DNA of 64,000 nt, from IMG/VR virus record IMGVR_UViG_3300023202_000247, positions 124,001 through 188,000 of that record; one strand, 5' to 3'. Below, piece by piece: positions 1 to 64,000 of the stretch. The first letter of the stretch is position 1, and each line of letters begins with the position of its first letter. A program made the position numbers and the translations under genes. The notes under the pieces are model-generated. The model searched no databases, was not told the DNA's origin, and saw nothing but the letters and a program-made list of their open reading frames with translations.

Positions 1-16
1 AAACACCAAGCTCTAC

Positions 17-286
17 GTGATATTTTTTTTAAAGTCACTCGGCTTGATTATTTTAATCCTAAGCCCGTTTCTTTCGTTTTGGCTAACCAACCTCGGGCCA
101 GAGGTTGAAAGTGAAATATTCATTGACGTAGGCTGCCTTTTCATCATTGGAGGTCTTCTCTTTCGCACGGGTGACGGTTTGAGTGACGAAAAACACAACC
201 AAGACATTTTGAATCCAGCATTTTGGTTCGTACTTGCATCTGTTTGCATTGCAACCATTTTAGCATTTCACTACTTTTTGATTTAA
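17..286 (+). CDS. small membrane protein, hypothetical
   Basis: 89-aa ORF with three hydrophobic stretches; start may lie upstream of the window. Confidence 0.5.
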   Translation: MIFFLKSLGLIILILSPFLSFWLTNLGPEVESEIFIDVGCLFIIGGLLFRTGDGLSDEKHNQDILNPAFWFVLASVCIATILAFHYFLI

Positions 287-297
287 AATTTCACACA

Positions 298-502
298 AAC
301 TCGACACCCAAAAAGATTCGAGATAAAAATTGTCGAGTTGGTCTTCGATATAGATCGTCCACGCATGGAGATGGTGAATGGTGAATGGTTTAGATCCTCT
401 ACTAAGTAATAGCTGAGTAACAGTACTAGATCAGATCACTAGATCATGATCTATAGACATACTTTAGTATGGCAGTTTTTCGCAAATAGTTTTTTATGCG
501 AA
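298..502. repeat. non-coding region with clustered TAGATC/GATC repeats, ATGGTGA tandem and inverted repeats; candidate origin or regulatory region
   Basis: TAGATC at 351, 391, 427, 440; CAGATC at 432; reverse copy at 448; AACTCGACA(298)/TGTCGAGTT(331) inverted repeat. Confidence 0.5.
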
Positions 503-523
503 TGTTTTCAGGATGTTTTGTAA

Positions 524-856
524 GTGAGCGAAAATATTGACAAAATCTACGATTTGCCGCCAGATGTCGAGAAATATCTCGAAACCGTTGATGATGGTAC
601 ATCCGTAACTTTAGATGGGTTGATGGAGCTTTTACAAGCTATAATTAGTAAATCTAGTCTTGATAAAGAACGTGTGAAAATAATAACTAGATTATTTTTT
701 CAAGAAATGAGAACCGCACTTCTTCGAGGCGAGACTATTAGCATAAAAAAACTTGGTAAGTTCAAGGTATATAATCCAAACGATGGCTCTTCAAAGAAGA
801 GAGTGTTTCTCAAATTTAAACCATCCCCGCAAATCATAAAGGATATAAATGGATGA
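524..856 (+). CDS. HU/IHF-like DNA-binding protein
   Basis: ALLRGETISIKKLGKFKV...FLKFKPSPQI matches the HU/IHF G-x-F core and KFKP motif; arm shortened. Confidence 0.7.
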   Translation: MSENIDKIYDLPPDVEKYLETVDDGTSVTLDGLMELLQAIISKSSLDKERVKIITRLFFQEMRTALLRGETISIKKLGKFKVYNPNDGSSKKRVFLKFKPSPQIIKDING

Positions 857-1094
857 TATCAGACAGGCTAAAAGCAAAGACATTGCAAACTATGTTGTCA
901 TTTATAAGATACTTGGTATACATCGAGAGCTGAGTATAAAATGCATGGAAGAACTTCATAGAAGAGAACAAGCTGGTGATGATTTTGATTACACGGCGTA
1001 TATAAATAAAGAGGTAGAAAAAAGTCCGAAGTCACAAATGTCAGACAAAGATAAAAACATTCTACTGGGAATGTTTAAGATGAGTTTCAAATGA
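849..1094 (+). CDS. hypothetical protein
   Basis: ORF overlapping neighbours in an operon-like array. Confidence 0.6.
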   Translation: MDDIRQAKSKDIANYVVIYKILGIHRELSIKCMEELHRREQAGDDFDYTAYINKEVEKSPKSQMSDKDKNILLGMFKMSFK

Positions 1095-1588
1095 ACGAAG
1101 CGGATAGTTTAAAGAAAGAGTTGTGTAAAAGAATATTTAACAACCTTGGATTGATACCAAACAACTTCGGTATCGTTGGTATATCATTACCAGAATTTTA
1201 TAGCAAAAAGCCGGTACAAACTGAAGTTGATGGAGAAATTATTACAAATGAAACTTTTGTTGCTACAATTTCATTTGGAAATAAATATGTCATAGGTGTA
1301 ACTAACTTGGGGACACATGATGAACCAGAGTTAACTATGATAATGGAACAGGTTGATTCTGGTATGTTCGGATTCAAACTAGAATACATTGATGACGATG
1401 TTCGTTGTTTGATGGGTCAGCTGCGTGATGGTATTTGGACCGAATTATCACTTACCCATCAACTCAACATGACAATATTTTTCGAAACTATTACAGCTGA
1501 GGGAAAGCTCTGGGAACCTGAGCCGGGTGCGAGTGGGGCGATGCACAAATTGTTGACAGGTGCTCTCGAGCATGATATGTTCGGTTGA
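1091..1588 (+). CDS. hypothetical protein
   Basis: 165-aa ORF with ATGA overlap. Confidence 0.65.
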   Translation: MNEADSLKKELCKRIFNNLGLIPNNFGIVGISLPEFYSKKPVQTEVDGEIITNETFVATISFGNKYVIGVTNLGTHDEPELTMIMEQVDSGMFGFKLEYIDDDVRCLMGQLRDGIWTELSLTHQLNMTIFFETITAEGKLWEPEPGASGAMHKLLTGALEHDMFG

Positions 1589-1803
1589 AGCGCTCTACGA
1601 GAAAATAATGAAGCTTTATATTCTAACGCGCATCCCGCTAACTACGTTAGAAAATGGTATTGGAGATATCGTATTAGATGAATTGATTGAAGCAGTTACG
1701 ATGCTATCATCAATCATAGTTGACGACGAACAAATAGCAGCTCGACTCATGGAGTCGAATGATAACCTCAAACATGTTTACGAACTAACAATAGAAAAAA
1801 AGA

Positions 1804-2298
1804 ATGTCTGATATTAGTACCTTCATATCAAACTACATCGCACAATGTGCAAAAAATGGTAAGTCAGCCTTACTCGAAATCTTCGCAGAAGCGAAGGCTG
1901 AGATTGCTGAAATTGACAAAAAACTTCACGATGCTGATGCTCTAAGAATTAGACGCTCTAATTTGCTCAAACTATTGGGTGAGCTGGGTGATGATTCGAT
2001 GAAGAAAAAGCGTAAGATTCCCGATGGTCCACGCATCGAAATAGATGAGGATGAAGAAGAGTATGAGGCTTTGCGTGCAGCGATTTGTGACACGATTGCT
2101 GATAAAGGCCCGTTAACTAACAGAGAATTGATTCAAGCTGTTGGCTCTTATCAACAAGATATAAAAGTTATTCGAGCTATTAAATGGCTCGGAGAACGAG
2201 AGATTGTTACCAGAGATGGTAGCGATGATAATAAAATCATTCCAGGTTCCAATTGGGACCAAAGAAAACAGGAAGTGGACAATGGATCAGAATCGTAA
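1804..2298 (+). CDS. hypothetical protein, coiled coil plus possible C-terminal winged helix
   Basis: GPLTNRELIQAV...VIRAIKWLGEREIVTR resembles a wHTH. Confidence 0.5.
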   Translation: MSDISTFISNYIAQCAKNGKSALLEIFAEAKAEIAEIDKKLHDADALRIRRSNLLKLLGELGDDSMKKKRKIPDGPRIEIDEDEEEYEALRAAICDTIADKGPLTNRELIQAVGSYQQDIKVIRAIKWLGEREIVTRDGSDDNKIIPGSNWDQRKQEVDNGSES

Positions 2299-2491
2299 AG
2301 GTAAGTCGGTCGATCAACTCGAACCCCAGTATATCAAGAATGGTCTGAAGATCGTTAGTGGTGATGAGGAGACTGGTGAGATTGTTTATGTTTCGCAGAA
2401 GTATCAAGAGTACGTTGCTGATATCGGCGGCGAGCTAAACGTCATTGAGTTCTGTAACTCTTTTTTCTTCATCGACAAACAGGATAACTGA
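2282..2491 (+). CDS. small hypothetical protein
   Basis: ATG at 2282 within ORF 2204..2491, followed by a hairpin. Confidence 0.5.
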   Translation: MDQNRKGKSVDQLEPQYIKNGLKIVSGDEETGEIVYVSQKYQEYVADIGGELNVIEFCNSFFFIDKQDN

Positions 2492-2509
2492 GAAAAATTA
2501 GTTAACTCA

Positions 2510-2545
2510 ATTCCCCGTCCGGAATCCGGACGGGGAATGCTTTTA
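2510..2545 (+). terminator. perfect 14-bp inverted repeat, probable terminator
   Basis: ATTCCCCGTCCGGA-a-TCCGGACGGGGAAT followed by gctttta. Confidence 0.7.
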
Positions 2546-2558
2546 TATTGGAGTAAAA

Positions 2559-3239
2559 ATGTCGGAAAAAACTTTGTGGAATTGGCAAGATGAGTATGAG
2601 TTTTTGAGAAATGACTTCAGCGCTGAAGTCCAATTCAATGGCATTACCTTCCCTACTGTTGAGCATGCATTTCAGGCTGCCAAATCTCAAGACCTTAATG
2701 CAAAGCTAAAGTTTACCGAAGAGTTTTTAACTCCTCGAGAAGCTAAGGAAATGGGGCGAACATTAGACCTTCGCCCGGATTGGGATGAAGTTCGTGATGT
2801 TATCATGATGATTTTGGTTCGAGTCAAATTCTTCGACAATGAAGATTTGGGAACCAAACTTTTGGAAACCGGAACTGCTAATCTAGTTATGGGTTTTAGT
2901 ACTCCATCAAAATATGATGCATATTGGGGTGCACTCATTACTGAATGTGATTCGAATCCAATTGTTGATGGAGATAATCGTCTTGGTCGTATTCTAATGG
3001 ATGTTCGACAAGAGTTGGCACTTTATCGTGGTGTTGACCTCAAAGAACTTGACAAACCCAAACTATCTCCGGAACATCAGAAGATTGCAGATGTACTCAA
3101 CAGTTATCTTCCAAGCAAGATAGACTCAGTAGCACTTGCTGGTCTGTTGCTTCGCTATCATGAACGTGATGCCTTCAACGAACCTTTCGTAGAAGAATAT
3201 GATAAGCTATATGATGTTCTAATGAGCTGGGATAGTTGA
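2559..3239 (+). CDS. NADAR (YbiA-like) family protein
   Basis: FLRNDF, FPTVEHAFQAAK, LRPDWDEVR, KFF, YWG, GDNRLGRILMDVR motifs. Confidence 0.85.
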   Translation: MSEKTLWNWQDEYEFLRNDFSAEVQFNGITFPTVEHAFQAAKSQDLNAKLKFTEEFLTPREAKEMGRTLDLRPDWDEVRDVIMMILVRVKFFDNEDLGTKLLETGTANLVMGFSTPSKYDAYWGALITECDSNPIVDGDNRLGRILMDVRQELALYRGVDLKELDKPKLSPEHQKIADVLNSYLPSKIDSVALAGLLLRYHERDAFNEPFVEEYDKLYDVLMSWDS

Positions 3240-3403
3240 TGGATTACGACTTTTCAAAGTTTTCAACAGCTGAAATTGAATATGAGCTGAAGGCGCTTCA
3301 GTCTCAGAAAAATGATCTAAACAAGCAGATAGCACTCATCGATACCGACATAATCGGACTCAAGGAGGAGTTACGTCGAAGAACATCGGAAAAGCAGAGC
3401 TAG
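3239..3403 (+). CDS. small coiled-coil protein (54 aa; not in ORF track)
   Basis: MDYDFSKFSTAEIEYELKALQSQKNDLNKQIAL...; TGATG overlap with the NADAR stop. Confidence 0.55.
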   Translation: MDYDFSKFSTAEIEYELKALQSQKNDLNKQIALIDTDIIGLKEELRRRTSEKQS

Positions 3404-3744
3404 CTGATCGTATCTATCAGCGTTTGGATAGATCAATCCCCAAGGATGATATCTATGATACCATCGGGTTGATTTGTCAAGAGCTTTCTGTTATGTTGGC
3501 ATCTGAAAAGATCGTCACCGTAAATCACTTCGGCACGTTTAGTCCCTACTTGTATCATGAGCGCGAAGCTCACAACGTTGTTACAGGCAGAATGGAAAAG
3601 TTCCCGGCCATGAAGTCAGTTCGGTTCCATTCTGCCTGGGCTGTTGAGAGACTACTGAAAGATCGTAGGGTGAGGTTTGACGAAAGTGCCAGGGATTCGG
3701 TGGCATGGGCAAAAAAGGTAGTCGGGCACGAAAAAACTGATTGA
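3385..3744 (+). CDS. second HU/IHF-like DNA-binding protein (start uncertain)
   Basis: IGKAELADRIYQRL (HU helix 1) lies upstream of TTG 3424; VTVNHFGTF, REAHNVVTG, KSVRF match HU/IHF. Confidence 0.75.
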   Translation: MGKAELADRIYQRLDRSIPKDDIYDTIGLICQELSVMLASEKIVTVNHFGTFSPYLYHEREAHNVVTGRMEKFPAMKSVRFHSAWAVERLLKDRRVRFDESARDSVAWAKKVVGHEKTD

Positions 3745-3768
3745 CTCTACGATGGGACGAGTTAAGAT
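3741..3768 (+). promoter_or_regulatory. sigma70-like (early) promoter
   Basis: TTGACT-N16-TAAGAT; same form at 7466. Confidence 0.6.
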
Positions 3769-3799
3769 GATGCTCGTCACCACAACGGAGGTTCAACTC

Positions 3800-4354
3800 A
3801 TGTCCGACAAAGCAGCAGAAGAGACCAAGACCAAGCCCACGACCGAAGCCGCGCCCAAAGGCGAAAAGAAGACTCGACGCAAGCGTCCCAAGCGTCCCGT
3901 TTGGTACGAGTGCCTTGCCATTCGCAAGCAGAAAGGTGAGCCGACTCTCGTACAGGAAAAAATCGTGTTCGATGTCGAGGCTGGCGAAGAGCCGAATGAG
4001 GAAGAGGCCCGTTCCCGATTCAAGACCAGTACCGGCATGAACGCAATCCACGTGATTGGCCCGGCTTACGATGTCGAAAATTTGAAGAACAAGACGGTCA
4101 ACAAGGATCATGTCAATCTGCCGATTGACATGCTGAAGATGACCGGCAAGCAGTGGAAGTCCGTGTATAACGGAATTGAAACCATGGCAAATGGTATCGC
4201 AGCTTGTGAGTTCAATGGTGAGAAGTTCGATGATAACGACCTGTGTGTCGTGAACTTCGGTAAGAAGATCGACAAGGACGCAAAGCGTCCTCGCTTCGGT
4301 GGTGCAACGGCGGTGCTCCGATTCGAGAGCCTTCAGAATCGGGAAGAGCTGTAA
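3800..4354 (+). CDS. hypothetical protein, probably highly expressed early gene
   Basis: GGAGG SD before ATG 3800; own promoter and hairpin; C/G-ending codon bias. Confidence 0.75.
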   Translation: MSDKAAEETKTKPTTEAAPKGEKKTRRKRPKRPVWYECLAIRKQKGEPTLVQEKIVFDVEAGEEPNEEEARSRFKTSTGMNAIHVIGPAYDVENLKNKTVNKDHVNLPIDMLKMTGKQWKSVYNGIETMANGIAACEFNGEKFDDNDLCVVNFGKKIDKDAKRPRFGGATAVLRFESLQNREEL

Positions 4355-4380
4355 GACAACTTTTTGTCGAGCCGACCCAA

Positions 4381-4411
4381 AAGGGCGGGCCTCATCATGA
4401 GGCCCGCCCTT
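4381..4411 (+). terminator. perfect 15-bp inverted repeat
   Basis: AAGGGCGGGCCTCAT-c-ATGAGGCCCGCCCTT. Confidence 0.65.
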
Positions 4412-4434
4412 GGCGTTTCTGGGCATTAAACAAA

Positions 4435-4812
4435 ATGGAGATTGTTATGGGCAGGAAATTTGGAAAATCAAAACTAGAAAAGTTTCGTACATCTTTTGTT
4501 GAAAAGCGTAAGATAATTCTAGATAAACTCAACGCAGCGTCTGAAGATGAGATTGATATTGATGGGGATACGATTGATATGATTCAAGGCGCAGCTCTTT
4601 CAGAATTGGTAAGCAAACTCGGTGAGCGTGACTTGCAGCAATTACGTAAGCTCTCTGAGTCGATTGAGGCAATTGACAATGGTGAGTTCGGCCTGTGCGT
4701 AGATTGTAACGTGGCAATTGGTGAGAAACGTCTCCTAGCACTTCCTGGCGTTGATACTTGCGTGAATTGCGCAGAAGACAGAGAAAGAGAAGCGCGCAAC
4801 TACTTGAAATGA
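4435..4812 (+). CDS. dksA: DksA/TraR family C4 zinc-finger protein
   Basis: coiled coil with DxxD tip (DTID); GEFGLCVDCNVAIGEKRLLALPGVDTCVNC. Confidence 0.85.
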   Translation: MEIVMGRKFGKSKLEKFRTSFVEKRKIILDKLNAASEDEIDIDGDTIDMIQGAALSELVSKLGERDLQQLRKLSESIEAIDNGEFGLCVDCNVAIGEKRLLALPGVDTCVNCAEDREREARNYLK

Positions 4813-4857
4813 TTATAGTTTTGAAATTATCGTGGGCATAAGATACATTAAAAGTGT

Positions 4858-5523
4858 ATGAGGAAGAATTCTGAAGAGGAAGAACAAGAGTACACTTCGT
4901 GCCGAAAATACCAAGATGTTTACGATAAACTTGCAAAGAAAAGAAAGATAATTCTTTCAGAGGAAATAGATAGAAACATTGCAACGGCTATAGTTGGAAT
5001 GCTGTTTCTCTTCGATGTGGAAGATGATGCCACACCAATAGAATTGTACATCAACTCTCCGGGTGGAGAGGTAGAACAGTTCTTTGCCATCTATGACGCA
5101 ATGAACTCAGTTAGAGCCCCTGTTGCAACCTATTGTGTAGGAGAGGCATCTAGTGCGGCGGCAATCCTTTTAGCATCTGGACATAAAGGAATGCGATATG
5201 CTGCACCCAATGCCCATATCATGATTCATCAGATACAAATCTATGGTGGTGTTGATGGTAGTGGTACGACGATAGAGAACGAGGCCAAGGCTATTAAAAA
5301 GATGAAGCGTCATCTTACAGAAATTATAGCAAAGCATACTGGTCAGACTTATCGTAAAGTAAATAGAGACTGTGAGATTGATAAGTATATGACTGCTCAA
5401 GAATCATTAGAGTATGGTATAATTGATCATATCATGCCGATTCAAAAAGAAATTCCAGAGCTGAAGAAATCATCTCGAGGCAGACGTTCCAAGAAGCTTC
5501 CTGCTAAGAATAACGAGGCATAG
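4858..5523 (+). CDS. clpP: ClpP-family protease subunit
   Basis: IELYINSPGG, GEASSAAAILLA (Ser), IMIHQ (His), DKYMTAQESLEYGIID. Confidence 0.92.
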   Translation: MRKNSEEEEQEYTSCRKYQDVYDKLAKKRKIILSEEIDRNIATAIVGMLFLFDVEDDATPIELYINSPGGEVEQFFAIYDAMNSVRAPVATYCVGEASSAAAILLASGHKGMRYAAPNAHIMIHQIQIYGGVDGSGTTIENEAKAIKKMKRHLTEIIAKHTGQTYRKVNRDCEIDKYMTAQESLEYGIIDHIMPIQKEIPELKKSSRGRRSKKLPAKNNEA

Positions 5524-5530
5524 GTATATG
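5509..5530 (+). promoter_or_regulatory. putative late promoter motif AATAA-N4-GCAT-N6-ATG
   Basis: same spacing at 29407, 29763, 36139. Confidence 0.5.
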
Positions 5531-7000
5531 CCACGCAGTAGAGCAAAAGATCCACAGCAAGAGCAGCTTAGAGAGCGTAAAGACCAATGGAATAAAGAGG
5601 TTAGCAAGCTTATTACTGCTCTAATAGCTTTGAAGAAAGGTGTTAATGGTCAACCAATCGATGATATTGGATTGCCATCGTCTAGAATTACAGAGCCACT
5701 TCCACCACAAGTTGGTCAAATTGGAAATGGGTTGGGTACACGTTTCACTCAGATGTTTTCGGATTTGGACCGAATCATTTCTGAGCAAGACTCGTACTCA
5801 TCACAATTCACTCAACAAAGAGAACAAAAGAATCAAGATAGGTTGAGAGAGATGCAAGAAAGAGATAACCTTACAACAGCATCTCTCACCGCTCATGCTT
5901 CGAATAAATTCACGAGGATACTGACGTATCTCAAAAGTCCATTCCAATTTGGAGATAAAGATCGCGCGGCTCGTATTTCTATGTTGAGGGCCGCGGCCAA
6001 AATGTATGACAATGTTAGTGATGTTGGAGATGCCATTCTCAAACGAAACAGAACGTCCATACCAGAAGCTTTTTATGATGCATTGAATATATATCTTACA
6101 GCTGATAAAGAGTTCTTTGATAAAGTAGATGCTTTGTATGAAAGCAAAAAAGCAAAGAAAGAAAAAGTTGAAGAGCTGGTTGGTGAAAAGAAAGAAGAGG
6201 TAAAGCCCAAGGAACCTGAGCCGAATCCTGAGCCTGCTCAGCCTGCTCAGCCGGCTCAGCCAGTTGTCCCAGTTGATTCTGACAAGGACGGTCTCATTAC
6301 AAACAATGAGGTTAAAGTTGGTCAGTTGAAAAGCTTATTGAACCAACAACTTGGAAGAATTGAAAAATTGCAATTATCATTTTCTAAGGTTCAAAATTCT
6401 AATGAGGAAGCTGCAAACTTCAACTCTTACATGGGCTTCTTGCAATCATCCATAACAGATATGATAACTACACTTGATGCTGGTGGAGGTAATATAAACG
6501 AACTTACCAAATCATATAAGAAAATTGATGGTGATTTATCTGCGTTTGAACAACGTATCAGTTCCGTAGCATCGATTGAAAATGAAATGATGCGCAAGGT
6601 TGCTGGTAATATGGTTGGACGCTGGTTCCGTCGTAGACTGCTTGACATATTTCAAAGTGACGATTCAGAACTTAGATTGATACTAGAACAAGATACTAAT
6701 GTTCTTAAAAAAGATTTAAACGAGGTAATGAATGTATTAGAGTCTTCTAGTGCTGATATAGATACGGTTCGGAAACTTGCAGGGGACGTTGCATTGTCTC
6801 TTGCTACCATGGCTGCGACACTTCAACGATTGGCAGGAATTCACAATTCAATTTCTCGTGTCAAACACCTAACTGAAAAGTCTAAAGGTAAGACAATAAA
6901 GCTTTTAGATATTAAAGATGCAGATATAAAAAAACTAAGTTTGATGAGTCGTAAATACTATAGCATTGGCGACAAGATGAAAAAGGATGATGATGGATAA
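5528..7000 (+). CDS. hypothetical helical protein with PAQ linker, possibly an internal virion protein
   Basis: 490 aa; EPEPNPEPAQPAQPAQP; two similar domains after TAHA and RKVA. Confidence 0.6.
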   Translation: MPRSRAKDPQQEQLRERKDQWNKEVSKLITALIALKKGVNGQPIDDIGLPSSRITEPLPPQVGQIGNGLGTRFTQMFSDLDRIISEQDSYSSQFTQQREQKNQDRLREMQERDNLTTASLTAHASNKFTRILTYLKSPFQFGDKDRAARISMLRAAAKMYDNVSDVGDAILKRNRTSIPEAFYDALNIYLTADKEFFDKVDALYESKKAKKEKVEELVGEKKEEVKPKEPEPNPEPAQPAQPAQPVVPVDSDKDGLITNNEVKVGQLKSLLNQQLGRIEKLQLSFSKVQNSNEEAANFNSYMGFLQSSITDMITTLDAGGGNINELTKSYKKIDGDLSAFEQRISSVASIENEMMRKVAGNMVGRWFRRRLLDIFQSDDSELRLILEQDTNVLKKDLNEVMNVLESSSADIDTVRKLAGDVALSLATMAATLQRLAGIHNSISRVKHLTEKSKGKTIKLLDIKDADIKKLSLMSRKYYSIGDKMKKDDDG

Positions 7001-7418
7001 GGTTTCTATCGGTAATCATGAATTTAAAACTATTGTTGCTATTACTGATGAAGAGCAGCAGCGTGGGTTGATGTTTGTAGAGTGGCCGCCACCCGTTATG
7101 AGTTTTCCAGTCGTTACGGCACAGGTTCGTCAGTTCTGGATGAAAAATACTCAAGTACCTCTTGACATCGTATTCTGCCGTGATAATGTTGTGGTTGCTA
7201 TTTGTGAAGGTGAACCTCACAGTACGAAGATGGTTGGTCCTCGATGTCCAACCGACCTTGTGGTTGAATTACCACATGGCACGGCTGATGCTTGCGGGAT
7301 TCAGCCGGGAGATCCAGTGAGGCTGAAATTGTCTCAGGAGACTCTAACGCGCCGCGCCAAACACCTGATGACCGGCATATTCGGCTCAAAAGGTAAAAAT
7401 CTTGCACGGTCAATCTGA
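6987..7418 (+). CDS. DUF192 family protein
   Basis: EEQQRGLMF, FWMKNTQVPLDIVF, VVELPHG...GIQPGD. Confidence 0.85.
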   Translation: MMMDKVSIGNHEFKTIVAITDEEQQRGLMFVEWPPPVMSFPVVTAQVRQFWMKNTQVPLDIVFCRDNVVVAICEGEPHSTKMVGPRCPTDLVVELPHGTADACGIQPGDPVRLKLSQETLTRRAKHLMTGIFGSKGKNLARSI

Positions 7419-7430
7419 CCGTGTTATGGT
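7402..7430 (+). promoter_or_regulatory. sigma70-like promoter with a palindromic operator-like site in the spacer
   Basis: TTGCAC-N17-TATGGT; CACGGTCA-atc-TGACCGTG at 7405-7423. Confidence 0.45.
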
Positions 7431-7465
7431 GTAGCTGTAATTGAGCAGCGGCCAACTATAAGGGG

Positions 7466-7493
7466 TTGACTTTATCGTCAGTCTGGTTAAGTT
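7466..7493 (+). promoter_or_regulatory. sigma70-like promoter positioned for a leaderless FtsK mRNA
   Basis: TTGACT-N16-TAAGTT, 7 nt before ATG 7501; no SD. Confidence 0.55.
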
Positions 7494-7500
7494 GTATTTC

Positions 7501-8523
7501 ATGAGCATAGAGAAGTTGAATCAGGTTCTAGATGCCTTTGGTGTTGATGCTACGTGTGTCAATCATCAAATTCATCGTCATATCGCAACCTATGATATAG
7601 AGCTTGCGCCAGGTACTCGTGTCGCCTCGTTGGAAAAGTATGGTCGTGAGATTGCCTTGGCCATCAAATCAAAGACGACTCCAATTTTCAAGGTGGTTAC
7701 CGAGCTTGGAATCGTCAGGATGCAGGTTGCGATGAATGTCTCTGAGACATTGCTTCTCGAAGACATCCTAAATGGCAATGCACCGGTTGATATACAGCTT
7801 CCCATCTTGCTCGGTGAAGATGACACGGGCAACAAGCTCTGGACTGATTTTGCAAAGCACCCACACACATTGGTTGCGGGAGGCACCGGGAGTGGCAAGT
7901 CAACGCTGCTACACGCTCTCATTGCCAATGCTTATTGGCTCACAGCAACTGGTCAGCGCAACGTAAGGGTTTTTCTAGGAGACCCGAAGCGTGTCGAGTT
8001 TTCTGTTTACGATGGTGCTCCAAAGATGAATGGTATCATTCGTACAATCAAGTATGATTACGAATCGATTCTTTCAATGTTTAATATGCTCCATACTATC
8101 ATGGAACATCGATATGCGATGCTTGCCGATCATCACGTTCAAGATATTTCTAAATTGGATGTTCCAATCTATCTCGTTATCATCGATGAGGTTGCAGACT
8201 TGATGATGCAAGATAAAGGTAAGCAGTTTGAAAAGCTTGTTACGAAACTTGCTCAAAAAAGTCGAGCGGCCGGAATCCATTTGGTAATGGCAACACAGCG
8301 TCCCAGTACGGACGTAATTACGGGCCTCATCAAAGCAAACTTTCCTGCGAGAATCGCTTGTAGAGTTGCTAGTCGCACAGACTCCCAGGTTATTCTGGAC
8401 TCTCCCGGTGCTGAAAATCTACTGGGTAAAGGTGATGCTTTGTTGCAAAACCATGAGACAGATAAGCTGCGATTTCAAGCAGCCTTCTTTAGCCCAGAAG
8501 GTTTTAGACAAAAAGCCGCATGA
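7501..8523 (+). CDS. FtsK/SpoIIIE-family ATPase (motor domain only)
   Basis: PHTLVAGGTGSGKS, DPKRVEF, VIIDEVADLM, LAQKSRAAGIHLVMATQRPS, GAENLLGKGD. Confidence 0.92.
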   Translation: MSIEKLNQVLDAFGVDATCVNHQIHRHIATYDIELAPGTRVASLEKYGREIALAIKSKTTPIFKVVTELGIVRMQVAMNVSETLLLEDILNGNAPVDIQLPILLGEDDTGNKLWTDFAKHPHTLVAGGTGSGKSTLLHALIANAYWLTATGQRNVRVFLGDPKRVEFSVYDGAPKMNGIIRTIKYDYESILSMFNMLHTIMEHRYAMLADHHVQDISKLDVPIYLVIIDEVADLMMQDKGKQFEKLVTKLAQKSRAAGIHLVMATQRPSTDVITGLIKANFPARIACRVASRTDSQVILDSPGAENLLGKGDALLQNHETDKLRFQAAFFSPEGFRQKAA

Positions 8524-8554
8524 ATGATGGGCGCTAAGCGCCCATCATTCATGC
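8518..8554 (+). terminator. perfect 18-bp inverted repeat at the FtsK stop
   Basis: GCATGAATGATGGGCGCT-a-AGCGCCCATCATTCATGC; no U tract. Confidence 0.6.
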
Positions 8555-8563
8555 CTGACCTAA

Positions 8564-10039
8564 TTGTTACTAGAATATATGAATATAATAGAAAGAATAA
8601 ACTCAGAGCCGACAGAATTTTTAGATGAAGATGTTGTAGATGATACTGTGGATGAAATAGTAAACCACTATGATTCTACCTTGAGCAAAATGGCAACGTA
8701 CGCTTACTCTCCGAGGGAGATAGAGGCTAGCGTTGCACGCAATGCATTTAGAGAGATAGCTAGAGAGGAGCTGACAAAAGGCTTCAGGCGCTTCATGCTT
8801 AAGGCAGAGTATTGGAGGGACAAACGTGATATTGACCCCTACCTTCGCGTTTGTATAAGAAGCTTAGCGAACCGTCTCAAGAATGATAAAGAGTGCGCTG
8901 CGCGCTCCATTGTTCCGGTATGTCCGGCTTGCAGAATCTATGGCGAGCGTATCTTTCTCACCACTGATGGTAAAAATCTTCGCTGTACCAATTGTGAACA
9001 CAGACTAAATGAGATTGAAACATTAAATAATCTCGATACGCATCAAATACGCGCAATAGAAACAGAAAAATATTTGAGAAAAATCTTTGAAGTTCATAGC
9101 AAGTCTGGGCACAGATGTCCAGATTGTTCTCGATTCATTCCAGACAGTTACACGCGCCAATTTGGTGTGCGTTGTATATACGATGACTGCGCATGGTTTG
9201 GGTCTAAAGATGACATGGAGAGTATGAATCATCCGGTTGGTTTTTCAACAAGATACTTAATATCTTTAGATAAAGGGCCGACAGATGATTCGACAATTAC
9301 CATGTCGAATTTGATTGGCGATGACAAGCCATCAGCTTTTGACGAGCTTCGCTTTAAAGAAAAAATTCGCAATGACTACGCGCTCGTTGAAAGTGTAATA
9401 TCTGAACAAATTGAATCTATAAATAGAAATGGGGATCAAAAGAAAAACAAGTTAAAGTTATTTATGTATAAAGCATTTCAAAACATGTTGAATAAGTATC
9501 CTGACGATATGCTTTTGTATCTTGTGCATCGACGCCACAATAAAAGCTCAGATCCTATTCAGACGAGGTTGTTTCAAGAATTTGTCAAGTCATTGGAAAA
9601 TGCAATTCCTTTTACGCTAACTCGTAGCGGAGTTGATCGCGAAATTGAAACGTTGCTTGATCCAACTTTAAAGATATTTTTGGGTTGTAGTGAGTTTATA
9701 GCAACTGTTCAAGATGATGGTACGATACCAAACAATACTAAAGAAATTTACATAGGCGGTCGTAAGTCAACAAACTTTGGTCCTTGTTTCATAGGTTACT
9801 TGGTAGATGTAATCGATATAGATACGAATGAATCTTACTTATCAAAGGTTGAGTCTCATACATTTATTCAAGTAAATCTGCCAGAGGAACTGGCTGGTCG
9901 CAAAGTAAAGGTGATTCATTTCAGGATCCCGTCCCATTATGAGATGGGAGGATTAGTATATTTACAAAGAATACGTAAAAAGATAGTTGATAGCATCTTC
10001 TTTAGAAAAAATGGAAGAAGAAGAAAGGCTGGAGAATGA
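8564..10039 (+). CDS. zinc-ribbon protein, possibly a divergent sigma70-like factor
   Basis: sigma2-like segment, CxxC pairs, then the sigma3.2-like ISLDKGPTDDSTITMSNLIGDDKPSAFDEL. Confidence 0.45.
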   Translation: MLLEYMNIIERINSEPTEFLDEDVVDDTVDEIVNHYDSTLSKMATYAYSPREIEASVARNAFREIAREELTKGFRRFMLKAEYWRDKRDIDPYLRVCIRSLANRLKNDKECAARSIVPVCPACRIYGERIFLTTDGKNLRCTNCEHRLNEIETLNNLDTHQIRAIETEKYLRKIFEVHSKSGHRCPDCSRFIPDSYTRQFGVRCIYDDCAWFGSKDDMESMNHPVGFSTRYLISLDKGPTDDSTITMSNLIGDDKPSAFDELRFKEKIRNDYALVESVISEQIESINRNGDQKKNKLKLFMYKAFQNMLNKYPDDMLLYLVHRRHNKSSDPIQTRLFQEFVKSLENAIPFTLTRSGVDREIETLLDPTLKIFLGCSEFIATVQDDGTIPNNTKEIYIGGRKSTNFGPCFIGYLVDVIDIDTNESYLSKVESHTFIQVNLPEELAGRKVKVIHFRIPSHYEMGGLVYLQRIRKKIVDSIFFRKNGRRRKAGE

Positions 10040-10413
10040 ATAACAGAATAAAAAGAATAAGAGAGTCTGCTAAATTTTTACTTGATACTGGTCTTTTATT
10101 CGAGATAAATCGTCAGATATTGAACCCGTTGGGTCTTGCCTTGGAAGTTGATGTCATTACTGATAAAACAGGAGCTGTTGAAACTGTGTTTGGTAAGGTG
10201 TGGGACTACCGTGATGACCCCGAGGGTATTTTGATGCCAGATGAAAACTATCAAACTGGTTTACAAAAGTTTACAACATTTATGTCTGATGAAGGAAATG
10301 CAATTTTAGAAAGGCGCAAAGCAAACCTTGGATTCATCACTCAGCCGCCTCCAGATGAAAAAGACGATAATGAGGAGATAGAGGAGTCAGATGAAAAAGA
10401 TTCTAATTTATGA
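10036..10413 (+). CDS. hypothetical phage protein
   Basis: GLLFEINRQILNPLGLAL...WDYRDDPEG; ATGA overlap. Confidence 0.65.
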   Translation: MNNRIKRIRESAKFLLDTGLLFEINRQILNPLGLALEVDVITDKTGAVETVFGKVWDYRDDPEGILMPDENYQTGLQKFTTFMSDEGNAILERRKANLGFITQPPPDEKDDNEEIEESDEKDSNL

Positions 10414-10677
10414 ATCTCATGTGCTCCAGCAAAACAAAGTTAAGACGTTGAATGTTACTTGCATTTTGGAGCCAAGCGTACTAGATCGTATTTGCGCGCT
10501 TTTCCGCAGCGAGCCTCAACCCTCGATACGGGAAGAGGACCAAATGTATATATACGACCAACAATGGTTTGGTCCCAATAGTTCATCAACAATGTGTGAT
10601 GAAGATACATCAGCTATTTTAAATCAGTTTTTGGCTAAAAGCTCGACAGAAACCGGTACTAAGCTCATAGGTATATT

Positions 10678-11868
10678 ATGAACTTTGATTTAGACAAACA
10701 TACAGTATACCTTACTGTTTATGGTTCACAAGCTTATGGCTTTGCCCGACCGGATTCTGACTGGGATTATCGTGGCATTGCTATTGCTCCATTAAAAACT
10801 TACATCGGAGTTCAATCTCCGTTCGAACAGGCGGTAGATGGGCACAAGGGGAATCATGTATACAAACATTTTCCCCCTGGTATGTTCAATGATGATCCAA
10901 GAGTAACACAGGGAGCAGTTGGTCCGGATATGCAAATCATGGATATCCGGAAGTTTGTTAAACTTGCAATTGATAATAACCCAGCAGTTTTAGAAATTCT
11001 ATTTACGGATCCCAAACATCATATTCGTAAACACTCTGTAATTGAACCTCTCATTGAAAATCGTCATTTGTTCTTGGCAAAGTCTGCCAAGTATAGGTTT
11101 TCAGGGTACGCTCTTTCACAGTTAAAGAGAATTAGAAAACATAGACGTTGGATTGAAAATCCACCCGATCATCAACCAACACGTACCGAGTTTGGTTTGC
11201 CCGAACATAAACTTCTTCAAGGAGATCAAATCGGTGCAGCAGAGAACGTCATCAATAATGAAGTCAATCAATTTATGATTGATCAGACACATTTGTCTGA
11301 AGATACGAAAATCGCATTGCGTCAGGGTGTGTCACGAATGGTGCGTGCTGTTTGGCTGGCAATCAATGACGATAAAGAATTTCCAATTGGACATGATAAA
11401 AAGTTTCAAAACACTGATGAAGCTTTGTTCTTTGGTGCGGCCAAGAACCAAGGTATCAGTGAAAACTTTATGGAGATTCTAAAGAAAGAACGTGACTACA
11501 AACGTGCCAAACAGGAGTGGAATAGTTATCAACGCTGGTTAAAAGAGCGCAATCCTAAACGTGCGGAATTAGAGAAAAAATTCGGATTTGACACTAAGCA
11601 TGCTACACATTTGTTCAGGCTTTTAAGGATGTGTAGAGAAATTCTCGAGACGGGTGAAGTTATCGTAGAGCGTCCGGATGCAAAAGAATTACTCGAAATT
11701 CGTGATGGCAAAATGTCATACGATGAAATCGTAGAGTTTGCTGAGAAAGAAGATGCAGAACTTGATGAGCTGATGCGTAAAAGTTCTTTACCAAGGGTAC
11801 CACCAATCAATAAGATTGATGATATTGTTTCTTCCATAATAATGGAATTCACACTATTTGAAAGATAG
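10678..11868 (+). CDS. Pol-beta superfamily nucleotidyltransferase (RlaP/YcgL-like)
   Basis: YGSQAYGFARPDSDWDYRG, NNPAVLEILF, FDTKHATHLFRLL, LLEIRDG. Confidence 0.85.
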   Translation: MNFDLDKHTVYLTVYGSQAYGFARPDSDWDYRGIAIAPLKTYIGVQSPFEQAVDGHKGNHVYKHFPPGMFNDDPRVTQGAVGPDMQIMDIRKFVKLAIDNNPAVLEILFTDPKHHIRKHSVIEPLIENRHLFLAKSAKYRFSGYALSQLKRIRKHRRWIENPPDHQPTRTEFGLPEHKLLQGDQIGAAENVINNEVNQFMIDQTHLSEDTKIALRQGVSRMVRAVWLAINDDKEFPIGHDKKFQNTDEALFFGAAKNQGISENFMEILKKERDYKRAKQEWNSYQRWLKERNPKRAELEKKFGFDTKHATHLFRLLRMCREILETGEVIVERPDAKELLEIRDGKMSYDEIVEFAEKEDAELDELMRKSSLPRVPPINKIDDIVSSIIMEFTLFER

Positions 11869-11870
11869 AG

Positions 11871-13166
11871 ATGAACAACAAAAAAGTAGAAAAGATGGCT
11901 GAACAAGCGGTTAAATCCATTAGTAATGATATGGGTGGTGTTTTTCGAGATGCTCTCGAAAAACTTCGCAATGCAGATTTTGATGGGGCTGCTCAAGCAA
12001 TGGCGACTAACATAAATTGGTATGGACGTATCGATGCAAAATTAAATTTGCCCAGTTCATATAACTTTGATGAATTTTTTACAAATGCTATACTATATGC
12101 TGGAGTTAATAGTAACAAAAAAGTTAAATCAATAACTTTCCTAACAGATAAGTTTGTAAAAAAGAATGAAGAGTCAGATGAAGATGCTTGTTATAGAATT
12201 TATGATGAGATACATAAATACTTAATAGCAAACAATGTAAAGCTTTTATATGAGCCCGAAGAGTCAGATTCTCAATGTGCTCATAAAACGGGAATGTACT
12301 TTGGAATAAATTCTTTTGCGGTGTTGAAAAATTGGCAAACATCAAACAATGATTTCAAAATAAGGATGTCATTAGTCTCTTTTGATGAAGAGATTTATAA
12401 AACCTTAAAAGATTTTTGTAAAGGAAGGCTTTTGGAAGAAGATAAAAAATCAAATCTGTATCTTGTTACAGAGGATGATGGAAGTCTTCAGCTTCAAACG
12501 TGTGGAAGACCTGGCGTTAAATTGGAGCGTGAAAACTACGATGAAAAGGTTTTGAAAAATTATGACCTTGTTGTAGAACAGCTGTCAAAAGAAGATCCAT
12601 TTGGCCGGCTTGCTATTTTTCGTGGAGTTCCCGGAACTGGCAAGACATACATGATTCGGTCTCTCATTAATGATGTTGTATTGGAAGATTGTAAATGGGT
12701 TTTTGTTCCGCCCGATCTATTGTCTTTTTCAACAACAAAGCTGACAAAATTGTTCATTGATCATGCAAATGAACATGAAAAGCTCATTATCATCATTGAA
12801 GATGCCGATGATTGTCTCTTAACTAGAGATGAAAAGTTTCGTAGTAGTACTACTAACATATCGAAAATACTGAACATTGCTGATGGAATGATTGGTCAAT
12901 TGCTTGATTTGAGAGTCATTGCTACTACAAATGGAAAGGATGTTGAAATTGACCCAGCTTTGAAACGCTCTGGTAGACTCATCAGTATGGTAGATGTTGA
13001 AATGATATCAGTTAAACAAGCTGCTAAGATATATAAGAGATTGACCGGAGAAGATAGAGAATTCGGTGGTAAGAATATGCAAAGCATCATTCTTGCCGAT
13101 GTTTATGCAGCAGCAGATGTACATAGGAGAAATATTGAGCAAGTGGAGGCCAGCGCCGAAAAGTAA
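11871..13166 (+). CDS. AAA+ ATPase
   Basis: GVPGTGKT, IIIIEDAD, ATTN, DPALKRSGR. Confidence 0.85.
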   Translation: MNNKKVEKMAEQAVKSISNDMGGVFRDALEKLRNADFDGAAQAMATNINWYGRIDAKLNLPSSYNFDEFFTNAILYAGVNSNKKVKSITFLTDKFVKKNEESDEDACYRIYDEIHKYLIANNVKLLYEPEESDSQCAHKTGMYFGINSFAVLKNWQTSNNDFKIRMSLVSFDEEIYKTLKDFCKGRLLEEDKKSNLYLVTEDDGSLQLQTCGRPGVKLERENYDEKVLKNYDLVVEQLSKEDPFGRLAIFRGVPGTGKTYMIRSLINDVVLEDCKWVFVPPDLLSFSTTKLTKLFIDHANEHEKLIIIIEDADDCLLTRDEKFRSSTTNISKILNIADGMIGQLLDLRVIATTNGKDVEIDPALKRSGRLISMVDVEMISVKQAAKIYKRLTGEDREFGGKNMQSIILADVYAAADVHRRNIEQVEASAEK

Positions 13167-13920
13167 TGTTTATGTAATTGGAGATGTGCACGGGCGTTAT
13201 GATCAGCTCGTGCGCATATTCAATCGCATTTTTCCACTTAGAAAAACAGATGGGTTTTACGATAGACTCATCATGCTTGGTGATTATGTAGATAGACACG
13301 TAGATAGCCACAAGGTTATGGACCTTTTGATAAAGGTCAAAAAGAAATACGGTGATCAGATTATATTACTTCGTGGAAATCACGAGGTAATGTTTTTACA
13401 AGGAATCATTCCTGTAAATGATTCTTCAGTTTATCGCATGTGGATGAACAATGGAGGGGATACAACACTCATTGGTTACTTGAACCGGGCAGGCTTGGAA
13501 ATGGAAAGTCCTTTTATTTTTCCAAGGTCTAGTATTCCTCGTATCGTTCCAAAGGAACATCTCAACTTTATTTGTGATGATCTGATTGACTGTTATCTTT
13601 TAGATGATTGGATATTTGCTCACGGAGGGTATGATCCGAATAAAGAGCCCGAAGAGCAAGACAATGAAGAATTACATTGGGGAAATCATATTTTCTCCCA
13701 CGCAAGAATGTATAAGAAAAACAAACGAACACCTCCTTGGGAGAAAACTATTGTTATGGGTCATTACTGGAAAGGTCCGTTTGTTAGCGAAAAGCTTCTC
13801 ATGTTGGATGTATCATCCGATAAAAACATCATGGTTGCTGAGTTACATTCTATGGAAGCGTTTCTTTCAAAGCCAAATAAATCTAGAATGTTCAAGGTTG
13901 ATCTTAATAAAGTTCCATGA
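13135..13920 (+). CDS. Ser/Thr protein phosphatase (lambda NinI-like metallophosphoesterase)
   Basis: IGDVHG, LGDYVDR, LRGNHE, FAHGG, GH; TTG start after AGGAGA assumed (ORF extends to 13066). Confidence 0.88.
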   Translation: MSKWRPAPKSNVYVIGDVHGRYDQLVRIFNRIFPLRKTDGFYDRLIMLGDYVDRHVDSHKVMDLLIKVKKKYGDQIILLRGNHEVMFLQGIIPVNDSSVYRMWMNNGGDTTLIGYLNRAGLEMESPFIFPRSSIPRIVPKEHLNFICDDLIDCYLLDDWIFAHGGYDPNKEPEEQDNEELHWGNHIFSHARMYKKNKRTPPWEKTIVMGHYWKGPFVSEKLLMLDVSSDKNIMVAELHSMEAFLSKPNKSRMFKVDLNKVP

Positions 13921-14320
13921 TGTTCTGACGCATTTGATGTGTTATTGTTGGAAATGTATCAGCTAGTTCTTCATACAATGGCCATTTACGATACAACATA
14001 ATATGGCATTTGTAATATGAAGACTGTGCGATAGCATCATAATATTCATTGCACGCTCCGGATAAATGCTCCGGATATAAAACCTTGGCGAATAATAACC
14101 AATCGCCAAGGTTTTTGTATCTTTCAAAATCGTAATCTTCTTTAGCCTGAGCAAAAATTAAAGTGACGCTTTCGCCAAGATAATTATCTTTAGCAAATAG
14201 ATTATCATAAAAAATACTTTTTATATATGCAATTGTTTCTTGTTTGGAAACATTTATGTCATCTACAATTTCATCTATGCATAGTTCAAACTCATTGAAA
14301 TTTGATATAAGCATACACAT
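13904..14320 (-). CDS. hypothetical helical protein; the only convincing minus-strand gene
   Basis: fills a gap in + strand coding; LGDWLLF...YYDAIAQSSY...LYEELADTF. Confidence 0.6.
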   Translation of the reverse strand: MCMLISNFNEFELCIDEIVDDINVSKQETIAYIKSIFYDNLFAKDNYLGESVTLIFAQAKEDYDFERYKNLGDWLLFAKVLYPEHLSGACNEYYDAIAQSSYYKCHIMLYRKWPLYEELADTFPTITHQMRQNIMELY

Positions 14321-14525
14321 ATGCGGATAAATTCACATATGTGCATGAAACCGTTGGAAAAGTTAGCATTACAACTCCTCAATGAAGTTGCAGATGATTG
14401 TGAAAACAAATTGTTCGAATCAACTAAAAATAGTAAACTTTTAGATGAGACGAGTAAAAAAGTGTCGACCATTATAGTAAACATAGTCGAGGAGCAGCAG
14501 AGTCATATCTAATGATGTGAGGTCT

Positions 14526-16682
14526 ATGCAATCAAAATTAGTAATAGTTGAGTCACCTGCCAAGGCAAAAACGATTGCCAAATATCTTGGTAAAGATTAT
14601 ATAGTTGAATCTACCATTGGGCACATAGCTGATCTATCTACAGGTGGAGTAAACAGACTCGGTGTAGATATCAAAAATGGTTTTACTCCCAAGTATCAAA
14701 TTCTAAAAGATAAGAAAGATCGTGTTGCGGCAATAGTTGATGCTGCTAAACGTAGTAGCAAAGTATATATAGCATCTGACCCTGACAGAGAGGGTGAAGC
14801 TATTGCATGGCATGTTTTGAATGCGATCAAAAATGCTAACAAATCAGTGAAGCGTGTAGAGTTTCAGGAGATTACACCAGCTGCCGTCAAAAAAGGAATC
14901 TCAAACCCACGAGACTTGGATAAAGCATTGTTTGATGCACAACAGGCTCGGCGCGTTTTGGATAGACTCGTAGGCTTTATGGTATCTCCATATTTATGGG
15001 ATGCCTTTGGTCCTGGTCTCAGCGCTGGACGTGTTCAGTCTGTTTGTTTGCGTCTCATCGTTGATAGAGAAATTGAGATAGAAAATTTCAAACCAGATAC
15101 ATACTGGGAAATTTCAGCAACTCTAGAAAAGAATAAAGAAAAATTTGTTGCCAAATACCCAACTAGAATAAAAGATAAAAAGAAATCGGATAACATAAAA
15201 AATGATTTAGATAACAGTACTTTTAAAGTTATCGATGTAAAAAAGAAACCAAAAAAGGTAAATCCATTTCCTCCATTTACCACGTCCAAGTTACAGCAGC
15301 TGGCAAGTAGTAAGTTCAAGTTCAGTGCAAAGAAAACATTGAGTGTTGCTCAGAGCTTGTATGAAGGTGGTCATGTTACCTATATAAGAACAGATTCGAT
15401 TCGTAATAGTCCAGAATCAATTGCTGCTGCTAGGAAATGGTTGAAAGAAAATAAGTTCGAATATCCCAAATCAGCTAATGCTTATAAAGTAAAGGGAGGT
15501 GCGCAGGATGCGCACGAAGCAATTAGACCAACTAGTGTTGAACAAACACCAGAGAACTTCACTGGAACTGCTGACCAAAAAAAGATTTATCAATTGATAT
15601 GGCAAAGATTCGTTGCAAGTCAAATGCCTCCAGCCGAGTATGATACCGTTGCTGTGGTAGTGCAGTCATCAAAAGGTAATCACAAGCTCAAAGCAAACGG
15701 TCAAACATTAAAAAAACCTGGATGGCTCGAAATATCACCAGATGGCGCTTCGAAAAAGGACGTGAAGCTGCCCAATCTAGATGTGGGCGATGAGGTAAAG
15801 CTCACGCCACCCAAGGTTAAAAATGAAAAGAAAGAGACAAAGCCGCCGCCTCGTTATACCGATGCAACGATGGTTCGAGAACTCGAGACTAAAGGAATAG
15901 GCCGTCCATCAACATTTGCCGCTATTTTATCCAAGATTGCAGATCGTAATTATGTGGAAAAGGAAAACAATCACTATATTCCTACAAAAACCGGACGTCA
16001 AATTATCTTAGATTTAACCAAACATTTTTCATTCATGAATTATGATTACACGAAAAATATGGAGGATCAACTTGATAAGATAGGTGAAGGTAAGCTCGAA
16101 TATATTGAAATGATGAATGGTTTCTTTGCTTCATTTGAAGATGAATTACGTAAAGCTCATTTGTCACAATATAAAGATGGTCAAAGTGATTGTGCCAAAT
16201 GTGGTGGAAGAACCATATTAAAATATGGTAAGTATGGATATTATATTGCTTGTATAGATCGTGATTGTAATCATACACAAAGTGTTGAACTTGATGGAGA
16301 TACTATAAAGTATAAACAGTTCAATAAGATTGTTGATGGTATCGAATGTCCCAAGTGCGGAAGCACGATGGCTTATCGTGATGGAAAGTTCGGTCCATTT
16401 TATGCTTGCACAGTTTTTAGTTGTAAAGGTACTAGAAAAGTTCCTTTTGGAAAACAATGCAAACTGTGTGGGAACGAGTTATATTTAATAGTATTCAAAG
16501 CTGGAACTCCAGAATCAAATATGAAGTTAGCTTGCATGGGATATCCAAACTGTAAAAATGTCGAGGATGTTCCGGATGATGCTGAAATAAATTGGGTTGA
16601 CCCAGCAAAAATCAATCCGAAACATAATAAACAAGCAAAAAAGATATTAAAAAATGGGAAGCGAAGAAATAGATCCAAGTAA
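14526..16682 (+). CDS. topA: DNA topoisomerase IA with C-terminal zinc ribbons
   Basis: LVIVESPAKAKTI, ASDPDREGEAI, SAGRVQS, TYIRTDS (catalytic Tyr), AQDAHEAIRPT, GIGRPST. Confidence 0.95.
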   Translation: MQSKLVIVESPAKAKTIAKYLGKDYIVESTIGHIADLSTGGVNRLGVDIKNGFTPKYQILKDKKDRVAAIVDAAKRSSKVYIASDPDREGEAIAWHVLNAIKNANKSVKRVEFQEITPAAVKKGISNPRDLDKALFDAQQARRVLDRLVGFMVSPYLWDAFGPGLSAGRVQSVCLRLIVDREIEIENFKPDTYWEISATLEKNKEKFVAKYPTRIKDKKKSDNIKNDLDNSTFKVIDVKKKPKKVNPFPPFTTSKLQQLASSKFKFSAKKTLSVAQSLYEGGHVTYIRTDSIRNSPESIAAARKWLKENKFEYPKSANAYKVKGGAQDAHEAIRPTSVEQTPENFTGTADQKKIYQLIWQRFVASQMPPAEYDTVAVVVQSSKGNHKLKANGQTLKKPGWLEISPDGASKKDVKLPNLDVGDEVKLTPPKVKNEKKETKPPPRYTDATMVRELETKGIGRPSTFAAILSKIADRNYVEKENNHYIPTKTGRQIILDLTKHFSFMNYDYTKNMEDQLDKIGEGKLEYIEMMNGFFASFEDELRKAHLSQYKDGQSDCAKCGGRTILKYGKYGYYIACIDRDCNHTQSVELDGDTIKYKQFNKIVDGIECPKCGSTMAYRDGKFGPFYACTVFSCKGTRKVPFGKQCKLCGNELYLIVFKAGTPESNMKLACMGYPNCKNVEDVPDDAEINWVDPAKINPKHNKQAKKILKNGKRRNRSK

Positions 16683-16944
16683 AAATACAGATGAAGCTAG
16701 GCAAAGAGCAGTTAAATATCTAAAAAATTATCTTGATGAAATAGATGAGTGTAAAAAGTTAGAAGACTTTTTCATATTAGTTTTATCCGTGATGATTTAT
16801 TCCGAGTTGGTCCAAGCCCATTTCATAGATAGCATGGATGATAATGGCCAAGAACAATTGGCTTCTTTGAAAGATATGGCTGACCAAATCAAAAATGATG
16901 TTGTTGCTGGTTATCATAAGCAGGTAAATCAAAAACTTAATTGA
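16654..16944 (+). CDS. hypothetical protein
   Basis: 96-aa ORF in operon. Confidence 0.55.
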   Translation: MGSEEIDPSKNTDEARQRAVKYLKNYLDEIDECKKLEDFFILVLSVMIYSELVQAHFIDSMDDNGQEQLASLKDMADQIKNDVVAGYHKQVNQKLN

Positions 16945-17234
16945 AAGATTCACACATGAAGAAGTTTAAAAGTATCAAGCCGGAAACTGTTACTGTAAAG
17001 TTTGTTCCTTTAGAGGTAGAAGTTGATGGTGATCTTGAGAAGGCGTTGAGAAAATTCAAGATTTTATTTCAACGTGATCGAGTAATTGGACAGTTAAAAG
17101 AGCGCAGGTTTTATGAAAAACCATCGGAAAAGAAGCGGCGCAAGCGTAGAGAAGCGTATGGTCGTAGATTAAAAGATGAAATGATGCGTTCTGGAGAATG
17201 GGATAGGACTAGAAATAGAGAAGAAGATGACTGA
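16941..17234 (+). CDS. rpsU: ribosomal protein bS21
   Basis: DLEKALRKFK...LKERRFYEKPSEKKRRKRREA. Confidence 0.9.
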   Translation: MKDSHMKKFKSIKPETVTVKFVPLEVEVDGDLEKALRKFKILFQRDRVIGQLKERRFYEKPSEKKRRKRREAYGRRLKDEMMRSGEWDRTRNREEDD

Positions 17235-18126
17235 GCGATCAGCTGTTATACCAGAACATTTGTTGGTGCCGTATGAGCCAGAACATGCGCGGCTCGATAG
17301 GCCGCCGAAGCCGCCATCGCCAAGACAAATGACTCAACTCAAAGTTGCTTTGGAAGATCGTGGACAACAAACTGTACGTCCCGAACAGCAACCCATTGAT
17401 GATAAACCGGTTCCAATAAAAGCTGGATATGGAAATATCCAGCAGGTGAAAAAACAATTTCCAATTTCTAGAAGGAATAATATGAGTAAGTTACCAGTTC
17501 ACGTAGGCATACATGAAGATTTGGAATGGTCTACAAATAATAGCTTTGAAAATAATGATGAAGTAAATATAGATGTTGATCCTTTAAGTATTGGAGAGTT
17601 TGGTGTTGATGGAGACAGTGTAGCTAAAAACTCATCAGAGGATATGAGTACAGAGGTTAATAACTATATCGGTGCTACCGTATCAGATGCAAAAATGAAA
17701 ATTGCATCTGCACGAACTAATGCTGAACTAAATGATATTGCGAGCGACACTTTATCTAAGATAAAAAAATTGATGTCGATGGTTGACAATGATGTAAAAG
17801 ATCATTTTAATGGATGGGATGTTAAAGTTAAAAATGCATTGAGACAGGCCGCAGCTGAAAGAGTTGCAGCTGTCAAGGGGCAAAAACAAGAAGACCAAAG
17901 TGATCGCGCTCCGATGAAAACAGCTACGGAAGAGCAGTCATATGTTCGTCCAGGACAGTATTGTGTAATTTTTAAAGGTCAAACGCAAGCTGTCACATCT
18001 GATTTTAAAAGCATTACGGAATTCTTAGAAGAATTTTTGAGAAAGAATCCAAATGTAAAACTTTCCGATATCTCCGTTTACAAGAGATTAAACTTGGGTT
18101 TTGGTGTTTATGACAGAAGCAAATAA
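17227..18126 (+). CDS. hypothetical protein
   Basis: 299-aa ORF. Confidence 0.6.
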   Translation: MTERSAVIPEHLLVPYEPEHARLDRPPKPPSPRQMTQLKVALEDRGQQTVRPEQQPIDDKPVPIKAGYGNIQQVKKQFPISRRNNMSKLPVHVGIHEDLEWSTNNSFENNDEVNIDVDPLSIGEFGVDGDSVAKNSSEDMSTEVNNYIGATVSDAKMKIASARTNAELNDIASDTLSKIKKLMSMVDNDVKDHFNGWDVKVKNALRQAAAERVAAVKGQKQEDQSDRAPMKTATEEQSYVRPGQYCVIFKGQTQAVTSDFKSITEFLEEFLRKNPNVKLSDISVYKRLNLGFGVYDRSK

Positions 18127-18395
18127 AAATGTATCAATACTTCAAATCATCCCTGCTGTTAATTGGTTTGCTATATACGAACATAATGCCGCCGTGGATG
18201 CCAATCGTGCTGTACCCATTTTGTGCTGGGCTTTGGTAGACGACGGCAATAGTAAAACAAAGATTGTTGGAATGGTTAATAAAGAGGACTCTTCAGAAAT
18301 TGTTGATGCATCAACGCTTCCAAACTTCGAAGCATATGAGTTGATGGAAGACCGCATGGAAGAGTTTGTAGATTTAAAAACTATGAACTAAACTA

Positions 18396-19067
18396 ATGAC
18401 CGAGAAAAAAAGAAAAGCGTCTGATGTGTTGTTGGACATCGAGCGTGGTGTCAAAACATTGCTTGGTATATTCAATACTGTTTCTTTTAATCAAAAAGCT
18501 GTGCTCAACAGATTGAACAACCTGGAAGAGAAAATGGATATGCTGCTTGCTGGTAATGTGCAGCCCCAACAACCAAGTGGGCCAAAGATAGTTAATCCGA
18601 ATTTTCCTCAGGCGTCAGCTTCAAAGTATAACTTCCCACCAGAATTTGCAGCTGCGTTGAAAAACTCGACTGGTCAATTTGATGATGGTGTTGGGGAGCA
18701 ACAGGTTGACCCTGGTGAAACTTTGGAAGAGGAAGTTTTTCACAGGGGAGCACGGCGTGGCTTGAGAGACCCCGGCAAACCATCCGTGTCATTTGACAGA
18801 ACTATCGTTAATCAAACGATATTATTCTCGAACGGAGAGGCATTACCTTATGCCGATATAACTATTACAAATAGTTCAGGAAAAAAGGTACTCAAGAGTA
18901 GAACTAATAATAAAGGTAAATGGTCGGCACCTTTACCAACCGGTGGTTATAATGTTTATGTTACTAAAAGGATGGGAAAAGAAGCTGATAAAAATGTCGA
19001 GATCACATATGAAATTGATATACCAAATGCGCAGACCCATAATCTACCAGAGGTCTCAATCAAATAA
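18396..19067 (+). CDS. hypothetical protein with C-terminal carboxypeptidase-regulatory/prealbumin-like domain
   Basis: GEALPYADITIT...SRTNNKGKWSAPLPTGGYNVYV. Confidence 0.55.
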   Translation: MTEKKRKASDVLLDIERGVKTLLGIFNTVSFNQKAVLNRLNNLEEKMDMLLAGNVQPQQPSGPKIVNPNFPQASASKYNFPPEFAAALKNSTGQFDDGVGEQQVDPGETLEEEVFHRGARRGLRDPGKPSVSFDRTIVNQTILFSNGEALPYADITITNSSGKKVLKSRTNNKGKWSAPLPTGGYNVYVTKRMGKEADKNVEITYEIDIPNAQTHNLPEVSIK

Positions 19068-19349
19068 TAATTCCACTAGTAATTTTGGTGGAGGAGCAGA
19101 AAGTAAATGAAAACAAGTGAGTTAGTGGCCAGGCGTAACGCGAAACGTAACAAGCGTGCGTCAACATCAGCAGAATATGTTGATGGTGTGCTAACGAAAA
19201 GCCAGCAACGCAAATACAAGGTTGTTACTAGAGGTGATTATAATAAACTCAAAAGAAAAGTTGCCTCTTTGAAACGACAGATTGCTGATATGGAAAATAC
19301 TATTGACGAGCTAGATGATCTAGCGGATTGAAGGGTGGTGATATCTTAA

Positions 19350-19742
19350 ATGAAATTAGTATTGGCTTCATACTTTCAACCTGATAATCATGGTACCGGT
19401 CGAAAACTAGGCATCTCTCCAAGTAAACCAGATAGTGTGGAGAGCGATGGTGTATTCGAGCCATTGAGCCCTGGACAATTGTATTGGGATTATCATTATG
19501 AAAAGAATTTCAAAGCTGAAGAAGCGGGCGAAACTTTTGTAACGAAGTTTACCGAGCAATGTAATTCTTTTGTAAAAGATGTGATCAAACAGGCAGAATC
19601 TTCCGGTAAAACTCCACAAGAATTATTGCCATTTAGTGACGGTGACACATTGTTGAGTTGGGAGTTGGAGGGCCATCTTACTTATCGAAGAATCGTGGCA
19701 AACGCATTGCGTGAACTCGGTTATGAGGTAGAAGAGAAATGA
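19350..19742 (+). CDS. DUF488-like protein
   Basis: SYF, GISPSKP, LSP, TLLSWE...YRRIVANAL pattern. Confidence 0.55.
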   Translation: MKLVLASYFQPDNHGTGRKLGISPSKPDSVESDGVFEPLSPGQLYWDYHYEKNFKAEEAGETFVTKFTEQCNSFVKDVIKQAESSGKTPQELLPFSDGDTLLSWELEGHLTYRRIVANALRELGYEVEEK

Positions 19743-20094
19743 AGAAAAATCTTGCGGCAAAGGTTAACAGGCTGAGTCGTCGGATATCATCTCTCACCAG
19801 GGATCTGGATAGAATAGTCTTGAAGCATGACAAACTCCGACCGCCAGGCGGTATCGAAGGAGCCGCCCAATGGCTCGAGTCGATGCCAATCGAGGACTTG
19901 AACGAGAGTTTGAATTATGATAGAGGCATCTATCCAGATCGCCTGAGCTTACCCGCATTGTATGAAAAGTCTAGACTCAAGCGTTTATACGATGAAAAAA
20001 CTTCAGAAATTGAAGCAGTGATCAGTAAGAGAACTGAAATTGAGTGCGATATCATTCTGGAAAAGATTGAAAAGATTCAATTGAAACCCGAAGA

Positions 20095-20778
20095 ATGAAA
20101 TATAATATCATCGTTGCAGATCCTCCCTGGAGGTATTCCGATAAATTGAAACATTCCCGTGTAAAGCGCGGGGCTGCTTCGCATTATACGGAAATGGATA
20201 ACAATGCAATTGTTGAATTAGATGTGCAATCAATTGCAGCAAAAAACGCTGTACTTGCATTGTGGTGTACATCATCACACATACCGTATGGTATCCAAGC
20301 CGTTGAAGCGTGGGGTTTCGAGTACAAACAGATGTGTTCTTGGGTTAAGACCAAGAAATCTGCTTTTAATAAACTCATCAAACAGTGTAAGAAAAACCCA
20401 GCCGAGTCAAAAACATTTATTGCAGAATACGATTTGAATGATTCAATAAAAATGAATATGGGTCGTATTTTTCGACTATCGCAAGAATTTATAATCATTG
20501 GAACTCGCGGTAACGTTCAGCCACTTATCAAAAACAAATCCCAACTATCTGTCATGATGTATTGTCCAGCTGGATTAAAGCACTCAGAAAAGCCAGAATT
20601 ACTGCAAGATAGATTAGAGGCTATTTTTCCATCTAAGCGTTTGAAAAGGCTAGAGATGTTTGCGCGACGAGTTCGTCCGGGGTGGGAATGTGTTGGTAAT
20701 GAATGCACGGATTCTCGCGGGGAAGATATCCGTGATTCGATTCTACGATTGAAAAACAACATTAAGTTTAATGGATAA
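20095..20778 (+). CDS. MT-A70 family adenine methyltransferase
   Basis: IVADPPW, AWGFEYK, HSEKPE, LEMFARRVRPGWECVGNE. Confidence 0.9.
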   Translation: MKYNIIVADPPWRYSDKLKHSRVKRGAASHYTEMDNNAIVELDVQSIAAKNAVLALWCTSSHIPYGIQAVEAWGFEYKQMCSWVKTKKSAFNKLIKQCKKNPAESKTFIAEYDLNDSIKMNMGRIFRLSQEFIIIGTRGNVQPLIKNKSQLSVMMYCPAGLKHSEKPELLQDRLEAIFPSKRLKRLEMFARRVRPGWECVGNECTDSRGEDIRDSILRLKNNIKFNG

Positions 20779-20786
20779 TATGACCA

Positions 20787-21320
20787 GTGTTAAAAACTCT
20801 ATTATTAGATTCATCGTATCAAACGATATCATTTATTTCAATTAGAAAACTGATTAAACTTGTTGTAAAAGATAAAGTTGATATAATTTCTAGTTGGGAT
20901 AGAAAGTTGCGTTGGGGAGCTGGTGATATGTTTCATCCTTCCGTGGTACGTCTCAAGCATTATATACAGAAACACAGAACTCACGCAAAGTTCAATCGTA
21001 GAGGTGTGTTTAGGCGTGACATGTATGTTTGTCAGTACTGTTCGTGCACTGTTAGTCCTTCGAAGGCAACCCTCGATCACGTGTTGCCTTTGAGTAAAGG
21101 TGGTAAAGGAACATGGGAAAACTGTGTAACATCGTGTAAACCGTGTAATGAAAAGAAGGCAAACCGGACGCCAGAACAGGCAAATATGAAGCTTTTGAGA
21201 AAGCCGGGCCGCCCCAAAAAGACCTTGGTAAACGAGTATATGTTGACTCGTCCAAAGCATGATGACTGGAACCTTTACTTTCCAGAGGTAGAATTGTCTC
21301 AGCATCGTGACCATACATAG
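20787..21320 (+). CDS. HNH endonuclease
   Basis: RDMYVCQYC...TLDHVLPLSKGGKGTWENCVTSCKPCN. Confidence 0.9.
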   Translation: MLKTLLLDSSYQTISFISIRKLIKLVVKDKVDIISSWDRKLRWGAGDMFHPSVVRLKHYIQKHRTHAKFNRRGVFRRDMYVCQYCSCTVSPSKATLDHVLPLSKGGKGTWENCVTSCKPCNEKKANRTPEQANMKLLRKPGRPKKTLVNEYMLTRPKHDDWNLYFPEVELSQHRDHT

Positions 21321-21344
21321 CATTATTCTCGTATTATCTATACG

Positions 21345-21524
21345 ATGTACATTGCGAAAACGAAAAATTCCAACTGTGATGCATGTAGTGCCGAAGTGTT
21401 TGTAAAAGAACTTCGTGTTGCGAAGTTGTCATCGTTTGGCAAGATTAAGCTATGCAAGGCTTGTTACCAGGCTGATGCTGGTACATCGTATAAGCAAGCA
21501 GCTGATATGCTCAAGAAATCATAA
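21345..21524 (+). CDS. small zinc-binding protein (59 aa; not in ORF track)
   Basis: CDAC...CKAC; TAATG overlap with the next gene. Confidence 0.55.
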   Translation: MYIAKTKNSNCDACSAEVFVKELRVAKLSSFGKIKLCKACYQADAGTSYKQAADMLKKS

Positions 21525-21925
21525 TGTATTTCGATAGACAATACGATTATTATTATCTACGTTGGGCCGAACAGGTAAAGCAACGTGATCGTTTTACTTG
21601 TCAGATATGTAAGCGTAGAGGTGGTGAACTGAATGCTCATCACATGAATGCTTGGAATATCTTTACCAAGGAACGTTACGATTTGAGAAATGGTATTACA
21701 CTGTGTCGTAATTGTCACAGTCAGTTTCATGATTTGTATGGATATGGTGGTAATACCAAGTTACAGTTTGCTGAGTACAGATTGATTAGTGAAGTAATTC
21801 TCGACTCGCTTCTTAAAAAATCAAAAGTCGAGCAGGCGACTCGAGAGATCATATCAGAGTTGGAGGGGAAGCCCTTATCTGATGAGCAAGACACCGAAAA
21901 GAAAATTAGTTCGTACACCTGTTGA
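21524..21925 (+). CDS. HNH endonuclease
   Basis: RDRFTCQIC...LNAHH...NGITLCRNCH. Confidence 0.85.
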   Translation: MYFDRQYDYYYLRWAEQVKQRDRFTCQICKRRGGELNAHHMNAWNIFTKERYDLRNGITLCRNCHSQFHDLYGYGGNTKLQFAEYRLISEVILDSLLKKSKVEQATREIISELEGKPLSDEQDTEKKISSYTC

Positions 21926-22443
21926 GTTGGAAGCACTCGAAGCCCTTGTGAAAGAAGCACGAGCCGTGACAGCCAAGCTCGATACGAATCGGTGTGCTTT
22001 CTTCATTCATCCTAACGAGCTGAAAAAGCTTAGCAAAGCAGTAGATTATCTAGATAAGTTAGAATCAATGAGGGGTCCTAAGTGTCAAAAAAGTTAACAC
22101 CTACAATTTTGTATAATAGATCAAGAGATATTTGTCTGAAACTTAAGCAATTTAGGGAAATGTTGAGAAATAATTTTGCTGGAGCTGATATTGAAGTTAT
22201 CTCATTATATAGTGACGACTCCATTTCTATTTCTCTAAATAGATTTATAAAAGATTCTACTAGATTTACAGTCGAGCTTGTTGTTGATAAAGATAGTGTA
22301 TCGCTTAATGATCCTGAATTAAGCACTCCTATCATTCTAGACTTAGATGATAGAGATAGGTTTATTAAACAAATGTTAGATATCATGAATGTGCCTGTTT
22401 TTATAGCTGAGTGTGTAAATCGTATGTATCTCGAGGAGACGAA

Positions 22444-22998
22444 ATGGGAAAAAGTTTGATTCCAGAGTTTAAGTTTTGTTTAGAAGAAGGCTGTGGGGAA
22501 GAGTTTCTTCCATTTAGAAGCGAACCAACAGCGACCGGCTGGGATGTCAAAGCAGCAGTAGACTTGAAACTGTTACCTTTCCAAAAAGCATTGATACCTT
22601 TGGGCATCAAATGTTTTGCACCACCAGGGTGGTGGCTCGAGTTGCGTGCAAGGTCTTCCACTTTTGCAAAGAAAGACTTGCATTCTTTGTACGGTGTGAT
22701 TGATAACGGTTACGAAGGTTCAATCAAATTCGCATGTCAGTATCTTCCGGAGTTGAAACTCGAACTCGGCACTAGCTTTGGTTTTGGGATTCCAATACAA
22801 GATCCCAAAACGGTTTATGCCAATTGTGCTGAAGCACCCTTATTGGAAATAAAAAAGGGAGACAAGATTGGACAACTCGTTCCGTGTAAGTTGGAAACGA
22901 TGAATGTTAAGAATGTGTCCGCTCAAGAATTTGACTTACTCTGTAAGGAAAGAGATGGTCAGAGGGGTTTGGGCGGTTTTGGATCGACAGGAAATTGA
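22444..22998 (+). CDS. dut: trimeric dUTPase
   Basis: TGWDV, ARSS, GVIDNGYEG, GDKIGQL, RGLGGFGSTG. Confidence 0.9.
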   Translation: MGKSLIPEFKFCLEEGCGEEFLPFRSEPTATGWDVKAAVDLKLLPFQKALIPLGIKCFAPPGWWLELRARSSTFAKKDLHSLYGVIDNGYEGSIKFACQYLPELKLELGTSFGFGIPIQDPKTVYANCAEAPLLEIKKGDKIGQLVPCKLETMNVKNVSAQEFDLLCKERDGQRGLGGFGSTGN

Positions 22999-23308
22999 AA
23001 AATGAGAAATATCATAGAGAAAATAGAAAAGTTAGAAGCTTGGTGGCCATCATTGTCTAGTCCTGAGATTGGTCAGGCATGTTCTTTGGTTCATTCTAAA
23101 TTTGGTCTCAAGCCTTTTGGGTGGATCAAAACCCATCATGTAACCTCTTTAAAAGAAAAAGAACAGCCGTGTTATGTTACGGTTGTACCATATGATGAAT
23201 TATGGTTAACATCTTCATTTGCTGAATATGTGGTGAATGAGCCTCTTTAAAGTCTTTTGATACGGTAGATGAAGAGCTGCTTTATTTTGTAAAGCATAAA
23301 TAATACAG

Positions 23309-24016
23309 ATGAGAAAAATGATGTACCACCATTTTTATCCAGTAATACATGCGCGCTCCCACGTTCAAATCATCAACAATATTGATATGACGTTGGAGGC
23401 TGATTGTGACGGAGTTTTTCTCATCAACCATGGACACATGTCTAGTGTTGATTTTGATAAATCTGTCGCAATTGCTGTAAAACAAATACAACACGTAGAA
23501 TTTGGCAAGCCAGCATTTCGTATAGGTGTAAATTATCTTAACATGACACCAGCTGCTGCCATGCGTAAAGCTGTTGATGTTGGTTGTGGTATGCTTTGGC
23601 ACGACAATGCTCAAACCGATTCTTTCTCTTTGGCCGAGGCTCAAGAGGTTGTAAATATACAAAATAGTGTTGAGTGGCCGCCATTGTATTTTGGCGGCGT
23701 TCAGTTCAAATATCAAGAAAAGCCTCAGTGGGATATCAGCGAATCTTTGAGAAGAGCCTATAGCTACGTTAATGTTCCGACATTATCGGGAGCTGGTACG
23801 GGAAAAGCTGCCAAACAAGGCTTCATAAAGAAGGCGGCCGAAACCGATGTGCGAAGGCCATTGGCATTGGCCAGTGGTGTTACGCTGGATAACGTGGAAG
23901 ATTATCTTTCATATATAAAACATTTTTTGGTTGCATCATCAATTATCGATCAGAAATCTGATGATGAGTGTTTTGATTTTGAAAAAGTTGAAGAACTTTG
24001 TAAGAGAATAAGGTAA
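23309..24016 (+). CDS. BtpA/SgcQ-like TIM-barrel protein
   Basis: PVIH, IGVNYL, YFGGVQFKYQ, SGAGTG, LASGVTLDNV. Confidence 0.65.
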   Translation: MRKMMYHHFYPVIHARSHVQIINNIDMTLEADCDGVFLINHGHMSSVDFDKSVAIAVKQIQHVEFGKPAFRIGVNYLNMTPAAAMRKAVDVGCGMLWHDNAQTDSFSLAEAQEVVNIQNSVEWPPLYFGGVQFKYQEKPQWDISESLRRAYSYVNVPTLSGAGTGKAAKQGFIKKAAETDVRRPLALASGVTLDNVEDYLSYIKHFLVASSIIDQKSDDECFDFEKVEELCKRIR

Positions 24017-24017
24017 T

Positions 24018-24353
24018 ATGAAAATACCTGATATACAAAAAAGAGCTAACGCCACAGAAAAAGTCAAAGGATTTCTCGATAGTGAGAAATCCATACCCGA
24101 AGATATTGCTTTGATGCATGCTGAGCTTTCAGAAGCATTGGAAGAATATCGTAAAGGTGTTTCTACCACTGCAATTTATTTCAATGATGATAAGCCGAAC
24201 AAACCCGAAGGTATTCCCGTTGAGCTTGCTGATGTTGTAATAAGAATTATGGGATTTGCTGAGCGTCACGGTATCAACATGGAAGATGCTATCAAGCTCA
24301 AGATGGATTACAATGATACTAGACCTCATATGCATGGCGGTAAGAAGTTGTGA
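24018..24353 (+). CDS. MazG-like nucleotide pyrophosphohydrolase
   Basis: ALMHAELSEALEE, ELADVVIR, KMDYNDTRP. Confidence 0.85.
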   Translation: MKIPDIQKRANATEKVKGFLDSEKSIPEDIALMHAELSEALEEYRKGVSTTAIYFNDDKPNKPEGIPVELADVVIRIMGFAERHGINMEDAIKLKMDYNDTRPHMHGGKKL

Positions 24354-24374
24354 GTTAAGTGAAAATAGTTAAAA

Positions 24375-25397
24375 TTGTATTTAGAAGATAAAGAAGGAAA
24401 ACGGTACCCAGTGAAAACCCGAAGAATACATAAAGTAGCAAAAGCTAGAATAAACAATAGCGATTATAAAGAGAGCGATTATGTTGCAGCTGATCTTGGA
24501 AAGAAACACGTTTCTTCTGAAAAGTGTTCTAATGGAAAACTCTGGTCAGTTTCCAATGATACTGAGTATCGTGGTATTCAGAGAACATCTAAAAAATTAG
24601 AGCCCGGTGTTTATACGTTTCATAGAGATAATTATGGAACTAGTCTTTCTAGAGTTGAATCATTCAATATACACGATCTTATTCAGATAAAAGATACAGT
24701 TACTGATAGTATCATACAAGACATTGATATGTTTTGGGCATCCAAGGAAAAATTCGAGTCGTTCGGGTTTCCTTTTCGTCGTGGTATCTTGATGTATGGA
24801 CCACCCGGCTCTGGTAAATCATGTACGATAAAAATCATTATCAATCGTGTAATTGAAAAAGGAGGGGTTGCTATCAAATTTGAAAACCCTGAAGTATACA
24901 TGGATTGTATACGAATGGTTCGTTCCATCCAACCAGATGTCCCTGTTGTGGCTTTGATGGAAGATATTGATGATATTATTGACCGAGAGGGGGAGTCTAT
25001 GGTCTTAAATGTTTTAGATGGTGTTGAAGGTTATGAAAATATAGTTTACCTTGCAACAACAAACTATCCAGAGAATCTAGAGGGGCGCATCAAGAATAGA
25101 CCATCACGTTTTGATAGGAGGTACCATGTTGGGTATTTCAATGCTGAAGGACGCAAACAATTCATACATTATCTGTGCGAAAAACTAGAATCTAAAGATG
25201 TTGATACAAATATAAATATCGACAAATGGGTTGATGATACCAAAGATTGGACTCCAGCTCATATACAGGATTTGTTCATATCCGTACATTTGTTTGATCA
25301 TAAGTATGATGATACTGTTAGTTTGATCAATGATATGAGAACCAGTAAGATAAGTAGTGATGGTGATAAAGCTGTTCAAGTAGGGTTTGGGCGATGA
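24375..25397 (+). CDS. AAA+ ATPase
   Basis: RRGILMYGPPGSGKS, MEDID, ATTN, NRPSRFD. Confidence 0.88.
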   Translation: MYLEDKEGKRYPVKTRRIHKVAKARINNSDYKESDYVAADLGKKHVSSEKCSNGKLWSVSNDTEYRGIQRTSKKLEPGVYTFHRDNYGTSLSRVESFNIHDLIQIKDTVTDSIIQDIDMFWASKEKFESFGFPFRRGILMYGPPGSGKSCTIKIIINRVIEKGGVAIKFENPEVYMDCIRMVRSIQPDVPVVALMEDIDDIIDREGESMVLNVLDGVEGYENIVYLATTNYPENLEGRIKNRPSRFDRRYHVGYFNAEGRKQFIHYLCEKLESKDVDTNINIDKWVDDTKDWTPAHIQDLFISVHLFDHKYDDTVSLINDMRTSKISSDGDKAVQVGFGR

Positions 25398-25730
25398 GTC
25401 TAGAATCTTTCAAAAAAGAATTTGATTATCGTCATGATTTTGAAGATTCCGATCTTGATATTTTGAAAGAGCGTTGGCCCGGTGTAGAGTTTTCAAATAT
25501 TCCAGCTAGTTGGATAATTCCGATTGATGAGATGATGGCTTCATTTCGTTATAGTAATCCTGTCAAAAGAGTGTGGCAAAGTCATGGGCAGCTAATTGTC
25601 GAGGCAGATATATTAACTGATATAGAGATGAAAAAGATTGAGGCTTGTGAAAAAAAGCTGAAAAAAGTTGATATTGATTTGTATGAAATATTAGACTTAC
25701 AATAATGATTGCCGGAATGCCGAGGTAAAT

Positions 25731-26738
25731 ATGCAAACAAAATGGAAAGTGGCAATCGTTGCCGGAATAGTTGCCGTTATAGCGGCATTAGCTTTCATTA
25801 TAAAATATCAGCACGATATGCTTCAACGACAACATGCAATTGAAAAATCTGTTGTTGAGATGAAACTTTTGCAAAATGGTATCGTTCGTTCAGAGGCTAA
25901 ATATGCAACTAAAGATGATATTGAGCGTTTTGCAAAAGACCGTGGATTAGAATTAAAACCAATTAAAGATGATTTGAAAAAATTAGATGCTGAGCTGAAG
26001 GGTGTCAACTCATTACTTACGCGCACACCGGGTCGTGTTGTTGTGGGTGTACCGAGCACATCAATGACTCCGCGGCCAAGTACACCAGAGCCACCCAAGG
26101 CCAAGTGTCCTGATGGTAGTAGCGTTGAGTGCCCGAACCCAGATGAGTTTGGTTATCTTTCAGCAAAACAAAACTTGAGTTTGAATGAACCGTTTGCAGA
26201 TACAACGGAAGTTCCATTTGGTTCGGTTTCATTTAGTGCTTGGAAAGAAAAGCCGTGGGATGTTCGAGTATTACCACGAGATTATCGAGTAATGACCACA
26301 ATAAGCACAGATGAAGATGGCAGACATTTTGTTCACAATAAATTTACAATAACTACTGATGGTAAAGATTATACAATTCCGATTACCAAAAGTGAATTTG
26401 TAGAAAAATATCCAGTAGCAGAGTTTCGTTTTAGTCCAAGACTTTATCTTGGTGTAGATGGCGGTGTGTATTTCGACGGTGGTGCTGCGCTTGTTCCAAA
26501 CGCACAGGTTGCGTTGTTTTCTCATGGAAAAACAAAACTCAATCCTGATTGGACGTTTTTGGGATTAGGTTTTGGATATGCTACACAAGAAGAAGTTGTT
26601 ACGGGAGTTATCAGTCCAGTGAACTATAATATTGGAAGGCATTTACCATTAATGGAAAATTTATTTATCGGACCAACGTTCGGAATTACGATGAATGGAA
26701 ATTTATCTGTGATGGGAGGAATACGTGCTGGCCTATGA
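25731..26738 (+). CDS. membrane-anchored protein (N-terminal TM, coiled coil, Gly-rich beta C-terminus)
   Basis: hydrophobic residues 7-24; amphipathic beta strands at the C-terminus. Confidence 0.6.
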   Translation: MQTKWKVAIVAGIVAVIAALAFIIKYQHDMLQRQHAIEKSVVEMKLLQNGIVRSEAKYATKDDIERFAKDRGLELKPIKDDLKKLDAELKGVNSLLTRTPGRVVVGVPSTSMTPRPSTPEPPKAKCPDGSSVECPNPDEFGYLSAKQNLSLNEPFADTTEVPFGSVSFSAWKEKPWDVRVLPRDYRVMTTISTDEDGRHFVHNKFTITTDGKDYTIPITKSEFVEKYPVAEFRFSPRLYLGVDGGVYFDGGAALVPNAQVALFSHGKTKLNPDWTFLGLGFGYATQEEVVTGVISPVNYNIGRHLPLMENLFIGPTFGITMNGNLSVMGGIRAGL

Positions 26739-26777
26739 CTCTAGGCATAATTTTAGATATCGGTAGGACACGGAGGT

Positions 26778-26942
26778 ATGATGTTTCCTTTTAATAATAA
26801 GCCTAAAGATAAACAAAAAGTTCAGTACGAATACCTCTACATAGAAAAACATATTCCGCAAGATATACCACAACCTCCTCGTAAAAAAGAGGAAAATGAT
26901 GAACGTGGTGTAGTGGTAATAGATATCTATGGCGAAGACTAA
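26778..26942 (+). CDS. small hypothetical protein (54 aa; not in ORF track)
   Basis: GGAGG directly before two in-frame ATGs; MMFPFNNKPK...ERGVVVIDIYGED. Confidence 0.55.
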   Translation: MMFPFNNKPKDKQKVQYEYLYIEKHIPQDIPQPPRKKEENDERGVVVIDIYGED

Positions 26943-27237
26943 AAAGACGGGAAGACCCCGTAAGTTTTTTCTACCTGCTGATGACGATTTGCTAGTTGTG
27001 GACGCAAATTATTTCAAGCAGATTAAATCTCGGCATCATGCATTGGCATTGGGAATGTCTGTATATGCTGAATTACATGAAAGTTTATGTTTAGATGCAT
27101 TAGAAGGCGATGCATACGTTAAAACAATAAAGATTTCTGATGGTTTGGCACGAAGTCTCTATGAGTTGGATAGAAACTTTCCAAGTCTGATAGATGAAAT
27201 ACGACATATCAAATGTAAATGGGTTAATCAATGTTAA
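26929..27237 (+). CDS. hypothetical protein, possibly a degenerate IF3 N-terminal domain
   Basis: LLVVDAN...IKSRHHALALG and IKISDGLARSLYE weakly echo IF3-N; directly upstream of IF3-C. Confidence 0.35.
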   Translation: MAKTKKTGRPRKFFLPADDDLLVVDANYFKQIKSRHHALALGMSVYAELHESLCLDALEGDAYVKTIKISDGLARSLYELDRNFPSLIDEIRHIKCKWVNQC

Positions 27238-27506
27238 AAATTCATATTCGTCCAGGTACGAGCGAAAGCGCTCTAAAGGCAAAAGCTAGAAAAGCAACTA
27301 TATTATTAGAAGACAACGAAGAGATTTCTATCCTTCTTCAGTTTAGAAGGGGCGATATGAAAAATATAAAAATTGGTATGGTTGCAATGCAAAAGTTTTT
27401 GGACATGATTCTTGATGTTGATATGAAAAATGGCCCAGTAATTTCAATGAAAGATCGTACGATTACAGCTACGATTTCATCTAGAAGGCAATCAATTGCA
27501 TCATGA
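27231..27506 (+). CDS. infC: translation initiation factor IF3, C-terminal domain only
   Basis: IHIRPGT...KARKATILLEDNEEISILLQFRRGDM...IGM aligns with IKFRPGT...[26 protein letters not shown]...IGM. Confidence 0.75.
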   Translation: MLKIHIRPGTSESALKAKARKATILLEDNEEISILLQFRRGDMKNIKIGMVAMQKFLDMILDVDMKNGPVISMKDRTITATISSRRQSIAS

Positions 27507-28021
27507 TAGTTACTGATGAAAAACTTCTACGTGTAAAATGTGAAGATGTAAAACCTGAAGAAGTTGCCGAGTTGAAGCTAAAGTTGGAACAAGAGCTTAT
27601 AGCATCGGCGATGAAGGAGATGCCCGGTATAGGTTTGGCCGCACCACAAATCGGTATTCCCAAAAGAATGGCAATAGTTCGCTGCGGTTCTCAGTCAATA
27701 GACTTGGTAAACTGTAAGATAGAATCTGGTTATAACAAGGCTTTATTTGATGGTGAGGGGTGTCTTTCATATCCGGGAAGATATGAAAAAACATTTCGTT
27801 ATCAAGAAATATACGTGACGAACAATTTTGTCGAGCCTCATTCATTTACCGCTACTGGATTAGTAGCCGTAGTGGTCCAGCATGAATTGGATCATCTGGA
27901 CGGAATACTTTTGCCAGATGTTGCTTTAGCAAAACCAAAACAAAAAGTGAAGCTTCGGCCCAACGATAAATGTTCTTGTGGTTCTGGAAAGAAATATAAG
28001 AAATGTTGTGGATTACGATAA
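27503..28021 (+). CDS. def: peptide deformylase with C-terminal SEC-C motif
   Basis: GIGLAAPQIG, EGCLS, QHELDHLDG; RPNDKCSCGSGKKYKKCC. Confidence 0.93.
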   Translation: MIVTDEKLLRVKCEDVKPEEVAELKLKLEQELIASAMKEMPGIGLAAPQIGIPKRMAIVRCGSQSIDLVNCKIESGYNKALFDGEGCLSYPGRYEKTFRYQEIYVTNNFVEPHSFTATGLVAVVVQHELDHLDGILLPDVALAKPKQKVKLRPNDKCSCGSGKKYKKCCGLR

Positions 28022-28310
28022 TTGAGACGCCTAAATGCCCAAAATTACTGCCTTAGAATAAGTGTTTTAGTTCTAGGCATAACCCAACTATAATGATGTG
28101 ACTTATGGATCAGAAAGACGTAGAAAAGATAACCATGTTAGTTACAGATCTCATTTTGAGGTTATCTGTAATGGAAGATATCTTAAAAGAAAAAGGTTTA
28201 TTGGAAGAGCAGGACTATGTACAGAGATTGGAAATCAAAAGCCGCGCAATGTCCGATCAACTTCGCGATGCCTTGGGCAAAACCGATCCATAGTAAGTTG
28301 CATTTAATTT

Positions 28311-28655
28311 ATGAGCTTGGTAAACTTTACCAGGCTCATGTGTTTTTGTACTACTTTAAAAATGGAGATGATAATGGATTTTAATGGTTTGTGTGCTGTA
28401 AAGTTTGGAGCAGAATGGTGTGGTCCTTGTAAAATGTTGGAACCAAAGTTGAATAAACTTGGTGAAGAATATCCAGATGTTAATTTTGTTAGTATCAATG
28501 TGGACGACGATCCAGCTTTAGCGAAAAAATTTCAAATCAGAAGCTTACCGACTGTTATATTACTAAACAACGGAGATGAGGTGACTCGTGTCATCGGAGC
28601 ATCTCTGATAACACCTTTGAGAAAAGCTTTTAACGAATTTCTCAAAGCAGCTTAA
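28311..28655 (+). CDS. trxA: thioredoxin
   Basis: WCGPC, IRSLPT; true start probably about 50 nt downstream. Confidence 0.9.
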   Translation: MSLVNFTRLMCFCTTLKMEMIMDFNGLCAVKFGAEWCGPCKMLEPKLNKLGEEYPDVNFVSINVDDDPALAKKFQIRSLPTVILLNNGDEVTRVIGASLITPLRKAFNEFLKAA

Positions 28656-28670
28656 TGATAAGGATGTAAG

Positions 28671-28979
28671 ATGGCAACAACAACTAGTACTAAGAAAAAG
28701 AAGAAAAATTTTGCTGATGCTGTTTGGGACCAAATTGAAAATCAAACTCTAGAACTTTTTGGATTACCAAATCAATTGGTATCTCATAATGTTAAAAGGG
28801 CTAAGATAACACCTGAATTGCTTCATCTACAGCTAAAGTCTCAAGCTGTTCTTCTTCCACTAGAAGAGATTCTAAAGACAATTGAATATGAAGAGGGAAA
28901 GACATATGAAATTGAGCATCAAATGAGATATATCGTTGTTAGAGAAGTTGAAAAACAAGAAATTAAGAATCTGACTTAA
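28671..28979 (+). CDS. hypothetical protein
   Basis: 102-aa ORF. Confidence 0.6.
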   Translation: MATTTSTKKKKKNFADAVWDQIENQTLELFGLPNQLVSHNVKRAKITPELLHLQLKSQAVLLPLEEILKTIEYEEGKTYEIEHQMRYIVVREVEKQEIKNLT

Positions 28980-28982
28980 AAT

Positions 28983-29408
28983 GTGGAAGAGAATCTATAT
29001 TTAGTTATGGGTTGTTGGGGTCGTCAGGATGATGGTTTCATCAGCTGTCCCAGTGTTGAAAACAGAATCTTGCATATCCACAGCGGTTTGGAAAATTATG
29101 ACGCTATCATGGATTACCTTGATAGCGTCAGACTTTTTGATAGACCTCTTTATGATAACAATGCTATAAGGCATCTTATTTATAATATGCAAGACAAGTA
29201 TTTGGAACAGCTCAGGCCGATTTGGAACCCCAAGAGGTATGACCTATTAGAAAAGTTTATTGTAAGCCACAAAAGCTGTGGTGTATACGTAAAGTTGTGT
29301 TTAATCAATCCCGAATTGGAGCCAAAAAAGGAAGAACGGAGCGATGATGAAGCTGTTTTCGTTCAAGCTGCGCCAAATTTGAAGCTTGTTGATGATACAT
29401 ACAGCTAA
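28983..29408 (+). CDS. hypothetical protein
   Basis: 141-aa ORF. Confidence 0.6.
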   Translation: MEENLYLVMGCWGRQDDGFISCPSVENRILHIHSGLENYDAIMDYLDSVRLFDRPLYDNNAIRHLIYNMQDKYLEQLRPIWNPKRYDLLEKFIVSHKSCGVYVKLCLINPELEPKKEERSDDEAVFVQAAPNLKLVDDTYS

Positions 29409-29428
29409 TTACATCGCATACTTTCATG
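29407..29428 (+). promoter_or_regulatory. putative late promoter motif
   Basis: AATTA-catc-GCAT-actttc-ATG. Confidence 0.5.
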
Positions 29429-29767
29429 AGTACAGTTACAGAAGACGCCTATGAAAGACTCAAAAAAATGCTTGATGGCAAAGAAAAAGAAATCAAGTAT
29501 GTAATGTTAACTTTTTCAGAGAAAGATAAATATGAGATTTATCAACTGATAAAGAATTCTTTGATTAGGCATGCAGATGTTCCAGATTATCACGCAGATA
29601 TATTAAGCGATCATTTACTTACTAGTGTTTTGGGCATATTTGACCTGAAACAAAAGAAACATGCTAACAATATAGCCCGTCAAGGTGGTAAGGTATTGTC
29701 TGAAGAAGAGGTAGAAAAGCAAGAGACCGGAAAGCTTTCTCCTATGTTTTCTCGTGTTGATGAATAA
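29426..29767 (+). CDS. hypothetical protein
   Basis: 113-aa ORF, no SD, preceded by the motif. Confidence 0.6.
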   Translation: MSTVTEDAYERLKKMLDGKEKEIKYVMLTFSEKDKYEIYQLIKNSLIRHADVPDYHADILSDHLLTSVLGIFDLKQKKHANNIARQGGKVLSEEEVEKQETGKLSPMFSRVDE

Positions 29768-29784
29768 TTTCGCATCTTTTCATG
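29763..29784 (+). promoter_or_regulatory. putative late promoter motif
   Basis: AATAA-tttc-GCAT-cttttc-ATG. Confidence 0.5.
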
Positions 29785-30057
29785 GCTGATGAGGTTGATA
29801 AAGCAAATAAAATGCTTGCAATGGAAAGAAGAAAAGAGATTCTTAGTTTAGTTAAAGATATCTTGAGTGGTAAAGTTAATAGTGAAGAAATGCCGCTGAG
29901 TGATTTATTCGAGCTTTGGACTTCAGTTAGAGATCAATATCAGTTATTTGGTCCACGTCGTACTTACATAAGCCCAGATGACAGAAGCTCATATGATTAT
30001 GGATACATGCATATTCATGATATGAATGCTGGAACTCCTAACAACTGGGATGAATGA
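29782..30057 (+). CDS. hypothetical protein
   Basis: 91-aa ORF. Confidence 0.6.
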   Translation: MADEVDKANKMLAMERRKEILSLVKDILSGKVNSEEMPLSDLFELWTSVRDQYQLFGPRRTYISPDDRSSYDYGYMHIHDMNAGTPNNWDE

Positions 30058-30066
30058 GGTAATAAT

Positions 30067-30462
30067 ATGTCTAGAACAATAAATAAACAACATCTTTATA
30101 GATTGAAAGCGCAAGCCAATGAGGCAAAAATTCAAGGTTTGACAAAGGTTGCCTCTAGCTTGGAAGAGCAGGTAAATAAAGCTGTAGTTAGAGATGATAA
30201 AGTTGGTTATACTTATGATCAAAAATCATTAGAAAAAGATGTAAATAATAGTCTTTGGACTGCTGCTACGAGAATTGCTGATTATCTTGGAGTTGTTGCT
30301 GATGGTCGAACGGTTCAAGGAATTGTTGATTCACTGTCTGAAGAATTATTTTTATCGATTTGTAATGCCTCTAACACTCCAGATGGAGTGGGCAAGTATG
30401 AGCCACAAGTTCCGGGTGAGAATCGTGCCGTTATAGAGTTAGAAATTGAAGCTGAGGATTGA
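30067..30462 (+). CDS. hypothetical protein, possibly virion
   Basis: GAGG SD; contains TKVAS. Confidence 0.6.
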   Translation: MSRTINKQHLYRLKAQANEAKIQGLTKVASSLEEQVNKAVVRDDKVGYTYDQKSLEKDVNNSLWTAATRIADYLGVVADGRTVQGIVDSLSEELFLSICNASNTPDGVGKYEPQVPGENRAVIELEIEAED

Positions 30463-30465
30463 TTC

Positions 30466-30945
30466 ATGACAGAAAGAGTTCCGTTTGGTGCAGATTATGA
30501 TGTAGAGAAAGCTGAGAAACAGCAGCGTGTTGGTTTAAAAATTCAAAACAAACAACCTCCACTGCCAACTCCATCTGAACAACAAGAAAATTTGCACCGT
30601 TCTGCACAACAAGTTGTGAACGATGATCTTGCTTTGGTTCAACAAACGCAACTGTTGGTTAATAAATTCTTAAAAACACTCAATGAAAAAATGTTAAGTG
30701 TGAACAAGTCACCGATAGCGAAGTCTGTTGAGAAGACTAACGTAATGGAACTCGTCAACCTTGCTTTGAGCATCAATCAAGATGAAAACAAACCTGAAGG
30801 TTATGGATCGATAGCATTATGCAACTTACTATTGAAAAGTATGTTGAATCAGCGCGATCGTATAAACGAGTTAGAGTTTAAATTGGAAAAGGTCAGCAAA
30901 GAATTGTCGAGACTCTCGGCCATGGAGACCAATAAAGGTGACTAA
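30466..30945 (+). CDS. hypothetical coiled-coil protein
   Basis: 159-aa ORF. Confidence 0.6.
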   Translation: MTERVPFGADYDVEKAEKQQRVGLKIQNKQPPLPTPSEQQENLHRSAQQVVNDDLALVQQTQLLVNKFLKTLNEKMLSVNKSPIAKSVEKTNVMELVNLALSINQDENKPEGYGSIALCNLLLKSMLNQRDRINELEFKLEKVSKELSRLSAMETNKGD

Positions 30946-31020
30946 GTATGATAAAATGAGTGAACACCTTCTAGAATTGATTGTAGAAGAGAAGGAACGC
31001 TTTGCAGAATACGAAAGATT

Positions 31021-31680
31021 ATGCACTCACTACGGAGTAGACCCCCATCCGATTGCACAGGCAATGGCAACATCCAGAGTAATGACGCTGGAAGAGATGA
31101 AGAGCGTGCTCCAAGAAACCTTCCAAGAGACAAAGAAACACTCATAAAGGTCGCTAACAAAAAAGCATCATTGAACGATGTATTTGCACAATACAATATT
31201 GTCATAAATAGATTTAATAGTGAAAAATGGAGTGAGAGTATAACGTGTCCTTTTCCCCATCATAAAGGTGGTAAAGAGAGAACTCCTTCATTTGGTTATA
31301 ATTTTGAAGAGGATAGATTCAATTGTTTTGGATGTTCCTCGAGAGGTGGCGCAGTAGAATTCATCAGTTTGATGGAACGAATGCGGCCCGAGTTGGTAGC
31401 TGAACAGCTCATCATTCAAGCCGGTGGATATGATATCACCGATGAAGAAATAGAAAAGAAAGATGAAGGTATAGATAAGGTATTATTTGCATTTGCAATA
31501 TGGTTATCTAACCTTACTCAAAAAAATAGAAATAATAAACCGGTTCTCTCTCAAATTGAGAAAGTAAACTGGTGGTTTGATAATTATTTCTTGAATAATG
31601 CTCCAAGAAATAGAATAGCTCTGGATGAGCTAACGGCCAGAATAGAAAAGGCTAAGGAGATTTTGTCTAAATATGAGTGA
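31021..31680 (+). CDS. stand-alone CHC2 zinc finger (DnaG zinc-binding-domain-like) protein
   Basis: CPFPHH...ERTPSF...FNCFGC...GGAVEFISLME; no TOPRIM; start uncertain. Confidence 0.8.
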   Translation: MHSLRSRPPSDCTGNGNIQSNDAGRDEERAPRNLPRDKETLIKVANKKASLNDVFAQYNIVINRFNSEKWSESITCPFPHHKGGKERTPSFGYNFEEDRFNCFGCSSRGGAVEFISLMERMRPELVAEQLIIQAGGYDITDEEIEKKDEGIDKVLFAFAIWLSNLTQKNRNNKPVLSQIEKVNWWFDNYFLNNAPRNRIALDELTARIEKAKEILSKYE

Positions 31681-32920
31681 TAAATATATCATCCTTGGAG
31701 ATGTTCACCTTGGTAAAGGTTTGAAGATGGGAAAGCCTGGTGACAATGGTGAACTCAACAGCAGGATAAAAGACCAAATAAAGTTGCTTGATTGGACTTT
31801 GGACAGAGCGCTAGAACATAAAGCAAAAACGATATTTGTAACTGGCGATGTATATGAAGATCCACGTCCCGTTCCGGCACTGATTCGCATCTTCATGGAA
31901 TGGGTAAAGAAATGTGAAAAAAGTGAAATTTCTGTACACGTGCTGATGGGCAATCATGACCTCATCAAAAGTGGTGCTTATACCGTTTCAGCTTTGGATA
32001 TCATTCCAGCAGTAGAGTTGCCCTCAACTAAAGTTTATAAAAATGTTGAAACTCTTCACTTTGATAAAGTATCTTTTACTCTCGTTCCATATAGAGACCG
32101 TCGGTTATATGATGCTGAAACTTTGACAGAGGGTAAAGAAAAACTCTTTGCAGAGTTTGAGAAAGAACATGAGTCGGTTCCAGATGGAAATAAAAAGGTT
32201 CTCATAGGTCACTTGGCGCTAGAAGGTTCGCTCTACGTTGGTGATGAAATAGAAGATATGAGCAATGAGCTTTTTTGTTCATTTCATATGTTTTCTAACT
32301 ATGATTATGTGTGGATGGGACATATTCACAATCCACAAGTATTACAACAAAAGCCACGTTGTGCTCACGTTGGCAGTATGGATCGTTCCGACTTCGGAGC
32401 AAATGAACTCAAGTATGATAAAATCATCATCTTGATTGATCCTGATTCAAAAGAATTCTTTAAAGAAATTATCATACCTACTCGTAATTTACTAGATATA
32501 AAAATTGAAGTGCCCGATGGTAAAGATACCACTGATTTTATCATAAACTATCTTCATTCTTATGATAAAGATAATTCTCTGAAAGATGCTATAGTTAGAT
32601 TAACCATTGAATTAGAAGGCGCAGAGATTTTGAATATGAATCGAAAAAAGGTTCATGAATTCATATTAAACAATCTCGGCGCACATCACATATGTCAAAC
32701 ATCTGAATCTAGAAATATAAGTGTTGTACCTTTAAAGAAAAAAGTAAAAGATGAAAAAACTGGAGAGGATATTGAACAGGATATTCTTATTTTTTCCAAT
32801 GATATGAGTTTAAAAACTGTCATCAACACATATATTGATGCTTTGGAGCTTCCCGATGACAAAGATAGAGAATCTGTTCGGGAATTCATGCTTGATTGCA
32901 TCCAGGAGACTCAAAAATGA
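31673..32920 (+). CDS. sbcD: SbcD/Mre11-like nuclease
   Basis: GDVHLG, TGDVYE, MGNHD, GHL, MGHIH, GSM. Confidence 0.88.
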   Translation: MSDKYIILGDVHLGKGLKMGKPGDNGELNSRIKDQIKLLDWTLDRALEHKAKTIFVTGDVYEDPRPVPALIRIFMEWVKKCEKSEISVHVLMGNHDLIKSGAYTVSALDIIPAVELPSTKVYKNVETLHFDKVSFTLVPYRDRRLYDAETLTEGKEKLFAEFEKEHESVPDGNKKVLIGHLALEGSLYVGDEIEDMSNELFCSFHMFSNYDYVWMGHIHNPQVLQQKPRCAHVGSMDRSDFGANELKYDKIIILIDPDSKEFFKEIIIPTRNLLDIKIEVPDGKDTTDFIINYLHSYDKDNSLKDAIVRLTIELEGAEILNMNRKKVHEFILNNLGAHHICQTSESRNISVVPLKKKVKDEKTGEDIEQDILIFSNDMSLKTVINTYIDALELPDDKDRESVREFMLDCIQETQK

Positions 32921-35061
32921 TTCCTATAAGCTTATCGATGGTTAATTTTATGAATCATCGAAAAACATTTATAGATTTTTCTACTTTTCAAAAAGCACTT
33001 ATCGTTGCAAAATCGGATAAAGATCCGCGCGTGTCGAATGGTCTCGGCAAAACTACAGTTATTAGTGCGATTGAATATGCTATATTTGGTGAAGTTCCTA
33101 CATCAACTTTGGATAAAGTCGTTCACGATAATCAAAAAAAATGTGATGTTAAGTTTTCTTTTGAACTTGACGGGTGCATCTATCGCATAGAGCGAGCAAC
33201 AACGGCAAAAGGCAAAAGCAATCTCAAGTTTTACCAAGTTATAGATGGTAAAGATGTACCGTTGCATGGCAATCGTGTTCCCGAGACTAAAGCTGAGATA
33301 GCTAAGACTATAAAGATAAGTCATAAAGCATTTTCTCACGCTATCAAGTTTGGTCAACGTGATATCTCGCAAATTGCTGCTGAGAAAACTTCTGATAAGA
33401 GAAAAGCCATTTTGAAAGAACCGCTCAATCTTCAAATATATTCGAAGTTGGAAAAGCAGGCAAAAGAAAAGATGACCGTCATCAACAAAGATGTTCAAGC
33501 TTTGGAGGCGGTTATCGAATCTTTGGGTGACCCAAAGGCAGAGATTGTTGCAGCTGAAAGCGAATTGAAGTTTAGCTCATCCGAAATAGATTCTAAAAAA
33601 GCAACCATACTAAAACTATCTAAATCAATAGATAGTAAAAGAGAATCCCTCGAATCGTTGAAAAAGATGTTATCTTCTTCAGATACTGAAATACATGATA
33701 AAATTTCTCAACTTGGTAAGCGTTCAAAGGAACTGAAAAATATAATTGAATCATCCAATGAACGAGTTCAATCATCCTCAGATGAAATCAAAAAACAAAA
33801 AGCTAAACTGGCATCTCTTCGCAAGACACAGGCTGAGCTAGAAGCCAAGTTATCAAAGTTTGATGAAAATAATTTGCCTGATGCAGATGACTTGTATAAA
33901 AAATTAGATAAAGTATCCAATGATGAAATTGTTGGCGTCAAATTGTTAGCAAAGTTGGAGGCTGAATTTGATCAGGCAAATAAAACGCTCCCTAATGGTG
34001 ATATTTGTTCTGCATGTATGCAACCCATAACAAAAGAACACAGAGATAGTGTCGAACAAGAAGTCAATAAAGTATTAGAAGAAAAAGCTAAACAAATTAA
34101 ACATATCAAAACTAATCTTACAAAGTGTAAGAATAAAAAAGATAGTTTGAAAAAACAGCATGCTCAAGCTTTGAAAACAATTAGTGAATATAAAGATGCA
34201 AAACAAGCAAAACAACGTTTGATAAATGACATTTCTAGTAGCGAAGAATATATTCAAGCTGCTGAAAAACGTATGAATGTTTCTGATGCAGAGGTTAAAA
34301 CGGCTCGTAATGAATTGGAAACTGTTGGGAAAGACCTCGAAACTTTAAAAGATAGCGCCAAAAAAAGCAATGTTGCTGAATTAAATAACAAGATATTTTC
34401 AGCAACGGATGAGCTTCGGGTTTATGAGCGTTCCTTAGAAAATGTAAATGATGAATTACACAAGGCACAGGAACGTTTCGGTTCGGCCACTGCACGCATG
34501 GATTCTGCTAAAAAGAATTTGGAAAAACTGAATAAAAATAACAAACAGTTAAAAGATAAAAAATATCAGCAGAAAATTGGTCAAATTGGAACCCACGCAT
34601 TTTCTTCCGGTGGTATTCCAACGAATATCATTTATAGTGTGGTAAACGAACTTCAATCTGAAACCAACTCTTGGCTCTCAGAGATTAGACCCGACCTCGG
34701 TATTCAGTTTGATGCTGAGCTGAACCTCATCTTCACCGTCTCTGGAAGAGAAAAAGAGTGGTCACAGCTTAGCACGGGTCAACAAATGTATGTTACATTA
34801 GCTATAAAAATTGGTTTGTCTAGAATAATTCAAAAAAAGGTTGGAACGGATATTAGGTTCATGCTTTTGGATGAAGTAGACCAGTCTTTAGATGCCTCCG
34901 GCGTTGAAGCGTATCAAAATATCATGAGAAAGCTCGAAAACGATTTCAAATTACTTGTTGTGACTCATAATGATGAACTCAAAGATAGCTTTTCACATGC
35001 TATATTAGTTGAGGGGAACACTGAAGAGGGCGTTAATGGTACAGTTGTTAGTAGTTGGTGA
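32917..35061 (+). CDS. sbcC: SbcC/Rad50-like ATPase
   Basis: NGLGKT Walker A, long coiled coil with CSAC hook, LSTGQ signature, LLDEVDQSLD, VTH. Confidence 0.9.
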   Translation: MIPISLSMVNFMNHRKTFIDFSTFQKALIVAKSDKDPRVSNGLGKTTVISAIEYAIFGEVPTSTLDKVVHDNQKKCDVKFSFELDGCIYRIERATTAKGKSNLKFYQVIDGKDVPLHGNRVPETKAEIAKTIKISHKAFSHAIKFGQRDISQIAAEKTSDKRKAILKEPLNLQIYSKLEKQAKEKMTVINKDVQALEAVIESLGDPKAEIVAAESELKFSSSEIDSKKATILKLSKSIDSKRESLESLKKMLSSSDTEIHDKISQLGKRSKELKNIIESSNERVQSSSDEIKKQKAKLASLRKTQAELEAKLSKFDENNLPDADDLYKKLDKVSNDEIVGVKLLAKLEAEFDQANKTLPNGDICSACMQPITKEHRDSVEQEVNKVLEEKAKQIKHIKTNLTKCKNKKDSLKKQHAQALKTISEYKDAKQAKQRLINDISSSEEYIQAAEKRMNVSDAEVKTARNELETVGKDLETLKDSAKKSNVAELNNKIFSATDELRVYERSLENVNDELHKAQERFGSATARMDSAKKNLEKLNKNNKQLKDKKYQQKIGQIGTHAFSSGGIPTNIIYSVVNELQSETNSWLSEIRPDLGIQFDAELNLIFTVSGREKEWSQLSTGQQMYVTLAIKIGLSRIIQKKVGTDIRFMLLDEVDQSLDASGVEAYQNIMRKLENDFKLLVVTHNDELKDSFSHAILVEGNTEEGVNGTVVSSW

Positions 35062-35064
35062 AAT

Positions 35065-35778
35065 ATGATTATAGGAATACACGGAAAAGCCGGTTCGGGT
35101 AAAGATACATTTGCAACATATTTGTCAGAAATGGCTAAAACAGAGCATGGTTTTAGAGGGTGTAAGATTGCATTTGCAGATCCCATCAAACGCTATGCAA
35201 AAGATGCTTTTGAATTTTCGGATGAACAGCTTTGGGGAACATCTGAAAAAAGAAACTCTCCGGATAAAAGATATCCGAGACAACATGATTTTAACGATTC
35301 GGGAGAATGTTTTTGTTGTGGTGCACATCGCGATAGCGATTCTCAATGTTATCTTACTCCAAGATATTCTCTTCAACTGATGGGAAGCCAGTGGGGACGT
35401 AAGTGTTATGATGATATCTGGGTTCAAAAGGCTGTGAACACTGCGAATCATTTGCTTGAAAATGATTCGGATTATGTGCCACAACATGGCACGATAAATT
35501 CTTCAATTTTTACAAAACATGATTTCATAAATATCTCTGATTTGAGATTCGAGAATGAAGCTCGCGGCTTGAGACGGGCCGGCGCTCTCTTGGTAAAAGT
35601 TAAGAGGCCCATCTCGTCATTGAGCGGCGCTAGTGCAAATCATGATAGTGAATGGGGCTTGCCAGATGAATTGTTTGATGAAATTATATTAAATGATTCT
35701 GTCCTAGATTCTTTCTTTGAAAAGACTCGAAACTTCTTGGGCAGAATAACACCTTCTATTCTAACCAATAGGCATTGA
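35065..35778 (+). CDS. deoxynucleoside monophosphate kinase
   Basis: IIGIHGKAGSGKDT, AFADPIK, PRYSLQLMG, SDLRFENE, HDSE. Confidence 0.85.
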   Translation: MIIGIHGKAGSGKDTFATYLSEMAKTEHGFRGCKIAFADPIKRYAKDAFEFSDEQLWGTSEKRNSPDKRYPRQHDFNDSGECFCCGAHRDSDSQCYLTPRYSLQLMGSQWGRKCYDDIWVQKAVNTANHLLENDSDYVPQHGTINSSIFTKHDFINISDLRFENEARGLRRAGALLVKVKRPISSLSGASANHDSEWGLPDELFDEIILNDSVLDSFFEKTRNFLGRITPSILTNRH

Positions 35779-35834
35779 TTGATATATTCTTAGATAGAGG
35801 AGGTTGAACATCACATGATGTAAGCAGGTACAAA

Positions 35835-36140
35835 ATGCTCAAAGTAACTACAAGAACTTGTGAAGAATATGAATCTATTCTTCGCTCTCGCGGAGAAGCT
35901 GGATTGTATAAATATGCTTTGGGTCTTGGTGTAATTAATAGGGTTGATTATGCTTTTACAGAGGTGATGTTGCTTGATAAGTCGGACGCTTTTTTCTCTT
36001 TAGCCAGAGGTACGGGCAATGACAATTATTTCGTAATAGGCAGAGTATTACGAAAGGCTGCACACCGTTTATATAGATATGCTCATAAAGATAACGAAGA
36101 GCATCCTGTTAATGGACGCTTTCTCAATCTAGTAAAGTAA
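35835..36140 (+). CDS. hypothetical protein
   Basis: 101-aa ORF. Confidence 0.55.
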   Translation: MLKVTTRTCEEYESILRSRGEAGLYKYALGLGVINRVDYAFTEVMLLDKSDAFFSLARGTGNDNYFVIGRVLRKAAHRLYRYAHKDNEEHPVNGRFLNLVK

Positions 36141-36160
36141 AATGATAGCATTAGTATATG
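36139..36160 (+). promoter_or_regulatory. putative late promoter motif
   Basis: AAAAT-gata-GCAT-tagtat-ATG. Confidence 0.45.
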
Positions 36161-37144
36161 TCCGTAATTTCAATAACAATAACAGAAAGTGATGTAGAAA
36201 TCATTGCAGGTATACCTCAAACCGTATCACTTTCGTCCAATATTCCAGCTTCTATTTTTTATACGCTTGATGGTACAGAACCAACTACGTCAAGCAACGT
36301 TTACACTACGGCGCTATCCATTCCAACCAATCAAAACGCGGTAACTCTCAAAGTATTTGCAACTGATGGGGTAAATAGTTCACCAATTTTGACTTGGGAG
36401 TTCAAATCAGATTTCATCGGAGATAGAAGGCCCAGAGATGAAGTCACGAATATTGATAATACATGCAATAAAAACTCTATTTTTGCATCGAGAACCCAAT
36501 CTGGTTCCGCTATTTATGGAAATACTGCCGGCATAACAGTTGACGCTCCAGATTTGCCAGGAATTGGCGATGGTTATGATGGTACTGGTACTAGCAAGTT
36601 TGCTGATTATACCGACCTACCGCTCGATGATTATGAAATCATTTACTCTGAAACAAACTATATAGGAGAAACTGGTAAGGGGCTCGGAACATTACCGGCA
36701 CACGTAACTATACGAATTCCATTTCCCGTTCAAGAACCATCAGTTGGCACCGGCTCCAACAAAACTTCTAGTTTGCTTTTTAATCCAAAAAGTTTGGTTA
36801 TCTTTCAGGATAGCCGTGAACCTGATCCGATACCAACAGTCAACAGACCTTTCTTCTCGTTAGAGAATCAAGAAAAAGCGCGCTATGGTGTTGGTTATTT
36901 TACCACAGCGTTTGAAGGTAATACGGTTCATGGATCAGCTTTAAAGAGTCAATACAATCCAACTGACGGAACTATAACATACTATTATAGAGATTCTTTA
37001 ACTAACAGATGGATTATATCTAAGACGCCTTATACTCCGCAGCCACAGGGAATAAACAATTTGTCTAGAATTGTTTTTGGTCGAGGTGAGGGCGTCGGAA
37101 AAGTATTTAAGTGGATTCTGTTCAAGTACAGAACACTATGGTAA
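36158..37144 (+). CDS. probable virion protein with chitobiase/FN3-associated Ig-like domain
   Basis: IFYTLDGTEPTTSSNVYT...TLKVFA; T/S/G-rich. Confidence 0.65.
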   Translation: MSVISITITESDVEIIAGIPQTVSLSSNIPASIFYTLDGTEPTTSSNVYTTALSIPTNQNAVTLKVFATDGVNSSPILTWEFKSDFIGDRRPRDEVTNIDNTCNKNSIFASRTQSGSAIYGNTAGITVDAPDLPGIGDGYDGTGTSKFADYTDLPLDDYEIIYSETNYIGETGKGLGTLPAHVTIRIPFPVQEPSVGTGSNKTSSLLFNPKSLVIFQDSREPDPIPTVNRPFFSLENQEKARYGVGYFTTAFEGNTVHGSALKSQYNPTDGTITYYYRDSLTNRWIISKTPYTPQPQGINNLSRIVFGRGEGVGKVFKWILFKYRTLW

Positions 37145-37150
37145 GATAAC

Positions 37151-37990
37151 ATGAAAATAACAGCCAGCATAAGAGGCGGCTATGATGATACTAATGCAGA
37201 CCTTACTCTTTCTGTAAGTAAAGCTCAATCATTTGATAAATGTGCCGCTAAGTTCAAATATTCTTATATAGAAAAGCTTCCCAAGAAAACTTGGGACTTT
37301 CATATCTTTGGAAAATATCTTCACGATATACTGGAAACGTTTCATCAAAAATATATAGATGGTGATGACCGACCCTCGAACAAGGTGATGACAGAATGTT
37401 TTTCTTCTAGTATGGAACGCTTTCCAGATTTAACTTCTGAACAAAAGGCAGAAGCTTTTCAAATTTGTAAACGTTATTTACAGTTGATGGCTAATGAAGA
37501 AAAAAATGGTACACTGCCAGAGATTTTATCGGTTGAAAAATCATTTTTCATAGATGTTAATGAACAAGTTCTCATCAATGGCTTCATTGATAGAATTCAA
37601 AGAGATAATGATGGCTTGTTACATGTGGCAGATTATAAAACATCGAAAAGTGATCGATATGTCAAGAATGATTTCTTTCAATTGATGACATATGCATTTG
37701 TTTTGATGACGGAGGAACCAAAGCTCGAAAAAATTCGAGCATCGTATATAATGTTACGTTTAGATTGTAAACACATTACAAAAGAGTTTACTAGAGATGA
37801 AGTTATGCCAATCGCAGAAACATTTCTAGAATACGGAGAAAAAATTTCAGAAGAGAAGATTTGGAGACCCAATCCACAATTTCTTTGCAAATATTGCGAT
37901 TATCTTGATATTTGTTCAGATGGCAGAGATTATCTTGACGCTCGAAATATAGAGCATGACTCCCACAGTTGGGGGATTCAATCATGGTAG
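37151..37990 (+). CDS. PD-(D/E)XK nuclease, Cas4/AddB/RecB-like
   Basis: LSVSK...C, G..LH, VEK, GFIDRI, DYKT, QL..Y, CKYC...C. Confidence 0.85.
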   Translation: MKITASIRGGYDDTNADLTLSVSKAQSFDKCAAKFKYSYIEKLPKKTWDFHIFGKYLHDILETFHQKYIDGDDRPSNKVMTECFSSSMERFPDLTSEQKAEAFQICKRYLQLMANEEKNGTLPEILSVEKSFFIDVNEQVLINGFIDRIQRDNDGLLHVADYKTSKSDRYVKNDFFQLMTYAFVLMTEEPKLEKIRASYIMLRLDCKHITKEFTRDEVMPIAETFLEYGEKISEEKIWRPNPQFLCKYCDYLDICSDGRDYLDARNIEHDSHSWGIQSW

Positions 37991-38226
37991 TAGCTGCCTC
38001 GAAACAAAAGGATGGTATATGCCAAAAAATGAAGAGACGGTTGTTAATGATGCAATTCAATTTTGGAGAGGTTACACCCAAGCAATGGAATCCTTTTTGG
38101 ATAATAACAAAGAAAAGTTAACGGATAGTATATACAAATATGTTACTGATGATATAAATCATGCATCAGATATGGTTGAAGAATATAGAGATAGACTTCA
38201 CATCTTGAAAAGAAAGAAAGTTAAAA

Positions 38227-39480
38227 ATGCAAGAACAAATAAGAAATGACAAGTACAATATTGATTTTGAAAAGTTGGAAGATTGCAAATTCAAAATTTA
38301 TTATGAGTCTAATAAAAGTTCTGTAAAAGAAAAGAGAAGTGAGGCGATTGAGGAGCTTCGTAAGCTTCCAATACCGGGCTTTCGTCCAGGCAAAGCTACA
38401 AATCAAGCTATCGAAAGTAAATTCAGTCAAAAGATTGATGATTATATCGTCAATCAACTAGCTGGTTCCGCTGTAGATGCTGTTCTTTTCGAAACGCAAT
38501 GGAAAACGATTGGGCGGCCTAGAATTGAAAAGTATTCTGTTGATGATGGCAAATTCAATTGTGAGTTTGTTTTGTGTACACGTCCAGCAGTAGAGTTGCC
38601 AGAGTATCAATCTTTTGAAATTCCAAAGCCAGATGTTAATGATGACACTGAAGGACGTGTGGAAAAGATGCTTGGTGATATCCGCATGCGTCACGGTGAT
38701 ACAGAGCTGTATCAAGAGGGTGACTTCGTTGAGCGTGGAGACCAAATAACATTGGATATCAAAGCTACATGCAATGATGTTGTAATTGATGACTTTTGTG
38801 AAAATGGAATTCTTTACCAAGTTGGAAATGGTTGGAAAGACATTTTAGACTTCGATGACAATATCTTGGGAATGATGCCTGATGATATTCGAGAGTTCGA
38901 GGTAACGGTTCCAGTATATGGAAGGATAGATATAAAAGTTACGTTGCATGCTGGTACCAAGAAAAAGATGGCGGCGTTGACCGATGAACTGGCTCAAAAA
39001 GTCGGGCTGGAAAATGTTGATGATATCAAAGAGAAGGTGCGTGTCGTTGTAAAGCAAAATATAGATCAAGAACGCTCTTATCTCGTTGCTGAGCAGGTTC
39101 AAAATAGGCTTTTGGATGAGGCCAAGGTTGATGTGCCAAAATGGCTATTATCTTTAGAGGCGCAAAATGCTGCATCTCAAAGCGGAGTGGAGTTCGAATC
39201 CCTTTCTGATGATGAGAAAAAGATATTTGAACAAGATGCTGAGAAAAGAGTCAAGATGAGTCTCATCTTTGAAACTATTCGTGATGAACAGCCTGAAGCT
39301 GTGCTTAGCGATGAAGAGTTGAGACAAGCTGTGTCACAACAGCTCATGGCTCGTGGAATTGATCCGGAAAAGTTCCTCGTCGAGCAGCATGCACAAGGTC
39401 AACTGTTGGGTATGATGGCTGCGTTGCAACATCAGTACACATTACAATGGCTAATTGATCAGGTTACACTGATTGATTGA
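38227..39480 (+). CDS. tig: trigger factor
   Basis: IPGFRPGKA ribosome-binding signature, FKBP-like middle (GDQITLD, FDDNILGM), helical C domain. Confidence 0.85.
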   Translation: MQEQIRNDKYNIDFEKLEDCKFKIYYESNKSSVKEKRSEAIEELRKLPIPGFRPGKATNQAIESKFSQKIDDYIVNQLAGSAVDAVLFETQWKTIGRPRIEKYSVDDGKFNCEFVLCTRPAVELPEYQSFEIPKPDVNDDTEGRVEKMLGDIRMRHGDTELYQEGDFVERGDQITLDIKATCNDVVIDDFCENGILYQVGNGWKDILDFDDNILGMMPDDIREFEVTVPVYGRIDIKVTLHAGTKKKMAALTDELAQKVGLENVDDIKEKVRVVVKQNIDQERSYLVAEQVQNRLLDEAKVDVPKWLLSLEAQNAASQSGVEFESLSDDEKKIFEQDAEKRVKMSLIFETIRDEQPEAVLSDEELRQAVSQQLMARGIDPEKFLVEQHAQGQLLGMMAALQHQYTLQWLIDQVTLID

Positions 39481-39497
39481 TTTGGAGAAAGTAACAA

Positions 39498-39773
39498 ATG
39501 AGTAACAAAGAGTTCCCCAATAAGTGGGCAAAGCTACTATCAGATACCTTTAAAGATGCAGCTCCTTCTATGAAGGAGGAGGAGTTGCGCGATGAGATTT
39601 ACAAGGCAGAAAAAACAATTGCCGCTGTAGAGCAAGATATGGATAATGATATCAAGCTTAAAACTCTCAAAGAAGACCTGAAGGATTTGCAAGGTGATTA
39701 TCGTAAAACGATAAAAGCAGAGCAGGCAAAAATCAAGTATTCTTTGTATGTGTTAAAAAACAGAGGACAGTGA
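39498..39773 (+). CDS. hypothetical coiled-coil protein
   Basis: 91-aa ORF with GGAG SD. Confidence 0.6.
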   Translation: MSNKEFPNKWAKLLSDTFKDAAPSMKEEELRDEIYKAEKTIAAVEQDMDNDIKLKTLKEDLKDLQGDYRKTIKAEQAKIKYSLYVLKNRGQ

Positions 39774-40714
39774 TTTGGATTGATTACTAGGCATACTTTA
39801 AAATCTTGTTGTGGAAAAAAGTCGTATGTGTTCGAAGCAGATACGCCTGTAAAAAAACTCCATTTAGATAAATTCAAACAGAAAGGGTTTTCAGCTCCAC
39901 CACATTTCATAAAAGCCGGGCTTTTTTATGTTCATAAAAAAGGAATAACAGCAACTGCTTCTTTCGGACAAAAACGAATACAGGTACAAGCATCCGGTAA
40001 AAACGCTGAAGCCCTTCTGAATGAATTTGAGAAAATATTAGATGAACTTACCAGAAAACTTTGAGGAACCAAATGAGCCGCTTCGGACTAACCAAAGAAG
40101 AATCTTTGGTTCGTTTGGCAGTTATATTACTGTTAACGGATTTGCGCAGGCTTTCTAAAGAAGAATTGCCTGACAATCTTGAAGTGTATCTCGAAAAACT
40201 TGAGTCTTCTGTTGAGGAACTAAAGAAAATGTATGAGCGCGATGCGGATCGCAAGGCGAAATTACGCAGTACCATTCGCGTAAGTTCTATCGCGGTTCGT
40301 GTCGCGTGTCAGTATTTGTTGAAATATGACAAAAATAAATGAATTGATATTCGCTATTGAAGATGATGGAGATATCAGTTTCGAACTAGACATGATAGAA
40401 TCATTCTCTGAGTTGATTTTCACTATTAGAAATCATCACATTTATAAGAGAATGCTATTGTTGATAAACAATCGTTTAGGTGATAGAGAATATGTTTGTT
40501 CTGCTATTTATCGAATGTTATCATATGATTGTCAAGGTTTGAACATACATCCTTGGGATGTATCCGTTACATTTCTATGTATAGTATTGTTTGATTCTCA
40601 CCAAGGGCTTCCGATGGAAGTGTCGAGCGCGGTGCGTGACTGTGACATTACCAAGTGGGCCAGCTTGGCTGTTGATAGTGCCGAGTTAAAAGTGTTGTTG
40701 GAGAGAAAAATAGC

Positions 40715-43399
40715 ATGATTAATTTACCTTATGTTAGTTTACACAATCAAACTACTTTTTCTACGATGGATGCATTGGTTAGCGTCCAAGAATTGTGTGA
40801 GCTGGCAAAGAAAATGGGACATGAGGCGGTGGCCATTACCGATCATGGAACCTTAGCATCCATGTGGGATGCCTATAAAATAGGTAAAAAGATGGGAATC
40901 AAAGTGATTCCCGGCTGTGAATTCAACTTCGTCGAGTCTGTCGACAATGATGAACCTTTACGTCACATAATTCTTTTGGCAAAAAATGCCACGGGTTATC
41001 ACAACTTACTGCTTCTCAATAAATTAGGCTTTGATAATAAAGCTATCATGTTCAAGTCTGCAATTCCGAGAATTGATTGGAAGCTTTTAGAAGATCACAG
41101 CGATGGTTTGATTTGTACCACAGCTTGTGGCAACGGAATCATCAGTCAGCTCATCATGCAAAAGAAACATGATGAAGCTAAAGAGTCTTTGAAAAGACTC
41201 AAAGATATATTTGGTGATGACCTAGCTATCGAATTGCAAGCACATGCTCTCGTACGAAAAGAGACGGCTTATTCCGGAGCTATTGATCAAAGGTTCATCA
41301 ACCTAAACCTTAAAAAGCTTTCAGAAGAACTCGGCATTAGAGCAATCGTTACGACGAATACACATTATGCTGATAAAGATGATTATCGTGCTCACGATAC
41401 ACTTCTAGCAATTAGAAGTGGTCAAACTGTATTCTCCGGAAATCGATTGAAATACAATGTCAATGATTTTTATTATAAACATCAGTTGGAGTTAGCATCA
41501 TTCTTTGTTCGTTTGCGTGGGTTGTATCCACAAAGCTTTGTTGAAAGTTTGTTTGAGAATACAGTTTACTTTGCAAACAAGTGCGAAGATCCCGAATGGA
41601 TTGATTTGAAGTATTCCAATCCGACCGGGAAGGAGTTGCCAAAATTTCCAGTCAGAGATGAGCCAAATCTAGATGCATTCGATGCTTGGGCAAAAAACAA
41701 TGCTCCCGGTCTTGATGATGACGTTGCGTACTTGAGGTATCGTTGTGACCTGGGATTGAAAAAGATGATCCCAGAATCAAAACATGATGAATACAAAGCA
41801 CGTTTGAAGGAAGAGTTCGATGTTATCGAATATCACGGCTTTAGCTCTTACATGCTCATTGTTGCCGATTTCATTAATTATGCAAGAAAAAATGGTATTC
41901 GCGTTGGACCCGGAAGGGGATCGGTAGCTGGCTCGCTGATTGCGTATCTATTGGAAATTCACGTAGCAGACCCCATCAAGTATGGTCTCATTTTCGCTCG
42001 TTTTCACAACAAAGAGAAAACATCATTTCCAGATATTGATGTTGACTTTGCTCCATCGGGACGTGACGAGGTACAAAACTATATTAGACAAAAATATGGT
42101 GAGGACTATGTTGCTCATGTTTCCAATGTTAATACTATAACGCCGAAGGTGTATGTAAAAGACATTGCCAGAGCACATGAGTTTGGTGGTGATAGAAAAG
42201 AGGCGGTAAAGATTGGAAATGAAATTGCTGACTTCATGCCTTCAGGCCCGAGCGCTCCCAAAAGCTTGGAAAAGGCCAAAGAGGAGTATGCTTTGTTTGC
42301 AGAGGCAATGGTTCAATTTCCGGAGCTTGCGGAGTTTGCCGATAAAATCGGAGGCAAGCCAAGAGCTTGGTCTACACACGCCGGTGGTTTAATCATTGGT
42401 GCCCGACCATTACCGGGTCTCGTTCCAGTACGTCGAGATGTACACGACTCCACGGCAATCGAGTATGACAAAGACAAGGCTGAAGAAATTGGCTTGGTCA
42501 AGATGGATACTCTCGGGTTGGAAACGCTCGACATCATAACCGATACCTATAAGTTGATTAAAGCAGTGGGTAAGGATGTACCACCAGACCCTCCGAGATT
42601 TGATGAATATGACAAAGAAACTTATGATTTAATATCTTCTGGTGATACCCTTTGTATTTTTCAGTTGAGCGGTATTGCGTCCACACTTTGTCAGTCAATC
42701 AAACCAAATAGCATCGAAGAGATTAGTTATATCAATGCGCTCGTACGTCCAAGTGCAAAAGCAATTGTTAAAGATTTCATTGCAACTCGTGAAGGAAAAA
42801 AGAAAGTAGAATTGCTGGATTCTTCTTTGGAACGTGCCTTTGGTGAAACATATGGGTTCGGACTATATGAAGAGTGTTTGCTTTATTTGGCTCAAGATGT
42901 TGCAGGATGGGATCTTCACTCAGCTGATAGGCTGAGAAAACTTACAAAAGAGAAAGGTAAGAATCCCAAAAAAGTTGCTGGGTGGCGTGAAGAGTTCATC
43001 AATGATGGTAAGAGCCAAGGAATTGATGAACATATTGTTACTAAGATTTGGGATGAAGTTGTAAATGGTTTCCAAGGATATGGGTTTAATAAATCATTAT
43101 ATTCTTTGCAGAAAGTTGATACATTTACTAAGGATGGTCAATTTTTAACATCCAAAGCAATTAAATATATAAGTTCAAATGAATATGTGCGTTCTCGTGA
43201 TGAAAAAACCGGTGTGGACATTTATGTTAGGGTAATTGATAATCATGACCACGGAAAGTTAGAAGTTGTTGATATTGAATTAGAAACTGGAGAAAAGGTT
43301 AGATGTACTATGAATCATAAGTTTAGAACAGTTGAAACCGGTGATATGGTACCTCTTCATCAAATTATTGAGAATGACTATTCTATAGTAGTGAAATGA
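40715..43399 (+). CDS. dnaE: DNA polymerase III alpha, N-terminal part fused to N-intein
   Basis: PHP (AITDHG, PGCE), GPGRGSVAGSL, FPDIDVDF, STHAGG, LVKMDTLGL; extein ends at GYGFNK. Confidence 0.95.
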   Translation: MINLPYVSLHNQTTFSTMDALVSVQELCELAKKMGHEAVAITDHGTLASMWDAYKIGKKMGIKVIPGCEFNFVESVDNDEPLRHIILLAKNATGYHNLLLLNKLGFDNKAIMFKSAIPRIDWKLLEDHSDGLICTTACGNGIISQLIMQKKHDEAKESLKRLKDIFGDDLAIELQAHALVRKETAYSGAIDQRFINLNLKKLSEELGIRAIVTTNTHYADKDDYRAHDTLLAIRSGQTVFSGNRLKYNVNDFYYKHQLELASFFVRLRGLYPQSFVESLFENTVYFANKCEDPEWIDLKYSNPTGKELPKFPVRDEPNLDAFDAWAKNNAPGLDDDVAYLRYRCDLGLKKMIPESKHDEYKARLKEEFDVIEYHGFSSYMLIVADFINYARKNGIRVGPGRGSVAGSLIAYLLEIHVADPIKYGLIFARFHNKEKTSFPDIDVDFAPSGRDEVQNYIRQKYGEDYVAHVSNVNTITPKVYVKDIARAHEFGGDRKEAVKIGNEIADFMPSGPSAPKSLEKAKEEYALFAEAMVQFPELAEFADKIGGKPRAWSTHAGGLIIGARPLPGLVPVRRDVHDSTAIEYDKDKAEEIGLVKMDTLGLETLDIITDTYKLIKAVGKDVPPDPPRFDEYDKETYDLISSGDTLCIFQLSGIASTLCQSIKPNSIEEISYINALVRPSAKAIVKDFIATREGKKKVELLDSSLERAFGETYGFGLYEECLLYLAQDVAGWDLHSADRLRKLTKEKGKNPKKVAGWREEFINDGKSQGIDEHIVTKIWDEVVNGFQGYGFNKSLYSLQKVDTFTKDGQFLTSKAIKYISSNEYVRSRDEKTGVDIYVRVIDNHDHGKLEVVDIELETGEKVRCTMNHKFRTVETGDMVPLHQIIENDYSIVVK
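43094..43396 (+). mobile_element. split intein N-fragment (101 aa, Ser1)
   Basis: starts SLYSLQKV right after FNK; G-x-x-E-V, IELETGEKVRCTMNHKF (block B TxxH). Confidence 0.88.
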
Positions 43400-45381
43400 C
43401 TAATGACTTAACGCAAAAATTCTTAAATAAGATCCCTAAACAATATCGTGAAAATATTGTGATCTTATCACCAGAAAAAGGTGGCAATTCAAGAGTAGAA
43501 TATCTGCATCCGATTTGTGGATGCAAAACAACCAGTACATTGAAGACTTTTGTTAAGCGAAAGTCTTTTGACAGTTGCTTAAAATGTTCCAATCAAAAAA
43601 ACTTTAACTACTATAAGAGTAAAATTGCTTTTCCGAATAATATAGATTTACTGGAGCCATTTCACGGTGGAGCAACAAAAGTTAGTTTCAAACACAATAT
43701 ATGTGAGTGTATAATAAACACAACATTGTCTAGACTGACCAACAGAGATCAGCTTGATTATTGTAAGAAATGCTATCAAGCATATTATTATGATTCAGCA
43801 TCAAATCTTGACAATGTAAAAATAATTGGTAAAAATAAAGGTTATAATTCTGACGCTGAGTATACATGCTCAAAATGTAGTAAAATATTTTATACGAAAC
43901 TTTCAAATCTTATTAACAGAAAAGATATTAGCAAGTGCCATGAATGCTCTAAACAAGAAACTTTAGATAGTTACTTGACGTTACTTTCTAAAGACATATT
44001 GAATAGAATAAAAGTTTTAAATCATAATGGCAGTTATTCTAGAATTAAATATGATAATCCATGCGGACATCAAACAGAATCAACTATATCTGATTTTGTG
44101 AAGCGCGAACAATTTGACTATTGTCAACATTGTTCTCAAAAAAAGAGTGTTACTGATTACATTGATTTGATTGATAAAAAGTATCATCAAAATATAGAAA
44201 TTGTTAAAGATTTGGGAGCAAAGTCTCCAATTATTTATACGTGCCCATCTTGTGGAAACAAAAGAAGATTAACTGTCAAATCACTACAACGTTTTGACGA
44301 TTGCTTGAATTGTAATAACAGTTGTCGTATTTCAAAGCAAGAAATGATTGATAATCTCAAGCCGTTTTTGAACAACATAAAAATCGTTGATGGTTTTCCA
44401 GGGCATAGAACCAGTGTTGTAACCGGTAACTGCGTTGCTTGTAATTCCAAGGTTGAAAACTATTACTTTAATTTTTCAAGATACTATACTTATTATAACG
44501 AACCAAGATGCAGTAGTTGCAGCCCAAAGAGCATAGAGCAAAAAATGCTGGCCAATTTTGTTGGGTCGTTAACAGATTTCATAGAAAATGATAAGTCAAT
44601 AATCAAATCATCAGAAACAGATCGTAACCTAGAAATCGATATTTATTGTCCTAAGGAAAAGTTTGCTATTGAATATAATGGTTTGCTTTGGCATTCCGAA
44701 AAATATGGAAAAGATAAGAATTATCATTTCTATAAAACAAGACAGTGTCAAGAGCATGGTATATATTTGTTACATATATGGTCAGATAAATATAAGAAAC
44801 ATCCAGAAATATATCACTCTATAATAAGATACTGTTTGGGTAAAATAAAGAATAGAATATTTGCAAGACGCTGTATTTTGAAAGAATTGGACAAGAATAT
44901 CTCAAGAGATTTTTTTACAACAAATCATCTTGATGGCAATGTCGGTTGTCTAAAAGCATGGGGTTTGTTTCATGATGAAAAGTTGATTCAAGCTATCTCG
45001 GTAAGGCGTGTGAGTAAGCAAAACAGTAAATACGCTTCTTATTTAGAAATTGCAAGAATGGCAACTCTTTTAAACCATTCAGTGGTTGGAGGCGAATCAA
45101 AACTGTTGAGCTTTGTTGAAAAGTTTGCTCGTGATAATGAATATGCTGGTATCTTGAATTATGTAAGTGCTGATTTTGGAAAGCCTCAACAAAATAAATA
45201 TCATTTTGAGTACAAAGGTATTACTGATGTTTCGTATTGTTATACGGATGGTAATAAAAGAATTTCTCGACAACGCCTTCAAAACAGACCTAAAGGTGTT
45301 AGTGAGCGCGCTCATGCCAATAGTTTGAATCTCTGGCGCGTTAATCTAACACCAAACTTCATTTATATATTGAATTTCTAA
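43396..45381 (+). mobile_element. free-standing homing-endonuclease-like gene: six zinc-ribbon repeats, Vsr/DUF559-like nuclease, C-terminal Mom/GNAT-like domain
   Basis: six Cys/His repeats; LEIDIY...AIEYNGLLWH; LEIARMA...VVGGESKLL; lies between the intein halves. Confidence 0.78.
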
Positions 45382-45491
45382 TGTCAAAAATAAAATCACT
45401 AAAACCGGTTGGTAAATTGCAAACATATGATCTGGAAGTTGACCATCCAGATCATCAGTATTATTTATCAAACGGAGTTTTAACTAGCAAC
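45381..45491 (+). mobile_element. split intein C-fragment (37 aa)
   Basis: MSKIKSLKPVGKLQTYDLEVDHPDHQYYLSNGVLTSN followed by Ser+1. Confidence 0.92.
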
Positions 45492-46715
45492 AGCCACTCT
45501 ACACTTTACTCTATGATATCATTTCATACTGCATATCTAAAAGCTCATTTTCCTTTAGAGTTTTTGGTTGCAAACTTGAAGAGTGAGACAAAAAAGACAT
45601 CAAACCCCAAGGCCAAGGACAATGTCTTAAAAATAAAGGACGAGATTCGTAGTCTTGGAATAAAGTTGATTGCTCCCAACGTAAACAACAGCTTGAGGGT
45701 TTACAAAATTATCACCGACAAAACGTTGATGACGGGACTCAACAGCATCAAGTATGTTAGCGATGATGCGATTGAAGATATTGTAGCTAAAAGACCATTT
45801 AAGAGCTATAGTGATTTTATTGCCAGAACAGATAGTCGCAAAGTAAGAGCCAACTCCATTCAAGCCCTTGCAGCATCTGGTTGTCTCGATGATTTCGGAT
45901 TACCACGTAAGTTGATGTTTCTTTACGCATCGGATTTTAGAAAGAAACAAAGCTCGGCTTTGAGAGCAGCCAAAAAGGCTGGTAATGATGAGTTGGTGAA
46001 GCAGATTACCGAAGATTTCGAATATCCATGGCCAGAGGATTCTGAATGGTCGGTGCAAGAACTTTTTGCCTTGGAAGAGTATTTCATGGGGGAGGGTTTG
46101 AGCGGCACGGTACAAGAACGCTATGTCGGTTTCTTCGATTCTAGCTCTATTGATTATAGACTTTTGCCCAAGATGTTTCCATATCGTCTTCTTGACGAAG
46201 ATGATAAAGTTAACAGAAAAAAGAATACACACCCAATACCAAATAGTAAAGTTCCATATTTGAAAGGAATTATAAAAAGACTATTTTCTTTTAAGGTTAA
46301 GAAAGATGATTCGCCAATTCGCGGTCAAGAAATGGCAATTATTACCATACAAGATCCATATGGAACGGATATGACTTGTATAGCGTTTCCTGATACATGG
46401 GTGCATATACAGAAGCGCATCTATGAGGATTTGTCTGGACGCTCTGCAAAACTAGATGTTGGTCTTGCTGTTGCCATGACCGGTTCGTTTCAGCACGAAA
46501 ATGAACATGTTCATTCATTCATCATTGATGATATATTGGATATACAGGAGTCTCCGGCTCTTCCAAAGGATAGAGATTCTAAAAGTATCAAACTGCCTCG
46601 TAAGAAAAAGGTTAAAGAGGACCCCGAGAAATTGGAAAAAGAAGAACTAGCTGAAATCATGGAAGATGATATGATTCAAGAGGGTTTTGTGTTTGATGAG
46701 CCGGAACCATTATAA
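45381..46715 (+). CDS. dnaE: DNA polymerase III alpha, C-terminal part preceded by C-intein
   Basis: SHSTLYSMISFHTAYLKAHFPLEF, GLNSIKYV (HhH), OB fold MAIITIQD. Confidence 0.93.
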   Translation: MSKIKSLKPVGKLQTYDLEVDHPDHQYYLSNGVLTSNSHSTLYSMISFHTAYLKAHFPLEFLVANLKSETKKTSNPKAKDNVLKIKDEIRSLGIKLIAPNVNNSLRVYKIITDKTLMTGLNSIKYVSDDAIEDIVAKRPFKSYSDFIARTDSRKVRANSIQALAASGCLDDFGLPRKLMFLYASDFRKKQSSALRAAKKAGNDELVKQITEDFEYPWPEDSEWSVQELFALEEYFMGEGLSGTVQERYVGFFDSSSIDYRLLPKMFPYRLLDEDDKVNRKKNTHPIPNSKVPYLKGIIKRLFSFKVKKDDSPIRGQEMAIITIQDPYGTDMTCIAFPDTWVHIQKRIYEDLSGRSAKLDVGLAVAMTGSFQHENEHVHSFIIDDILDIQESPALPKDRDSKSIKLPRKKKVKEDPEKLEKEELAEIMEDDMIQEGFVFDEPEPL

Positions 46716-46748
46716 TTGCTCAACTATGTTGAGACTAATAGGTGAACC

Positions 46749-47528
46749 ATGAGATGTATGAATTGTCAGGCAGAAATTCCCCCTGAATGGGTAGCAGCTA
46801 TTCAGCGCAATGAATGCCCAGGATGTGGCAAAGAAATAATGAATGACCGCGCAAAAGAACTTTTGGCAGAATTAACAGATGCAATGGAAAGAATGCCAAA
46901 AAATCCGCAAGGTGTTGCAGGTTGGTTGATGTCCAATTATGAATTTCGTAAAATTGGTGAAGCTGTTCCAACTGAAAGGTTTCACGTTGGTGGGCCCCAG
47001 ATGCCGATGCAAGGAATGCAAGGACACCCTCAAGCTGCTCCCGGTTCCCCAGAACAATTTCTTCAAAACAGTACAGCATACAATACCATACAACAAACAA
47101 GAGCAAAGGTTGCTGAGCGCAACAATCTGAAACAAGCAGCTGCTATGATTAGTCAAGACATGTACGGCAATGGTTCGTCTGAAATTGAAGTACCACCAGA
47201 ACCAGACCCGTTATTGGATGATTTGGGCTTGGAGAGTTTGCCAGATGATATTGATCCAAATACTCGTGCAATGTTGATGGAAGAACAAGAACGTCAAGCT
47301 TATGAACAAATGCGAGGACCAAGAGTTGCAAAATCTTTAGCTTCCCAGGCTGATTTTCACGGAGATGCAAGCCCAGAAGAAATTCAACTCGCTGTACAAG
47401 AGACTTTGAATTATGGTAAAGAACTGGAAGCTAGAAATGAAGAAGTTAAAAATATGCAAAGGATGCAGCGGTTGAAGAATGGACTTGTTCCCAAAGGTCA
47501 AGGAGTCGTAACTCGACGTGACGGTTGA
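46749..47528 (+). CDS. zinc-ribbon hypothetical protein
   Basis: CMNC...CPGCG at the N-terminus. Confidence 0.6.
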   Translation: MRCMNCQAEIPPEWVAAIQRNECPGCGKEIMNDRAKELLAELTDAMERMPKNPQGVAGWLMSNYEFRKIGEAVPTERFHVGGPQMPMQGMQGHPQAAPGSPEQFLQNSTAYNTIQQTRAKVAERNNLKQAAAMISQDMYGNGSSEIEVPPEPDPLLDDLGLESLPDDIDPNTRAMLMEEQERQAYEQMRGPRVAKSLASQADFHGDASPEEIQLAVQETLNYGKELEARNEEVKNMQRMQRLKNGLVPKGQGVVTRRDG

Positions 47529-47895
47529 TATGCCAACTAGAATAATAGATAATAAAAAATTAGAAATTACCAACGATGAATATCGTGCTTATCAAGAATT
47601 ATGCAAAGCATATGATAGGGATAACTTTAAAGGCGAAGAGTTATTCAAAGATCATTTTGAGGTTAATGAGCATGGAATCATAATTTTTGTTAAACCTCCT
47701 AGTCAAAGATATTCTAGTCTAGAAGTGTTTTGTTTTTTGCTTAGTATCATGCAGAATCAACATATACGAATCATGTATGAACAAAACAAGTCTTTGATGA
47801 AAGAATCCGCACAGCATATAAAAAAGCTTAGAGATGAGCTTGATGAATTAAAAGAGGATTTGAAATCAGCTCAAACAGATGTCGAGAAAGGCTGA
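47518..47895 (+). CDS. hypothetical protein
   Basis: 125-aa ORF. Confidence 0.6.
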   Translation: MTVDMPTRIIDNKKLEITNDEYRAYQELCKAYDRDNFKGEELFKDHFEVNEHGIIIFVKPPSQRYSSLEVFCFLLSIMQNQHIRIMYEQNKSLMKESAQHIKKLRDELDELKEDLKSAQTDVEKG

Positions 47896-48009
47896 CCTCT
47901 CAATCTATTGATTGAGATTGCTTTCTGTTTTGGTAAAAGCAGCAGCTAATAGTGCAATCATTTTCAAAGGATGCTGTACTTCTAAAAGTCACAAACAGAG
48001 GAAATCAGA

Positions 48010-48483
48010 ATGGATCAAGCAGAGCTAGAAGATTTTCAGAAATCGCTTCACACCGAAAAAGACCTCACGGAAGCCGATAAATTCACCCAAGCCTTTGAAA
48101 AGGTAATGGAGGAGTTGGATGTATTGTATCGTGGAGTATATGACAATGATGAAGCGCTGAGAACAGCGGCTCTCTGTCTAATTGCTCAGAGGCATTTGAT
48201 AAACGCTATTGGCGCGAGCGAATTCAAGGCGCGCTCTTTGAAGCGCGATATCGATTTCAAAAAAGCTGAGGTTTATTCAGATTTGAAATTGGCAACACCC
48301 CAAGGTGGCAAAAAGCTTACGGAATCTGCTCTTCAGCAATTAGTTAATAAAGATTCTGATGTACACCAGTTATATTTAGATCAAGCAGAAGCGGAACGGG
48401 AGTACAAAGAGTACTCCAATATGTTGATGCTATTGAAAGATGCACATATAACATTTAGATCAGTATCGAAAAAAGGTGACTAA
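48010..48483 (+). CDS. helical protein, possibly UvsY-like recombination mediator
   Basis: size, helical pattern and position just before the RecA-like gene. Confidence 0.4.
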   Translation: MDQAELEDFQKSLHTEKDLTEADKFTQAFEKVMEELDVLYRGVYDNDEALRTAALCLIAQRHLINAIGASEFKARSLKRDIDFKKAEVYSDLKLATPQGGKKLTESALQQLVNKDSDVHQLYLDQAEAEREYKEYSNMLMLLKDAHITFRSVSKKGD

Positions 48484-48485
48484 TA

Positions 48486-49517
48486 ATGCCAAGAACAGCA
48501 AAAGTAAAACAGGATAAAGAAACAGAAGATAAAACAATAGAAGAAACAGATTCAACAAAAAACAAGCCAAAGTTTGTGCCTACCGGTATCAACATCAATA
48601 AGTTGGTGAAATCGGTCCAAGGTAGATATGCTAAGTCTAAGAAAGACAAAGATCACTCTACTGATATTTCTACTGGTAGTGAAATAAAAGTATTCAGTGA
48701 CGACGAAGATTTCGTTCTATCGGAAGACTTGCGTAAGTGGTGGCAACCTCTTACTGGGATCAAAGGGTGTCCATTTGGACGTATCGTGCAAATTGCTGGT
48801 AAACCTGATAGCGGTAAATCAACAACAGCAATGCTTTTCATGAAGGCAGCCCAAGAAGCCGGATATTTGGTAATTTTATGGGATGCTGAAAAGAAATTCA
48901 GTACTAAGAGATACGATAATAATATCGGCGGTGACAGTTCGTCACTTTTGATTACCAGAAACAAAAGTGTAATTGAGGGCGCAAAGCAAGTTCACTGGTA
49001 TATCAATGATGCTAAGTCCCAAAATCCAGATGTCAAGATTTTGGTTGTTTGGGACTCAGTTGGAGCAACGCTCAATACTACTGAAGATATCGATGATGAT
49101 AAGCAAGATTATAGTACGCAGCCTGGCGTAACGGCCAAACAAGTATCTTGGGCCATTCGAAAGTTCAATGCTTTGGCTGAAAGGTATAAGAATGCCAAAA
49201 ATGGCAGAGAAACAATATCAATTCTTTGCGTCAACCAAATTTACCAGTTGATTGGTTCTCCAGGTTCCAAAGAAAAAGGTGGAGAAGAGTTATATTATTT
49301 GTCGAGCCTGATTCTTCAGCTGACTAGAAAGTCAGATTTGATACGACAACGTAACAAGCAAAAAGTTAAATATGGTATCGTTTCGAGAGCTAAAGTTCGT
49401 AAAAATCACTTGTTTGATGGAGACGATTGTATAGCTGAATTGGAGCTAGTTGTGTCTGCAAATGGCATCGAGTTAAAAGATGAAATTTCTGATGAATTTT
49501 TAGAAGAGGATATGTGA
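48486..49517 (+). CDS. recA: RecA/UvsX-like recombinase
   Basis: GCPFGRIVQIAGKPDSGKST, WDAE, VVWDSV, NQ, GG, KVRKN. Confidence 0.88.
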   Translation: MPRTAKVKQDKETEDKTIEETDSTKNKPKFVPTGININKLVKSVQGRYAKSKKDKDHSTDISTGSEIKVFSDDEDFVLSEDLRKWWQPLTGIKGCPFGRIVQIAGKPDSGKSTTAMLFMKAAQEAGYLVILWDAEKKFSTKRYDNNIGGDSSSLLITRNKSVIEGAKQVHWYINDAKSQNPDVKILVVWDSVGATLNTTEDIDDDKQDYSTQPGVTAKQVSWAIRKFNALAERYKNAKNGRETISILCVNQIYQLIGSPGSKEKGGEELYYLSSLILQLTRKSDLIRQRNKQKVKYGIVSRAKVRKNHLFDGDDCIAELELVVSANGIELKDEISDEFLEEDM

Positions 49518-49846
49518 TAAATGCCTGAAGATATTACACTTTCTGTCGAGAGCGAAACTTACTTTAATATCAACAGATCAGCTAATGATCCGGTATATAT
49601 ATTGATAGTTGAGCACCCTGAAAAAAAGGATAAACTCATCTATTTTAAAGCACCCAAATATGAAAGGATGGCAGCCTCAGTGAAGGCAAAAGGAACAGAA
49701 ATAACAAAAACACAATTTAACAGTTTAGAAAAAGATCCGAATACAGAAATAGAAACGAAACAGGGAATTCGAGAAAGAGAATTCCCTTGGCATACAGTTA
49801 GAAGAATAGACAATTTATCATACAGACCGAAAACAAAGGAAAACAA

Positions 49847-50620
49847 ATGACTGAAAATAACAAAGGTTGGGGAATTACAGACTGGGATAACGTTGATGAC
49901 GTGTCCAACAATGGCAAAAAGTTTGACGATAATATTGAGTTTTTGCCATTTATGAAAACATCCGATGGAGATAATGAGTTTAGGCTTGTCAGTCCTCCAG
50001 CAGAGTACAACTATGTCGAGCTTCGTACCGGAAAGAAATATCCGGAGCGCGTCAACACTTCTTTTCCAAAAGTAAAGAAGGAAGAGTGTCCGTTGGTCAG
50101 CAGAGGCTTGTACGTGAAAAAGCGTTACATGGCAATTGTTATAAACCGTAAAAATGGAAAGCTAGAGTGTCTCGACATGTCTAAATCCGTTGGTGGGCAG
50201 ATCAAAGCTTACAAGAAGAATTCGAAGTGGGGCGATCCGCTCAAGTACGACTTGAACTTGCAACGTGATAGCACACAACCACCTGCCAAGTTTTACAACT
50301 TGCAAGCCATACCTCCAGAGCCTCTTAGCGAGGCTGACCTCAAGATGATCGAGGAAAGCAAAGAGGCGATTCGTGCGACTTTGATGGTTCGTACAACGCC
50401 ACCGAGCCCGGAAGCGGTTTTGCGCCGCATCGAAAAGCTCGGTATCGATCTGGACGAACAGGTTCGTTTGGAGGAAGAGGCGCAAAAGAAAATGCGCGAG
50501 GAGCGTGAAGCAAAGAAAAAGAAGGCAGCTGCTGAAAAGGCTGAAGAGTCTGACAGCGGTTCGCTCGAGGCGGCTGATGATGATGATTATTCATTCGATC
50601 AGCCAGCTGCTCAAGTGTGA
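49847..50620 (+). CDS. gp32-like single-stranded DNA-binding protein
   Basis: GDNEFRLV, KKRY..IVINR, WGDPLKYDL, acidic tail; in the recombination cluster. Confidence 0.65.
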   Translation: MTENNKGWGITDWDNVDDVSNNGKKFDDNIEFLPFMKTSDGDNEFRLVSPPAEYNYVELRTGKKYPERVNTSFPKVKKEECPLVSRGLYVKKRYMAIVINRKNGKLECLDMSKSVGGQIKAYKKNSKWGDPLKYDLNLQRDSTQPPAKFYNLQAIPPEPLSEADLKMIEESKEAIRATLMVRTTPPSPEAVLRRIEKLGIDLDEQVRLEEEAQKKMREEREAKKKKAAAEKAEESDSGSLEAADDDDYSFDQPAAQV

Positions 50621-50642
50621 ATTTAGACACACTTGAATGATG

Positions 50643-50678
50643 AAAAGGGTGGTACTTTATGTACCACCCTTTTTCTTT
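50643..50678 (+). terminator. intrinsic terminator (possibly bidirectional)
   Basis: AAAAGGGTGGTAC-tttat-GTACCACCCTTTTT. Confidence 0.85.
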
Positions 50679-50693
50679 GTTATATTTCTTAGT

Positions 50694-51218
50694 ATGAGAA
50701 TACTAAGTGTAGATGTTAGCACGACAACAATAGGTTATGCTATTTTTGATAATGGTAAATTGATACATTGCGATTATTATAAACCAAATAAGAAAAATGG
50801 AAAGTTTGCGATGTTGGACAAAACCATAGAGTGGTTCAATAAGTTATTGAAAAAATATAAACCTGATGAAGTTGTTGTTGAGGATATCATCAAACACATG
50901 ATGGGAAAGTCCAGAGCTGATACGGTTATAATACTTTCAGTTATAAATAGAATAATTGGTTTAACATGGTATAAGTTTTCAGGCAAAGAGCCTCATCTTT
51001 TGAATATAAATAAGATTAGATCGGTATTGAAGATTGATGGAAGATTAAAAAAAGAAGACGTGCCAATGGCAATCGAACATCATTTAGGTGTCGAGTTTCC
51101 CTGGGTCACTCGCTATATAAAGAAAACAGGTGAGCACAAAATCTGTACCGAAAGTTATGATGTTGCCGATGGAATTGCCGTGGGCGTTGCATATTTGAAA
51201 CTCAATGAATCGATCTGA
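50694..51218 (+). CDS. ruvC: RuvC-like Holliday junction resolvase
   Basis: ILSVDVSTTTIGYA, VVVED, KEDV, DVADGIAV. Confidence 0.78.
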   Translation: MRILSVDVSTTTIGYAIFDNGKLIHCDYYKPNKKNGKFAMLDKTIEWFNKLLKKYKPDEVVVEDIIKHMMGKSRADTVIILSVINRIIGLTWYKFSGKEPHLLNINKIRSVLKIDGRLKKEDVPMAIEHHLGVEFPWVTRYIKKTGEHKICTESYDVADGIAVGVAYLKLNESI

Positions 51219-52020
51219 AGCATTAAAAATATTCAATCTCGAAGAAGGTTTTTCCGAAGAGCAATTGAACAAAGCTTATAGGAAGCTTGCGGCTAAATTA
51301 CATCCAGATGTAAACCATGAAGATGGAGCTTCTGAAAGGTTCGTAAAGATATCTTCAGCATATGAATACTTAAAGAAAAACCCACGGCCACAATCCGATA
51401 TTCCAAATGCACGGTCGTATAATTGGCATATGTGGGATATGATGAACAAGGTTCGAAATATCTACGATGATGTTAGAATAGAAAAACCTGTAAATATAAA
51501 CATTTCGTTTGTTGAATCTTTACAGGGTTGTAGTAAAAATATAAAGTATAAAGCTAGTCTTGGATGTCCAGATTGTAATAGAAGTGGAAGAGTAGCTGGT
51601 CAGCAAAAGAAATGTGAAAAGTGTAATGGAACTGGTTATGTTGGTGCAGATAGAGAAGCTGTAGTTACGTTACCGCCTGGCATACAGACTGGTGTAGTTC
51701 AAGTTATAACACCGATGAATGATTTCGTAAGGCTGAACATTTCTGTGGAACAACATCCAACGATAAAAAGGTTTGGAAATTTTGATGTTATATCTATTAT
51801 AGAGGTAAGTCTATTGGAAGCCTTGGAAGGTACGAGTAAATCTGTTGAAACTATTAAAGGAAAAAAGAAACTCAAAATACCTCCGGGTACAAAAAATGCA
51901 GATCAGTTGAGAATAAAAGGTGGTGGTGTGGCCGGTTTGGGGCATCACTATTTCAAAGTTGATGTCTCATATCCAACAGATACATCCTCTTTAATTAAAT
52001 TTCTAAAAGAAACGGAATGA
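51205..52020 (+). CDS. dnaJ: DnaJ-like chaperone
   Basis: J domain with HPD, CxxCxGxG repeats, C-terminal domain. Confidence 0.9.
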   Translation: MNRSEALKIFNLEEGFSEEQLNKAYRKLAAKLHPDVNHEDGASERFVKISSAYEYLKKNPRPQSDIPNARSYNWHMWDMMNKVRNIYDDVRIEKPVNINISFVESLQGCSKNIKYKASLGCPDCNRSGRVAGQQKKCEKCNGTGYVGADREAVVTLPPGIQTGVVQVITPMNDFVRLNISVEQHPTIKRFGNFDVISIIEVSLLEALEGTSKSVETIKGKKKLKIPPGTKNADQLRIKGGGVAGLGHHYFKVDVSYPTDTSSLIKFLKETE

Positions 52021-52023
52021 ATT

Positions 52024-52386
52024 ATGGGATTCAGAGTAAATTGTGATATTGATTATGAAGACGACAAAGGCAAGAAGGTCAAATGTCGAAATGAAATGGA
52101 ACCAAGTCTTGGCAAAGATGGATTGCTGTATTGTGAGTGCGGCAAAAAAATGAAAAATCAAGATTGTTTGTCACCGTTTGCAAAAAGACAAATGGTTACA
52201 TTGGGTCAAACTAAACATAACGAAAAAAGCAGACAGGCTTTTTCGGTTAAGTGTGGTGCATGTGGTAAAGACTCCACGCCAAAGTTAAAGAATAACAAAG
52301 TTTTTTGTACGGCTTGTGAAAAAGAGTTAAACGTCACTGGACCCATGTTGCAAGTTTTGAAGATGAATATCAAAGCGGCTAAATGA
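52024..52386 (+). CDS. double zinc-ribbon protein
   Basis: C...C, CECG, CGAC, CTAC. Confidence 0.6.
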   Translation: MGFRVNCDIDYEDDKGKKVKCRNEMEPSLGKDGLLYCECGKKMKNQDCLSPFAKRQMVTLGQTKHNEKSRQAFSVKCGACGKDSTPKLKNNKVFCTACEKELNVTGPMLQVLKMNIKAAK

Positions 52387-53207
52387 CATTTACAGTTGAT
52401 GATATCAAAGAACGTTCGGAGATGTTTGGGCAAGTTGTTGCAGCATGCAGACAGCTTTTGTATACACCACAAGCAAACTCTGCGCGCGAATATATAGAAA
52501 AACGTATCGGTAAGAAAGCATGTTTGGATTGGGAAGTTGGTTATTTCCCACCAGATTCTCACCTTCATCAACTTCAAGAGTTGTTGGAACCGGATCTTTT
52601 GGAAAAACTATTTTTAATATATCCAAAGTATATTAACGGTAGCAAGATACAACATGGACATTTTGATATTCACAACATAGTGATGCCTTTCAAAGACGAA
52701 CACGATAATATCATATCGATACTTGGCCGTTCTCTTCTTTCAAAAGAAGAGTTGAAGTTAATGTGTTGCGATAAATACAAATATTCATTTGACTCTTTCA
52801 AAGGGCAATATGTTTTTGGATTGAGCCGTGCCAAAGAAAACATAATAAGCACAAACTGCGTGGTTTGTGTTGAAGGTCAGTTTGACTGCATAGCATGTCA
52901 CAAAGCTGGACTTGCGAATGTTGTTGCATTGGGCTGTGCAGACATGAGTAGAATTCAGTTTTTCAAACTTAGGAGATATGTAAAAAATATCATATTGATG
53001 TTTGATAACGACGAATCTGGTACTAAAAACAAAAAAAGATTGAAGCGTCGTTTCAATAATTGGACAGAGATGAAATCTGTTCTTGTGCCGGGTCAAGGAA
53101 AATACAAAGACTTTGACGAATTTTTTCTGAAAGAGCCTGATGAGGCTTATGTTTCTGTCATCATAGATAATATGAAAAAACATTTCAACAAAGTGGAGTT
53201 AGCTTGA
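52383..53207 (+). CDS. dnaG: DnaG-type primase catalytic core lacking a zinc-binding domain
   Basis: AREYIEKR, GYFP, IVMPF, GRSL, KY, VEGQFD, VVALG, FDNDESG, KDFDE. Confidence 0.88.
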   Translation: MTFTVDDIKERSEMFGQVVAACRQLLYTPQANSAREYIEKRIGKKACLDWEVGYFPPDSHLHQLQELLEPDLLEKLFLIYPKYINGSKIQHGHFDIHNIVMPFKDEHDNIISILGRSLLSKEELKLMCCDKYKYSFDSFKGQYVFGLSRAKENIISTNCVVCVEGQFDCIACHKAGLANVVALGCADMSRIQFFKLRRYVKNIILMFDNDESGTKNKKRLKRRFNNWTEMKSVLVPGQGKYKDFDEFFLKEPDEAYVSVIIDNMKKHFNKVELA

Positions 53208-53686
53208 AGCAAAACAAAAAAAAATATGAAATGAAAGTTTTCATAGACAGAACTAAAAATAAATCTGATCGATATCAAGCAGCTTTGGTAGAGTCGGCAT
53301 ATTCTCCAGATGTCATTACAAAATATGCTGAAGCTGATATGGTCGAAACCATGGACCATCATTATGATCTGAGAGATGAACTTGATGAGTTATGGGACGA
53401 GCTCAAAAAAGAATATTGGAGATTGGTTGATACGGAGCTTACCCAGCGACAAGCCCAGGTACTACACCTTTACGCTAAAGAAAAAACTCAAACTGAAATT
53501 GCAAAGATATTAAATGTAAACCAATCCAGTGTTACGAAGAGTATGAATGGCAATTGTGACTATAGAAAAGGTAAGCGTATTTATGGTGGAGCGAACAAGA
53601 AGTTGCGTAAATTGGCCGCCAACGATGAAAAGATTCAAAAAATTCTATTAAGAATGAAAGAAATCCAAGAAGAATTAGAATATTGA
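53204..53686 (+). CDS. sigma70 region-4-like HTH protein
   Basis: LTQRQAQVLHLY...TQTEIAKILNVNQSSV...ANKKLRK. Confidence 0.7.
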   Translation: MKQNKKKYEMKVFIDRTKNKSDRYQAALVESAYSPDVITKYAEADMVETMDHHYDLRDELDELWDELKKEYWRLVDTELTQRQAQVLHLYAKEKTQTEIAKILNVNQSSVTKSMNGNCDYRKGKRIYGGANKKLRKLAANDEKIQKILLRMKEIQEELEY

Positions 53687-53998
53687 AGTATAGGAGTATA
53701 AAGCGGAGTATTCTTGAAACATTGTAAAAAATGTAATTACAATCAGATTCATGATGAAAGATTATCCCATCCCATTGGAGATGGGGTATTCCGTTGTCAA
53801 TCCCGTGAAAGCAGCTTTCAGCCAATTAATATGGCAGATGCTGCTTTTTCCATGTTGGATGACATTTTGCAAGACCTAAATGGTATTACTATAGAAGAGT
53901 GGGCAATATCTGTTGCCGATTCAATTTGCTCGTGTTGAAATTTCTACTATTTATTTCATATCTTTTTGACGTTCGAGCATTTGCCTCATGGAGAAATA

Positions 53999-54496
53999 AT
54001 GATTAAATTTGTAGGATTAACTGATAGTGACATTGCAGCAATGGACAAAAATGTCAATGCTAAGAAGTTCTATCGTCTAGCTGATGTCAAAGATAAAATC
54101 GAAAAGGTTGCTTTTGACGTTGTTAGATTCAAAGACTCTGATGACTTTAGTAACTTATGGGTGGTTGAGAATCACAATGGCGAAGATGTTATCGTTGCTA
54201 TGTATGATGACGAACCGCTCGAGTCAAAGTCCAGTACTGAGAAACAAGCGTCTTGGCAGGCTTTACCAGATCGTACCCGCAGCAGCGTCACAGTTTTTTA
54301 TCAAGGAAATCCAATTCGCAAGATTGCTCTGAAAGATATGGGTTATGAGTCAGATCAGGCGCAGCTCATTTGTAGAACACTGAAGCAGAAGCTTGCTTCA
54401 GATGTTTCATTTAGAAACAAATTCATGCGCGATCTTCCAAATCAAGTAAGAAACGATATTTTTGATCGTTATCCTGAACTAAAGGGTGAGAAATGA
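53999..54496 (+). CDS. hypothetical protein, probable virion module
   Basis: GGAG SD before ATG 53999; K-x-A motifs. Confidence 0.6.
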   Translation: MIKFVGLTDSDIAAMDKNVNAKKFYRLADVKDKIEKVAFDVVRFKDSDDFSNLWVVENHNGEDVIVAMYDDEPLESKSSTEKQASWQALPDRTRSSVTVFYQGNPIRKIALKDMGYESDQAQLICRTLKQKLASDVSFRNKFMRDLPNQVRNDIFDRYPELKGEK

Positions 54497-56133
54497 GACC
54501 AGAAGATTTAGCAAGCGAAATAAAAAATGCTGCTGAAATTCTCAAACAGAATGAGAAATTTGCTACAGCTGTTCTTGCTGCAAAGGCAAGTCGTGCAGCA
54601 AAGGAGCGCCCACATGATGCTTCTTTGGTAACTGCCCGCAATGTCTTGAAAAAGATGGCAGAGAGCAAAACATTCATCTCCAGAGCCGAATTGAACAAGC
54701 TCTATGATGATTTATACAGTCCAAGCTCTTCGTTGTCGCGTGTTTTTGCTGAAGAATTGAATCGTAACGTATTGAAACCTTCCGTGGTTATGAAACGTGA
54801 TGAGTTCGAGGATCAACCGCTTTCACGTGATTATACCAAGGTTGGAGACCCGCTTCTCATGAATGCGCTTGCGGGTGCATTTGATGACAATCCAACGGCT
54901 CGTTTGTATTCGAGTGCAGATGGAAAAGCAGCACAAAAAAGCTGTTACGCTGAGCTTTTGGGATCGGGCCTTCCACCTGACAGTGTTGATGTTTTTGCTG
55001 GCCAAGGTGACGTCATAGTCTGTCAAGCTACGTACGACACACCGAAGGGTAAAGCTCACGTATTAGTTCCGGTTGAAATGTCCGAAGGGCAAGCGCTGCT
55101 TCCTTCTTTGTTTTTAACAAGAGCTGGTTTTGCTGATATAGACCGAAATCTGTTGGAAAACCATATCAAATCTACAGCAGGCAAAAATTTTAAAGTTGAT
55201 GGTCAGGCGTTGCTGAGCGTGATTGCAGCTGCAAAAAACGGTGTTGAAACCGTTGATGAGGTTGATATGGCTGTAATGCGCTTGAATGCGCAAACAGAAA
55301 CTCCACATGCCCATCAGCTAGATGGCATTACTTACCAGCAATTGGATGATGAAAATCCAAATGTAGAAATTCCAGAGGTTGAAAAAGATCCAGAGGTATT
55401 GTCTTTTGCAGAGCGTTTGTCTTCACCGGATGGTATTGCCAGGCAGGTTTTTGGAGAGCGTGTTGTTCAAAATGGTTTGAATATGGTTGCTCGCCATCTC
55501 AAAGGCATGGGATTTGGATCAGTTCAAGTTAAAGTTGCAAGTTGCAAAGATGAAGGCTTTAGCGTTGCTGCTCGTATCAACCATCAATATGGCATTAGTG
55601 TTCCTGTAAATGTTGAGAATTCTTTGGTTCATCCGCCAACATTGGCATTTGCTAATGGTCAAGTTGAAGATTTTTCTGCGCAGGGTATTTCCAATTTGGT
55701 TGCGTCCAACGGTGTTGGAGATGTTCGAATGGCATCGGCTGCAAACCCTTCATATGGAATGAAGCCGAGCGAGCTGATGGCACAGGTTAGGGCTGGTATT
55801 GCTGAAAGCAATTTTGTCAAGGTAGAAGACGCAATTACGGCTCTTGGAGAGGTTGATGTTCAAGCACAGCAAAACGCAATTCAATTGTTTTTGGAGTCAA
55901 ATAATCCAAATACATTGGCCAAAGTTGCGAGTGAACAACGTGGTTGTTCTCGAATCGTAAAGAATAGCACACATTCACAGCCTTTGTGTGGTCACTTGAT
56001 GAAGCCACTTTCAGAGGTTTATCAAGATAAGCATGGTAATTGCCGACCACTTTATGCTAAGAGCATGGAGGAAACAAGTGAGGGTGAGGGCGGCACTTTC
56101 ATGACATATGAAGCATTTTGGGGATCTAAATGA
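54493..56133 (+). CDS. hypothetical protein, probable virion/head module
   Basis: 546 aa; two similar segments (LVPVE...LPSL / VPVNV...PPTL); K-x-A motifs. Confidence 0.6.
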   Translation: MRPEDLASEIKNAAEILKQNEKFATAVLAAKASRAAKERPHDASLVTARNVLKKMAESKTFISRAELNKLYDDLYSPSSSLSRVFAEELNRNVLKPSVVMKRDEFEDQPLSRDYTKVGDPLLMNALAGAFDDNPTARLYSSADGKAAQKSCYAELLGSGLPPDSVDVFAGQGDVIVCQATYDTPKGKAHVLVPVEMSEGQALLPSLFLTRAGFADIDRNLLENHIKSTAGKNFKVDGQALLSVIAAAKNGVETVDEVDMAVMRLNAQTETPHAHQLDGITYQQLDDENPNVEIPEVEKDPEVLSFAERLSSPDGIARQVFGERVVQNGLNMVARHLKGMGFGSVQVKVASCKDEGFSVAARINHQYGISVPVNVENSLVHPPTLAFANGQVEDFSAQGISNLVASNGVGDVRMASAANPSYGMKPSELMAQVRAGIAESNFVKVEDAITALGEVDVQAQQNAIQLFLESNNPNTLAKVASEQRGCSRIVKNSTHSQPLCGHLMKPLSEVYQDKHGNCRPLYAKSMEETSEGEGGTFMTYEAFWGSK

Positions 56134-56867
56134 GCGCACTAACCGTATCTAAAAAACTAAAAGCTCTCGCACGTCAGATTGAAGAAGCATCTGAAGAATT
56201 ACGAGCAGATGCTCAAAGTGATGAGAGCCTATTTGATTTTGTCAATCTTGCAGTTGCCAAAGCTATTTGTACGATAGATGAGGCTTCCAATGGAATCGTG
56301 TCGAGTTCTTCTGGAGAGGTTACTCCTGAGAATTTGGAAGAGATGGCAAGAATAGCAGATGCTTGGGATGAAAGTGGAGATGAGCTTTTGAGCAAGCAAG
56401 CACATGTATTAGATGAAATTTTGTTTGCATTGTCTTCTCCAAAAAATGTTATGGCTCAAGTTCAAGAGCGTCAAAACAAAAAAATTGAAGAGTTGAGGCA
56501 AAAAGGTCGTACCGAGACTAGAGTTAAAGATTATGAAGAGCCTCAAAAAAGACTAAATGATATGTATAAGACCGAGCAAATTGCTGATGCTGTAAAGAAA
56601 AATGTAAAAGATTTTAGACCTTTACAAGCTCCATTGCAAACCAGAAGTTGTCCAGATCATCCGGGTACTGGCATGAGTCGTGTTAGCGATAGGGTTTACC
56701 AGTGTTCTTTGGATGGTAAGATATATAATTATGAGATGGGTTACACCACTGAAAAAGGTGAGACGGTACCCGGTTCCAGTGTAGAAAATCAAATCCCGGA
56801 CTGGGGCGCGGTTAATCCGGGTCACACTATCTTCAACACACGCGAAGATATTTTACGTGGCAGCTAA
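56130..56867 (+). CDS. hypothetical protein with zinc ribbon
   Basis: CPDH...YQCSLD. Confidence 0.6.
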   Translation: MSALTVSKKLKALARQIEEASEELRADAQSDESLFDFVNLAVAKAICTIDEASNGIVSSSSGEVTPENLEEMARIADAWDESGDELLSKQAHVLDEILFALSSPKNVMAQVQERQNKKIEELRQKGRTETRVKDYEEPQKRLNDMYKTEQIADAVKKNVKDFRPLQAPLQTRSCPDHPGTGMSRVSDRVYQCSLDGKIYNYEMGYTTEKGETVPGSSVENQIPDWGAVNPGHTIFNTREDILRGS

Positions 56868-56892
56868 CCAACAGCGATAGAACGATGAAAAC

Positions 56893-57648
56893 ATGGCCAA
56901 GAAGAAACCTTCCGATTTTTCAAAAATCATCAATCATCCTGAAAAGGATAGTATAATAAGCAGACTCGTCTCGGGCGATCCACCCGAGATGGTAAGCGAA
57001 TACTTGAAGGTTAAGTATCCTGGCAAAGATCAGGTGCATTTGCGCATACCGATAACTATTCTCAAAGAGTTTTCGCAAAAATATCTTGATCGATATAAAT
57101 TCATGGAAAAGCTGGTTGAGGACCAAAAGAATGGTCAAATCAGCGATGAAATATCAAAAAGTCTCATCAACAATAAAACATGGAGAGACCGAGTTGCCGA
57201 GTTTGCTGATAAGGAAATTGACTTAAAGCAAAAAATACAACAGCTTGTCATAATCATCGAAGCTCGTGCTGAACAAATCTTTGATAAACTTCAGGAAAAC
57301 CCGCTTCCAAGCAAGCATGATTATATCCTAATTCAGTATTTGGAAAAGTTAATCATGGCTTGTGAGAAGGCTGACAAGATTGTGAATGAACGTCCTGATT
57401 CTGTGGTTCAACACAACATCACCGTACAGATGGTTGAGCAACAATCAGCTTTCATTCAAGAGGCAATACGAGATGTTTTGCAAGAAATGGATCCGGAATT
57501 TAGCGCGAAGTTCTTGGAGCGACTGAGCGCAAGGTTGCAAAACATGGATACATCAGCATCGGTAAAGGTAAAGCCATTGCAGTTCAATAAAGATGTTAAA
57601 AGGCTATTAGATTCTTCGGAGGCTGAGTTTGAGGATGACAATGATTGA
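56893..57648 (+). CDS. hypothetical protein, possibly terminase small subunit-like
   Basis: N-terminal HTH-like NHPEKDSIISRLVSG, helical core; near terL. Confidence 0.35.
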   Translation: MAKKKPSDFSKIINHPEKDSIISRLVSGDPPEMVSEYLKVKYPGKDQVHLRIPITILKEFSQKYLDRYKFMEKLVEDQKNGQISDEISKSLINNKTWRDRVAEFADKEIDLKQKIQQLVIIIEARAEQIFDKLQENPLPSKHDYILIQYLEKLIMACEKADKIVNERPDSVVQHNITVQMVEQQSAFIQEAIRDVLQEMDPEFSAKFLERLSARLQNMDTSASVKVKPLQFNKDVKRLLDSSEAEFEDDND

Positions 57649-59536
57649 TGTTAATTCTGTAAAAGATAAAGTTAATGATTACTTTTTTACTCAGCTAGAC
57701 CAACGGCTGAGTTTTTTGCCAGATGATATGCAGGAAGAGTATGTAAGTGATGCAATTGCAATGACCAATGTTGGCGTTCGAAGCACAGAAGAACAAAAGG
57801 TTTTTTACTATATAGTTACACACGTACCACAAATTGCAAAAGAGTTGTTGGTAAATCCGTCACCAGATGTAATGGCAAAAATTTCGGCAATTGTATTTCA
57901 GAATAGAAATGAAATGCCAATTAATAACATATACAAATTCTTTTTGGCAGTTGCTGAAGCCGCTAAAAGTCTAGGATTAAACATTGTAAAAAAGGCATAT
58001 CCGCAAGGCACAACGGCAAATCCGCTTTATCCCGTATATGACATACGAAGATGGATGAGTGCAACACGAGGCATATATTCGAGGGTTCGTGCTGGCGAAG
58101 ATTTCAACGAAGCTTTTGCACAAATTACCAGAGATTGGAATACGATGGATAAAATAGATTTCAAACATTGGTTGAGGTTTTACCAAGAGGGCGCAGATAA
58201 AAAATATAAATTTGCACAACAGCAGCAACAATCTGTGCCGCCTGATTATTATTTTTCAGATAATGGTTTTTTTGTTCCCAATAAAGTTGATCCACAACAG
58301 CTAAAGGGACAACTGCCTGGTCGTGAGGTTTTTCAGTCTGGTCATGATGCTAGAAGACAGCAACACGCTTTTGATCCTGATGAGGCCAGGCAGAAAATCG
58401 AAATGCAAAGAGCAAAAATCATTGGTAGGTTGAATGCCGCAGAAAAGCTCCTCTGTTCGATTGAAGGTCAGATGTTTGCTGGTGATAACCAGGCAGAAAT
58501 GTTGCAACTTTTACACGCTTTAAAAATGAGAGTACAAACAGCAAACAAGCTTTCTACTCGATCGTCCTTATTTATCGATTATATTTATAGAGTTGCTAAC
58601 ATGTTAGCAGATACTAATAGGCAAAAACCAGCGGCTTTTTTCTATAAGGTTGCTCAAAGCGTAGAAGATCCGACTGCTGCTTTGTTGGGAGAAGAGTCTG
58701 GGGCTACTGAGACAAAGTCGGATGATGCTCAGCCAGATGCTCTCGAGATGCTAGAGAATGAACCAGAGTTGGGTGGTGGCAATATGACACAGCCACCAGT
58801 TGATAGTGGAGCATCGGAACAAACGAGACAAGCTTTCAAAGAGTTTTTTTCCAGGTTAGAAACAGGACTTGGATTCATAGATGAAGACGATGAAGACGAT
58901 GAAGATGAGTCAAAGGTTGCTGCTGTAAACTATGATTTAATAGTCGAAGGACAAGAACTTCAACCACCTCAAATGAATGAAACAATTGAGGTTAGTGAAG
59001 ATGAAATTCCACAGGGGGAACCAGCAGATGCACCAGATGTGTTCGAGCAAGCCTTAGCAAACATAACTGTAAAAGATGTTGTAGACAGGTTAGAGGTTTT
59101 GAGTGGACTTTTCAAGAAAAGAGAAATTGCTAAAGAGTTGTATGTTATCGATATGATGATGGATAAACTTGGTCTCAGTGTTTATTTCCCAGGTCTTGGT
59201 GAAGCAACGAAGAGCGCTCTAGAGTCCAATGGTTATGTGTCTACACGCATAGATGATATTCTTAGTAAACTTCGAGGTTCATTGATGAGCGAAGAGGTTG
59301 ATGGAATGATTGAGGGGTTCGAAGAGCCAGCTGAAACAACTCCAGAAGTTGAGATGGTCAAGCAAAAACTTGATAATGCTGAAGAGCGTGACAAAGAAAG
59401 AAAAGATAGGCGAAGAGTTAAAGAAGATCAAAAACTCATGGGTGGCGGCGATGATGAAAAGCCAAAACCTGCCACTACGGAGCTTCAAGGTCCGGCAACT
59501 GTAGAGCGTTCACGTCCAATTCCAGAAATTAGATGA
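57629..59536 (+). CDS. hypothetical acidic protein, probable virion module
   Basis: 635 aa with acidic linkers and KKAY, KFAQ, KVAQ, KVAA motifs. Confidence 0.6.
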   Translation: MRMTMIDVNSVKDKVNDYFFTQLDQRLSFLPDDMQEEYVSDAIAMTNVGVRSTEEQKVFYYIVTHVPQIAKELLVNPSPDVMAKISAIVFQNRNEMPINNIYKFFLAVAEAAKSLGLNIVKKAYPQGTTANPLYPVYDIRRWMSATRGIYSRVRAGEDFNEAFAQITRDWNTMDKIDFKHWLRFYQEGADKKYKFAQQQQQSVPPDYYFSDNGFFVPNKVDPQQLKGQLPGREVFQSGHDARRQQHAFDPDEARQKIEMQRAKIIGRLNAAEKLLCSIEGQMFAGDNQAEMLQLLHALKMRVQTANKLSTRSSLFIDYIYRVANMLADTNRQKPAAFFYKVAQSVEDPTAALLGEESGATETKSDDAQPDALEMLENEPELGGGNMTQPPVDSGASEQTRQAFKEFFSRLETGLGFIDEDDEDDEDESKVAAVNYDLIVEGQELQPPQMNETIEVSEDEIPQGEPADAPDVFEQALANITVKDVVDRLEVLSGLFKKREIAKELYVIDMMMDKLGLSVYFPGLGEATKSALESNGYVSTRIDDILSKLRGSLMSEEVDGMIEGFEEPAETTPEVEMVKQKLDNAEERDKERKDRRRVKEDQKLMGGGDDEKPKPATTELQGPATVERSRPIPEIR

Positions 59537-59545
59537 GGTTTCTAA

Positions 59546-60292
59546 ATGCCCGACTTAAAAACTCTATTGGACACATTGTCCATGATAGCTAGAGATGAGG
59601 GACTTTCTATCCCTTACATAGTCGGTGGTGTGCCTAGAGACAAGGTACTCGGAGTAGCTGAAAGAATTGATGATGTAGATTTGACCACTGGTGATGGCAC
59701 CATTCATACTTTGGCAAGCATATTTAACAGAAGAATACCAGATTCATATTTAAAAGTTATGAATGATGGTCACTCTCAGGTAACAGTTGATGACTATAAG
59801 TTTGACTTTTCTTCTAACTTTAGAAGTCCAGGAATAAAGCAAGCACTGCAAAAAGCTGGATTAAAAAATCCAAGTGAGATATTGATGGAGTTATTGAGTC
59901 GTGATTTCACAGTAAATGCTTTGCTCATGACACTAGATTTGAAAAGTATCAAAGACCTTACTGGTCGTGCTATACCGGATATAGAAAAGAAACTATTGAG
60001 AACATGTTTGCCACCACATGTGACATTTGGTGATGATAAAAAGAGAATAATTAGAATTTTATATGTTGCCGCTAAACTTGGATTAACAGTTAATGGTGAC
60101 ATAGTTGAATGGGTGCGTAAAAACCCTCAAAAAATAGCAGAAGTAAAACCTCAGTACTTGAAGCAAAAATTGCAACAAGCATTGGATTATGATTTTGACA
60201 GAACCATAGGTTTGATTAACGATATGAATTTGTGGGATTATATTCCTATTACAGAGGATCTTTTGCCTTACTTTACGTCGAGGCAATTATGA
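59546..60292 (+). CDS. cca: class II tRNA nucleotidyltransferase (CCA-adding/poly(A) polymerase family), compact
   Basis: IVGGVPRD, DVD, SRDFTVNAL, D.TG...DI, FGDDKKRIIR. Confidence 0.85.
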   Translation: MPDLKTLLDTLSMIARDEGLSIPYIVGGVPRDKVLGVAERIDDVDLTTGDGTIHTLASIFNRRIPDSYLKVMNDGHSQVTVDDYKFDFSSNFRSPGIKQALQKAGLKNPSEILMELLSRDFTVNALLMTLDLKSIKDLTGRAIPDIEKKLLRTCLPPHVTFGDDKKRIIRILYVAAKLGLTVNGDIVEWVRKNPQKIAEVKPQYLKQKLQQALDYDFDRTIGLINDMNLWDYIPITEDLLPYFTSRQL

Positions 60293-60912
60293 GTAGTACA
60301 AAAATACAAAAGGCGCTCGAAAGCGGTAAAAGAGTTACGATAGTTGAATCAGCTAGAGGTCCACTCAACTCAGAGTACGAGTCATCCAATGTAAAGCGCC
60401 AGGTTCCTAGTGGAATGACTCGTGTTGACATGGATGTACGTCCAATTGGCAATAGTGATGCTATTTTCAAAAATTATGATTATGCCGGCGAAGATGCTCC
60501 AGGTCCAAATAAACCAAGTTTGGGTATGTATTCTAAGATGAGCGAATACGATAGTGCTGAACAGTATATAGAAAAAGACAGATTAGCTCGTGAAAACAGA
60601 ACTGAAAGTGACTTGAAAACGGTTTCTAAATCTAAAAAGAAAAAAGATAAGAAGCGTGTTGATATGGACACACGTCCGTACCCCAATCCAATATTTACTA
60701 ATTATGATTATACCGATGCGGATGCTGATGAGACCTCTCCGGGTGGAGGTTTTTATCATGGTATTCCTGGCGGTGGCAAAAGCAGTGTAAAAGAATGGGT
60801 TGATGATAAACGCAAGCAAATGGAAAAAAGAAAGAAAACTTTGAGCTATTATGCTGATAAGTTAAAGAACGCCGACATTGAAGACACGATGAAGGTTTTA
60901 GGTTTGAAATGA
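60289..60912 (+). CDS. hypothetical protein with internal duplication
   Basis: RVDMD(V/T)RP...IF(K/T)NYDY occurs twice. Confidence 0.65.
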   Translation: MSSTKIQKALESGKRVTIVESARGPLNSEYESSNVKRQVPSGMTRVDMDVRPIGNSDAIFKNYDYAGEDAPGPNKPSLGMYSKMSEYDSAEQYIEKDRLARENRTESDLKTVSKSKKKKDKKRVDMDTRPYPNPIFTNYDYTDADADETSPGGGFYHGIPGGGKSSVKEWVDDKRKQMEKRKKTLSYYADKLKNADIEDTMKVLGLK

Positions 60913-61460
60913 GTAAAGGTGTTAAAAAACTTGCAGTAATTCGTGAGAATTCGGATGTAAGGTGTCCTTTTGGGTTGAGTATTCCAAAGGCTTGTCACGT
61001 TGCCGGTGAGTATGTTGATAAAATGGCTCCGCTGGAAGACCTTCCAATGGAAACCACTGAAGAAGAAAAACAGTTGGTTGCCAAAGCAAATAACAAGTTG
61101 CTATCATGGGCATTGATGCAAGATACTACAGAGATTAAAACCTGTAAATATTTATCATCATTTTTCAAAGATAAAAGCGCTGTTGATTGTAACTGGGGAG
61201 ACACGGCTGCTGGAACGCCCAACAGTGCAGCATTACTAGGCTCTCCTTTTTATTCTAGAATATTTTCTGGAGTAGGTTTAGATGGTTTATATAGTTATCC
61301 TATAGGATGGTATGCGGATTATAACATAAGTAGGAACCTATTTTATGGAATTTATTCTTTACAAGGTGGGCTCAACACTCCTGATGTTTTGATAAAAATA
61401 GCTGATTCGGTGCTTTTAAACAGCTGTTTGGAGAAAGCTCATATCAATAAAAACGGTTAA
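60909..61460 (+). CDS. hypothetical Cys-containing protein
   Basis: CPFGLSIPKAC...C...C. Confidence 0.6.
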   Translation: MSKGVKKLAVIRENSDVRCPFGLSIPKACHVAGEYVDKMAPLEDLPMETTEEEKQLVAKANNKLLSWALMQDTTEIKTCKYLSSFFKDKSAVDCNWGDTAAGTPNSAALLGSPFYSRIFSGVGLDGLYSYPIGWYADYNISRNLFYGIYSLQGGLNTPDVLIKIADSVLLNSCLEKAHINKNG

Positions 61461-61488
61461 TTACATAACTTTAATGTGAAGGTTATCA

Positions 61489-62421
61489 ATGACTTTAGAA
61501 AAGAAATCTCAATTTGGCAATGATCTCTCCGGTCTGGAAAGTATGGAGGTTTCAACTGACGCTTTGTCAGATGAAATTCTCGGTGGAGGGTATGACAACG
61601 TTTCGTTCAGTGATGATCAATCATTTGCTGATGATGACGAAAACGATTTGGATATCGAACCGGGCCACGTGGTGGTCTTCGAGCTTGATGAAATACCAGG
61701 GGCTGACGGTGAAGACATTTTTGTTTCAGAAGAAGATGATGAAATAGAGGTGTCTACTGATGAAGATAAAGATATAGAAGTTGAAGAGCCAGATGCTTGG
61801 AATTGGCAAGCAAAAGGACTGCCAAATTTTTTGGATTGGCTCTTGGAAATGATCAATGCTGTTCCAAGACACTCGGGACGAGACACTACCGGACTAGAGC
61901 GTGCAGTTTCATATTTTGAAGCTTTGGACAAAGAAATATCCAAGGCAATGAGAATGGACTATAAAGATGAAATTGATTCGGCCAAGGCCGAGGAAGCGCG
62001 TTCTCAAATTGAAAAGGGCTTGGAAAGACTGCTTGATAGGTTGGAAAAGGTTCGTTCAACGAAGTTCAAAAGAAAAAGCAAGAAAAAGGCTTGGTATGAT
62101 GTTGACGATAGTATCGTCAAAGAAGCTCAGAAATCTACAAGAATCAATGGTATTACAATAACAGTTCCATTATTTATCTCAACACTTGCTCGTACTTGTA
62201 TCAACGGAATGGTGAGCGCAGGTCATGATATTGAAGATATGTTTCAAAAGCTTGCTAAGAGATACAATTTAACTCCGAGAGAAAAGGCTGAGCTAGTTCA
62301 GCTTTTGAGAGATATGGGATATATGCATTCAACTTCTAGAGATAGAGGATTGGAGTTTAATGAAAAATTTGATCCGACATCGGAAGAAAACTTTGACTAT
62401 GCGGCCAACTACTGGGGATAA
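61489..62421 (+). CDS. hypothetical protein with very acidic N-terminus
   Basis: 310-aa ORF; KKSQ, KKAW, KEAQ. Confidence 0.6.
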   Translation: MTLEKKSQFGNDLSGLESMEVSTDALSDEILGGGYDNVSFSDDQSFADDDENDLDIEPGHVVVFELDEIPGADGEDIFVSEEDDEIEVSTDEDKDIEVEEPDAWNWQAKGLPNFLDWLLEMINAVPRHSGRDTTGLERAVSYFEALDKEISKAMRMDYKDEIDSAKAEEARSQIEKGLERLLDRLEKVRSTKFKRKSKKKAWYDVDDSIVKEAQKSTRINGITITVPLFISTLARTCINGMVSAGHDIEDMFQKLAKRYNLTPREKAELVQLLRDMGYMHSTSRDRGLEFNEKFDPTSEENFDYAANYWG

Positions 62422-62424
62422 TAA

Positions 62425-63081
62425 ATGAGTAAAGCATTAAAAATTGATGTTCCTGTAACAAGGGATAAAAATGAAATAGAAAGATCGGGAAAGCTTAGCG
62501 GTTGGCTTGCGGACTTTGCAGATCATTATAAGCAAATGGAATCGCAGCAAAAAACAGCTGTAGAAGTAAACACTGGCCCGTCTATTCAAGAGAAAATGCA
62601 TGCCATTTTGAATGGCAATTCTCGCTACAACAACGTTGAAGAGGCTGTTGCGGATTTACACGAGCGCACCGGACTGAAACAATATTTGGAAGCTAAGGCT
62701 TCTGATGTTTCAGATGCTGCTAAATATATTTTAGCAGATGATGAAGGTGGTGACGAAAAAAAAGCTGAAAGGCCGGCATTGCTAGAGCGAGTTCCTGCTA
62801 TAGAGCATTACATTCGCAACATGGTGAACAATGGAGCTAGCTTGCCGGCAATACTATTTGGAATAGCTTCAACATTTGTACAAGATGGTGTAAGCGATCA
62901 AGATATTGATGACATGGATCTTGCCAGATATATCAATCAGTTCATCATGTCCAGAGAACCATCTGAGACACCATTGGATGATCCAAACATTGGTAGAGAT
63001 GTTGGCCTCAAAGTTGATTTGCATGATGTTGATCAAAACAAAGACCCATTTGTCGGCTTGACTCCAAAAAAGGTAATGTAA
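62425..63081 (+). CDS. hypothetical protein
   Basis: 218-aa ORF before the terminase. Confidence 0.6.
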   Translation: MSKALKIDVPVTRDKNEIERSGKLSGWLADFADHYKQMESQQKTAVEVNTGPSIQEKMHAILNGNSRYNNVEEAVADLHERTGLKQYLEAKASDVSDAAKYILADDEGGDEKKAERPALLERVPAIEHYIRNMVNNGASLPAILFGIASTFVQDGVSDQDIDDMDLARYINQFIMSREPSETPLDDPNIGRDVGLKVDLHDVDQNKDPFVGLTPKKVM

Positions 63082-63112
63082 TCAATAATATGCATAATAT
63101 CAATTATTTTAT

Positions 63113-64000
63113 ATGGTTGATGTTAACATTAGTCCTTTAGATGCATTTAAAAGCAGCATTCTAAATTTAGATCCTGTTGCATTTTGCGAAAATAATTTGA
63201 CGCTTGATGGTCAACAGTTTCGTTTAACCAATAATGGTTACAAACCATTTGCTGATATTTATCGTTATATCGGCATCAAAGCTTTGGAGCCAGATGCATT
63301 GCCGGTAATTCTCGTTAAAGGCAGACAGGTGGGCGCAACTACGATGGCAGCTGCGCTTGCGTGTTATTTCATGGCCAGTAGGTTATTTGGAAATAACGGT
63401 AGGCCGCCAATGCGTGTGATTCACCTGTTTCCTACTTTGGGAATGGCAGCTGCTTATTCCAAAATGAAATTCAGCCAAATGGTTGGTTCTGCAAAGCCAG
63501 CTCCAGGTGAATTTAAAGGAAATGGTGCTCCAAAAACATATATAGAAAAAGAGCTTGATACTAGTAGCCCAGCTAATAACAACCTTCATTTCAAGAAATT
63601 TTTGGGTGATAACCAGTTGGAAATAGAAAGCACTGGTCCTGACGGAAACAGACTTCGTGGACGTACAACAGATTGTATTCTAGCTGATGAAGTTCAAGAC
63701 ATTCCACAGATAGCCCTTGGTGCTATTACCAAGACACTTACCAAGGCTCAATATGGTAAATCAGCGCAAGGTATTCAAGTTTATTTTGGAACACCAAAGC
63801 AAAAAGGTACAGCTTATTATAATATGTGGATGAAATCCACACAGCAATATTACCATTTAAAATGTGAAGAATGTGAATCTTATTTTCCGTTGTACAGACC
63901 AGATGTTGAATGGGAAAGTATATGGCTGTATGGTTACATCGTTAAATGTACCGAATGTGGACACGAGCAAGATAAGCGTGTAGCTGCTGAAAGTGGAAAG
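63113..64000 (+). CDS. terL: terminase large subunit (GpA-like), 3' truncated by the window end; not in ORF track
   Basis: open frame from ATG 63113: ILVKGRQVGATT (Walker A), RLRGRT, ILADEVQD (Walker B), FGTP, CEEC/CTEC. Confidence 0.85.
   Translation, partial: MVDVNISPLDAFKSSILNLDPVAFCENNLTLDGQQFRLTNNGYKPFADIYRYIGIKALEPDALPVILVKGRQVGATTMAAALACYFMASRLFGNNGRPPMRVIHLFPTLGMAAAYSKMKFSQMVGSAKPAPGEFKGNGAPKTYIEKELDTSSPANNNLHFKKFLGDNQLEIESTGPDGNRLRGRTTDCILADEVQDIPQIALGAITKTLTKAQYGKSAQGIQVYFGTPKQKGTAYYNMWMKSTQQYYHLKCEECESYFPLYRPDVEWESIWLYGYIVKCTECGHEQDKRVAAESGK

Follow-up and report, generated by a model that had tools for sequence, protein, structure and literature searches.

A jumbo-phage dnaE split by intein halves encloses a probable Hef-type homing endonuclease gene with a zinc-ribbon array and a Mom-like domain

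Fractured genes and the dnaE locus

A number of reports describe systems related to the locus presented here. Fractured genes, including three dnaE loci, were reported by Dassa et al. (2009, NAR 37:2560; PMC2677866), together with endonucleases in which the Vsr-like domain is combined with a DNA-binding region at the N terminus, which is NUMOD-3 in two cases. I-Bth0305I (Taylor et al. 2011; PDB 3R3P), the prototype of the EDxHD family, is an intron-encoded enzyme of 266 aa with NUMOD/HTH elements and the nuclease domain last. The Hef-type enzymes have been assigned to this Vsr-like/EDxHD family (PMC3239194). Homing is reported as the tested function of Hef itself (Sandegren et al. 2005, through citing papers) and is the annotated function of its relatives; Hef of phage U5 cleaves nrdB (PMC2988022). 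In the case of Hef and the 'Hef-like' enzymes of T4-like, Campylobacter, Bacillus AR9/PBS1 and other phages (phrog_559, phrog_3339), the nuclease and a C-terminal domain form one conserved unit. REase-Mom fusions have also been noted in jumbo phages (Iyer et al. 2021; PMC7824862). Mom of phage Mu is a Gly-tRNA-dependent adenine N6 modifier (PDB 8BV8), for which H58, Y59, R111, S124, D149, R151 and Y159 are essential, the variants R151A and D149A being inactive or nearly so (PMC13219725).

The locus lies in a window of 64,000 nucleotides, the whole stretch of DNA that was analysed (IMGVR_UViG_3300023202_000247:124001-188000), which belongs to a 321-kb jumbo-phage record. In window coordinates its features are as follows.

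40715-43093, + strand: dnaE N-extein, ending ...GYGFNK, with PHP, pol III alpha and finger domains (Pfam PF02811, PF07733, PF17657; NCBIfam pol III alpha, E 1e-182)
43094-43399, + strand: split-intein N-half and stop codon, 101 aa, Ser first, TxxH block B
43396-45381, + strand: P0001, probable free-standing homing endonuclease gene of the Hef-type branch of the Vsr-like/EDxHD family, 661 aa
45381-45491, + strand: split-intein C-half, 37 aa, ending ...VLTSN (TIGR01443)
45492-46715, + strand: dnaE C-extein, beginning SHSTLYS... (PF14579 HHH_6; NCBIfam pol III alpha matches)

The dnaE gene is found as two adjacent parts on the same strand (N, 40715-43399; C, 45381-46715), which jointly give the whole protein, interrupted at GYGFNK|SHS. 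The boundaries between exteins and intein were set by alignment with intein-less dnaE alleles, in which the C-extein is continuous with the N-extein. The halves show the intein blocks A and B as well as a terminal Asn with Ser+1 after it. The N-half scores 22.1 bits with TIGR01445 (intein_Nterm) in the NCBIfam scan, slightly below the cut-off of 24.5, and matches PF14890 weakly in the Pfam scan; the C-half scores 22.1 bits with TIGR01443 (intein_Cterm), above the cut-off of 15.6. Homologous N-inteins occupy the same dnaE site in nine loci. P0001 forms a distinct ORF, begun and closed by an ATG and a stop codon of its own, and is no in-frame part of the intein; its start overlaps the stop of the N-half (ATGA) and its stop overlaps the start of the C-half (TAATG).

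This is a fractured gene of the type described by Dassa et al.: the host gene, of phage-type replication, is divided into two adjacent ORFs that end and begin in intein halves, and an ORF for a Vsr-like nuclease lies between them on the same strand. Endonuclease-less alleles are known in both cases (gp41-7 there, L023 and L033 here). Neither a zinc-ribbon array nor a GNAT tail is mentioned in that study, whereas P0001 carries both. Moreover, the ORFs overlap here, and thus the 5' hairpin or late-promoter spacer of those fractured genes is absent. The arrangement, of which this locus is a clean case, and the enzyme family have been described before, and the only unusual points are the array of six modules and a Mom-like domain that is catalytically degenerate. 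The endonuclease region had been read from the sequence as AT-richer than the flanking dnaE, which holds: the GC content is 0.316 in the endonuclease gene, against 0.41 and 0.39 in the exteins (0.386 in the window). As the intein halves are equally low (0.31-0.32), the low-GC block is the whole cassette of intein and endonuclease (43094-45491), rather than the endonuclease gene alone.

The zinc-ribbon array and the nuclease

The 661 codons of P0001 form one intact frame with zero internal stops, in which three parts can be distinguished.

43411-44529, + strand: six tandem zinc-ribbon modules of ~60 aa each, residues 6-378, a presumed DNA-binding array
43411-43596, + strand: module R1, ligands C41/C43/C61/C64
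43600-43782, + strand: module R2, ligands C103/C105/C123/C126
43786-43956, + strand: module R3, ligands C158/C161/C181/C184
43960-44142, + strand: module R4, ligands C223(+H225)/C243/C246
44146-44322, + strand: module R5, ligands C283/C286/C303/C306
44326-44529, + strand: module R6, ligands C346/C349/C372/C375
44533-44829, + strand: Vsr-like (EDxHD) nuclease domain, residues 380-478, by profile match to 3R3P
44830-45378, + strand: Mom-like GNAT domain, residues 479-661, by AF2, Foldseek, VIA-align and hhalign

When scanned directly, P0001 has no significant match in Pfam or NCBIfam, the zinc-ribbon matches being weak, and phmmer against PDB sequences returned chance kinase matches only; the domains are detectable only via PHROGs, the Pfam matches of homologues and the family profile. 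In PHROGs, P0001 matches phrog_559 (E 1.9e-66) and phrog_3339, 'homing endonuclease' (E 2.7e-48). With tblastn, matches to P0001 turn up in 415 phage records, under the annotation 'Hef-like homing endonuclease', the alignments spanning residues 372 to 629 or 657 at 27-37% identity. Judged by its sequence, P0001 is a Hef-type member of the Vsr-like/EDxHD homing endonucleases. Most Hef-like enzymes are free-standing between genes, whereas P0001 is found inside a split intein. A blastn search of the locus against phage genomes matched only ~120-150 nt of the nuclease core (70-75% identity), so that collection holds no close sequenced relative. A paralogue search of the phage's own 321-kb record returned only the gene itself, a single copy, unlike the multiple copies of Campylobacter phages.

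The six zinc-ribbon repeats proposed by the sequence-only reading are borne out by their ligand sets, by the mutual similarity of R1-R5 (z-scores up to 20 in pairwise local alignments against shuffles) and by a repeat HMM that finds six modules in P0001 (E 1e-22 to 6e-29); R6 is divergent and retains the four-ligand pattern. The profile of the repeats matches one module of the protein P0012 (PF14311 treble-clef, PF21817 CapR), with an E value of 1.5e-5. In the AF2 model of the array, every module consists of a helix, three strands and a helix. A Foldseek search with this 379-residue model (pLDDT 79.6, pTM 0.34) gave only matches of TM <0.2 and rmsd >17 Å (mostly >20), low values from which nothing is learned about the fold of the module. 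To our knowledge, these modules have no solved DNA-bound homologue, and it is by inference from their sequence that they would read DNA. The number of modules varies N-terminally among Hef-like relatives, six being the upper end of the range seen.

The Vsr-like core, also suspected from its motifs, is confirmed by the profile of 54 homologues, whose best PDB match is the catalytic domain of I-Bth0305I (3R3P, E 7.7e-8). The motifs (residues 412-466) fall inside a block conserved across these homologues, among which PF18741 (REase_MTES_1575) is matched. D196, N208, H213 and the invariant Glu of AIExNG in I-Bth0305I correspond to D415, N428, H433 and E426, and the conserved residues of P0001 further include E413, H444, K447 and D463; E382, in a conserved SxxE, is a plausible equivalent of E170. 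Both enzymes bear a DNA-binding region N-terminal to the homologous nuclease, but P0001 differs in its six zinc ribbons, in the 180-aa GNAT domain after the nuclease, and in H444, which takes the place of D222, the last acidic active-site residue. As this His is near-invariant in Hef-type relatives, the details of catalysis may differ from those of I-Bth0305I. Residues 380-478 are predicted with pLDDT >85, the fold-search lists being filled by GNAT matches of the other domain. A homodimer prediction for residues 380-661 scored 0.00, which is evidence neither way.

The Mom-like C-terminal domain

A Mom/GNAT-like tail had been suggested by the sequence-only reading on the basis of motifs that indeed lie in a conserved domain. 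In the AF2 model with this domain (pLDDT 95.3, pTM 0.91), the tail has phage Mu Mom as its best Foldseek match (8BV8, E 4e-6); in VIA-align it superposes on the GNAT 2BSW with Z 13.3 (129 aa, rmsd 2.7) and on Mom 8BV8 with Z 12.1 (136 aa, rmsd 2.7). The family alignment meets Mu Mom in hhalign with E 8.3e-5 and a probability of 61%. P0001 itself has no match to PF25680 (Mom) in Pfam at E <= 1; homologues match PF25680 and PF00583 (GNAT), three of them (P0007, P0049, P0054) above the PF25680 cut-off. With Mu Mom the tail shares the GNAT fold and, it seems, an insertion before the last strands, and with the jumbo-phage fusions of Iyer et al. the joining to an REase-fold nuclease. In the tail model this insertion comprises short helices (246-249, 258-264) between the strands 235-238 and 268-271, in model numbering; it appears to occupy the same place as the helical insertion of Mom (residues about 175-209) and to be shorter.

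Three of the positions essential in Mom are retained in P0001 (H58 as H511, R111 as R554, S124 as S568), as is the GNAT cofactor loop (GGxSK). In contrast, Y59 is replaced by Leu, D149 by S591, R151 by D593 and Y159 by Q599, where the loop alignment near the DxR motif may be in error by one or two residues. The same pattern is found in P0002-P0004, and P0005 differs only by an Asp at the D149 position; the RIWDCG motif of the family is absent from all five. Most of the other 49 homologues, like most Hef-like enzymes, keep the equivalents of D149, R151 and Y159 together with RIWDCG.

The earlier reading had left two roles for the tail, DNA modification paired with cleavage or an inactive GNAT fold used for binding. 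Since the clade of P0001 lacks three of the six positions essential in Mom, the second, in a binding or structural capacity, fits better, and we rejected an active momylase as the leading reading because the DxR and Y positions are gone. The tail is also the best-conserved part of P0001: dN/dS is about 0.06, against 0.11 in the nuclease and 0.15 in the repeats, values that are rough because dS is saturated. As catalytic positions have been lost while the domain is the best conserved, the tail is probably a needed structural or DNA-binding part rather than a Mom-type modifier. Some catalytic activity is still conceivable, given H511, R554, S568, the cofactor loop and the conservation of the domain.

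A broader proposal, which we regard as rather doubtful, is that the Mom-like GNAT is an obligatory working part of Hef-type endonucleases, acting as a live acyl or aminoacyl transferase near the cut in most members and as a non-catalytic base-flipping or DNA-clamping module in the dnaE clade. If this were true, Mu Mom and the Hef-type endonucleases would share a DNA-adenine-handling ancestor, and the enzymes of fractured dnaE genes would be a natural 'dead Mom' from which to learn how the fold reads DNA.

Related alleles, homing and the alternatives

Among 54 related IMG/VR dnaE loci, 47 are contiguous at this point, reading GYGFNxSHS, and seven have a split intein, the region downstream of which was inspected in six. 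Two of these lack an endonuclease gene and have spacers of 23 nt and 99 nt (L023 and L033), and one holds an endonuclease remnant only (L048). Two others (L025, L053) encode another Vsr-like endonuclease, one that bears a Ros/MucR finger, and in the sixth (L027) an endonuclease body of that type is fused to a first zinc-ribbon module like that of P0001. Both targets that had been predicted, intein-less and endonuclease-less split-intein dnaE, thus exist in related phages. The closest homologues of P0001 occur in an identical layout: P0002 (69% identity) in L001 and P0003 (44%) in L002-L004. The window and L001 are 93-97% identical in the exteins but only 73-81% in the intein halves and 70% in the endonuclease; with L002/L004, the identities are 55-57% in the exteins and 69-76% in the intein halves. 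The presence, absence, replacement or decay of the endonuclease among close relatives, exactly between the intein halves, is typical of a site-specific selfish gene. The low GC that the intein halves share with the endonuclease, and their discordance with the exteins, suggest that the whole cassette travels too.

The ORF is probably a homing endonuclease gene that stands free between the split-intein halves of the jumbo-phage dnaE. Protein trans-splicing would rejoin the two dnaE products and so restore the polymerase. For the cleavage site, oligomeric state and target of P0001, we infer that the six modules would bind a long stretch of dnaE while the Vsr-like domain cuts; by analogy with I-Bth0305I, a dimer would break both strands close to the point of insertion. 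The cut would fall in the insert-free dnaE of a co-infecting relative, either intein-less or with an endonuclease-less split intein, and recombinational repair off the carrier genome would copy the cassette in. The carrier would be immune because its insert splits the site. The Mom-like GNAT would pack on the nuclease as one rigid unit, its role in this clade being most likely structural or DNA-contacting.

Another target for the same enzyme is possible, if tentative: it may cut the short spacer of an endonuclease-less split intein, so that the endonuclease gene alone would be mobile, with an intein already in place as its landing pad. Endonuclease-less split alleles with such spacers do exist, one intein lineage (L002 and L053, whose N-inteins are 81% identical) holds two unrelated endonuclease types, and the hybrid of L027 sits at the same spot; however, the intein halves share the low GC and the discordance of the endonuclease, and intein-less alleles far outnumber the other potential targets. 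The two modes of cutting are not exclusive.

A bifunctional enzyme resembling a restriction-modification system, with a nuclease that attacks host or rival-phage DNA generally and a Mom-like domain that protects the phage by acylating its own adenines, is what Iyer et al. predicted for the jumbo-phage fusions. This would agree with the Mom-essential H, R, S, D, R and Y, which the wider family mostly retains, and with the strong purifying selection on the tail of P0001 and its retained cofactor loop. We nevertheless find it improbable for P0001, as its clade has lost the very positions at which Mom variants fail, the gene lies exactly between split-intein halves and comes and goes there in close relatives, a long array of sequence-reading modules fits one long site and not general restriction, and the genome has one copy. 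Whereas the context of Mu Mom is that of an anti-restriction gene, that of P0001 is a homing element.

Homing endonuclease genes commonly decay after fixation. A domesticated or decaying, non-cutting gene, kept by translational coupling to the dnaE halves or by a regulatory role of its DNA-binding array, would accord with the overlap of the ORF with both neighbours and with the remnant at the same site in L048, but is very improbable, as the frame is intact, the full set of conserved nuclease residues is present and the rough dN/dS is about 0.1 in every domain, nuclease included; on this sequence evidence, the gene looks functional.

Taken as a homing endonuclease gene, the ORF ties together, in one locus, three published lines: fractured genes, EDxHD/Hef homing endonucleases and REase-Mom fusions. 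The modular zinc-ribbon array, with four to six modules per target site, offers a testable feature to those who engineer long-site nucleases, and the conserved yet catalytically degenerate Mom-like domain offers one to studies of Mom chemistry. As the genetic context is unambiguous, it speaks for homing endonucleases, and against restriction-modification enzymes, in this branch of the REase-Mom fusions at least. The set of alleles (intein-less, endonuclease-less, remnant, two endonuclease types and a hybrid) constitutes a natural series of endonuclease genes entering, swapping within and leaving inteins.

Layout and base composition of the fractured dnaE locus

The two same-strand ORFs that flank the endonuclease gene together make up the DNA polymerase III alpha subunit (DnaE), and the three genes are arranged as follows.

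40715-43399, + strand: first dnaE ORF, with PHP, pol III alpha and finger domains
43396-45381, + strand: endonuclease ORF, uninterrupted over 661 codons (protein P0001)
45381-46715, + strand: second dnaE ORF, with an HHH_6 domain

The endonuclease ORF overlaps its upstream neighbor in an ATGA (43396-43399) and its downstream neighbor in a TAATG (45379-45383). The 3' part of the first dnaE ORF encodes about 101 non-polymerase residues, beginning with Ser and containing a TxxH block, and the second dnaE ORF starts with 37 residues running up to ...VLTSN, after which comes SHS. The NCBIfam model of the intein C-terminal half passes its cut-off (22.1 bits against 15.6), and that of the N-terminal half is slightly below (22.1 bits against 24.5). 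The sequence-only reading had described the endonuclease region as visibly richer in AT than the flanking dnaE, and the composition bears this out, with a GC content of 0.316 in the endonuclease ORF and of 0.41 and 0.39 in the exteins. As the N-intein (0.31) and the C-intein (0.32) share the low value, the AT-rich block is the entire cassette of intein halves and endonuclease gene (43094-45491). A paralogue search of the phage's own 321-kb record found the endonuclease gene in one copy only.

The first intein residue (43094-43096 in the window) differs among homologous inteins at the same site, being Ser in the window and in loci L001, L048, L025, L053, and L027, Cys in L002 and L033, and Thr in L023, and the C-intein has Ser (...TSN) as its penultimate residue, where His is usual, in all three sequences inspected for this (window, L001, and L004). 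The NCBIfam models of the cyanobacterial split DnaE halves, PRK09532 and PRK07373, match 45381-45599 and 40715-43396 end to end, taking in the intein parts of both dnaE ORFs; in cyanobacteria, DnaE is split a few residues nearer the N-terminus, in front of CFNKSHS and not between FNK and SHS. Directly 3' of dnaE (46749-47528) there is an ORF that opens with a CxxC...CxxC zinc ribbon (MxCxxC...CPxCG), which is found at the same position in every related locus inspected (L023, L025, L027, L033, L048, and L053).

Nuclease core and zinc-ribbon array

Six zinc-ribbon repeats, a Vsr-like core, and a Mom/GNAT-like tail had been proposed for P0001, and all three are confirmed here. For the core, P0001 matches PHROG 559 (E 1.9e-66) and PHROG 3339, annotated as "homing endonuclease" (E 2.7e-48), and tblastn identifies related sequences in 415 phage records, the majority annotated "Hef-like homing endonuclease", with matches spanning residues of about 372-629/657. 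In the PDB, the best match of the family profile is the nuclease domain of I-Bth0305I (3R3P, E 7.7e-8). The family-wide conserved block reads E413-x-D415...A-I-E426-Y-N428-G...W-H433...H444-x-x-K447...D463, in which D415, N428, and H433 align with D196, N208, and H213 of the prototype EDxHD homing endonuclease I-Bth0305I (D196 and H213 are mutated in the crystal construct), whereas the position of its D222 is occupied by His (H444) nearly throughout the branch of P0001. "Hef type" enzymes have been placed in this Vsr-like family, named EDxHD (Taylor et al. 2011, PMC3239194), and the Hef of phage U5 has been reported to cleave nrdB (PMC2988022). The P0001 family is of this EDxHD/Hef type.

The thirty cysteines of P0001 include six four-ligand zinc sets spaced every 55-65 residues, each consisting of a knuckle (CxC, CxxC, or CxH) and a CxxC that comes 17-22 residues after it. 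The six segments can be aligned, with invariant Gly and Cys positions; pairwise local alignments among R1-R5, the first five modules, score up to 20 standard deviations over shuffled sequences, and R6 is divergent. A repeat HMM detects six modules each in P0001 and its closest homologue, P0002 (69% identical), and four in P0003-P0005 (39-44% identical to P0001), where R2 and R3 are missing. The repeat profile also matches a module (hhalign E 1.5e-5) of the homologue P0012, whose significant Pfam matches are a CapR domain and DUF4379, a "probable treble-clef zinc finger". The AlphaFold2 model of residues 1-379 repeats a unit of helix, three strands, and helix six times, with fair confidence for the modules (mean pLDDT 79.6) and without a fixed mutual arrangement of them (pTM 0.34); searching for similar folds with this string of beads gave nothing informative.

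A Mom-like GNAT tail with a degenerate site

Several homologues pass the Pfam cut-offs for the "Mom protein family" (PF25680) and GNAT (PF00583) in the region C-terminal to the nuclease, and GNATs are the second-best matches of the family profile in the PDB (2BSW, E 1.4e-5). AlphaFold2 models residues 380-661 very confidently (pLDDT 95.3, pTM 0.91), so that nuclease and tail are predicted to form a single rigid unit. Among solved structures, the top Foldseek match of this model is the phage Mu Mom crystal structure 8BV8 (E 4e-6), with many GNATs ranking after it. In an exhaustive VIA-align search over model residues 110-282, Z is 13.3 for GNATs and 12.1 for Mom (136 residues, rmsd 2.7); the lists are filled by GNAT matches and thus speak to the tail, not to the nuclease. 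In the hhalign comparison of the family with Mu Mom (E 8.3e-5), the motifs that bear the essential residues of Mom line up. Mom was described in 2026 as a Gly-tRNA-dependent GNAT, with H58, Y59, R111, S124, D149, R151, and Y159 being important for its activity (PMC13219725).

Conservation of essential Mom residues among the 54 homologues, with the residue in P0001
H58: kept in 51/54; H511
R111: kept in 52/54; R554
S124: kept in 35/54; S568
D149: kept in 42/54; Ser
R151: kept in 35/54; Asp
Y159: kept in 43/54; Gln

P0001 and its four nearest relatives retain the equivalents of H58, R111, and S124. At the D149, R151, and Y159 positions, P0001-P0005 carry Ser (Asp in P0005), Asp, and Gln, Leu, Lys, or Ser, respectively, the assignment in the DxR loop resting on alignment, and the C-terminal RIWDCG motif of the family is gone in these five proteins. 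DxR and Y are kept elsewhere in the family, for example in a Hef-like protein of a Campylobacter phage. The tail is the best-conserved part within this clade: between the window and L002, a locus encoding P0003, identity falls from 59% in the tail to 51% in the nuclease and 35% in the repeats, and dN/dS against L001, which encodes P0002, is about 0.06, 0.11, and 0.15, respectively, values that are rough as dS is saturated. The tail would then be needed, though not for Mom-type chemistry, and a structural, dimerizing, or DNA-contacting role would be the most economical explanation.

dnaE alleles, mobility, and relation to known systems

P0002 lies in the same fractured dnaE, the N part of which carries an additional LAGLIDADG-type intein, a second, independent mobile insert in dnaE. 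This N part (L001:745-4854) has 1369 aa compared with 894 aa in the window, which is without the extra contiguous intein; the LAGLIDADG/Hom_end matches of the latter are weak or faint. P0003 is likewise encoded at this site of dnaE; its intein begins with Cys, and two additional small ORFs are present. These ORFs (L004:2679-3180, also in the L002 family), of 70 and 87-91 aa and without Pfam match, separate the C-intein from the four-module endonuclease gene and have no counterpart in the window.

When IMG/VR was scanned with the C-terminal 191 residues of the N-extein, 54 loci were obtained, on contigs of up to 480 kb. GYGFNxSHS is uninterrupted in 47 of them, and in the remaining seven an N-intein begins at exactly this site, with the dnaE ORF ending about 100 residues into it. 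The downstream region was inspected for six of these split loci. In L023 and L033, the intein halves are only 23 and 99 nt apart; in L048, the 257-nt spacer (6913-7169) still encodes the last ~50 residues of an endonuclease of the L025/L053 type (ending ...PGIYKIGSSYN) and represents the loss phase of the homing cycle, with an endonuclease gene that has decayed. The proteins of this other type, encoded by L025 and L053, are 342-351 aa long and combine a Ros/MucR-like zinc finger with a shorter Vsr-like motif; they have no GNAT tail. L027 (6896-8110) encodes a hybrid, in which a zinc-ribbon module clearly related to R1 of P0001 is joined to the Ros/MucR-finger Vsr-like body of L025/L053. That one DNA-binding module is common to two otherwise different endonucleases at one site hints, better than any other observation here, at a dnaE-reading role of this module. 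About 3 kb downstream in L027 (11108-12580), a second ORF of at least 490 aa, running off the locus end, matches the Hef-type nuclease HMM (E 4e-6).

Between the window and L001, identity is 93-97% in the exteins, 73-81% in the intein halves, and 70% in the endonuclease; against L002/L004, the corresponding values are 55-57%, 69-76%, and ~45%. Given this mismatch, the history of the cassette differs from that of the host gene. The N-inteins of L002, with a P0001-type endonuclease, and of L053, with the other type, are 81% identical, so endonuclease genes have been swapped in a single lineage of inteins. Combined with the base composition, these comparisons suggest that movement takes two forms: the whole cassette enters an intein-less dnaE, or the endonuclease gene by itself enters a split intein that lacks one.

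Dassa et al. 2009 (PMC2677866) termed this layout a "fractured gene" and described 26 such loci, three in dnaE and half with Vsr-like endonucleases, as well as one endonuclease-less allele. In jumbo phages, Iyer et al. 2021 (PMC7824862) noted Mom domains fused to REase-fold nucleases and interpreted the fusion as a restriction-modification pair. In the literature examined, we found no statement equating Hef-type homing endonucleases with REase-Mom fusions, nor a description of a degenerate Mom site in a clade with an unambiguous homing context. The link between the Hef type and the REase-Mom fusions, together with the degenerate Mom site in a homing clade, is thus a modest addition rather than a new kind of system.

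What the first reader, a model, noticed from the sequence alone, without database searches (positions are those of the whole stretch)
43094..45494. Ser1/Ser+1 split intein with one non-junction Cys: potential protein-ligation tool
Seen: both splice-junction nucleophiles are Ser (K|SLY... and ...TSN|S). The penultimate residue is Ser instead of His, block F has DH, and block B is CTMNH. The only Cys in either half precedes the block B Thr. The C-intein N-terminus is basic (KIKSLK..K). Known: most characterised split inteins use Cys1; Ser-based ones are uncommon and valued because they work without reducing agents. Inference: a single substitution could yield a Cys-free split intein, possibly orthogonal to existing ones.
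Basis: partly seen in the sequence, partly recalled or inferred. Interest (0 to 1): 0.65.

Follow-up and report, generated by a model that had tools for sequence, protein, structure and literature searches.

The report
Serine-type split intein in phage DnaE
The only DNA polymerase gene found in this uncultured giant phage is cut in two by a homing-endonuclease gene, and the two protein halves carry a serine-based split intein that should stitch them together; it is a genuine new member of a known kind and an untested candidate for cysteine-free protein ligation.

Summary
Window 43094-45494 spans the N-half (101 aa, Ser1) and the C-half (37 aa, ...TSN, then Ser+1) of a class-1 split intein. It interrupts DnaE (Pol III alpha) at GYGFNK|SH. 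A 661-aa Hef-like homing endonuclease gene lies between the halves, which is the "fractured gene" layout of Dassa et al. 2009.

At least 25 further family members carry the same intein at the same site, in viral contigs, protein clusters and two short MAG contigs. 56 related phage DnaE genes lack it and read straight through the site. The closest solved relative is the Npu DnaE split intein. A complex model of the two window halves passed its controls.

- The single Cys (Cys71) is invariant in all 26 family members and touches the C-half in the model.
- The penultimate Ser is shared with Npu DnaE, so it is not unusual.
- The C-half is 16/37 identical to Npu IntC, so orthogonality is not assured.

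Residue 1 varies naturally in the family (Ser 21, Cys 4, Thr 1). That variation is the most interesting lead.

Verdict: a real feature and a new member of a known kind.

The parts
40715..43093 (+). DnaE (DNA polymerase III alpha) N-extein, 793 aa: PHP, pol3_alpha and finger domains. It ends ...GYGFNK.
   Evidence: Pfam PF02811, PF07733 and PF17657. Intein-less relatives continue ...GYGFNxSH....
43094..43399 (+). N-intein (IntN), 101 aa plus a TGA stop. Key residues: Ser1 (43094-96), His51/His53 in NHDHG (43244-52), Cys71 (43304-06), Thr72 and His75 of block B (43307-09, 43316-18).
   Evidence: PDB sequence hits to the Npu/Ssp DnaE inteins, E 4e-7. Family alignment A4 gives 25 invariant columns.
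43396..45381 (+). Free-standing Hef-like homing endonuclease gene, 661 aa. Its ATG overlaps the IntN stop (ATGA) and its stop overlaps the IntC start (TAATG). The model shows zinc-ribbon-like repeats, a small nuclease core (E413, D415, E426, H433, H444, K447 invariant) and a C-terminal GNAT fold.
   Evidence: PHROG 559 and 3339. tblastn hits lie under genes annotated 'Hef-like homing endonuclease' in phages AR9, PBS1, NCTC12673, PTm1 and MEW1. 153 homologues. Alignment A3. AF2 model with pLDDT 89.7. Foldseek finds GNAT and phage Mu Mom folds.
45381..45491 (+). C-intein (IntC), 37 aa, MSKIKSLKPVGKLQTYDLEVDHPDHQYYLSNGVLTSN. Block F Asp17 and His25, terminal Asn37 (45489-91), penultimate Ser36.
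   Evidence: End-to-end alignment with Npu DnaE IntC 4lx3_B. Nine viral-contig homologues all end TSN|SH.
45492..46715 (+). DnaE C-extein, 407 aa, starting with Ser+1 (45492-94) in SHSTLYSM... It contains the HHH_6 domain.
   Evidence: Pfam PF14579. Ser at this position is the native residue in 55 of the 56 intein-less relatives.

Best explanation
This is a fractured replicative-polymerase gene of an uncultured jumbo phage. DnaE is encoded as two adjacent ORFs separated by a Hef-like homing endonuclease gene, and each DnaE piece ends or begins with one half of a class-1 split intein.

Proposed mechanism (inferred, not shown):
1. The three ORFs are co-transcribed and translationally coupled through the ATGA and TAATG overlaps.
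2. The basic N-terminus of IntC and the acidic central strand of IntN capture each other and fold into one HINT domain.
3. Ser1 undergoes an N-O acyl shift, helped by block-B Thr72/His75 and block-F Asp17.
4. Ser+1 attacks the resulting ester.
5. Asn37 cyclises and releases the intein. No penultimate His is involved, as in Npu DnaE.
6. An O-N shift leaves an intact 1200-aa DnaE reading ...GYGFNK-SHSTLY...

The endonuclease is the mobility module. It presumably cuts intein-less DnaE alleles of co-infecting relatives, so that the whole cassette is copied in.
For: Shown here:
- The layout and junction residues are exact.
- The HINT fold and the closest relatives are established. PDB sequence hits to the Npu/Ssp DnaE inteins reach E 4e-7 for IntN and 0.007 for IntC, the latter aligned end to end. 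An AF2 model of the contiguous family member (L067) has pLDDT 76.4. Its best Foldseek hit is Npu DnaE 4kl5, E 1e-9, TM 0.66-0.72.
- The complex model of the window's own halves scored 0.88, against 0.35 for the best of 3 controls. That mark was reached by 51 of 78 solved complexes and by 2 of 108 mismatched pairs. The runs agree in at least 89% of contacts and the partner's pLDDT is at least 79. Like complexes are solved, so this shows likeness rather than binding.
- 9 viral contigs, about 14 further protein clusters and 2 MAG contigs carry the same intein at the same site. Ser/Thr/Cys at residue 1, CTxxH, the Asp of (Y/C/H)DLEV, TSN and Ser+1 are all kept.
- 56 relatives have no intein and a continuous gene.
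- This DnaE is the only Pol III alpha, PolA or PolB match in the 321-kb record. Loss of splicing should therefore be lethal.
- There is no + strand terminator-like site between the ORFs.
- A diverged relative with an intein-less allele of exactly the expected length (82 nt across the site) occurs in the same metagenome run.
- P0006 and P0007 share an identical intein and about 70 aa of adjacent extein, in otherwise divergent DnaE proteins. This is a co-conversion signature of homing.
Against: - No splicing, expression or endonuclease activity was measured. Only DNA metagenome runs hold the sequence, and the three full holders may be its own source.
- The record is about 75% complete, so a second polymerase could lie in the missing part.
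- The window's IntC start has no Shine-Dalgarno-like motif, so the supply of IntC rests on inferred coupling.
- Pfam's intein model scores below its cut-off (20 bits against 35.8).
- The AF2 model is of a 57%-identical relative, not of the window's own intein, and the complex pass may reflect memory of Npu DnaE structures.
Confidence: 0.85

Rival explanations
1. The halves associate but do not splice. The intein has decayed into a non-covalent dimerisation module that holds the two DnaE pieces together, perhaps with occasional cleavage.
For: There is no penultimate His. Ser1 is a poorer nucleophile than Cys. The complex model supports association only.
Against: Every catalytic position is kept in all family members over 40-73% identity: residue 1 is Ser, Thr or Cys, and TxxH, the block-F Asp, the terminal Asn and Ser+1 are conserved. 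A pure docking module would not need Asn37 or a residue-1 nucleophile. Npu DnaE, which also has a penultimate Ser, is described as having generally high splicing efficiency (PMC12707363).
Confidence: 0.07
2. The internal Cys71 has a catalytic or essential structural role, so the intein is not functionally cysteine-independent.
For: Cys71 is invariant in 26/26 members, including the 40%-identical P0019. Residue 864 (= Cys71) is in the modelled interface with IntC.
Against: Cys71 sits directly before block-B Thr72, so on a beta strand its side chain should point away from the active site (inference). The aligned residue in Npu DnaE is Ala. A canonical Ser1 is present and block F position 4 is Asp, not Cys, so this is not a class-3 arrangement. 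From memory, and not checked here, gp41-1, NrdJ-1 and IMPDH-1 also have Cys at this position.
Confidence: 0.2
3. The locus is a dead, disrupted DnaE pseudogene, or an assembly artefact.
For: It comes from a single metagenomic virus record. The three runs that hold it in full may be its own source.
Against: All three ORFs are intact and tightly overlapping. The same architecture occurs in a 70-75%-identical relative (L068) and in 9 other viral contigs from different samples. Three separate runs assemble it identically. It is the only polymerase found in the record.
Confidence: 0.02

Closest known systems
Fractured genes: split inteins with a free-standing homing endonuclease gene between the halves (Dassa et al. 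2009, PMC2677866), including three fractured DnaE loci from GOS metagenomes
   Same: Same architecture: N-part, endonuclease ORF and C-part adjacent on one strand. Same phage or metagenome origin and the same host protein (DnaE). IntN of 88-105 aa and IntC of 33-54 aa. [quoted passage not shown] Relatives that have lost the endonuclease match the paper's model.
   Different: That paper's characterised inteins are described with Cys1. Its endonucleases are the small Vsr-like type, whereas the window carries a 661-aa Hef-like enzyme. The small 199-404-aa ORFs in relatives L003-L005, L008 and L009, with an IEFDGxxHF motif, look more like the Vsr-like type. Whether one of the paper's three DnaE insertion points is this one could not be checked, because its supplement is not held.
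Cyanobacterial DnaE split inteins (Npu DnaE, Ssp DnaE; PDB 4kl5, 4lx3, 1zde)
   Same: Same host protein and the same canonical split point. IntC is 36 versus 37 aa and aligns end to end with 16/37 identical residues. Both have a penultimate Ser. It is the best sequence and fold match among solved structures.
   Different: Npu and Ssp use Cys1 and Cys+1. From established knowledge, not tested here, their insertion point is ...Y|CFNKSH, four residues upstream of this GFNK|SH site. Their two genes lie far apart with no endonuclease. They are cellular, not phage-borne.
Cysteine-less split inteins used as tools: Aes123 PolB1 (CL/CLm), PolB16 OarG, LCGC14 PolB2, Neq Pol (PMC10189870, PMC11923092, PMC12707363)
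   Same: Ser1 with Ser/Thr+1 oxyester chemistry. Naturally split. Mostly from phages or metagenomes. PolB16 also needed its non-catalytic Cys residues replaced.
   Different: Those sit in B-family polymerases and showed no detectable sequence similarity in the searches run here. PolB16 has a functional penultimate His (H182). The NX-motif His preceded by Lys/Arg is only partly recognisable here. All of those have measured activity and this one has none.
Pseudomonas jumbo phage MIJ3 split PolB intein with an HNH endonuclease between the halves (PMC6892783)
   Same: A jumbo phage with its replicative polymerase fractured by a homing endonuclease, and a Ser1 (SVDG...) / Ser+1 (...VHN|S) split intein.
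   Different: Different polymerase family, a different endonuclease family, and a penultimate His is present.

Membership tests
Class 1 intein (HINT domain) | Nucleophile (Cys/Ser/Thr) at residue 1 and at +1, and a C-terminal Asn | tested here: met
   Ser1, Asn37 of IntC and Ser+1. These are conserved in all relatives.
Class 1 intein (HINT domain) | Block B TxxH and block F Asp/His motifs | tested here: met
   T72-M-N-H75. IntC Y16-D17 and D24-H25 align to Npu D118 and H125.
Class 1 intein (HINT domain) | HINT horseshoe fold | tested here: met
   The AF2 model of the contiguous family member has Npu DnaE 4kl5 as its top Foldseek hit, E 1e-9. The window halves co-fold in the complex model. The window's own sequence was not modelled as a single chain.
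Class 1 intein (HINT domain) | Protein splicing activity | not testable with these tools
   This needs expression and a gel or mass-spectrometry assay.
Naturally split intein / fractured gene (Dassa 2009) | Host gene in two ORFs, each carrying one intein half, with a free-standing endonuclease ORF between them on the same strand | tested here: met
   ORFs 40715-43399, 43396-45381 and 45381-46715. The endonuclease family comes from PHROG and annotated phage homologues.
Naturally split intein / fractured gene (Dassa 2009) | Endonuclease of the Vsr-like family | tested here: inconclusive
   No Pfam family passes its cut-off. There is a weak MTES_1575 REase match, E 0.11. The conserved E..D...E.NG..WH core resembles Vsr/DUF559-type motifs, but Foldseek was dominated by the GNAT domain. 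The gene is annotated Hef-like in phages.
Cysteine-less intein (sense of PMC10189870) | No Cys at positions 1 and +1 | tested here: met
   Ser1 and Ser+1.
Cysteine-less intein (sense of PMC10189870) | No Cys anywhere in the intein | tested here: not met
   Cys71 is present and invariant in the family.
Cysteine-less intein (sense of PMC10189870) | Motif NX: a His preceded by Lys/Arg upstream of block B, near the block-F Asp | tested here: inconclusive
   His51 in D-N-H-D-H-G lies 21 residues before Thr72 and next to IntC Tyr16/Asp17 in the complex model. In the window it is preceded by Asn. It is preceded by Lys/Arg in four relatives only, and it is Tyr in four members, two of them Ser1 (L008, L075). 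Npu, a Cys1 intein, also has His at the aligned position. No residue-level alignment to PolB16 could be made.
Cyanobacterial DnaE intein allele | Same insertion point in DnaE | not tested
   From established knowledge, the Npu/Ssp junction is ...AEY|CFNKSH, four residues upstream of GFNK|SH. No tool result here confirms it; two papers searched did not contain it.

The most novel reading that the evidence does not exclude
This intein scaffold may be indifferent to its first nucleophile. Within one allelic family, intact DnaE loci carry Ser (21), Cys (4) or Thr (1) at residue 1, with at least 3 changes on the tree. One well-supported clade holds all three. One Ser1/Cys1 pair is 91% identical over residues 21-100. 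If all these natural variants splice, the family is a ready-made panel for finding what lets an active site activate O and S nucleophiles alike. That would address the reported failure of every preparatively useful attempt to convert Cys1 inteins into cysteine-less ones (PMC10189870). The window member, or a Cys71 variant of it, would add a cysteine-free ligation tool from a new host protein.
Probability: 0.3. Interest if true: 0.7.

Novelty: new member of a known kind. Interest (0 to 1): 0.45.

Why it matters
Cysteine-less split inteins allow protein ligation without reductant, alongside disulfides and thiol labelling. The literature read here calls them very rare and urgently sought, and every characterised example named in it sits in a B-family DNA polymerase. 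A naturally split Ser1/Ser+1 intein from DnaE would therefore widen the candidate pool:
- It has the short 37-aa C-half.
- It is related to the well-behaved Npu DnaE intein.
- About two dozen natural variants exist with different -1 residues (K, R, Q, A, L, H).

For biology, the locus and its relatives illustrate successive stages of the fractured-gene life cycle in giant phages: endonuclease present, endonuclease decayed, endonuclease deleted, and possibly a re-fused intein.

Tried and rejected
- A near-identity DNA search of the phage collection found nothing. The phage has no close cultured relative, and the best phage DnaE match is about 35% identical.
- The split DnaE of Rossellomorea phage phiT1 is cut at a different place and has no visible intein relation, so it was dropped.
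- A viral-contig scan for the endonuclease's C-terminal part found no relative. The word search found 153.
- Alignment A2, with trimmed halves, misaligned and was discarded in favour of A1.
- I tried to find a citable statement of the cyanobacterial CFN/AEY junction in two papers and found none.
- I could not align the family to PolB16 or Aes123 to place motif NX residue by residue.
- The supplement of Dassa 2009, which holds the DnaE-1/2/3 sequences, is not held.
- No RNA run holds the locus, so expression is unknown.
- The promoter and terminator scan was uninformative, apart from showing no + strand terminator inside the cassette.
- A class-3 intein reading, with an internal Cys nucleophile, was considered and rejected. 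Ser1 is present, block F position 4 is Asp, and the Cys is in block B, not block F.
Full report
OBSERVATION

The finding's coordinates and residues are exact. ORF 40715-43399 (894 aa) is the N-terminal part of a DNA polymerase III alpha subunit, with PHP, pol3_alpha and finger domains. It runs ...GYGFNK and then SLYSLQKVDTF... from the TCA codon at 43094. ORF 45381-46715 (444 aa) begins MSKIKSLKPVGKLQTYDLEVDHPDHQYYLSNGVLTSN. It continues SHSTLYSM... from the AGC codon at 45492, and carries the HHH_6 domain of DnaE.

The N-half of the intein is 101 aa and has one Cys, in R-C71-T72-M-N-H75. The C-half is 37 aa and has no Cys. IntC residues 1-14 have net charge +4. The IntN strand that faces them (residues 46-66) has net charge -4.

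WHAT IS THERE

The window is part of a 321-kb IMG/VR virus record that is about 75% complete. All long ORFs lie on one strand and GC is about 38%. It has no close cultured relative.

A 661-aa ORF (43396-45381) lies between the two DnaE pieces. Its ATG overlaps the N-piece stop (ATGA) and its stop overlaps the C-piece start (TAATG). It matches PHROG families 559 and 3339, both homing endonuclease families. Its phage homologues are annotated 'Hef-like homing endonuclease' in AR9, PBS1, the Campylobacter phages NCTC12673 and CP81, Tenacibaculum PTm1 and Klebsiella MEW1.

The locus is therefore a 'fractured gene' in the sense of Dassa et al. 2009 (PMC2677866): N-part with IntN, a free-standing homing endonuclease, and C-part with IntC. 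No + strand terminator-like site lies inside the cassette. This DnaE is the only Pol III alpha, PolA or PolB match in the record.

RELATIVES

A scan of viral contigs with the last 98 extein residues plus IntN returned 65 loci. In 56 of them the gene is continuous and reads GYGFNxSH(S/A)... across the site. That fixes the insertion point. It also shows that Ser+1 is the native DnaE residue, present in 55 of the 56.

Nine loci (L002-L010) carry the same split intein at the same place. Each has a stop after IntN, a new ATG, and a 37-aa IntC ending TSN|SH. The word search on the intein region added about 14 more protein clusters. A scan of 185,579 species genomes found only two short MAG contigs, both Ser1. 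The family therefore looks phage-borne.

Across 26 distinct members:
- Cys71-Thr72-x-x-His75 is invariant.
- The second His of N-H-D-H-G is present in 25 of 26.

In the ten loci where both halves were read, S-R-D-E, the Asp of (Y/C)DLEV, TSN and Ser+1 are invariant. The nearest relative (L068; IntN 73% identical, endonuclease 70-75%) has the same three-gene layout.

The spacer between the halves varies across the family:
- 1981 nt in the window, encoding the 661-aa endonuclease.
- 918-1212 nt in five loci, encoding 199-404-aa ORFs with an IEFDGxxHF motif.
- 257 nt in L002, holding a recognisable remnant of such an ORF.
- 35-117 nt in three loci. In L006 and L007 this short spacer still keeps the last codons of the endonuclease (...GIYKIGE) just upstream of the IntC ATG.

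This is the decay series predicted by the fractured-gene model.

STRUCTURE

By sequence, the closest solved proteins are the Npu and Ssp DnaE split inteins:
- For IntN residues 42-97 the E-value is 4e-7, and Cys71 aligns to Ala in IRATKDH.
- IntC aligns end to end with Npu IntC (MIKIATRKYLGKQNVYDIGVERDHNFALKNGFIASN). 16 of 37 residues are identical, the split point is the same, and both have a penultimate Ser.

One family member (P0017, in L067) is a contiguous 147-aa mini-intein. Its AF2 model, built with the split halves as alignment rows, has pLDDT 76.4. Its best Foldseek match is Npu DnaE 4kl5 (E 1e-9, TM 0.66-0.72), followed by Ssp DnaE, the DnaB inteins, gp41-1 and NrdJ-1.

The window's own halves, each with 10 extein residues, were submitted to the complex test. 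The score was 0.88, against 0.35 for the best of 3 controls. That mark was reached by 51 of 78 solved complexes and by 2 of 108 mismatched pairs. The runs agree in at least 89% of contacts and the partner's pLDDT is at least 79. Like complexes are solved, so this shows likeness rather than proof of binding. The modelled interface includes residues 793-797 (Lys-1 to Ser4) and 838-865, a stretch that contains His51, His53, Cys71 and Thr72.

MECHANISM

The steps below are inferred from the conserved residues and from established class-1 intein chemistry:
1. Charge-driven capture of IntC by IntN.
2. Folding into one HINT domain.
3. An N-O acyl shift at Ser1, aided by Thr72/His75 and IntC Asp17.
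4. Trans-esterification to Ser+1.
5. Cyclisation of Asn37 without a penultimate His.
6. An O-N shift that gives a 1200-aa DnaE.

None of these steps was observed. The case for activity is evolutionary. The catalytic set is kept over 40-73% identity, in an apparently sole replicative polymerase.

It is correct that Ser1/Ser+1 split inteins are uncommon and wanted (PMC10189870; PMC12707363). It is also correct that non-catalytic Cys residues have been engineered out before, in PolB16. Three points need correction:
1. Cys71 is invariant and lies in the modelled interface. Npu has Ala there, which makes C71A the natural first try, but its removal is a real experiment and not a formality.
2. The penultimate Ser is shared with Npu DnaE.
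3. Npu DnaE is the closest known relative, so cross-reaction with it must be tested and cannot be assumed absent.

The NX-motif His that PMC10189870 reports as a signature of Ser1 inteins could not be assigned with confidence. His51 is the best candidate by spacing and by its modelled neighbours. However, it is preceded by Asn in the window, it is replaced by Tyr in four members including two Ser1 ones, and a His also stands at the aligned position in Cys1 Npu.

EXTRA OBSERVATIONS

Nucleophile at residue 1. It varies across the family: Ser 21, Cys 4, Thr 1. A tree built without that residue needs 4 changes, and its well-supported branches alone force at least 3. One well-supported clade holds Ser (L003, L008), Cys (L007) and Thr (L006). 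The codons differ by single bases. P0005 (Ser1) and P0006 (Cys1) are identical at 73 of 80 positions over residues 21-100 but at only 7 of 20 over residues 1-20. PMC10189870 states that C1S mutants are generally inactive, so this natural variation is the most interesting lead.

Signs of homing. P0006 and P0007 share an identical intein and about 70 adjacent extein residues inside otherwise divergent DnaE proteins. This looks like co-conversion during homing.

Possible re-fusion. The contiguous L067 intein keeps the IntC initiator Met in frame (...KKCIT-M-TNIKS) and nests among split members in the tree. This suggests re-fusion of a once-split intein. It rests on a single 9-kb contig.

Intein-less allele in the same sample. 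Run X1 holds a low-depth, diverged contig that jumps from 43062 to 45543 with exactly 82 letters between. That is the length of an intein-less allele.

Other inteins in the genome. The same phage genome has two further inteins, both contiguous and both Cys1. One is in an ATPase P-loop and one is in a class II RNR-like protein.

The endonuclease. Its AF2 model has pLDDT 89.7. It shows zinc-ribbon-like repeats, a small nuclease core and a C-terminal GNAT fold. Its PDB neighbours include phage Mu Mom.

NOVELTY

The architecture is known, and so is the existence of fractured DnaE genes with split inteins (PMC2677866). Ser1 split inteins are known in phage PolB genes (PMC6892783, PMC10189870, PMC12707363). 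In the papers I could search, no Ser1/Ser+1 split intein in DnaE is characterised. I could not exclude that one of the three GOS DnaE loci is this allele. I therefore rate it a new member of a known kind, with practical rather than conceptual interest.

LIMITS

There are no activity data, no RNA evidence and no known host. The three runs that hold the locus in full may be its own source. Statements marked as recalled are not tool results; these are the cyanobacterial CFN junction and the Cys before block-B Thr in gp41-1, NrdJ-1 and IMPDH-1.

Noticed in passing
Family loci L003, L006, L007, L008; proteins P0005, P0006, P0009, P0019: Residue 1 of this intein family varies naturally: Ser 21, Cys 4, Thr 1. 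The tree needs 4 changes (well-supported branches alone force at least 3), and one well-supported clade holds all three residues. P0005 (Ser1) and P0006 (Cys1) are 91% identical over residues 21-100 but only 35% over residues 1-20.
   Followed up: partly
L067:5380-5820 (protein P0017): This family member is a contiguous 147-aa mini-intein. It keeps the IntC initiator Met in frame (...KKCIT-M-TNIKS) and nests among split members in the tree. It may be a re-fusion of a once-split intein. The evidence is a single 9.3-kb Logan contig.
   Followed up: partly
Window 43396-45381: The Hef-like homing endonuclease model (pLDDT 89.7) ends in a GNAT fold at about residues 485-661. Its PDB neighbours include phage Mu Mom (8bv8, E 2.7e-5) and streptothricin acetyltransferase. 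Several homologues carry weak GNAT Pfam hits. I do not know of any description of a GNAT/Mom-like domain in a homing endonuclease.
   Followed up: partly
Own genome outside the window: G000:C1:102628-103299 (L069) and G000:C1:310694-311851 (L070, L072): There are two more inteins in the same phage, both contiguous and both Cys1. One is in the P-loop of an ATPase (VGPMG|CLAGE...VVHN|CGKSE) with an HNH-like insert. The other is in a class II RNR-like protein (MIGQ|CIAKGE...YVHN|SGRRG) with a LAGLIDADG insert.
   Followed up: partly
Window 43062-45543, run X1 record 2: A second, diverged contig of 6.3 kb (depth 7.9, against 215 for the main contig) in the same metagenome run skips the whole cassette with exactly 82 letters between. 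That is the length expected of an intein-less, unfractured DnaE allele in a related phage.
   Followed up: no
Proteins P0006 and P0007: These two carry an identical intein and about 70 identical upstream extein residues, inside DnaE proteins whose remaining sequence is strongly divergent. This is a co-conversion tract, as expected from recent homing.
   Followed up: no
L068:2460-6569 (protein P0004): The closest relative of the window phage has a second intein in the same DnaE, which the window lacks. It is Cys1 with a LAGLIDADG domain, inserted at GPGRG|CLTGD...VHN|SVGG. The window reads GPGRGSVAGS at that site. P0018 has yet another intein, in the PHP domain.
   Followed up: no
L002:6619-6875; L006:6610-6644; L007:6622-6732: In relatives without an endonuclease ORF, the short spacer still holds remnants of the small endonuclease gene. 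L002 keeps a C-terminal fragment. L006 and L007 keep the last codons (...GIYKIGE), which also supply a GGAG/GGTG-like ribosome-binding site for IntC.
   Followed up: partly
L005:6602-7813 compared with window 43396-43600: The 404-aa endonuclease of L005 shares the window endonuclease's N-terminal zinc-ribbon module (IPxxxRxN...CGC...FVKRxxFDxC..C) but has the small IEFDGxxHF-type nuclease at its C-terminus. This looks like modular shuffling of DNA-binding and nuclease parts. A Pfam ROS_MUCR zinc-finger hit also falls in L005.
   Followed up: no
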